DNA of 54,998 nt, the filler included, from Sphacelaria rigidula (Eukaryota): assembly GCA_964200075.2 (NCBI GenBank). It is 5 parts of 5 records of this genome, joined end to end, with 100 filler letters (N's around TTAATTAATTAA, not from the genome) between each part and the next. Parts side by side here need not be neighbours in the genome. Positions count along the whole stretch, not along the records: positions 44,081 to 54,998 come from CAXNAA020005679.1; 4 more parts are not named here. One strand, written 5' to 3'. The translations under genes and the position numbers were made by a program. The notes below the pieces were generated by a model that had not been told where the DNA came from, made no database searches, and saw only the letters and a program-made list of their open reading frames with translations. Of the stretch, positions 1 through 54,998 are shown one piece after another. The stretch's first letter is position 1. Every line of letters starts with the position of its first letter.

Positions 1-602
1 AAAATTTCGCGAAAAAAGTGCACCCCTACCGTAGCATTGCTCACGGTTGATACATTTTGTAAGTATCGCTACCCCCAACCAACTCTAACGCTGCCCCAAC
101 GCATACCGAGAATCGTCGGGTAAGGGCGATACATAGATTTGGGCAGAAAGGTGGGTAAACCAAAAGTCAACATCCAGAGAATCGGAGAATTGGTCTAGTT
201 TGCTCACAGCTCGGCGAAAAACATTGCCCCACGGACTGGGGTCCGAAAAATCAATCCACGGGAGACAATCGCCTGCAGACGGGCTGAAATCCTCATATTT
301 TGTACAAATCGAGATTCGTTGCCATAAAAGTCGGTCTAAGCCCTTGGGCGCCAGACCCTCGGAGATACACCCCCGACATCGACAATCAACCACTGGGAGG
401 AAAAGTGGGAAACAAGTGCGCTCTATGTGTGTGTGTGGGGGGAGGGGGGGGGGGGGGGGGGGGGGGCTCATTTGTTTTTTTGCTTCGGTGCTTGACGAGC
501 GACCACACACCTCTTTCGGGATGATACGCGNNNNNNNNNNTTGCCTGTAAGTTTTTGAAGTGGGTGGGGGGTGTGTGGGTGGGTGTGGGTGGTGGGGGGG
601 GT

Positions 603-629
<27 letters not shown>

Positions 630-634
<5 letters not shown>

Positions 635-830
635 CGTGCTCATATGTTGCTTGCCTTCGTCGCTTGACCAATGACCACGCATCCCTTTCGAGATGGAGCA
701 CTGTTCCTACTCCTAATAGAAACACCTCCAACATTCGGGTGCTCATCACGTTTCTTCCATACATCACACGAAAACCTTTTACATATCTCATCTCCGTCTT
801 GGTTCGCCGTCTCTGGGCACCATCCATCTC
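630..830 (+). repeat. Dispersed repeat; a second copy begins at the window end (about 54940-54998)
   Basis: GGGGGCGTGCTCATATGTTGCTTGCCTTCGTCGCTTGACCAATGACCACGCATCCCTT matches GGGGGCGTACTCATTTGTTGCTTGCCTTAGTCGTGTGACCATTGACCACGCATCCCTT. The right boundary is approximate. Confidence 0.7.
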
Positions 831-2529
831 CTAGTATAGCTACCTTGTACCGTTTTTTTCGTCACTGTCCATTAGGGTGTGGGGATCATGACATATTGTT
901 ATTGTGGGGGAGGAAGGGGGGAGACAGTGATCGCAAACAGATGGAGGCTGCTAAGCTCTAGAGGCTGTCGGTCCCACTAATTAGCCCCCAAGAAATGCAT
1001 TCATAGCGAACGTTCCGAGCAGCAGCAAAACATAGCACAAAATCTAGGCTTCCTGCTCAGCTACACCCGCTCGAGAGTGTCCCCTGTCGCGGGGTCTGAG
1101 TTATCATTCGGACGCTCGAATCATTCCACACTTCCTTGTCTCTCCTTCCTGCGGTACCTCAAAAACTTTTCCCTTCCCTCGGGTCAAAAACGTGGATTTC
1201 AACGAATTATCAACCAGCCCATCGCTCCCATATATCACTTTTGCCGCACATGCGACCTGTGGCCTATCTGAAGCCCTTGTTCTCACCCCCGCCAAATTTC
1301 AGGGCGAAAGAAGAAAAGGACTCACGTGGTGATAACCCTCTACTGGTCGATTTGCAACATTGCTGGAAATTTCAAAACTCTTCTCTCAAGCCTCAACGGG
1401 AAAATTGCTTGTCACAATTTCATTTCTCAAGTAGTAAGACCAACCAGCTTCTTGATTGATTGATTGATTGATTGTCGCACTTCGAGTGATCCCCCAGGAG
1501 TCATGATCCAGCCGTGGTCATTATCCACATGGTGGACGTACGTACCCGAGACTGAAACAAAACTGGAACACTCGCTGAAAAAAAAGCGAAAGAGAACAAA
1601 AACAAAAAAGGTAGAACAGACCAATAGAGTGTAGTAGACCGAGAAAATAAAATAAAATAAAAGGTTGTGAAAAAATAAAAGGGAAACGACCTCTGCTACA
1701 TGGATTCCGTGGAAAAGGTCTTGCGCACAAACCACACTCATGATCAATTGTGGGAAAAAAAAGGCAGTGGGAAAGGATTGCCACTCATCTACTAACCTCA
1801 TTATTGGGATACGAAATATCTCATCCATGCACCGTACGAAACCGAGGCACCAAACTGTTCTTACTTCCACCGGCAGAAAATAACACATGCATCGAGATGA
1901 AGATGGGGGAAAAGGAGGGCAGCGGAAGGGGCTACAGAAGTGGTGAAACCCAGAGGATTCTGTGCGGTAGAGCAGATACACACACCGGAGGTCGCCGCAG
2001 AACCTGTACAGCGTTATTCCTTTTCAAGACTATGGAGGCTTTTTACAAAAGTCATCACGCATAACTCGCGGCGTACATTGGAGATGGTCATGCTCCAACG
2101 CGTAAAATATGATGGACTAGAGGAGCAGCCATCCTTGGAAGAGATGGGCCCACATCAGCACAGGGTGGCGCTACAGACAATCGCACAGGCTGAGGTACCT
2201 GGATGGCAAAGACTGCATGTCACTGCGGAGAGAGGAAGTGCTAAATACACGAATTGTATCGCGGTTCGGTAACACACGGAGTTGACACTGAGTGCTTCTA
2301 GCCGGCAGCATTACGAGTACTGTAGCATTGACTATACGACGCGAACCACGCCTCAGCAGGGCTGGAATACTGAATACTCGCAATCCATCCGTGAAAATTG
2401 CAACTTGAACTCATCCCTTGTTCTGGAAACAACTAAAATGGTAAAAATCCCGCAAAAGGGCGATCACGCGCCTGTCAGAAAAGCTCACTCGAGATATTTA
2501 CATGGGAGCCTTCGAGCCAAGAATTTTTC

Positions 2530-2766
2530 GATTGACTTCATGTTGTGGCTACAAAAAATCCGATCTAACGGTCGACGACGGAAAGGGACTGCTGAACCTC
2601 TCTCGCGATAAAAAAGAGAGGCAAGCACCGCAGAAGGAAGGTGGGGTACTGAAAACAAATAAAAAAGAAGCTCCTGTGTTGACCTTCCTCCTGTGTGACC
2701 CCGGCTGGTGCACCCAGATATACCGAAAGGTGAAGACCGACGCCCAGAATAGATGGAACGACAACA

Positions 2767-2801
<35 letters not shown>

Positions 2802-2815
2802 GCGCGCACACACAC
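2530..2815 (+). mobile_element. SINE body and (CA)n tail, 5' truncated
   Basis: Homologous to 10000-10268 and to 52290-52435 (minus). Shares GGAAAGGGACTG...GCAAGCACCGCAG...CCTTCCTCCTGTGTGACCCC...CCAGAATAGATGG, then a CA-rich tail. Confidence 0.75.
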
Positions 2816-2904
2816 TCTGATGGGAAAATACTACAGAAACCGCCACGACTGTCATTGTCAGACTGTCGTGGTGGCCGGCCACCGAAGTCTAGCACTATCT
2901 ACAG

Positions 2905-3430
2905 TACAAGGATATGTTGCCCCCGGCCCCAACAGGTCCCAGTGGTCCTTGATAGGAGACAATCTTCCCTTCAGCTACGCTGGACGGCCGCGTCTTGCTC
3001 GACATATAAAACCCAAGGGTATCTGCCTCCAACACACGACGAACACTGACTGTTAATTTTTTCCGGTGTTGCTGCCAGCCTCCACCGTCAAGCGGCCGAC
3101 CTAAACGAGAATGTCGGCAAAAATCTGCCCCTGCCTCTGCGCGAGTTTAATATATTTTCCCTCTAGAATTGTCATTGGAAAGTGATAAAATGTTCCGAAA
3201 CACCCGAGCATCGTGCAAAATCATCCTGTACAGCCAAGCAACATGTGAAATCCCTTCGGTCATCGACACTGCTGGGTCAACAACCACCTGCGGCTTCAAG
3301 CCACTCACACGTGAAGTTTCACCATCACCAGACGCTCGGTGTGCTGTGTTTGGGCGCGTAATCTCCCAAAATACTGCCTCCATAATTTTGAGAAGAAAGA
3401 ACAGTTTGTGTAATTCTGATGTTACCGTCA
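2905..3430 (-). pseudogene. Decayed copy of an unidentified multicopy ORF (probably TE-derived)
   Basis: Translation LLKIMEAVFWEITRPNTAHRASGDG...GLKP...AW...ILHDA aligns with the plus-strand copy at about 18690, FLFNIMEAVFSEKRRPNTAHLASDEA...GLKP...AWPETTILHDA. Nucleotide similarity continues to about 2905. Confidence 0.65.
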
Positions 3431-6400
3431 TTAAGGGTCACCCGTATATATTGTTCCGAAACGAAGCCTGGCGCCAAAAGTACTGAAAATTAGGAGGTGA
3501 GATCTTTTGAAAATTCATGCGAAAAATAAGGGGGGAAATCAGATGTGGATGATTTCTATGCACGAGGGGAATGGGGAATACTAGGGCGGGGGGGAAACAT
3601 GTGGGCATGATTCACACGAGATGTTCAGTGGAATATGAAAGCTAAAGCTTCTTGGAGAGCAGTCAGCAAAACGTTACTACGTGATCGGACAACGAATAAA
3701 AAAGTCTGCACCGATGACTATGATAGTGTGGCTTGAACCAGGGTAAGATGTTCGCTTTGGTGCGTTGCACGTATACTCTGATTACAGATGAACAAACGAC
3801 GGGGGGTGTTCTTCCTCGGCCTCAGAATCTAAACCTACTCTGACAGGCGTGGTACCAAGGAGGACACGCGCGGGTGATGGTGCTGTATCCAGTGCTGTAC
3901 CCTCTAAGGCAGTGAGTACCAGGTACTCGTATAGAGTACAAGTGTGCTAGGGAGTAGTGCCGAAGTCGCGCGCGCGCTGTACTCGTAGGAACACTACCGT
4001 ACAGTAGGAGCACTACAGGAGACATGAAGATGCGGTACGTATGCACTTCATACTCTGCACATGAACGCGCCGCGCCGTGTACATCGGATTTTCCGGACGA
4101 ATAACCGTACAAACGGTTCTCTTGCAGAAAAAATATAGTGTATTGGGTTGCGGGCAGTCGTATTAATACCAACCGTTCATGTGCAGGCAGCACAGGTACA
4201 AAAGTACAGAGTGCGGTGATGGCCGAAGGAATACAGTTGTACTAGGTACACACAGCACCCACGAGTCAGAGTCGAAACGCTCGGCGTCGGAACACGTTTC
4301 ATTCATGATCCCATCGGAGTCGAGCTGATCCTTCACGACAAAAGCCAAGACTTTGCTCGCTGCAAACATGTTACTCCGCAATTTGCTGAGCTCCAGTTCC
4401 CCGTGTGCAAAATCCCCGACTCAACAGTTCACGGTTCGATTACTTCCGGCAGCAACAACAGATGCTGGATATCGTTGCGAAACTAGCTGGCTACTGATGT
4501 ATCCACCCCGAGCTGAAGCCGTCATGTCATATTCCCAGTATGAGTCACCACAACAGATGGAGGTGCTACACTGTCTGCCCAGCACACCAACAAGCATGCC
4601 AGAACAATATGCCCCATACCCGATGCCCCATGACCCGAAGGTGATGGGACCTGTAGCAACAGAGGCCGTCGACTTTACTGTCTACTCAATCTACGAAAGG
4701 TATAGCACTGGGCCTCCACTTACAGAAGGGGATGCGCATGATGCGGCTGCCAACCTAGAGCGAGATGGTGTTGATGAGGCGTACAGCGCCGATGGTGTGA
4801 ACGCGAATGAGGCCGCGGAGGTAACGCACGCCGCCAGGGCCGACATAAACATGCATGCCCTCATCCTGTATATTCTTGTCGCTCTGGCTTGTAAACAATC
4901 CCCTGCCACCAAGCGCGTGACTCTACTTCGCCGTGAAACTCCTGGTGTGTCTAGTTGAGTTTAGCGGAAGTTGGAGCCGACATATATTGTTTTCATCACT
5001 ACATTTGACCGACGCAAGGATGTCCCGTGAGTCGCGCTTCTAGAACGGGGTCTTTCGCACACACGCCGGATTATAAGCCTATCGCAAATTGCCACTCGCA
5101 ACAACTTTCAGTGCACTCATACCTAAGGTGAACGAGCGAGGTGGGCGATAATCCTACGGTAGGAGTGCATTGTTTTGGCGATAAAAACGTACGAGGAACC
5201 TTCAAGTACGTAGTGAAACAAACAACGACATATTTTACAGTCAACAGTTTGTGATACAGTCACAGTATATACCTGCGAGAGGATCACGTCATGTTCAGAC
5301 GCAACTTCATCCTAGAAAAAAATTAAGTGCACTTGTATCAGTACCTGGGCGAGAGTCTGCGTCCGACTCCAGCGACTCCAGTATGCTCGGTCCAAAACTA
5401 TTTGTGCACGTCCACCGCAGCACAACTAAACTTTGAGCTTTCTTTTCATCTTCATGACTTCATACAAGGGAGAAAAGTTGTGTTTTTGTCATGCATATGC
5501 GTTCACCGAGATTCCATACAAAATGAGAGACCTAAGCTCCACTATCGAGGAGCTTTTTGGTGGAACTGTAGGCTACGTTGATAACTGCGCGGTATAAACT
5601 CTCCATGAGTTTTTACAGTACATTCGGAGACACACTCTGAACGCACCCGTTTCAACAAACGGGAACTGACCAATCAGGTAATTATCTGAAAAATACCAAA
5701 TTTCCCTTTTTGCCTACTGTTGTACCTCTTTCAGGGCGAGATTAGCTTCATTGATAGCGGAGGAGCTTGGCTACGCTGCGCAATCTAACGCAAAAAGACC
5801 TTGTAGACTGAACCTTAGGTGAGAAGAAATATCTTTGTAAGCAGAATCTCGTTGACTACTGAGCAGTGCCGAAACGCTTTCTACGTAGACCTTGGAAGCA
5901 ATGCTCTGTTACGGAGAACGGTGCTGTCGTACCACTGCTATTCTACAGGTCGGTGCAGTACTGTACCGTGATAGCAGTAGTCAGGTACCACAGCCCCTAT
6001 GGGAGGGGCATTACCTAGCCATTCGCCTGTGCAGTGGACATTGTTCTCGTGGCGTCATTGCCACTGCCTAACATTTTACAGTAGCCGTGGACTTGCTCTG
6101 CAGGGTTCACTTGGATACTCACTTGTGCTGTTGTTGCACAGTCTGTTTCACTCGTTGTTGAACTGCCTGTGTTCATGTCTTGTGTCTGTTCCTATCCTGT
6201 CCCTTTGCACCGCCGGCTAAAAGAGTACAGTCAGTGCAGTGCCTAGCTGACAAGGCGATATTTTGAGAAAACACGTCTAGCCCTTCTCGACTGCCATGTT
6301 GGTTTCAGGTGTATGCTACGCACGATGTTCTGATGTGAAAACTGACATATTGCGCGTTCTATGACGGTAGATACCACCCCTACAGACCAATTTGTACTGT

Positions 6401-6789
6401 CGTACAATACGGAATGTACGACCCCCGAGTGATGCGTTCAAGTCCGAAAAAAAGTCGTGTGGAGGCGTTACGTAGAGTGCGGCGGTATATATCATCCATG
6501 GTATAGTTCCAGGGTGGGGGCATGAAAAGCAAGATTTTTACATAACCGGCGTACACGTGTCTTTTTCACGCGTCGGTGGCGCTGAATTGGCTCAAAGATG
6601 TCATATCAGAATGGTGCCCGGCCCAGACGTGTCTGAACGAGATTTTGACTTTTACCGTCCGTTTCGAAGATGGTCGCGTGAGATTTTCGGTACATATAGA
6701 GGTAGTCAAGTGACAGCTTTACCATGCATGTACAGTACGTGAAGAACCTTCGCACCCTGCAATACATACAAAAGATTACACACACTGTT

Positions 6790-6880
6790 ACAAAGTGTAC
6801 TGCGTACAGTACAGAATCTATTGCCTGTTGCAGTAGACACTATTAGTCGATACTGTTGTACGCAGTACACTTTTTGACCA
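6790..6880. mobile_element. Short hairpin MITE-like repeat; inverted copy at about 16409-16498
   Basis: Inverted arms AAAGTGTACTGCGTAC...GTACGCAGTACACTTT. The reverse complement matches 16409-16498. Confidence 0.6.
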
Positions 6881-7841
6881 TGTAATCTATTCTACAGGGT
6901 GTGAAACCTTGTAGAATAGCGGAAATTCTAGACACCCAGTGGACTGAGTGTTACACCACGTCCGTCGGCCGGTAACAGCCGCTACATTTTCTCGTTCTGC
7001 GCTTGGAAAATTCGCTCGACTCCCAAACCGCGCAAAACCATTAAGCGACGCTCGATTTTATTCGTAGTTCACATGTCGACCATCACGTTCCGTTCTTCGT
7101 GGGGCTCGCATTCCATGCGCCGCCTACTAATTGAGTGCGCGCAGCGTGCGCAGCACGCGGTTCGGCTGAACACGATCCCAAGGGGGGGTTTACTGTCGAA
7201 AAAAATCACACATTGCCTAGAAAAGAGCACAACCCCCTTTTCATCATGGTCTGCCCTGGGCTAGGGTAACGTTCAGCCTGTGCCTTACGGGGCAGAGGAA
7301 AAAGAAGAAAAAAAAAAGGAGCAAACGCTAGCTTTCACCGTTAGGACGAATCAGAGTTCATACGAGTCAAACTCCCCATGAAATGATAGGATTCAATCAT
7401 ATGCCGACTGTTGGTCCCGCATGCACCCGACGGTGAATAAAATATGCAGTGCAGTTATCTCAACCGCATAGCAGATTGGGAGAAAAGTACGCCTGAATCA
7501 AGGCCCACGAAATGAGAGGATTCAATGATGTGCCGACTCTTCGTCCCGCACGAGTCATACGCATGGCATAGATGTTCATGCCATTCACGCTCCATGAAAT
7601 TAAATGTGGGTGGCATGTACAATCGATTCATCCCGCATTTTTTTGCAGGGGATGAATATGTGCCCATGATTCACCGCGTATAAACGAAAGGTAGGAAACA
7701 GGTACCGTTGACTGTGTACTGCACGACTCAAGAGCTCAAAACCTGTACTGGTATAAATCACAAATTATACACGAATCGTATGATTTATTCGTTGAAATGA
7801 TGAACATGAGTTGAATCACGATTTGATTCGTCCTAACCGTG

Positions 7842-8116
7842 CAAGCTTCCAAAAGCAGCATGTTGATTGGTCATCCCGCTGCGTAATTCTCGCGGCGACC
7901 AATCACCATGCTGCTTTCGGACGCCTGCTCTGCTCTTGGGGTTGCAAAAAAAGTCAGCCGCTCTAGATGAACCCTTGGGCCGTGGCTTATCGAGACCAAA
8001 GATGGGGATCGAGAAAATGAAACACGCGTCCAAAAAACCGCATGTTGATCAGTCGCCACAGCCATAGACCCGCCAGGCGATCAATCAACACGCAACATGC
8101 TGCTTTTGGATGCTTG
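7842..8116. mobile_element. MITE with about 24-bp TIRs
   Basis: CAAGCTTCCAAAAGCAGCATGTTG ... CAACATGCTGCTTTTGGATGCTTG. No TSD recognised. Confidence 0.6.
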
Positions 8117-9159
8117 TTCCTTTTCCCGCTTTTTTTTTTTTTCGGTCTCGGTAAGGGAGGGCCTGAGGGTTGGCATTATGGCTTGACAGAAACAAAGTAC
8201 ATGCCAACCATCACTTGATGGCGTCGGATTAACTGGGGTAAACCCCCGCCGGTCGGCCCGAAGAAGGCAGGGGAGTAGAGCCCTACCTCCTCGGCGACCA
8301 AACGCGCTGTCCGACGAAACTTATAGCGAAGCAACTGGCATGGGCTCCTGCCAGTCTCCTGGGGACGGGAAGGGTAAAAAATAGAGCTATCTCAAAATGA
8401 CCCTTTTACGTTCGCCCGATCCGTTAGTTTCTCCAGCGGTCCTTTTGTGCTTTGAAGTCATGATGTCCTCGCGTCCGCAATGCCGCCCCCCCTTTTTTTT
8501 GGTGCCTCTTGTAGCAGAGTCAACCGCAATCACCCACGGCCGCGAGCTTCGGGAGAAGAGAGGAAAGCGTTGGGCAAAGCGGGGAAGCTCTGCGCAGAGC
8601 AACAGCCCCATCAATCAACACACAACCACACGTCGACTCCTGTCTCTCACCCGAAAGAAATATCCACTACATAGGACCCCTTCGCCGCAGGCAACACTTG
8701 AAGTCTTCGGTAGCCCTTGCAGTGTCCTACACACTGCATATACTTCTCTCCTCTTCAACAAAATATACGGATCTTGCTGGGGGCCCGGTGGGTTGGGGCG
8801 GGTGGGTGTGGGTACAACTAGGGCGGACACGGGCAAATAACGAGGGAGCCGCCGTTACGGCACATTTGGCTGCGCATCAAAACACATTGCAGCGCGTTTA
8901 CGGGACCTCCTCTTTTGTCACACGGGAGGAAGGAGGAGAAACGATCTACCTCTTCCTTTTCTTTTTGCTACAGAAGAAGACAAAAGGGGAAGGTTTGGTA
9001 CTTGCCACACACAAGACCCCCGCGCCCCATAAAAAAAAAGAAAACAGTGCCTATATTGCAGACGCTGGATCGGCTGTGTTGTACCCACACCGACGGACAG
9101 ACTGTAGTGTATAGCCAAGAAAGGAAGCCGAGTGGAGGAAGGCGGGAGAGTTTTTCGAG

Positions 9160-9262
9160 ATGGGGGCGGCGTTACAACGCATGTTCGCGTCTTTCTACAC
9201 GCGGCAGCTGGAAGTGGTGTTGGTGGGGCTGGAGAACAGCGGCAAGACAACTCTCATGAATG
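9160..9262 (+). CDS. Arf-like small GTPase (ARL8-related), first coding exon only
   Basis: MGAALQRMFASFYTRQLEVVLVGLENSGKTTLMN: Gly2, an amphipathic helix, beta1 and P-loop GxxxSGKTT, followed by donor G|GTGAGG at 9263 (phase 1). No further exons were found before the scaffold end. Confidence 0.85.
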
Positions 9263-9372
9263 GTGAGGAGTATGACACGACTCAGGTGATACACATCAAC
9301 GGCTGTTGGCGCGCACTCTATGATTTTTTTTTTTTCCCTTTCATTTTGACCAAGTTAACAGGATGAGAATGC

Positions 9373-9480
9373 AATGGGATGGAAATGGAATGGAATAAAG
9401 ATTGAATGGGAATGGAATAAAATGGAATGGAATGGAGTGGATAAGACGAAAATGAAATGGATAAAACGGAAATGGAATAC
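9373..9480 (+). repeat. Degenerate (AATGG)n simple repeat in the ARL intron
   Basis: Run of GGAAT/AATGG units; similar units at about 9700-9750. Confidence 0.75.
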
Positions 9481-9999
9481 CGTAATTGTGCGAGTCATCA
9501 CATACCCCCTGGACCGAATTTCAAAGCTTGATTACTCGACAACAACAAGAACACCAGTTTTGAAAACGGTGAAGCTGGAAAGATCTCGTCGATAGCTGTC
9601 CGAAAACGCGTCGTTTGGTATTGACACCCTCTTCGTGGAGTAATCGAGCTTTGAAATTCGGTCCAGGGGGTGTGCGATGACTCGCACAGTCACGGTAGAT
9701 GGAACGAAAACGGAATCTGTAAGAATGAAAATGATATGGAATGAAGTGCAATTAAGTGAACGTAAAGCTCACAGATTTTTGTTTGGAGGGATCATGTCTG
9801 TAGCGGAGGAGGCGTGATTTTTCTGCTGGCGGTAAGTTTGGTTGTACCGTACTTTGTGAGAGGGCGTATCTCTGCACATAATTTCTCGATAGAAGAAATG
9901 CGCGGTAGGAACGAAAAATTCCGATCTGATAAGTGGTCGTTTCAACATGAACGATGTGGACGCAAGTGACGACCAATCAGATCGGATTTTTTCGTTCCC

Positions 10000-10268
10000 A
10001 CCGCCCAACAGTGGAGAACGACCACGTCGTGGATACACGAATTCGACTTCACCTCGACGAGGGAAAGGGACTGTGGAATGAATCCCTCTCGCGATATGAA
10101 GAAAGGCAAGCACCGCAGGAGAAAGGTGGAGTACCAAAAAACAAGAGAAGAAAGAGAAAACTCCTGCGTTGGCCTTCCTCCTGTGTGACCCCCGCTGATG
10201 CGCCCACGAATACCGAAAGGTGTAGACTGGCGTCCAGAATAGATGGGATGGCAACACAACAACATACG
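10000..10268 (+). mobile_element. SINE body (same family as 2530-2815)
   Basis: Direct sequence similarity; ends in CAACACAACAAC. Confidence 0.75.
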
Positions 10269-10921
10269 CAGCACTTTCTCGGCTATGAAGTAATGTGCCT
10301 AAGACACGTCCGGAGTCAGCAGTGCTTCTTGTAAGGTCGTTCCGTCTTGTGTGTTCATTCACGCTTCATCTTTTTCTTTCTTTTTTCCGTCTGTGGCACT
10401 CAACGCATGTAAGGCCATATCCCATGGGAGATTGACTTGTTGTGGTTTTTTGGGGCATTCTACGCCGCGTTCTGCCCCCCTCAAGCCGGAAGAAGGTATC
10501 GCCACTCCCGTGTGTCTCGAGGAGTGTGCGTCACCATGCTGAAAGGAGTCTGGCCAACTCGTCCGATTCGCTCGGCTCCGAGGTTATGTCTCGAGAACGG
10601 TCTCGGAACGAAAATAAAGCTGAAATTGGTTAAATAAGTGCGAAGATGATGTGGGCATTTTTATGCAGATATCACCACGGACACCGCATTTTTTTATACT
10701 TCAAGTGGATTTTTTTTTTTCGGTTCCCATTTTTTCAAACCTCGGAGTCGAGAGCGAATCGGACAAGTGCGGGCATAGAGTCCTATCGGTTGTATGTGAT
10801 GCGTCGTCATGTGGCAAGACACGTTGTGACGATGCTTATGTTGGTGTTGGATTCAAACACTGTGTTTGGAATGAAATGGCCTTGCCCCCACCCCCCGCCG
10901 CCCCCCCCGCCCCCCCCCACC

Positions 10922-11021
10922 NNNNNNNNNNNNNNNNNNNNNNNNNNNNNNNNNNNNNNNNNNNNTTAATTAATTAANNNNNNNNNNNNNNNNNNNNNNN
11001 NNNNNNNNNNNNNNNNNNNNN
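10922..11021. other. Artificial scaffold-joining spacer (N44-TTAATTAATTAA-N44)
   Basis: The same 100-nt spacer, with stops in all six frames, recurs four times. The flanking segments are 10921, 10921, 10919, 10919 and 10918 bp, i.e. sorted by length. Confidence 0.97.
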
Positions 11022-11023
11022 AA

Positions 11024-11074
11024 GTATGTATGTATGTATGTATGTATGTATGTATGTATGTATGTATGTATGTA
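11024..11074 (+). repeat. (GTAT)n microsatellite
   Basis: Perfect tetranucleotide run at the scaffold start. Confidence 0.95.
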
Positions 11075-12301
11075 TCGGAGTCTATTTTTCGTTAAAAAAT
11101 GCTTGCATTGGTGGAAGATCGGGGAACGACAGATGAGACGTGAGCGGACACCACAGACGGAACAGGTAAAGACAGATAGAGAAGCCGGGAACCATGACCA
11201 GGCAGGAGACAGACAGACGGACAGGCAGACAGGGGGCGGGCACACAGACACGGCAGTGCAGCCTGCAGATACGACTACAGTAAGGAACAACAACAAAAAG
11301 TACAGGAAAAAAAAACTCACACTTGGCCGGAAACTCGCCGCGCCATCGCGCGTTTCCATCCTCCGCTTCCACCTGCACTTTCAAGGTTGGGCCGTCCAGG
11401 ACAGACGCTGTGATCTCGTGTGCCGTGCTGCTTTCCCCAGTACAATTGAAAGAGTAGCGCAGTACGGAGGGAAATAGAGGGGCGGGGGGGCGGGGGGGCG
11501 GAGAGCACTTCAGAGATAACCCAAAATTTAATGCTCGGATGACCTATAGTAACAGAACATATATATTTGGTGCGGTGCATAATATATCCTACTTTGAACT
11601 TACATATATATGCATAGAGAGGGAGGGGAGGGGGGGGGGGTGCAATAGTGCACGAGCAAGGCGCAACTCTTTTGCGGCATGTGTTTGCGCCTTTTTAATA
11701 ATATATATGAATGTAGTATGTCGACTCATACATATTTTTCACCTGAAGCCATGTTGCAGAGGACGGCCATTCGACTGTTGTCCCTTTTCCCATCAATACT
11801 TATTTCATATTTTTTTCAAGCTTACTCTTGTCTATTCTATCTTCTTGTTCTCCTTTTACTTCCTTTCTTCTCTAGCAAGCCTTTCCGTTTTTGTTATGCA
11901 CTCATCGGGCAGGTCTATCTTGCACATCCTGGATGATGACAGCACATGGTCAATAGTTGCAATAGACAGAAATGTACTGCGTAAAGTATAGGCCAATTGC
12001 ATCGAATGGCCTATTATGAAACAGTAGAGTTCAACACTTGTTAGGTATTGGAATTTAGCGTGGTGTTAATCCGGATATTTAATGAGGGTGCTATGTTCCT
12101 AGCGTGCTCCTGGCGTGCGCAGAAAGCGTTTTTGTCTAAATCGGCGCCTGGGCGCCAATTTGAGGTCTGGCAACGCACGCACACGTTGTCCAGGAAACAC
12201 TTTGCACCTCCTTGCCCGAGGGTACTCGGTATGCCTTCGGTGGGGTTGGGGTTGGGGTTAGGGTTAGGGTTATTCGAAATCATGAATTTCCGAGAAACTT
12301 G

Positions 12302-23436: not shown

Positions 23437-25426
23437 GACCTTCAATATGCTCCACACCCTGCTCGCAGAGATTCCGGAGCAGCACCTCCCGCCGTGCCCA
23501 GCAGAACCAGACGAGTCCCGCCTCTGTCGCGCTGCGGGAATGCTTGACGTGTGCTTGGCGGATCCCGAGCAAGGATTGGACTTTGTCCGCCCCGTACAAG
23601 CCTTTTTGTCGGACCCAATGCCTGCGGTCACAGCCCTCGCCCTTCGTGCCATCGCCGCTCTTTGTCGTGGCGATTGTCTTGACTTCGATGCAGCCCTTCG
23701 TATCGTTTGTAAGAAGGGCAAAGTAGCCCACACGGGGAGTGCTATGGCGACCCGGACGACGGCGCCGGAAGGCGAATGTATATGGGGGGACGCACGAGTG
23801 ATGGCTGCACTGGCAGAACTCTGCGGTGCGGGAGCTGAGGCGGCGGCCGCTGTAGCGGCTGCTGAGGCCGAAGATTCAGATGAGGATGAATCTGAAGGAG
23901 AAGAAGAGTGGGATATGGGTGCGGCGGTGGAGACTCTCCTAGGGTCGAATATTCGATCCCACCCGGATGTGTCCGTCCGCACGGCGGTGTACGCCGCGCT
24001 GGGCGCTCACCTTTCTGCCCTCCTGCGTGCCGAAGGAGTAGAAGAGGACGGAGGTAACGCGGGGGTTGTAGCTTCGCGAGTACGTGCATTTGTTGCCGAC
24101 GCACTGGCCGTCGAACCGGCGCTTGGTGCTCGCGCTAGTCTTGAGAGCGCTGCAGGGGCCATCCTGGTCGCGGAGGGCTTAGAACCAACCACCTGGATAC
24201 CGTTGAAACGCCGCCCACGAGGAAATGACAAGGCTGATGATGGAGATAGCAGTGGGGGGGGCAGTGGACAAGCTAAGGAGCACACCGGGCCGCCAAGTCG
24301 GCTGTCGGCGGCCCTGCCGGACCCAGATACCGTCCTTCAAACTTTCCGTTCGGACTCTTCGTCGTTGCCAGGGCTGGCAGGAGCGGTATTGTGGAGCTAT
24401 CCCGCGGCGTCTGACACTTCGTCGTCGACACCGGAGAGCGCAGAGTCCAGAAAGGGTATAGCTCGCCGGGAGCAGATGGCAGCCGACCTTGCGGAGTTGC
24501 TGGCGGCGGAGGGGGCCGGGGGGGGTGGACTCGGAGTCTGTCCATGGCAACGAGCAGCCTTGCCGCTTGGTGTTCAGAGGTATGTGGCACGATTTTTTGC
24601 CGCTTGCTTTGCTGCGGAATCGTCGGGGACTAGTGACCTTGAAGTTGTGGGTGCTGCAGTCAAAGCATGTGAGCGGGCCATCAAGGGCCTCCGCGGCGTT
24701 CCGAGCGCGTTGATATCTCTTGCTCTGGCGAGTCTGGCGAATTGCATTCCAGCTTCCTTTGCCCACGTCAAACAGGCGGAGGCAAATAAGGCCATCGACC
24801 GACTCCGCGCCGGCACCGTCGAGGGCACCACTTCTGCTTCGGCAAGCGGGGTAACAAATTCTCAGTCTGCCTTTACTGGCGACGAATTCATTCCGTTATG
24901 CGCGGCGGTAGCAGTACGAACCCTTCCAGAGGCAGAGGGTGAGCAGGTGATGGAGGCGCTGCAAGAAATTCACGCGTTCGGTGCACGGGTGGGAGCTCAC
25001 GGTGGCGGCGGAGGCAGAAAAGCCGCCATACCAAACGATGCGCTTTCCTTTTGGTCCGTGGTCGCGTTAGGTGTTGCGTCCGAATGGGCGTGCTTTTGCC
25101 CCAGTGCCACGGAAGCGAAGAAAGTAATCTCGTATGCCGCGCAGCATTTGCTTTCTGAACTAGCGCGAGAAACAGGATCAGCTCTCGTTGGCGCTATCGC
25201 TGAAACCTGGTTTGGCGAAGTCGATGGCACCGGCACGAACTTGCGAGGAGATGGTGCAATCGAATGGCCTGACCTCGATGTCGGAATCGCTCGAATCGGA
25301 GGTGGGGTTGCTGGGGTGGAGACGCCGGCGACATCGAGTGGCTCCAAGTTCCTTGCACTTTTCATGGGGCTGTCTTCGGTTTTGCCCGGCCTACGGTCGA
25401 CAGGAATGCATACAGAATTGCTTCAG
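23437..25426 (+). CDS. FOCAD: Focadhesin/RST1-like protein, internal exon
   Basis: Acceptor AAACAG|G is phase-compatible (NSR-TFNMLHTLL). Contains RAAGMLDVCLADPEQGLDFVRPVQAFL...ALALRAIAALCRGDCLDFDAA, the DUF3730-type motif. Donor CAG|GTAGTT. Confidence 0.85.
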
Positions 25427-25679
25427 GTAGTTTTGGTTGAGTCGGAGCGCGCCGACAGAGCCTGCGATGTATGTTAGAATCGTCACTGGGGTAGGCGTGC
25501 GTTTTATCCCAAGTCGACTATGCAGACGACGTCGGACCATTTCCGTCCCAGAACATGTCGCTTTCACCTACCACTGCTGCTTGGTCGACCGACAATGTAG
25601 CCCTGCGCACCGAGGTACGCAGCAAGTATCCATTTGCCCCCACTTTGTCACGCACGCGTCCGTACATGCGACCGCCCAG

Positions 25680-26107
25680 GTGTTCCATGTTGTCAGGGCG
25701 TTCCAAGAAGCCGGCGTCTGTGGAGCAGCGCTCTGCCTGCCGGTTGCTGCTTCCGAGTGTTTGTCGTGCGGGGTAGTTGATGCCCCAGTCATACTGGCTA
25801 GTCTTCAATCCCTCAGCCTTGCATTGGACGGTGCAGGAGGAAGCGACCAATCATCATTTAATCCGGACGGCAGGACGAAGGGGGCGCTACTTGCGCAGGA
25901 TGCGTGTTTGGGGGCGGCGGGTCTGGTGGTTGCATGCGACGGGAAAGTGGCGCTGCCGGCGGACTTCGCAGCGTCTGTTTTCGAGAGTTTGAGGAAGACA
26001 GCCAGACATCGTCGAGTTGGAGACAGTGGCGCCCGCGTGACGGCTCTGCTGGCACTCGGGTCCATGTGTGGTTGCCCGCTGCTGCCTGGTGGAGAATTGA
26101 CACCCAG
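25680..26107 (+). CDS. FOCAD: Focadhesin/RST1-like protein, internal exon
   Basis: Acceptor CGCCCAG|GTG (phase 0), donor CCCAG|GTGTGT (phase 2). Open, helical-repeat-like frame. Confidence 0.75.
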
Positions 26108-27669
26108 GTGTGTTGCTTTTTTTGGTTTCTCGTTTTGCCCTTCGTTCGTTTGTTTCTTTGGTACCGTGTACGCGCGTGTGTTCATTGGTTGAACAAATGT
26201 ACACACCATCGTTGGTGGCGTGTGTTTTGCGGCTGGTGGGAATAAGGGGTCGTACAAGCTGCAGGCCAGGCAGGCACCCCCCTTCCCCAATGGAGGAAAT
26301 GATCATTATGGGCGAGGCTTAGAGGGCGGGCTACCCCAGCTTCAACGGTCGTCTATCGCCGCCGCCCCCGCTCCCCCCCTATAAATACCATGGATAATGG
26401 CGATATAATGTATTGTGCATGAGGGACCCTGTCAAGTACAGGCCAGGAGCCCATGGGCGAGACCTGAGTGAGAGGAGGGAACTCCGTAGGTACTTTGGTG
26501 GCGATAGGTATTGTGCAAAATGGTAACAGCAGTATAAATCAGACTGTCAGCTTGAATATATTCTGATACTAGAGATAGTATATTCACGTTGAAAACTACT
26601 GCAGTAGCTACATGTATCGCACAAGGACCTAATCAAGAGGTAAGTACGTCTGCCGAGCCAAAGACTACTGCTGTAACGATTCAGCTGACGCTTTTCTTGC
26701 AGTTTTTTGGGGGGCTATCCATCGCAGTATTCAGTCTAAGTTTCACCACACAACTGCCACTTACCTGTCAGCTACTCATTCTTCAGTAACGCGGCATTGA
26801 CGCAATCCCCCTTTTTCTGTGTCGCTGTTCAGTATAGTCACGGCAGTTGAAGATTAGGTATACGTATTATACAGTACATCGCAACAGTTGCCCGACGGCA
26901 AGCGAAGGTAATTTGCTTGTTTGGCATATGTCAAAACAATTTCAGTCGGTTGGTATTGCAAGGTGTATCTTTCATCTATAATAGCTCAACAATGTATCAG
27001 GCGTAGATTTCTTGTGCTCAGCTCCCACACCTCCTCCCTGCCTCTGAGGGAGTTGACACTTCAAAACTCGTTCATTTTTAGCTGCCCACTCACAGGTGAT
27101 CCCTGGTTGATGAGATGTTGTTTGACAAGGTACAGGCTGGGCCGCCTAAGAAGCGGACTTCCTTCAGCCGGTTCTAACTGACGATCTATCGCGGGTTGTG
27201 CCTACTATGACACATCGTGGTAACGTGCAAATGAACGCGCGTATCTCACTCCACGTAGCACTCTGATCTAACAAGTTCCTTTCAAACGGAATACCGAACT
27301 GTAGTCAGCTGCGAAGAGTAGAGAGTTGAGGGTGGCATGTGCGGCGTAGTTAGGGGGAGAAAAACGGCTGAAATCGCATTTTCGGTTACAGTCGCTTGTG
27401 CCGCGGCTGCAAAGTGATGGTGCTGCACAAGTTGTGGTTGTACAACAATACATGTCGTACTGTAGGCGCGCAGTGTCTGGAATGGCACGCAGACGAGGCC
27501 TCCAGCGCGCAAAGGCGTCCGGTAATAGTGTGCGAACCGGTGAGCGGTGGGTAAAGAAAGCTTGAAGGAAATGTCAAATTTCCGGCTGAGGTTGAACTCT
27601 AAAAGCAAGTCAACCGGTTCTCAACAGAAAAACGTGGTTGCGCTGGTCAATTTTGAGTCGTTTGCTATG

Positions 27670-28257
27670 AAATTTTGACACTATGTACATGAGGTATGTG
27701 CAAAGACCCTATCTTTTCCTTCCATTTTTTTTATTTCCCCTAATGAGTAGTTGGTGTTCGAGAATTCGGAACATTTTTTCGGTACAAAATCGTCGACGAC
27801 TCACCGAAATAAATAATCAGCGGGACGGCAATAGCGTCTTTACAACATACCTCATGCACATCGTGTCAAAATTTTGTGGGATAAGACTTGAAATTGAATA
27901 GCTCAACCGCGTTTCATTTTTTCGTGGCTGGTCCATCTCCACGTCGGAACCGGTCTTCGACACGAATACGCGGTTACACAGCTCAATTTTGGGTCGTTTT
28001 CTATGAAATAATGACACGATGTACAGCACGTATGTGCGAAAACTCCACCATCTGCCCCCTAATTGTTTTTCTCTTCTCCGTCAGTTATTGGCGACTAAAC
28101 ATTTCAGAACAGTTTTTCGGAACTAAATCGTGATTAACTGACGGAAAAAAAAGGAAAAAGTAGGCGGCAGATGGTGGAGTCTTCGCACACACGTCCTGTA
28201 CATCGTCAAAAGTTCATAGAAAACGACCCGAAATTGAGTTGCATAATCGCGTGTTCA
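27670..28257. mobile_element. Intronic element made of two related large hairpins
   Basis: Inverted arms AAATTTTGACAC..CATGAGGTATGT / ACATACCTCATG..GTGTCAAAATTT (27670-27875) and CTCAATTTTGGGTCGTTTTCTATGAA..ACTCCACCATCTGCC / GGCAGATGGTGGAGT..TTCATAGAAAACGACCCGAAATTGAG (about 27965-28257). Confidence 0.6.
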
Positions 28258-28634
28258 CATCCCAGCCCGCATCTTGGGCGGCCCAGCCTGTATACTTGAG
28301 AAACGGAAAGAACGAGGTTTTTGTCGTAGTTTTTCCTGCTTTATCCACTGCCTCTAAGGAGTAGAGGGGGGGATGGGGGGCCTGACACGCAGCTGGTAGG
28401 GCCCCTTGGTGGAAGTCGTTCCAGATTAACACATTTCGACGCAAGATAGCGGTATGCGCAGCAACGTTTGATGAGCGTGATGTCTTGATTTTGTTCACAT
28501 ATTGAAATACGCGATAGGCACGATCAGACTTCTAAACAACCTTCTCCTTCACCTTCGCTGCCTCATACCGCATGCCCCACAACTCAAAATATCAACAACA
28601 TTAAAAAACTCCCACCCTCCCCCTCCCTCATCAG

Positions 28635-30732
28635 GCGCATGCGTTTTTCTTCCATACCTTCGCGTCGGATGGTGACGCTCCTCGTGGGAGACATCCAGGG
28701 AGTTATGGATGGCACATCCCTCCGACCTAAAAGCGCAGCGGCGCGTGTGTGGGGTTGCCTAGCTGCCTTGGGCCAAGACGAGCGGTCCATTGGAAACCCC
28801 ACTCTAACAAACGCTCTGGGGTGGTCGGGTTGTAGCGGGGGCGGTGGTGGCGAGCGTGTGGGAGTCAGCAACTCGGAGAACTCGAGGCCAGTTGGTGGAT
28901 CGATCCGCGCGGATGCTCTGCGAGTGGCTCGAGAAGGAACACTCATGAACTCAGTGTTGACTAGGTTGCAGACGGTCGCCGAAGGCGGTGTCCTTGCTAT
29001 CGTTGATGCCGACGAGGCTTTGGGGAGCGATAGGGGTGACAAGGGCAAGCCTACGCTGCCTCGTGAGTTCGCGCGATCGGCGCTGGCTTGCCTGGAGGTG
29101 TGTGGCCATGCTGACCGTGCTCTTCGGGTGCCGCACTCGCAAATGGCCGCCGTGCTCGAGGCGTTGTTTGGAGGAGGCCACGGCGCCGCGGTTGAAACTG
29201 GCTGTGTCTCTCTTGTCCTAGCGCTGGCGGACAAAGATCAGATATACTCCACATGGCTGCGTGGTTGGCTGAGAGGTTCGAGTTTCATGAATCTTGCCCG
29301 CGAAACCCGTCAGCATTTCGTCTCGGTGTTCGATAGATTGGCGTTGAAACTGCCGACGGGTATAGTTAGTACCGTCATCGAGGACGTGTGGGGTGCTGTC
29401 TCCGCCGAGGTGTTCGCCGATGGTACTGATTCTGCAGCGCGTCACTCATCGACGAAGAGGAAGGGAGAGCCAGTTATGGGCCCTGAAGCTACCGTCTGTT
29501 CTGTAGACCTAGTTTCTTTATTCCTGTCTAGCCTAAGGAAAGCGATATTGGCCGAGAGAGGAGAGCCGAGTAAGGATCCCACATCGCCGGCCACCGTACG
29601 CGAGTCAATCACTGGCGTTGTGGTAACAGTGATCCTCCCCTCGTGTATTGTGGGGTATGCAGATCGCGGTGACCGCAACATCTCGTTCCTGGACAGAAGC
29701 GCACCCGACTACGCGCTATGGGACGCGCTGGTTGGCCTGCTCTGTTGCCTACCCCAGCATCGAGTGGAAGACGTAATTAACTTCAAACTTAGTGCGGCAA
29801 ATTGCGCCGCCACCGCGGCTTCCACGGCCTCCACCGATCGCAGCGAGCAAGCCATCAAAGCGTATCTTACAGCTAGATTGGCAGCGGCTACTCAGCATTT
29901 CTGGACGTCAACTGATGAGAGAGCTCAACTTTCGAGTGGCTCCTCGTCCGAAGCTGCAGTTAGGCTGGGCTATGTCACGCGGTGGGTAACGCGAAAAGGG
30001 AACGATCGCCGGGTTAGTACCATATTATTGCCGCACATTGCAGAAGGCCTCAAGCGTGTGAACTCAATGTTTGTCGGTGAGGCTGTCTCCTCTGAGTGGA
30101 AGGCCGGATGGCTCCGGACGCAATTAGATACCGCGGGGCTGCCTGAGATCTGCACTTCTGAGATGTTCGCCCTGCTGGGCGCCGCGGCCGTGGTGTGGGA
30201 GCCTCCGTCAAGCCTCGCTCTGCTCGCGATGGGAGAAACTGCGAGTGAGATGGCCAGAAATCGTCGGTCAATAATGGATTCCGCTACAGATCAAGGAAAA
30301 ACAGGTGACGAGGATGTATCTCTGTCGATTAGCCTCCGGCAGGGGGCGTTGACAAGTCCTGGATCGCGACTACTAGCGCTGGGGGTCGCCGCACCGAAGG
30401 TGGTGACCAACGCTGAAAAAGGTTCCAATGGTGTCTCGACCGAAGTGTTGGCGCGATTGCTTCGAGTGCCGGGAATATTGCGAACTATGATAAGAGAGAG
30501 GATCGAGGTGATGAACGCGGGTGGCGACTGTCAACAAGGCGCCGTGTTGGAAGAGCTTGAGGAAGTGCGATTAGGCGTGGATCGGTTTATCGAAGGCCTG
30601 AAACATTCCCCCGCCATCCTAAGTGGCAGAATGTCGGGACAGTTTTCTGCGCATGCCAGCTCGATCGCGGCCGAGAGGGCGCTGGGCGTGTTGGCGCGGG
30701 TGCCCGATCGTGGTCGAACAGACGCCCTGTAG
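28635..30732 (+). CDS. FOCAD: Focadhesin/RST1-like protein, terminal exon
   Basis: Polypyrimidine acceptor CCCTCATCAG|G is phase-compatible with the previous donor. Open frame of about 700 codons ending in TAG. The four exons total 5483 nt, about 1827 aa. Confidence 0.75.
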
Positions 30733-30755
30733 AGGCAAACGGGCCTGTTCAATAA

Positions 30756-31563
30756 GGGCGTGTCTTCGCACTTTTTTTTTCGATCGAAAAAGTGCGGTCG
30801 AGCTTTTTTGCCGATCTCATAGGTCCACCGCATTTATGTTTCTTGAAGGCTTCGACTCAGAATTATAATTAGCGGCGCGCGAAGAATGCAACCAGGTAAA
30901 AAACAATCGTTTTCGATCGAAAACATGCGGTCGAAAGGCACGAAGCGGCGCTTGACTCCTATTTTACAGACCACCACGCCAAATAACACCTGTTCACAGG
31001 ACCATGCAAACTCCATCCAACTCATTCTCAGCTACCATCGCAACCCTGCAGCACAGAGCACAAGCTGAGCGCAGGGATATATGCACTACAGTAGTTGGGT
31101 GTGCTTTCCTATTTTTTGTTGGCGAAAACTTGCGCATCTTGTCTCATGGTAGGCATCAGGGACGGAACTGCGTGGTACGGTGGGCAACCGAGTTGCGTGC
31201 ACGCTCATGGACTGCAGGCAGTATAAAGCTGCACGTTGCTCAAGTTTTGTCGCATTGTAAGCAGAGAGAGCTGATAGTCTTGGGCTGTCTGCACTGCACG
31301 TTGTCCGCGTCTCGTTTATATCCTCCTGCACGAAACACGCACACACGCACTTAAGACACCCCACTTGCAAGCAGTGCAAACAGTCCAATTGTATGTGCTG
31401 TACACGAGTTACCATGTACAGTTTCACGAATTTCACCATCTTTTTTGGATCTAAAGCTTGAAAATCCATCCGAACATAACTCCATCAAAACGATTTTTTT
31501 TCACTCAGATCGATTCCACCTCCTCATTTTTTCTATCGAAAAGAAAAGTACCAAGACAGGCCT
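30756..31563 (+). mobile_element. PIF/Harbinger-like (Tourist-type) MITE with TAA TSD
   Basis: TAA|GGGCGTGTCTTCGCAC ... GTACCAAGACAGGCCT|TAA. Same family as 14715-15520. Confidence 0.82.
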
Positions 31564-32961
31564 TAATTACCCCAATCTAAGTTCAAAACTAGCGGCCTCG
31601 TTCTGCTAACCTGTCTCTGCGCATACCTGCGCGCTGTGTTTTCTCGTTGGCACAGTGAAGTGCGAGCGTAGAAGATCGTGATACCGGTACGTGATGACGC
31701 AAACCGGCTCTGCTTTCCATTTTTTTTCGCGTGCTGCATGCCGTCACTGCCAAGCACATGTAGAGTACACCTATTCACCCCAGCTCTTTATTATTATTAT
31801 TATTATTTCCTTTGAGGCCCTCAGGGCTGAAAAGGCTTCTACTGAACCAAAATTAAAAAAAAGTGTCCGTCCGTCCGTCCGTCCGGGCCTCATTCTGAAG
31901 GTCCGAACCACGCACGTTTTCCCCCCGAATGGATTCGAAGCCGCGCTGCGCGAAAAAACCATCCCATCGCTTTTCTAACATCAGTCAAGACGCCCTCAAA
32001 AAGTTTCAGCTTCATTGGAGCTCATGGCGTTGTGTTTCGCTTCTGTCTCTGAGCGCACACATAAACACCCCCATTTCGACCCCTTTTGACCAGGGCAAGT
32101 CTTGATTGAACTCCTCAGACTTGACTGTCGCAACTTCAAACGAGGCACTTTTGGAGGTTAAAGGCATCACACGCAGCAACCGGCCCTCCGAATCACTTGA
32201 AACATGCTCAAGAAAGTTCAGCTTCATTGCTGCTTTCTTCGGTGTCTTCACCTGTGCGTGCCGACGCCGTCCGTAGCTGAGGTGGAGGGGGTGTTGAAGT
32301 ACGTGATCGACGTTCACCCCCTTACACCAACCTGATCATTCAGGGGGCATCTCAACAACGAGCTATAGGCCATCAGACACGCGATTGATCTGACCAAATC
32401 TCGGTTTACATGTCGACAAACGACGAGCGTGCGGGTTCCCCTCATCGAAGGGTACGAGGGCGGTAGAGACATTCACTCTTCGCTACCTACCCTACTACGA
32501 GCGAACTCAAATCCGGGCGTCACGTCGTGAAGTTTTTCCCGGAGAGCGGATAGGTTGGATAACAAGTATGGGGCGACCAGAAAACCGGCGAGAAGGTGAC
32601 CCTGGCTGTAGTCAAAATCCGCAAGGAGTTTGCATCTATTATTGGCATCGCTGCCTGTGTTGGTCTCTCTCCTGTCTTTCCTGCCTCGCCTCTTCTCAGT
32701 ATACAGCCAAGACTTCGTGTAATGTGTACTGAGAGCGCCTCACCTTTGGTGCATATTTTACGTCGGGAACCCAAGGCAAGGCGTCTAGGGTCTGCTGTTG
32801 TTGCTGTGTCCTTCTACTGTGTGTTGCTGTCTCTGCCTTTCTCTCCCTCTCCTGGCTTCCCTTTTCGAAGCCTACAGCCAATTGTGTGTATTAACAGCCG
32901 ATTCTCGAAAATGGGGTTGAAAACAAAAATGAGGTTCAACTCAAAAGCCGTGCTTTCCCTG

Positions 32962-33061
32962 NNNNNNNNNNNNNNNNNNNNNNNNNNNNNNNNNNNNNNN
33001 NNNNNTTAATTAATTAANNNNNNNNNNNNNNNNNNNNNNNNNNNNNNNNNNNNNNNNNNNN
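32962..33061. other. Artificial scaffold-joining spacer
   Basis: N44-TTAATTAATTAA-N44. Confidence 0.97.
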
Positions 33062-33481
33062 ACCCCATCGGGGGTCCGCCCCTACAAAGCCGGGACGGAG
33101 CACGCCGGGTTCTCGCCGGACCAGGCTGAGGGAGAGGGAAGGAGGGGGGGGGGGGTATTTGATGCGCGCGTACCGAGATAAGCGTCTGGTGATTTTGAAC
33201 AGCTCATTTCGATGGTCAGCAGAATTCCGCCTGATGTTTTTGGTAAAAGGGCAATGCACATATTCCAGTCATTTTGTGAGTAGCGCTAGTCTTCTGGGTA
33301 TACTCTTTGTCTGCCAAAAGTGTACAGCAGTAGTGATCTCGTCCAATCTGTCCTCTTCGTGGGCGGGCCGTGTTTTCTTTGTATTGCTGAGATAGCGATT
33401 GCTTCTCATCTCTCTCCATAGACAGCAAATAAATCGTGGAATTATGGTTGGATGGCACTGCATTCGATCGTGTAGAGGGCT

Positions 33482-34506
33482 TGTTGCAGGTTGAGGGTCA
33501 CGCCCGGTTAAGCGCAACTTTTCGCTTAAGGGCAAGCGGTCCGGATTAAGGGCAAGCGCCCCAGACTATGGGGAAGCGCCCCTGGTTAGGGGGGAACGGC
33601 CCGGATTAGGGGCAAGCGCCCCTGACTATGGGGAAGCGCACCTGGGTAAGGGGAAGCGCACCCGGGTAAGCGGAAACGCACCTGGGTAGGGGGAAGCGCA
33701 CCCGGGGAAGGGAAAGCCCACCTGGGTAGGGGGGAGCGCATCTGGATACGGGCAAGCGCCCCTGAATATTGGCATCTGCCCCTAGCGACGGAGAAGCGAT
33801 ACACGTATCGTCATCCTATTCCCGAATCAGCCGAAGAATGCCAAACTGTCTAGGGCGCGCTAAGTGTAATGCGTGAGAGGACCGCGTGCTTAGAGGACCG
33901 CATCGGAATTTGAATATCCCTATGGTTAGGGTTAGGGTTACGGTTAGGGTTAGGGTTATGGCTCGTGTCGGCGTTATGGCCAGGGGCGTAGTACCTGCAG
34001 GGACTGGCCGGATTGGTTTTGAAAAACGTCGATCCTGAGGTGTTTGAACTACGGCGCGGTCCTCTAAGCACGCGGTCCTCTCACGCATTACACTAAGGAC
34101 CAACGATACCCTAACCCTAACCCTAACCCTAACCCTAACCTGTATCGTGTGCCCACGAGCCAGAGACACACATATCGTGGGTCCTTAGCACGCCCTAGAC
34201 AGTTTGGCATTCTTCGGCTGATTCGGGAATATGTTGACGATACGTGTATCGCTTCTCCGTCGCTAGGGGCAGATGCCAATAATCAGAGGCGCTTGCCCGT
34301 ATCCAGGTGCGCTCCCCCCTACCCAGGTGCGCTTCCCCTTATCCAGATGCGCTTCCCCATAGTCAGGGGCGCTTCCCCGTAGTCAGGGGCGCTTCCCCGT
34401 AGTCAGGGGCGCTTCCCCATAGCCAGGGGCGCTTGCCCTTAATCCGGACCGCTTGCCCTTAAGCGAAACGTTGCCCTTCACCAGGCGTTGCCCTTAGCCT
34501 GCAACA
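33482..34506. mobile_element. Foldback-like element with TGT...ACA termini, inverted arms of about 330-400 bp built partly of about 20-bp subrepeats, and an internal (CCCTAA)5
   Basis: The left arm TGTTGCAGG..CGCTTAAGGGCAAGCGGTCCGGATTAAGGGCAAGCGCCCC..GCCAAACTGTCTAGGGCG is the reverse complement of the right arm ending CCTGCAACA. Confidence 0.85.
33865..34092. mobile_element. Nested MITE with 37-bp TIRs and an internal (GGTTAG)n tract
   Basis: CTAAG|TGTAATGCGTGAGAGGACCGCGTGCTTAGAGGACCGC ... GCGGTCCTCTAAGCACGCGGTCCTCTCACGCATTACA|CTAAG. Removing it restores the symmetry of the host arms. Confidence 0.85.
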
Positions 34507-36325
34507 GGTCTTCGATGTGGTGGGACGCGTGCTGAGTCAGGTACGTCACACGGGCATTGGGATGCCGCCAAATGTCCCCCGTCTGTGGTACCACCTCTCC
34601 TGTGAGCACCTTGATCATGGTGGACTTGCCCGCCCCGTTTTTGCCGACGCAAGCGACGCGGGATGACAACGACACATGGACGGGAATGCCGAATAGGGTA
34701 GGGACGGTGTTACTGGGGTAGGTGAAGCCGAAGTGGCTCATCTTCATCAAAACCTTCCCCTTTGACTTGACACCTTCGATCGGTCCGGGCTGCGGGATCG
34801 TGAATTTCAGCTTGGGCGCCTTGAGCTCAAAGAACGACTTCGCCGAAGGGTTGACCGCCACGTACTCGTTCAAATTACCTTTGAAGTTGGTGAGCTTGAG
34901 GTTTTGGATGGATAGGATGTGGCTGCAGCAGTCGTTGAGGAGGCCGGAGTCGTGCGACACCATGATGGTTGTAACCTCGGTAAGGCTGTTGAGGTAGATC
35001 TTGTCCCACACAACATTGATCACATTCAAGTGATTGGTCGGTCCATCCAGCAGCAGTTTGTCAGCCTTTTGAAGCATGGCACGGGCCATAGCCAGCTTCA
35101 TGCGCCATCCACCCAAGAGGGTAGACACCGAGTGGTTCAGCTTCGCTTTGCCGTCATTCGTGACTCCCGCCGACGCCACCACCTCAGTGACCGCCACACT
35201 GTCGATGTTGAGACGCTGGATTTTCTCGTCCGCCAACACGTAGTCTACGTGCACGAGAGGTGAGACCGCTCTCCCTGAATATCAACCTCCACGAATACAG
35301 TACGGACCTCGGTCGGGTCGAGGAAATCCCCCACGGAACCGTTCGCGATGGCGCGCATAAGCGCCGTCTTTCCCGAGTCGTTACCGCCAAGAAGACCGTA
35401 CTTTTTACTACGCTTCAACCTCATCTTCGTGTTGTGGAGAAAAAAGTTGATACCATACGCAAGTGTGAATTGGCAGTTGTACAGTTCCTCTGCACCCTCG
35501 TCATCATCCGCGACCTCGTCCGCAACCATCATATCAGCACACTTGTTTCTCAGTGGCTCCGCCGCTCCGCTAGGCGGAGCCTTCGTTGCGATAAGCGACA
35601 GGTACCGGGGGACCTCCTCCCACTGTCCCTCGGAGGTGTGCTTGAGGTTCATGAGAGTGCTGCACATAGCAGCCACGTACGACACCACCACATCCGTGAA
35701 CTCGTCCTTCGCAAGAGAATGAACCACTTCCCGAATCGCGGCGGACACCAGAGCGCTGTCCGCTTTCCTCGAGTTGCTGTTTTGCATAGTCCGTTGAGAC
35801 GCATCAGCTGGGCGTAGGCGCGGTCAGCGACATCACGGGCCTCCGGTTTAGCGATAGTGCTGGCGGCCTTCTCGAGGGCAGGCATGAGGAGGGCAAGAAA
35901 AGGGCAGCATCCCCCGGCTCGTCCACCAGCTTACTCATGTTCTCGATGATCAGAGCAGACTGACGCTTGGTGGTGGTTTTCGTCACGCGCAGTCCACGAA
36001 GCAGCAGCGGCACCACCATGGCCAACGCGGGAGACTCCACCGATTGTACAAAGGCAACACCGGCCAAGTTGTGCATGATCTCAGGAATGTCAGAAGGGTT
36101 CACGACGGCCTTGACGATGTCGCCCGTCATGTGCTCCATGTCACGGTTGTCGATGACGTCGTAACCCGCCGTTATGGCCGCGACTGCAGCAGTCTTGACC
36201 TGTTTATTGGTGTCGCCGATGCACGGGGTCAGCGCGGGTACCACTCCGGGGAGAGTATAACCGAGCTGATTAGGAGCGTGGTCGCTGAATGAGGTGATGA
36301 TGTTGAGGGCCAGCACCCTAGTCTG
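34507..36325 (-). pseudogene. Translation elongation factor 3 (eEF3/YEF3-like ABC-F) pseudogene, intronless, truncated at both ends
   Basis: HEAT region (FVQSVESPALAMVVPLLLRGL, NMSKLVDEP), ABC1 (CQFTLAYG, YGLLGGNDSGKT, LLGGWRMKLAMARAML, LLLDGPTNHL) and start of ABC2 (SLSSRVACVGKNGAGKSTMIK, HASHHIE). Spread over four ORFs (about three frameshifts), with damaged signature and Walker B residues. Confidence 0.92.
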
Positions 36326-36560
36326 CGGAGGCTGACGTCGAGATGCTCGAAGTCACAAAATTTAGTTGTGGGTTCGATTCCCGTCGGACGCACTTTCTTT
36401 GAAGAAAAAAAGAGGAAACTCCTACCTCCGGTAGAAAAAAAGGGTGATGGGGAGAGACCAATCCCCGAGTTGACTGCTAGGGATCCCAGTGAACACACTC
36501 TGGAAATGAGTAGGAGAGACGAGTAACTCCGAATGGATACGTGTGGCAACATTAGACCGA
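36326..36560 (+). mobile_element. Putative tRNA-derived SINE
   Basis: B box GGTTCGATTCC at 36371-36381. The head resembles the inverted tRNA-like sequence at 36612-36697. It begins exactly where eEF3 homology stops. Confidence 0.5.
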
Positions 36561-36563
36561 TAC

Positions 36564-36750
36564 TGTGAGCGCGAGAAGTTGTACAGCGCTGGCAAGGAAA
36601 GTCGCCCTCCTCGGAGTGAAAGTGACGGGGATCGAACCCCTACGACTAACTTTTATGACGATTTTTAGGCAATCGATTAGACTACCGTACAGTCAGCGCT
36701 GACTGTACGGTAGTCTAATCGATTGCCTAAAAATCGTCACAGGGTTCACA
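36564..36750 (+). repeat. Candidate 5' LTR of the downstream gypsy element (may extend to CA at 36761)
   Basis: TGTGAGC...GTTCACA inverted termini, followed by a PBS-like TGGTGGTTGATGTGG at 36763 and then gag. No second LTR on the scaffold to confirm it. Confidence 0.45.
36656..36739. repeat. Perfect 84-bp palindrome (42-bp arms, no spacer)
   Basis: TGACGATTTTTAGGCAATCGATTAGACTACCGTACAGTCAGC|GCTGACTGTACGGTAGTCTAATCGATTGCCTAAAAATCGTCA. Confidence 0.95.
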
Positions 36751-36762
36751 AACCGAGTGCAG

Positions 36763-39700
36763 TGGTGGTTGATGTGGCGGAATATGTCCGTCAGCTATTG
36801 GACTCTTTCTCGCATGCGGATATATGCCGAGTGTTGGGAATTGACGCCTGCGATGGAGGTCGCTCATGCACGATGGTCACTCCGCCGGAGGGGGGTCTAT
36901 ATCCCCCTTCCGTCGGTTCTGACGAGGCCCACGTTGGCTGATGAAGGAAACAGAGAGGGTTAACCCATCCTCGGCATAGCGGCTGCTGTAGCTAGAGTTG
37001 ATGAAGGGCACAGGACCTCCGTTAAGCGGTCAAATCCTGCAAGTTGTCCGTCCTCCCAAGGCGGTCAGGACGCGGACGGAGACGAGACCCTCGCTCGGGT
37101 TCTGCATAATGCTGAACTCCTTGCGGCGGCTCGTAGGAGCAGACAGTTAGCAGCGGCAATGAAAACAGATGAAGCCCTGGCTAGACGGCTATCTGAAATT
37201 CCAGCTGTTGAGACGTCGACTCGGGTATCTAACCCTACTAAGCCTGTCCCAGTAGGGAAACAGGAATTTGACAGAGAATGGCAGTTGGTAGGAAAGGCAT
37301 CGCGGTCATCTGCGCAGGCAGGGCAGTCGGCCTCCGCTGCAATCAGCAAACCAACTCCTGTGTCTTTGACTCCAACGTTTGCGTTCCCCGAATTGCTGTT
37401 TCATACTGCAAGAACGAGTTGCGTGCAGGCGGATACAAATTCCGTACGGCTAAAGGTGGCGGGAGCATTGGCAGGTGGCCGGAGGGATCTTTTCCGCGGG
37501 GTCGCCGAGGTCGGAGTCGGGCGCACCCTCGTGAGAGTAGCTTTCATGAAAAGAGGTACGAAGACACAAAGGAGTTGTCTGGAAATCTTAGAACAGTAGT
37601 TGATTTGACAGCAGCGGCTGCGCGACCGCCCGTAACTGTATAATCAGTGCCAACTCAAATTGATAACCCAGTGTCTTCAACTCCGAGACCCTCAACGGGG
37701 AAGTCTTCGGCTGAAATTGCGCGTGAGTATGCGAAAATGGACACATCTATTTTGATTAAGTTGCCAAAGTTACCGGTCAGTCCGGATCATGATGCCGCAG
37801 AGTTGGTAGCTTTTGGTGCTGGTCTTCGAGACTCCACAAATGAAATGCATGTAAATGTTGCTGACACCGACTCTCACGATTGGCACCCGGGTTGGGCGAA
37901 ATGTTTACAAAAACATCTTTTGAAATCGATTCGAGGTAATACATCCCCCTCCTATCGGTCCCAGGTAGCATTAGTGCTGAGAACCTGAATAGTTGATGTC
38001 CCGAACGAGGCAATTCGAAAGGAAGATGAGGGATCGACGGGTCCTGAGACGTTTGACCATGTCCTACGCATTCTTAGTAGAGCACTGAGTAAGGTCACCC
38101 CAGCTGGTGTTATGGATTTGCTTGTAAATTTCACAGGTGACCCTGGGACCACCTTCGCGACCTATCTATCTGAACTGAGACTGTTGGTAGGAAATGTGCA
38201 GAGTGTTGGTCAAAAATTAGCCCCGGGAAATGGTTCAATCCCATAGGCGATGAAAAACAGCATCGATGGCCAATTTCCTAATATTAGAGTGCACAGGCTT
38301 TTGCGGGTTGGCATCATCAACCCCTCCCCATTGAACATATTCAGCAATTGATGAACGCCCTTCGAGACTTCAACACGAACACCTTGGTGGCCGTAACATC
38401 TAGGCGTTTTGGTACTGGGAGTGCCGGTGGTGTAACAGCCAGAGCTAGACATTTCGCCAAGGCGTTACATCGTAAAAAAATCGGGGGTGTCATGGGTATC
38501 GATGAGGTGTACCAAGAGGAAGATACAAAAATGTAGTATGTCAATTCCATTGGTAGAAAAAAACAACCACCGTTTTGGGAAAAAGGGTGAAGGTCCTCCC
38601 TTTTACGAACCGTTCTAGCAAAAAATGCCTCGCGCAAAGCATTCGTTCCTTTCTGTGTCAATTGCGGTAGCTCGGAGCACCCTCTTGCCCGAGACTATCC
38701 TCAAGAACTCATAGATAAGTCGGGTATCATCCACCATGAAATCGGGGAAGGGCCCCCACAAGAAATTTCTGAAAAGTGGGGAAGATGGCAGCACTGGCTG
38801 TGTGCCTACCATCGTAATAGAAACAAACCTTGAAGGTGCAACGATGAAACTTGGGCCAGCTCATCGACAGCACTTCAGCCCGTTATAAGTAGTGGAGGCC
38901 CTGACCCTCCCGCAGAGATTGCAAATACTAATGGCGTTACTGTGTTCAGTTCGCACAGTCCAACTGGCTCATCCTTGCACGGGAAAACTACTACTTGGGG
39001 AAACGAGGGAAATGCGTTCCCACTGCGGACTGATGCCGAGATAGCCCTGGGTAAGAATTGTGGTGCCGATGAAACACTGGAATCCAACGTGAGGACTGAT
39101 CGTTCTCGTAGAGGTAATTCAAAAGTTGGGAATACATCACAATCCTGTACAGATCAAAATGTTAGCCAGTCTGTAGGCACTTTAATGCAGACGGGTGTAA
39201 GTAGGGCCTTGGCGTGGAAATCTTGCGCGACATCCCAGTCTAGCCGTCAGGATAGTGCATCGGGTAGGGGTAGCACCCCTAGTTGCGCACAAATTCTGAG
39301 CGATATTTTATGTGAAAATAAAAAGTCGAGTGCACAAGCAGGCAGCTGAGATGAATAATTTGAGCCGTCGGTTGAAGCTAGGGTTACGGATGGACCCGGT
39401 GCGATTGTACAGTCGCGGAGTAAAGAGCACCCAGTAGGACAAGTAAGCATTCAGGGTGGGGTAGGAAAAACGCATGATCGAGTTAGCTCTCAAGGTGGCC
39501 CTCGATATCCATCTGGACCGGTAAACACATGCAGAGATCGCCCCGCTGAATGTTCTACTGTGCAAGGCAAAACAACTCGAATCGGCCGGAGTAATAGTAA
39601 TGGTAGTCACCTGGTTGGTCGAAATGACGTTACTCCTGCCGAAACTAAATCTTCGACTGTCCACGTCACTTCTGCCCGCGGCAGCCGGGATAACAGTAAT

Positions 39701-42700
39701 ACTCTGGTGAGGGAAAAGGAAAATTGTCCCGCCGAGATTTCCAATGCGGCTGAAACAACATGCACCAGTTCGACGATCAGTAGCATTGAGGTAGGTGAAG
39801 GTGCAATTTCTCCAAATAGAGATCCCGATGTGCGTAGCTCAATAGCTCGCAACAACCGGGGCAACAGTAATACAGCTCAGTGAGGATCAAGCGTGGCTGG
39901 TCCTACTCTCGATCTGGCAACCGTGCACGGAAGTAGATCGTCTGACAACGGTAACGATGTGCAGGCATGCATGACTTTTGATTTCCCCGATAGAACCGTT
40001 GAAGAATCCCGAAATACTTGACGACAAACAGATCGTGATAAGTCTTCGTGTTGCGCAGTGCGAAGGGTAGTTGTAGAAAACGGTAACGACCCAAGCGGGA
40101 CACCAGCCGAAAGTATTTATGCGCTGGATCCAAAACCTGGCAGTCATTTGCCCACAGAATCAGTTTCCGCCCACGTCCCAGCGACAATATCTAGTCAGGT
40201 AGCGCGAGGAAGGAAAGGACCTTACTTGGAAAAAACATCACCAAGTCATGGGAGGGTAAATGATTTTGAACCGCAAAGAAAGTTCGACCTTGGTGCAAAT
40301 ATTTTCTGCCCCAACGGCAACTAGAACCTTGGAGGCTAAGGCTTTGGTGGACACGGGAAGTCCCGCGACGTTTATCCATCAAAAGATATGCAAAACAAAA
40401 TGGTTGATGTCGGGGCAGCCACCATCGAAGGTGTCCGAGAGATAGACCCGGTATCCTGGGGTGGCTTTAATAGTGTCCCGTTGTGTACTTCTTCACAGGT
40501 GCAGTTGAATATCAGACTGTGGTCTAGAAGACCCGAAACACGAATGTCAGTTCAGAGCGGACGAGCATGTTTAGTAATATACGCTCATGTTGTACCTGAT
40601 GGAACAATGAATCATTACATTCTAGTTGGACGTGATGGCCTTGGTTTATTACCCGTTAGAATGTATCGTGATGTGAACCGACGAAAAACAGTCATGACCT
40701 TGGAAGGAAACAGCATTGGAGTCATCCTACGATAGGGGGGGGGGTATGGTGGGCCATTGGTTGCTCGAAATTTCGAGTCAGATCGTCGTTGAAAGCAGCA
40801 ACGGTTGTTCGAACAAGCTTGTTGTGGATCAATAACGCTCACCCNNNNNNNNNNCACTTATGAGCCTCTTTTTTCGTGCAACCAAATACCCCCCCCCCCC
40901 TATCGTAGGAGGACTCATTGACTCTGTTGATCGTGCGTTTGCGGAACAAGTCCGCAATGCTGTTGGTTCTGCGGAACCGATATCGTCAACAGCTCAGGTT
41001 ATTGTAGTGTACAATGGATGTCATGATGTTATACGACCTGATAAATTGTCATGGATTCCTGTCAAACTATGTGACATGGACGGAACGCCCACCGAGAGTG
41101 GCTGTTAGTATGTATCTCTGGATCCAGATTGGTCCCCACTTGAAATTATCTTAGGAACAGGTGAATCCATTATCCCTCTCCGGCATAGCGGTTTCGAAGG
41201 ACAGATGTTGACTCTGAACACCACTTTAGGTTTGGCTGGAGCACCTTTGGTACCATGCTCTCTGGAGGACGTTGAGGTTTCTGAAAGAAAGCATCTGAAA
41301 CCCGACGATATATTCACGGTAGACTAAAATCTAGAAGAACCCCCGGTCTTGGCAGACTTAAACGATGAACAACAACAAGTACTCACGGATATGTGGGTGA
41401 AACTTCCCACACATGTGCGAAAATTAAAGTTTGGGTTGAAACGTGACATTGGACGGTTGACGACATTGAGATTTTGGGAGAACATTTGTGCAAATATTCA
41501 CATCGATTTTCAAAGGACAAGATGGATTTGGGGTATTGCACAGTGGATCCGTTCAAGATTGAACTCAAACCGGGGACGAGGTCCGTAAAACAGCGCCCGT
41601 ATCGTCATAACCCGGCGGTCCAAAAAAAGTGCAAGAGGAAATTGATCGTATGCTTGCAGCAGGAATTTTAAGGAGATAATATTCCCACTGAAGAAGTCCA
41701 CTCGTAGTTGTGAATAAAGCGGATGAGTCCCTTCGGATTACGTGCAACTATAAGAAACTCAACGACAGTAAAATAATTCCGGTGTTGCCCATTTCAATCA
41801 TTGAGGAACTCTTGGATGAAGTGGGGAGTGCCGAAATATTTTCATGTTTGGACATCACTTCAGGCTACTTTAGCGTGGCTATACCCCAGGACTCAATTCC
41901 ATTGACGGCGATTTGCACACAAAGTGGTATCTATGAGTGGTTAGTTACGCCGATGGGGTACAGTGGAAGTTCAGGTTGGTTTCAGGCTATCATGGCGAGA
42001 ATATGTAAGGGTTCGGAACGATGTCGACTCTATATTGATGATGTTTGTGCTTTCAGCGTAACAGGCAAACAGCATATAGAGGACTTGGAAGGTCTTTTTG
42101 AACGACTCACTAAGTACAACCTAAAGTTGGGATCTAAAAAGGCATATGTTGGGACGAAAGAAAAAAATTTCTAGGGCATCACATTTCCGCTGAGGGAATT
42201 TCTCCGGATCAGGACAAGGTACAGGCTTTAATCAAGATGCCAATGTCGTTTGATGTATCTATGCTCAGATTGCGATTGGGAGGATTGGGGTACTACCGGA
42301 AATTCATTCCCTTAATGGCTGCGAGACTCAAACCTCTAACGCAATTGCTGAAGAAAGGGACTTGTCCTCAATTGTCTAAGGACATGAATCTATAGCAAAA
42401 GAAAAGTTGCATTCCTTGACAGGTACAAATGCCTTAGCCTTTCCAAACTATAAAGTTGCAGCTTTGGAGAAACGCCCATTTATGCTTACCACGGATGCAT
42501 CACTGGATGGTCCGGGTGCGGTGGTGGAACAACGTCCAGAGGATAATACGTTCCGACCTCTTGTTTTTCTAAGTAGAGGAACCCTCCTAAACTAAAGAAG
42601 TTAGAGTGCGTTCGAACAAGAGGCAGCGGCTATTGTGTGGGGCATAAAAAAGAACAAACCACTTTTCTATGGTGTGCCGTTCGAGATTTACACTGATCAC

Positions 42701-43790
42701 CAACCTTGGCGAAATTTATTGAGTCTTGCAGAGAAGGTTCCGAGAGTTCAGCGTTGTCATGGCTTTTGAAGTGTGTACACTTATGGAATTAAGTACAAGT
42801 CAGGACGTTTGAACGCAAATGCGGATATGTTGTCTCGTTTACCACAGCCGCTGGGTGATAATGATATGTCTGGGGATGCCCGAATCACGGACCCGAGAGA
42901 CATGGACGTATATATCATTGGTGCTGGTGGAACATGGCGAGCATTTTTAAAAACTCGATTAGGGATGGACACGTCGGATCTGCAGCGGGTACCCGCGAAT
43001 CGAACTTGAATGGGCTGGACCCTGGATCGTTTTTTTTATATTGGGGGGAAAGAATTAAGTGCAGTCCCGCTCACGACCTCTGAAAACGCTGACCTAAAAT
43101 GGATCGAGCTACAAAGAGCGGGGGGTCGTACTAGTGCACGAGTGGGAAGAGAAAAAGCGGACAAGTATTCGTACGTAGTACTGGATGACACACCGTGAAT
43201 TTCTCCCTAGAGTAATGACATGGTCAGAGGACAACGGGAACAAGGTTTGACTTTGGGTGCATGTCCGATCACGGAATTAGGAAGATGATTGCTACAACCT
43301 CAAGAACACAGAGTCGCGCTAGTAATTGAACCCACAACCGATGAGGGAAGCAGCGGTGCGGGACCATTACCATCGGTGTCATCGACTCTGGAAGCAGAAG
43401 AAGCCTGACATTTTGGCAAACGTTTATGCCAGAAATCGGCAAACGATTGGGCCCATGTACAGCAGGAAGGTCTCACGTCTAGAACGATCATCGAATATTT
43501 GAAAAAACGGGTGACGGTGTTGACGAAGGATCAAGAAAAGGGGGTTCCCACACGAATTGACCTATCCGACTTCAAAAAATTACTGAAACAGGGAACACTT
43601 TTGGAAAAATCCGACGGAGGTTTAATATTAGTAAAAAAGCAAACGCCAATGCCCAGTTAACTGGACCGAAACTCGGGACAATTCGAGAGGTATTTGGGTG
43701 AAGAGCCAACCAGAACGTATGTGCCACTGCTTTTGAGACCTTGAGTAATGGACCAAACTCACGAAGAAGGAATTCATTTGGGGAAAGGTA
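36763..43790 (+). mobile_element. Decayed Ty3/gypsy LTR retrotransposon (gag-protease-RT-RNase H-start of integrase)
   Basis: Knuckle remnant CVNCGSSEHPLARDYP (about 38654), protease ALVDTGSPATFI (about 40340) and ILVGRD, RT LDITSGY..PMG..YIDD (41710-42174), RNase H LTTDAS..YTDH..NANADMLSR, integrase start YVPLLLRP..THEEGIHLG (about 43780). Many stops and frameshifts. Confidence 0.92.
40719..40916. mobile_element. Sola-like MITE (GAG...CTC termini, 4-bp TSD ATTG) inserted in gypsy pol
   Basis: ATTG|GAGTCATCCTACGATAGGGGG ... CCCCCTATCGTAGGAGGACTC|ATTG. Removal restores the frame EGNSI-DSVDRAF. Contains a 10-N gap. Confidence 0.8.
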
Positions 43791-43980
43791 TTGCTGCAAA
43801 TTTAGACACGTCAGTTTACGTTCGCTGTGTGTGATTGAAATCGCCGCTACAAGATACTGTACTGTATAGGCGGCGCGACTTGAAAGTTATTTGTTACGGT
43901 TCAGGTGAAACTGTAAACCACGTATAACAGTGTTTTCGTGAGATTGAGAGTAGATGATACGAGGGAGAGTGAAAAGCGGT

Positions 43981-44080
43981 NNNNNNNNNNNNNNNNNNNN
44001 NNNNNNNNNNNNNNNNNNNNNNNNTTAATTAATTAANNNNNNNNNNNNNNNNNNNNNNNNNNNNNNNNNNNNNNNNNNNN
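43981..44080. other. Artificial scaffold-joining spacer
   Basis: N44-TTAATTAATTAA-N44. Confidence 0.97.
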
Positions 44081-45175
44081 ACACCCGCCGAGAAGACCCT
44101 CCCCACGTCGTACCGACAAGACCGGTCGTGGCCTTCGTCGGAGGACGGGGAACGGAGGAGTAAGATGGGGCAAACCTGGTATTCAGGGGGGAAGCCACAT
44201 CGTTTGGGGGGAAAATCTCTCACACCCTTTCGGATCATAGCGAGTGCTTTCGCATGTGCTATGTCGTCTCGGGATCCCAGTTACATTGAGAACAGAACTA
44301 CTGAGAATAGTCAAAAAATATTTTCAGGTGGTAATGGCGCTTAGACACCCGTGATTGATTACACCTATCCTGGGTAGTGTTGAACTCGCAAAAAGCTGAC
44401 CCACTAAAACAAAAAAGTTTGCTGGCTGATGAGAATGCGTAGGCTCTTCTCCCGTCGACCAGCAACCGCTGACCTACTGGACACCGGGGGTTCTTACATA
44501 CATCTTAGATCGAGAGTTCTGTCATGATACAGTGTCCAGGCTGGTACTCGGTTCCCATCCTTCTTGTACAATGCTTATTCTACGACATGAATTTTTTCTA
44601 CTCGAAAAGAGTGGGGCACCTTAAAGTCGGATCCGCATTCAAGGAGACAATAAAAAAAACATGAATCGGAACTAGGACTGACCACAGAGAAAAGAAGAAA
44701 AAACAATAGAGAGAAAAATATATATATATAAAAAGCCATACTACACAGCGAGGAAAAGGGCACCACAACTCCGCAAGCTGTGAAGAAATAGAGGAGCCGC
44801 GTAGGCGCTATAGGACAAGAAAGGGCTATGAAAAACAAGCATAGAAAACAAGCAAAAGAGGCTATGGAACCCGGGGGAGATGAAAAAAAACTGCTAGTCC
44901 AACAAGATCCATCCGCCAGAAGTATATATTTATATTCAAAAAAGGGGGGAAAGGGAGCGAAGAAGGGAAGGAAAAACAAACTCAAGAAACGACTCGTACC
45001 TTCTTTCTGAAACTTTACATATGAAGAAAATGCAAGAAAACCGGAAACAAAAGGATGTAGACTGCACATTCTCAAGGTACCGTGTTAGAGGGTTGATAGT
45101 CCACGCTTTATCCCATCTAGTGTCATTCCCTTTTTTTCTCCTTGTTTTTTTTCTCTTTTCCGATTACGCCGCTTC

Positions 45176-46405
45176 CTAGCTCGTGACTGACGGTGTTGCC
45201 GTCTCGCTCGACTGCGCTAGCTGTTGGAGTTCTCTCCGTGACAACTCCTCCCAGTCCCCGTCGTCGTATCGCACTCTCCAGAAACGCTTGCCGTAGTCGA
45301 ACACTTGTCCCTTCTGCTGGACCCCACCGAAATCCTTCCAGAACGTGGAACCTATGGGGAACAAGTTCAGGGCATCACTGCATGACAAGGGGGCATGGTA
45401 GATGTTCGGGCGAGGCGGCGTACTTGGTGTCTTGGCTGGGTGGTGAATGCACCAGAGTGCGTGAAACCCACTCAGTTGCAGGGGTGTGCAACTTTCCAGG
45501 ACCTTGCCCTCCGGAAGCCAGTCTGACGTCGGCCCCTCCTGAGTCTTTCCTTGGTACTCCCAACCTGCACTTCCTTTCCCTGATTTGCACTCGCGGCGAT
45601 TCACTAGGGTAAGGAGGCGGAGTGTGGAGTTTGGCGAAGACGATATCTTGAAATCCGATCCCCATACAAACTGGGCAAACTCGCCGGCAATTGAGCGTCT
45701 CAAGTACGGCGGCCGTACATGGTACGGTTTTACATCAGACGGGGCTACTGTGTGAGTACGTAGTTTTCGTCCTTGCATCACTACCTCGAGACTGTGTCCG
45801 ACCATCAGTACCTTTTTCACCTTCCAAGGTCCCGTATACCTGTCGTGCTGCAGCTTCCTGCCCCTGCCATCTCGATACGTGGAGCTTTCACTCACCCTCA
45901 CCATTACCAGATCCCCTTCCGTGACCGACACGCCTGCTGATGGTCTCGAGATGGCTGCATTGCCCTTCTCCCGCGACGCTGCTTTTGCCCCCTGCCTTTT
46001 GTCCATCGCCATCCTTACCTCGCGGAGGTTCTGTTTGCGCTGTTCAACGAAGGCATCTAGTCCCTCGCTCGGCTCTGCTTCTTGTGAGAGGGGCACGAGA
46101 GAGTCTAGCGATGTGCGCGGTTTGCGGCCGAACAGCAGCTCAAAGGAGGACATGTTAAAGGGGAGCGATGTGTCGGGCAATGTGCGCTTGATCCAGAGGG
46201 CGGGTGAGACATACTCACCCCACCTCTGGGGCCACAGCCTACATTGTTCCGATAGCATGTCTAACAGCCATCCCCCAAGTTGCTCGACCGCTTCCTGACC
46301 GCGTGGGTGGTCTGACGGCCCAAAGGCGATGTCCGCCTTCAACCACCTGCACAGATGCGTGACGACATCGGCCCTGAACTCTTTGCCCCTGTCGCAGCGC
46401 ACCAT
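45176..46405 (-). pseudogene. Integrase C-terminal half (rve core, GPY/F-like motif, chromo-like, Tudor-like)
   Basis: 409-aa open segment, frameshifted from the upstream H2C2 segment (46438-46878). Confidence 0.85.
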
Positions 46406-49309
46406 TTGTGGGACACCAAAAGTCAGGCATAACTCTGCTAGGATGCGTGCGATCTCGTCCGCTTCCTTTGATGGCAGAGAAAATCCGAACGAGAATCGGG
46501 AAGTACCAATAGAATGTACTTGTTGCGCGAGTGTGACGTCACATCAATCGTAAGTAAGTCAATTTCCAACTCGGCCCATGGGTGTAGAGTGCGCCCCGGT
46601 CTCATCGCCATTTGACGGCTGCTTGCCTTCTTGCGTCGTCTACAGCTGCACGATAGCACGTACTGTCTGGTGTCACGTGTCATAGTAGGCCAATGAAAGC
46701 GGTCGTGCATCAGAGGAAGGGTGGCGCCTACTCCGACCTGTCCATGGAGTGCATGCACGAGTGCCAACAGGTCAGCTACCATCGTTTTCGGGACAACTAG
46801 CAGGTCCTCATTGTTGGCTGCTCGGTACCACAGTATACCTTGCTCGTCTACTTTGTAGTCTGACCGTCTCTCATTCACCGTCTCTGTGTTTCACTGCCTG
46901 CAAGATCTGACATCACCTGTTTGAGAAAGGAATCCCCTTGTTGGTGGGGCCGGAGATCGCCCACGTTGGTGAGTATCCGTAGTGCACGATCGATCGCCAT
47001 TGTGTCCGTCAGGTCCGGATCCGCTAACCCCGTTGGCATCTCTCCCCCGGCTAGGAGCACTTCACCCACTTCTACCCTCTCACCGGTTGTCGGCGGAACG
47101 ATCGGTTTCGGCACCTGTAGCGGTACTTCAATCAGCGTTGGCTCTGCGGACGGATTCGGGGCGACCACTCAAGGAGTGAAGGGCAGGGGTGTTGTATACG
47201 CAGCATCGGGGGGTTGCAGGCGTACTGACGGTCTGCGAGTACGAGTCGAACGGCGCACAAATTGGTTATCAGCGATGGCTGCGCGTTCTGATAAGGGGAG
47301 TCACCTCAGGGTTGAGATGTCCAGTGGGTTGTTGGAGCTCGGCGATATATGCATGCTTGTGCCTGCGCTCACTGACGTACCCGCTCCTTCTGCTTGTAGT
47401 TTCGGCAGTCGTTGTCCCGCGAGTTATGGTCCCTGTGGGCCTACAAATCCTGCCGGCGAGCCCGACGTGAAATCGTCCGGAAATGAGTCATCAAAGTCGG
47501 GCTGTGGCTCACTCGCGTGTGGGAGTCGGGACAGTGCATCTGGCAGCACATGTTTGGACCCCTCCCGCCACTGGAATTCGATGTCATACTCCATTAGCCG
47601 CAGGACCTCCCTGTCCAACTTGGGGCAGAAATCGCGGCTACGGAACAACCATATAAGTGCCCCGAACAGTCAGTGACCAACGTGAACCTTCTTCCAGCTA
47701 AGTATGGTATATATTGGTGGATAGCCCACAAGACAGTCATGCACTCTCGTGCTGCGGGTGCTCTGCGCGAGTCGTTGCGAGAGAACCGATGGCTGCCAAA
47801 TTCTACGATGCGTGTTTCGCACCCCACCGGCCGCAGCAGCACCGCCCCAGCACCCACCTCGCTAACGTCTGTCTGCAGTATAAACGCGTTGTTGGGATCG
47901 GGCAAGGCTAGTACCTTCGGCGAGGACAAGGCTGCTTCGAGGGCTTGGAACGCCTCCTCCTGCTCTTTATTCCACGGTATGGACAGCTTTCGTGCTCGCT
48001 TGGACGCGAAATCTTTGTTGCGTCGAGCAGGTCGGTTAATGGGGCGGTTACTAGGCTGTATTTCTCAACAAACTGGTGCAGGTACCCTGTGAGGCCAAGG
48101 AAAGTACGTAGTTCCTCGACGGTGGATGCTCTGGGCATTTCGGCGATGGCGGCGAGCTTGGATGGCGCGGGTTGAAGGCCGCTGCTATCTACCAGCATGC
48201 CCAGAACCTCTTGCGACGCCGATGCAAAAATGCACTTGGCGAAGTTCACCGAGAATATCGCGACTAACAAGCGTTGTAACACGATCACGAGTAGAGCTAG
48301 ATGCTCGTCCCAGGATGTGGTCGCGATGAGGATATCATCAAGCCAGGTGAACACCCCATCCATCTGTCCCACCGTATCTTTTACGCGGCGGGTAGAACTG
48401 TTGGACCTAAGCCTGCTCGTGTAAACTCGTATAAGAGGCCATCTGCATCTCGGAACGCCGTTTTGAAGCGGTCTTTCTCCACGATTTCGATGTGGTGGAA
48501 ACCGGAGGACACGTCGAGTTGGGTGAAGTAACGCTTACCTTTGAGGTCGTCGAAAATGGAGTGCATATCCCCGAGACCCCCGCTGTCCTACACTTAAGAG
48601 TTTGCTCAGTTCACGCTAATCAATGCATAAGCGCAAGGTGCCGTCTTTGTTTTCCACGCATAGGCATTGGGCTGCCCATGGGGAGGTTGAGGGTCGAATG
48701 ATCCCGCGATCAAGAAGCTTGTATATCTCTTCGCGGATCATGTGCCGTTCCTCCGGGGGAAACCGACGTTGCTTAGCTGCGAATGGCGTACATGACTCGT
48801 TAGTCAGGGGGAGCTCGAGTTCACCGTTGATACAAGCGGGAACCCGCTTGGGGTCTGTGGGGAACATTCCAGCTTCGATAAAGCTCAGCAGCGTGTCTAC
48901 CAGCTCTCTCTTTTCCGCTGCTGCAAGTTGGCCCATGTTGGCGTCCGCCTCGTTGACCTTGGGGTTTGTTTGGGCCGAGAAACTACTGTCTGGACATGAG
49001 GCGCGGGGTGGGGGGTCCACGGGGGGGTCTGTCGTAGATGGATGTGGGTCAAACAGTTAGTGAAACCTGGCGGGGTCACGTATGTTCAGTGCTATCATAC
49101 GCGCGACAGTTCCAGTAGGCTTCACCGCTACCTGCTCCGTACATCTATTCACAAGTTTTCAGTACACCGGCGACCCCGGCTGCCACCACGATACTCCCTT
49201 CGCGATCCCCACCTTTGCCCCCTTGTCCGGATCGAACTTTGCCTGTGGAAGTACAAGCACAAGCTGCCTATCCTGTGGTTGAGGACCGATCGCGGCTGTT
49301 TCTACCGCG

Positions 49310-49566
49310 GAGTCATCCTACGATAGGGGGGGGGGGGATATTTTGGGCCACTTCTTGCACGAAGTTTCAAGTCAAATCGTCCTTGAAAAGAGCAACGGAT
49401 GCTCGAACGAGCTTGTTACAGATATACAATATAACGCTCGTTCATACCGATTGACACCGTTTTGAACCAAATACAAGCGCACCGCGAGTGTGGCAGGTCG
49501 TCTGACACACTTTTGAGCCTCTTTTTTCGTGCAATCAGATGCCCCCCCCCTATCGTAGGATGGCTC
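49310..49566. mobile_element. Sola-like MITE, second copy, inserted in the other gypsy pol
   Basis: CGCG|GAGTCATCCTACGATAGGGGG ... CCCCCTATCGTAGGATGGCTC|GGCG (4-bp TSD, one mismatch). Removal restores the frame GFISAA-VETAAIG. Confidence 0.8.
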
Positions 49567-52289
49567 GGCGGCGCTGATGAAGCCGCTGAGCATGATCATT
49601 TGTCCGACCAAACGCAGCTTCCACTCTAGGGTGCTGTCGTATTCCCAAGCTATGTCACGGTAGCTGGGATAGTTGTGGGTGGACGGACAAGCGGGAGCAG
49701 CTAGGGAGGCGGTGGTTTCCGTCGTGGTCTTCAGGGCTACTAATATATCTTGAATGTGGTAGGAAGGATTTTCACTCGTCAGGAACGGGATCCACGGCGC
49801 CGCTGGCGAGGGGCAGAACCCTTTTTCTGGAGCGAAATCTATAATACTGCTGTTGTATCGGAAATAATCTGCACCTAAAATGAAGCCGTACGACAGGCCC
49901 TCCACTACTCGTACTGTTACATTACGGACCCGTGAGTCGAAGGTCAAATGCAAAGGCACAGTTACGGAACCGACTCTGCGCATTGGGGGGACCTTACTCT
50001 GGGATGGGTTAGCTGCACAGAAAACACCTGCCGCCTCAGGGTTTGGCGTATCGTCCATGATGTTGGCCTTGCGCAAGCTGCGCCACAACGCTCCTGACAT
50101 ATAGTTGCCACCTCCCGCTCCCGGAGACGCCGTCGTTGCCAGATCTCGTCCGTCATCCAAAATTGGCTTCCACGACGCTGGGATATTGTGGTGGCGCTGG
50201 GTCGGCGAAGGTTCCCCAGGTCAATTGCACCTGTGGTGCGTCTTCACCCCTCGAGTTTTGCCAGCGGCGGCCTCGCTCACGGATGCGCTCATCATATCCT
50301 CGACGTCGTCGTCATGGTCTTCACCGATGAGACCCAGGTCGATTGCTGCCAAGCATTGTGCCTCCGTGAGCGCGGCTAGCCGGCGTTGGGGAATAACCGT
50401 CTTGCGGCGGGCCGGTAGGCCGCTGTAGTGTGCGGCCGGGATGATGTCGTGCGTCCATGGACAAGGGGTGTTGCCCCGGTGACGGCATGAGCCGGTGAAT
50501 GCGTAACCGAAGCAGATTTTACGATCACGTAAGAAGGTGACCACTGCCTCACGTCCTGCCGCAATCGGCGGTATGGATGGCTCGGGAGTCGAGGCCGGAC
50601 CAACTGGCTGGGTGGATGCGGCGGATGTCGATGACGGCGAAGCGCTCCCAGACGGCGGTGCCGGGGGGTTTGTGCTGCAAATCTACCGCGCGGGGTGCGG
50701 CGGCATGGCCCGGAGTCGTGGCGCGAGGACCGGGGTTGATGGGTGTCGAACCTTGCTGCATGAAGGGGGGCGACTGTAGCAAGTTCCTTACTTCCTCAAG
50801 TGAACATAACCTGCCAGGTCCGGCGCCGCGGTTGATAGTACGCGTTTGGGGGCGAGCGTGACTGTCGTCGCTGTATGCCACGTTGCGGGCGCACACGATA
50901 CGTCTGAAGTCCTGGTAAAGACTCTTGGCTACGTCTCCCCTTCTTTGCATTGCTAACCCCATTGGATTGTGCCACTCGCTTCTCAGAGGCTGCAGCCTGG
51001 CCCAGATTACGTGTCTTTTCATGGAGGATCGATACTAGACCTAGCCTATCGACCGGGTTAGGTAAAACGACTCGGATAGTACGATCGTAAAGCTCGCTTA
51101 GCTGCCGGGCGGAGATGAATCGCCAGAAATACGTGGCTTCGGCACTGTATGGTCGGTCCGGGTTTGCTAAACTCGCGCGAAATACTAGCAACACCCGTTG
51201 CCCTCACGCACTCCACGACTCGTTGGGTCCTAAGATGATGGAGTCCAGTGCAGCTTGTATGAATTTAGTGGCCCCTTTCGTCATCACTTCTTCACGGACG
51301 AGGATCCGTAGCCAGTCGGTTATAGTAACGGATTCATGTGGGACGGTATCGGTTTTGCCCATGATACGATACACGTCTACTCGATCCGCTGCGGTTAGGG
51401 ACGTGAACGTACCACTAGTTTCTGCCAGCAACTCGATTAGGAGTTCGCGCCGGCGGGCGGAGTACTGATCTGTCTATGCTACCCACTCACCGTTGACGTA
51501 TTCATCCTCCGACAGTTTCAAGACTACCTGGTCTATTGCACGCAGCGTCGACCATATTTAGTGTTGCAGCACGGCAGCGCTGTTGATAACCGATAGTTCC
51601 CCCGCGCTTGGTCCTGCATACACTGGGCATGGTCGACCGCGCGTAATACGCCTACGTACCCGCTTGCTCACCTTCGCTAGCTGGTTAGATTTCAGACCTT
51701 GAACCGCAGCTCCAGCTGCTGCTCCTGGTGCTTCACCATCCCAGCGCCTTAGCCACCTGGCATCCGCCTGCTGATGGTACGCCCTGTGCTCCTTCCGGTG
51801 GTCGCGACATCCCGTATCAATGCCCATATTGATATATATATATATATAAAAAAATGGATTGTTGGCGGCAGAGGCTACCGACAGACGGCTCCCCAAATCT
51901 TTTGATGACGGTAATAGGTATTGATAGATAGCTCACCTAATCTATCGATGACGGCAAGGACTATCGATGGATGGCTCACCAAATCTATTGATAACGGCAA
52001 TGACTAGCAATGGATGGCTCACCAAACCTATTGATCACGGCAATGGCTATCGACATATGCATCCCAGCGTCTATTGCGGTACACGATGTCCATCGATGGT
52101 GGGTGATATTTACCTATTGTAATTGCCATAGGCTCTCGATCGACTATTGCAACATCTACTATTGCCCCTTGTAATACATATCAATAGATGTGTTTCACCA
52201 TCTATCGTGTGCGATAATATGTATCGATAGATTTTCCCCCGCGTCTATTGCTGAAGCAATGGACTATTATTGTGTCCATTGTCCAAGTG

Positions 52290-52842
52290 TGGAATTTTTG
52301 TTTGTTTTACTTCTCCACCTTCCATCTGCGACGCTTACCTTATCTTCCATCGCAAGAGGGGTGCAGCAGTCCCTTCCTCTCGTCGACCGTATAGTCGGTT
52401 TTTTGTGTACCCATTACATAGTCGCTCTCCACAGTTAACAACGTTTTCGTGAAATTGAGAATTGGAAAGACGATTGAGAGTGAAAAGCGGTCAATCAGTG
52501 AATAAACCGTCTCAGTTCCGAAATGCACCCCCGCCAGGCCCAATATTCTCTCTGTAGTAGCTTGCCACTGAGGCCCTCGATACCCCTGAGTAGGATATCA
52601 ACGTGTAACTGTGAGCACATGGCAGTGATGAGACGACGAAAAGCACACACGGAATGCAAAATTGGCCAAGTCAAAGCGGATGATCAAAGTCACTCTCAAT
52701 CCGCACCCAACTCTCGAATCTCACGAAAAACTTGTTAGTTGAGCATGGGGTGAGAAAATCCCGGATCGCTCCGAGATTTGAACACACAACCCAACCGTCA
52801 GAAGGTTTTGAGGATAACGACTGAGCCACCGGGGCGACCGAC
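52290..52842 (-). mobile_element. tRNA-derived SINE (head plus body) interrupted by a MITE
   Basis: Minus-strand A box TGGCTCAGTCG (52818-52828) and B-box-like GTTCAAATC (52775-52783). The body matches 2530-2770 and 10000-10268. Confidence 0.75.
52436..52737. mobile_element. MITE with about 30-bp TIRs; another end of this family lies at about 43926-43980
   Basis: TAACAACGTTTTCGTGAAATTGAGAATTGG ... CCAACTCTCGAATCTCACGAAAAACTTGTTA. Removal restores SINE sequence CTCCACAGTTGAGC. The TSD is GT or AGTT depending on where the boundary is placed. Confidence 0.7.
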
Positions 52843-53511
52843 TTCTATACTTCCCTTAATGCCAACGGAGTTGAGGAAGGACTGCAGAGTGATCCAGCAA
52901 GTGTGGGGCGGGGGGTGGGGAGGTCAGCGAACAAGCCACCATTTCTAGAGTCGTGCCCCTTCCTCGTATCATGTGCTGCCATATCCTTCGAGCGCAAACA
53001 CTGCTCCGGCTATACTTCAGCAACGACCTCCTCGGGCTAGTTAGGCCTTGATCTCTTGTTCTCCTATCTTCGCCAGTGATGCAACCTGCTATATGCTCGT
53101 TTTTTGTCCCTCATGCCACCTAGAGCGTAAAATTATACCACCAGTAATGCTCTAGTACGCTTTTATTTTAACTGCCAAAAACGTCGTCATGCTCCATTAT
53201 GCCCACCAGGAAGCAGGGATATGATAGGAATAAATGTTCCTCAGAGATCAGTGTCGCTCTTTTGCTGCTGATATTTCACTGTGGTTGGACCACTAAGGAG
53301 TGTATCCCGCATTAATTGCATGCGTTCTTGTACTCATCATTGCTTTACAGACGTAGATATGCAAACCTCCTCGCTGCCAAAATACTATCGTGACCCTCTG
53401 ATGTATTGCTACAGCAGTGCGACACAAGATGAACAATTGTCTTCCCAGCTCCAACATCCAGCATCCAACATCCGAGCTCGTGTGATACCGCAGTCAATGG
53501 TGCCCCCTTTC

Positions 53512-53547
<36 letters not shown>

Positions 53548-53899
53548 CCCATCTAGCCATGCACCATGCGCCTGCGCTGCTTTCAGACTACCCTTATTAT
53601 TACACCATCAGGTACAACAACACGACCACATGTTAACTGAGGCACAACGAGAGTTCCTGTTGCACTTCACCAACAACGATGTCTCTGTCATCTCGCCTGA
53701 GGGCAGACGCCTCGTGTTCGCAGTGATATCAATTAAGTGCGAGAATACGCGCCCGATCATGGCCGAACACGGCTGAATCAATGCAATGCACAGCCAATCA
53801 TCAAATCATGCTGGCCGGCCTCCCTTGTTGTCAGACCAGAAGATCGCATACTATTCCAGTGGTCAACATCCATTACATGGGGACGTGAACAAACTGAGC

Positions 53900-54330
53900 C
53901 GGGAGCGGTATAATGAAGCCCGAAACGTTCTTGTTGCCAGATATTGTTCCCAGCGGAGATCTATGCTATTTACCCGTAATTACTCATCGCCAATCTGTCA
54001 CTTGAGTGTTAACCAGCCGGATTCTGCCGGCACAAGAGATCACTACCCGTGTGAATTGGTGTGACCATGTACGCTTAGGACTGTTCCGATGTAAATACTA
54101 TGACTACGCGTCTCCGACTTAGGCACCTACTACTATGCATCCACTTCAATACGGCGTCTATCTTTCATACTGCCCTGTGGTACCGCTTCCTAGTAGGATG
54201 TACCGTCGGCCCGCTATCCTGGGCCGCGATGTCCTTCTCCAGCGCGCGCGCCCCGACTACCAAATCTACATCCCCTTTACACTACAGCGCCGGTGGTTGA
54301 CTGATCGTTGCACATGTAATGATCCTCGAT
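53900..54330 (+). mobile_element. Possible highly decayed gypsy protease fragment
   Basis: YCPVVPLPSRMYRRPAILGRDVL resembles YAHVVPDGTMNHYILVGRDGL of the scaffold-4 element. Confidence 0.3.
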
Positions 54331-54998
54331 GACTCCAGCCGCAGTCACAAGACAGACTTCTCCGAGGTAAATAAAACGAAAACAGTTGCTAAAGGACTAT
54401 CTCAAGAGGGAACGCCAAAATAAATGTTAAAGAGAGTGAATTGGAAAATCGAGAAACAATTCAAAGAAGAACAAAACAAAGACGAAATACGAGAGCACAA
54501 AACAATAAAATAAGGAAGGAAACTTGCTTCGGCCGAAATTATTTTATTTTCAAACCTCAAGCGTTCGGGTTCTTCTCTGCGCGATTCCTAATGCTGGACC
54601 GCTTCTATGATACAAGAACTACAGTATGTACGTTATTCCCCAGCGATGTCGTGTACAAAGGTACAGCGGGACCTCTAAACATGACCTGTATCGCTCAACA
54701 ACGGGAATCACCAGTCCACAGAATCGAAGGCATTCTCTGCAGCGTTTGTCGTGGGAACCATTACCGCGTGATATGACGTGACGCGTGTCAACGACCACTG
54801 CCACGATGAATAAAAACACGAAGACACCACAAAATGAAACAATTATGCAAAGAGTATGCTTGAGTGTCAGATTTCTCACAGGTCGTGAGACACCAATAGA
54901 CAGGAAAGTGACGCCCCAAGCACGCGCGGGCGGGAGGGAGGGGGGCGTACTCATTTGTTGCTTGCCTTAGTCGTGTGACCATTGACCACGCATCCCTT

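Follow-up and report, generated by a model that had tools for sequence, protein, structure and literature searches.

The window, the whole stretch of 54,998 nucleotides from the Sphacelaria rigidula assembly that we analyzed, comprises five segments, each about 11 kb long, with spacers of N between them. Its last piece (CAXNAA020005679.1) carries on the minus strand the decayed internal region of a Ty3/Gypsy retrotransposon, which ends in a chromo-Tudor tail and is made up of the following parts.

44162..51808, minus strand: decayed Ty3/Gypsy internal region; the alignment to other copies stops at both coordinates
50873..51632, minus strand: Gag N-terminal remnant with 3 stops (tblastn against Ectocarpus P0182 residues 10-263, 46-51% identity)
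49567..50121, minus strand: degenerate protease region (44% to P0182 321-506), so named from its position
48025..49308, minus strand: pre-RT region and reverse transcriptase with 4 stops (56% to P0182 506-937; weak RVT_1 match)
47597..48064, minus strand: RNase H (PF17919, E 4e-24; PF17917)
46944..47274, minus strand: RNase H-integrase spacer; nothing in the window aligns to P0003 residues 954-1391 between the matches of their flanks
46627..46794, minus strand: integrase H2C2 zinc-binding domain (PF17921, E 5e-11)
46316..46504, minus strand: portion of the integrase core that lies in the tail frame (PF00665, E 3e-4); frame change near 46500
45716..45922, minus strand: integrase C-terminal SH3-type barrel with GPY/F-like motif (PF24626 weak, E 0.03; SH3_Tf2-1)
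45656..45706, minus strand: conserved spacer helix (helix 86-94 in the model; Trp invariant in 15/15)
45440..45622, minus strand: module of likely chromo fold lacking a methyl-lysine aromatic cage (residues 308-368; from the fold search and cage columns)
45386..45439, minus strand: Pro-rich linker, the least conserved part of the tail
45215..45385, minus strand: PTM/DIR17-like Tudor with flanking helices (PF21743; in the model, four strands between two helices)
45176..45178, minus strand: Pol stop codon
44162..45175, minus strand: long 3' untranslated region, common to subfamily A copies (72-82% identity)

The order of these parts, gag-PR-RT-RH-INT, is that of Ty3/Gypsy elements, and the best PDB match of the relatives is Ty3 Gag-Pol; the protease region has no Pfam match. 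Relative to P0182, an Ectocarpus protein of 1881 aa that served as the alignment reference as the closest named full-length relative, the window copy contains 11 stops over eight aligned pieces as well as several frame changes. Both LTRs are missing, while other copies continue into a 429-bp LTR, and the 3' untranslated region is truncated about 170 nt short of the PPT and LTR. Given the stops, the frame changes, and the missing LTRs, we consider the window copy dead and its tail a preserved remnant: only in the tail is the reading frame intact, the upstream part being broken. Contigs from two sequencing runs that we guess to be RNA cover the tail; they are not evidence of its transcription. 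A short repeat at 44100-44160, where the element is truncated, occurs at very high depth. At the gag end (50449-50514, minus strand), a C-x8-C-x7-C-x3-H arrangement resembles a finger of the CCCH type more than the CCHC knuckle that is usual there, and it has no Pfam match.

Other copies, found in the 244-Mb genome of the same alga (27,214 contigs), complete the picture of the family. Its 429-bp LTR has TG..CA ends and adjoins PPT and PBS-like motifs, and an element pieced together from several copies measures about 11.1 kb. Of four solo LTRs, one has an exact 4-bp target site duplication (TSD), two have a match at 3 of 4 positions, and one has none. The LTR at L036:4477-4905 and those in L145, L156, and L161 are preceded by a PPT and followed by a PBS-like motif, as in tandem copies with one common LTR; this type accounts for 3 of the 26 full LTRs among those listed. 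The copy at L047:924-1450 has 97% identical LTRs and has lost gag, with the protease region placed directly after the 5' LTR.

Elsewhere in the window, positions 41629-42844 (plus strand) hold the remnant of a distant RT/RNase H element with 24-38% identity to the family described here. Long frames with Focadhesin/RST1 DUF3730 matches at 22254-25474 (plus strand) probably represent a host gene, and a 747-codon open frame at 28489-30732 (plus strand) has no significant Pfam match. A 20-bp unit forms two inverted, foldback-like arrays at 33475-34513, and a 42/85-bp tandem repeat family is found at 12354-13684 of the window and at L043:9109-9690.

A first-pass annotation of this DNA had described a Gypsy integrase that ends in a chromo-like module followed by a Tudor-like module, and the motifs that it quoted do lie in one frame (45176-46543, minus strand) that is open over 455 aa. 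Along this frame, the SH3/GPY-F barrel is followed by the helix, the chromo-fold module, the linker, and the Tudor. The 154-aa tail has at least 152 matches in its own genome, and both modules are spanned by 95 of the 150 matches listed, which argues against a chance arrangement. These tails fall into four subfamilies, A (including the window copy, about 80% identity), B (about 55%), and C and D (about 35 to 40%). The two modules co-occur through all four and in Ectocarpus, Nemacystus, and Sphacelaria relatives, the Ectocarpus sp. proteins P0182 and P0012 being examples that carry the same tail. Among 1.84 billion proteins, a profile of the middle module retrieved 242 cluster representatives at E values up to 0.001. 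Of the 150 representatives listed, 46 extend 70 residues or more beyond the module; the Tudor is present in 34 of them, in line with conservation of the tail in relatives. The 12 without a Tudor include one unrelated repeat protein; most of the others appear by eye to be frameshifted copies. P0135, a repeat protein among the representative hits, was judged a false positive. Wherever a relative is named, it comes from a brown alga (Ectocarpus sp. CCAP 1310/34, Nemacystus decipiens, or S. rigidula).

Between subfamilies A and B, pN was 0.17 and pS 0.77 (saturated) for the Tudor, and pN was 0.33, pS 0.63, and dN/dS 0.32 for the chromo module; for the linker, dN/dS was 0.47. These estimates compare 7 A with 7 B copies, the 49 pairs of which share one branch and are not independent. 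Judged from these substitution estimates, both the chromo module and the Tudor are under purifying selection between A and B, the constraint on the chromo module being weaker than that on the Tudor.

Modelled in full with AlphaFold2 (pLDDT 87, 91 sequences), the tail is predicted to fold into three separate domains. Residues 1-78 of the model match SH3-type barrels, including the integrase C-terminal domains of foamy virus and RSV (Z 6.4-7.5). Fold searches with the three-domain model were otherwise uninformative, as the rows were filled by the SH3 barrel or had an rmsd near 20, and a search of a viral fold library found nothing.

The identity of the middle module depends on the method. Sequence profiles did not support a chromodomain: Pfam gave no chromo match in any of 15 members scanned, PHROGs gave no chromodomain match, no PDB match was found with phmmer or a profile, and hhalign against 29 low-diversity Pfam-positive chromodomain stretches from the same genome gave no match (probability 0.6%). 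In the Atlas, chromo clusters appeared as leads at 0.83-0.84, ranked behind two phage clusters. Folded alone (68 aa, 93 sequences, pLDDT 88.8), however, the module resembles one kind of protein. In the best 50 rows of the VIA search, the top 38 are chromo or chromoshadow domains or proteins bearing them, among which we take GEN1, eEF3, and New1 to be chromodomain bearing. The best match is Oxpecker (rmsd 2.5, 59 aligned), whose Z of 7.1 lies below the tool's caution line of 8, followed by others such as Chp1 (Z 6.6, rmsd 1.8, 53 aligned), SUV39H1 (6.4, 2.2, 55), and HP1 (6.3, 1.8, 51), and the first unrelated row has a Z of 3.5. The top ten Foldseek rows are likewise chromo-type domains of Chd1, Chd6, or Swi6, all at E values of 0.037 or above. 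The predicted model has the three-stranded sheet and C-terminal helix of the chromodomain fold along with these structural matches. We accept a chromo fold in spite of a Z below 8 because the domain is small and its matches are all of one kind; on the strength of the predicted model, then, the middle module is likely a chromo fold. The chromo motif quoted in the first-pass annotation lies within it but stops short of the C-terminal helix, the best-conserved part, where most columns are 77-87% conserved.

What this module lacks is the aromatic cage. In a hand motif alignment to the CDY1 and MPP8 chromodomain sequences, cage positions 1, 2, and 3 correspond to L308, T334, and G337 of the window copy, none of which is aromatic. 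Over a 94-row alignment (the window copy plus the 93 of 150 representatives that cover the module), position 1 is aromatic in 0/83 rows and position 3 in 2/94; position 2 is Phe, Trp, or Tyr in 62/94, with Thr in the window copy. Residues 307 and 309, which flank position 1, are never aromatic. The three cage aromatics of group I (methyl-lysine-binding) chromodomains are accordingly not found here.

The Tudor was recognized from sequence. PF21743 (PTM_DIR17_Tudor) matches residues 398-441 (45221-45352) at 32 bits (E 1.1e-7), above its cut-off of 27.2, confirming that a PTM/DIR17-like Tudor ends this Gypsy integrase, and the genome contains 76 Tudor matches above the cut-off. Across 39 rows (the window copy, 27 representatives, and 11 longer relatives), F405 is kept in 27/39, Y426 in 29/39 (plus 4 with Phe), D428 in 36/39, and W431 in 32/38, while the other candidate cage column has Phe in 9/39 only. 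A Tudor profile matched no solved Tudor when searched against solved structures, and the cage register of F405, Y426, D428, and W431 is for this reason presumed from known Tudor structures.

Taken together, we consider it probable that the window holds a dead member of a brown-algal Ty3/Gypsy lineage whose tail serves as a chromatin tether, with a Tudor that reads a mark and a cage-less chromo fold that works independently of methylation. The tail of active members would, in the manner of chromodomain integrases, tether the integration complex to chromatin and thereby bias insertion. The Tudor would be the candidate reader of methylated residues. The chromo fold may be an old chromodomain that has lost its cage and acts without methyl-lysine recognition, contacting the nucleosome, DNA, or protein or providing a scaffold for the Tudor, possibly like the plant group II chromodomains. 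Methylation of H3K9 and H3K27, which chromodomains usually bind, is reported lost in brown algae together with DNMT1/3/5, while H3K4me3, H3K36me3, H3K79me2, and H4K20me3 are retained, according to the accessible part of the source (PMC13076208). Conceivably, a chromodomain whose usual ligands had vanished could lose its cage and yet persist, with the Tudor taking over the reading of marks, in this or another order. Among 20 flank stretches, several of which are internal sequence, no shared insertion target was seen, although the set is too few and too short to count.

The first-pass annotation had instead proposed two methyl-lysine readers, which would amount to combinatorial targeting. Both folds do come from reader families, cage position 2 is aromatic in about two-thirds of the family, and the chromo module has further conserved aromatics (W328, Y330, W342, F360, and W364). 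This proposal is nonetheless quite unlikely, since positions 1 and 3 are non-aromatic throughout nearly all of the family, the window copy has none of the three, and a separate Gypsy group with Pfam-positive chromodomains in the same genome retains F/W/F. Alternatively, the middle module might be a chromoshadow-like domain for dimerization or docking, acting on the integrase multimer or on a host factor, in which case any targeting would fall to the Tudor alone. The strong conservation of the C-terminal helix would fit such a role, as would the chromoshadow domains of Swi6, Chp2, HP1, and Rhino among the fold matches. Chromodomains proper score above chromoshadow domains, however (Z 7.1-6.1 versus 5.4-4.5), and the helix may simply pack against the spacer helix, so that we regard this as a minor possibility. 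Finally, rather than reading histones at all, the tail could bind an unmodified partner or a nucleic acid, be it cDNA, target DNA, or RNA. Chromo-like and SH3-like groups include binders of nucleic acid as well as protein (PMC11836899), the Tudor surface appears basic from the sequence of the window copy's subfamily, and the small flank set shows no insertion bias. Against this stand the exposed-looking aromatics and the Asp that the Tudor keeps across about 35% overall identity, and we find this explanation quite unlikely. The tether with a reading Tudor and a cage-less chromo fold remains our preferred account.

A second unusual feature belongs to a sister clade of the window copy. An insert of about 300 residues lies after RNase H and before the zinc finger of the integrase in P0003, P0010, P0012 (Ectocarpus), P0013 (Nemacystus), P0179, and subfamily D, and is absent from the window copy, subfamilies A and C, P0009, and P0182; the subfamily B loci analyzed ended short of this stretch. 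Copies of the insert include the following.

Own genome: L031:2756-3645, L032:4869-5882, and L034:5223-6143; also in L113, L115, and L120
Proteins: P0003 961-1256 and P0010 498-805; also in P0012 and P0179

With one subfamily D insert as the query, 153 matches were obtained in the same genome. In an integrase tree from a quick search (42 rows, 462 columns, no outgroup, with the remaining rows unlabelled for the insert), all 16 insert-bearing rows lie on one side of a branch with an SH-aLRT of 97, and all 8 rows labelled insert free lie on the opposite side together with P0182.

The insert looks like a very divergent C5-cytosine DNA methyltransferase domain. In the Atlas, PF00145 DNA methylase clusters took 30/30 hits (score 0.94, 179-189 shared features), and in PHROGs, DNA methyltransferases were the only matches of 4/4 inserts (E 0.004-0.3). 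Among 7 wholly or partly insert-bearing proteins scanned with Pfam, P0012 alone gave a match (E 0.31). No DNA methyltransferase match was obtained in the PDB, with a single sequence or an insert-only profile, or in NCBIfam. A first insert profile was uninformative, being swamped by RT and integrase, and when shorter relatives of this insert were sought, a single family member came up. Along the insert, putative counterparts of motifs I, IV, VI, VIII, IX, and X occur in order. Motif IV reads G[DN]AC, with the Cys but without the Pro, in P0010, P0012, P0013, P0095, and P0179; the Cys is absent from 4/4 of the P0003 cluster and from 8/8 full-length inserts printed from the S. rigidula genome. Glu is mostly kept while Asn-Val is not, so that neither the catalytic Pro-Cys nor Glu-Asn-Val is found as such. 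The genome's only two PF00145 matches (L171 and L172), perhaps from a DNMT2-type gene, are short exon-like pieces and were rejected as inserts.

Most likely, to judge from these residues, the insert is a dead or altered enzyme that is kept as a binder of DNA or SAM. It is unlikely that, in an ancient lineage with a cage-less chromo fold and a Tudor, one clade also encodes a C5-cytosine methyltransferase whose activity persists in the Cys-keeping families and which marks or protects the element's own cDNA. If true, transposons would carry DNA methyltransferases of their own in a clade whose hosts reportedly lack DNMT1/3/5, and part of the trace 5mC that has been reported for kelp could be explained in this way. 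Even as a dead enzyme kept for binding, the insert calls for a caveat on the view that DNA methyltransferase genes are missing from brown algae.

Brown algae are reported to be without 5mC, H3K9me, and H3K27me, as far as the available text of the source goes (PMC13076208); with these lost, the marks read by chromodomain retrotransposons elsewhere are gone. With an integrase that joins a cage-less chromo fold to a Tudor, one can test directly which of the remaining marks (H4K20me3, H3K36me3, H3K79me2, or H3K4me3) a transposon uses, and ChIP-seq data for testing these marks are already public. In addition, the published reading of a Tudor instead of a chromodomain would become one of a Tudor added behind an old chromodomain, which bears on the number of times that brown-algal Gypsy elements have gained a reader. 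The Tudor half of the architecture has already been published; going by the parts of the literature available to us, the cage-less chromodomain and the methyltransferase-like domain of sister families appear to have been overlooked so far.

The published element is Gypsy-10_Ec32 from Ectocarpus sp. 7 (Gypsy-10_ES in Repbase), described in 2025 as the first TE with a Tudor, which lies at its C terminus; its length is 11,528 bp, its LTRs measure 636 bp, its TSD is 4 bp, and a homolog occurs in Tribonema minus (PMC12477816). Like the window family, it is a brown-algal Gypsy element of about 11 kb with a Tudor at the C terminus of Pol, gag-pol possibly in one ORF, a 4-bp TSD, and many deletion derivatives. 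The LTR differs (636 bp there versus 429 bp here), and only a Tudor is named, with neither a chromo fold before it nor a methyltransferase-like insert mentioned in the accessible portion of that paper (PMC12477816). Comparing descriptions rather than sequences, we think it very probable that the window family belongs to the Gypsy-10_Ec32 lineage. The possible novelty raised in the first-pass annotation is thus partly preempted: a Tudor-bearing Gypsy element was known, while the chromo-plus-Tudor tandem is absent from the accessible portion of the same paper (PMC12477816). In open-licence papers and preprints, as far as their available text extends, no further integrase with a Tudor or with a chromo-plus-Tudor tail was found described, and the TE fusions in one preprint are mainly with Chromo and PHD (bioRxiv 10.1101/2021.11.30.470311).

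Three other Ectocarpus Gypsy lineages bear chromodomains, and the Tudor lineage is placed apart from them (PMC12477816). The chromodomain-bearing lineages are reported, in the part of that paper available, to be unrelated to chromoviruses, so that the chromovirus frame in which the tail was initially viewed probably does not hold. ECR-1 and ECR-like elements are likewise brown-algal Gypsy elements with a C-terminal chromodomain (PMC11541908; bioRxiv 10.64898/2025.12.07.692804). ECR-1 differs from the window family in that its three-residue cage is intact and it has no Tudor, a domain unmentioned in the available text of both ECR sources. The Gypsy group with Pfam-positive chromodomains and an intact F/W/F cage in the S. 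rigidula genome (L084-L110) is possibly ECR-like; its integrase is no more than about 22-28% identical to that of the window family.

DNMT-bearing retrotransposons are known from Klebsormidium nitens (KnitGypsy-Dnmt3) and from Symbiodinium (PMC5890265; PMC12344493). They have a cytosine methyltransferase domain inside Pol, a likeness to the sister clade and not to the window copy. As presented in the accessible text, they are recognizable Dnmt enzymes that keep the key residues, whereas the sister-clade insert is very divergent, lacks Pro-Cys, is without the Cys altogether in some families, and comes from hosts for which the absence of DNMT1/3/5 has been reported. The consulted part of PMC5890265 makes no mention of Ectocarpus, brown algae, or stramenopiles, and no brown-algal case of a DNMT-bearing retrotransposon was found in the literature as far as its text was available. 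The cage-less chromo fold has its own counterpart in the plant chromoviruses Tekay, Reina, and Galadriel, which carry after the integrase a group II chromodomain without cage aromatics 1 and 3, according to the accessible part of the source (PMC3605345). These represent a different lineage with no Tudor after the chromodomain, and the chromo fold of the window family, unlike theirs, escapes sequence profiles.
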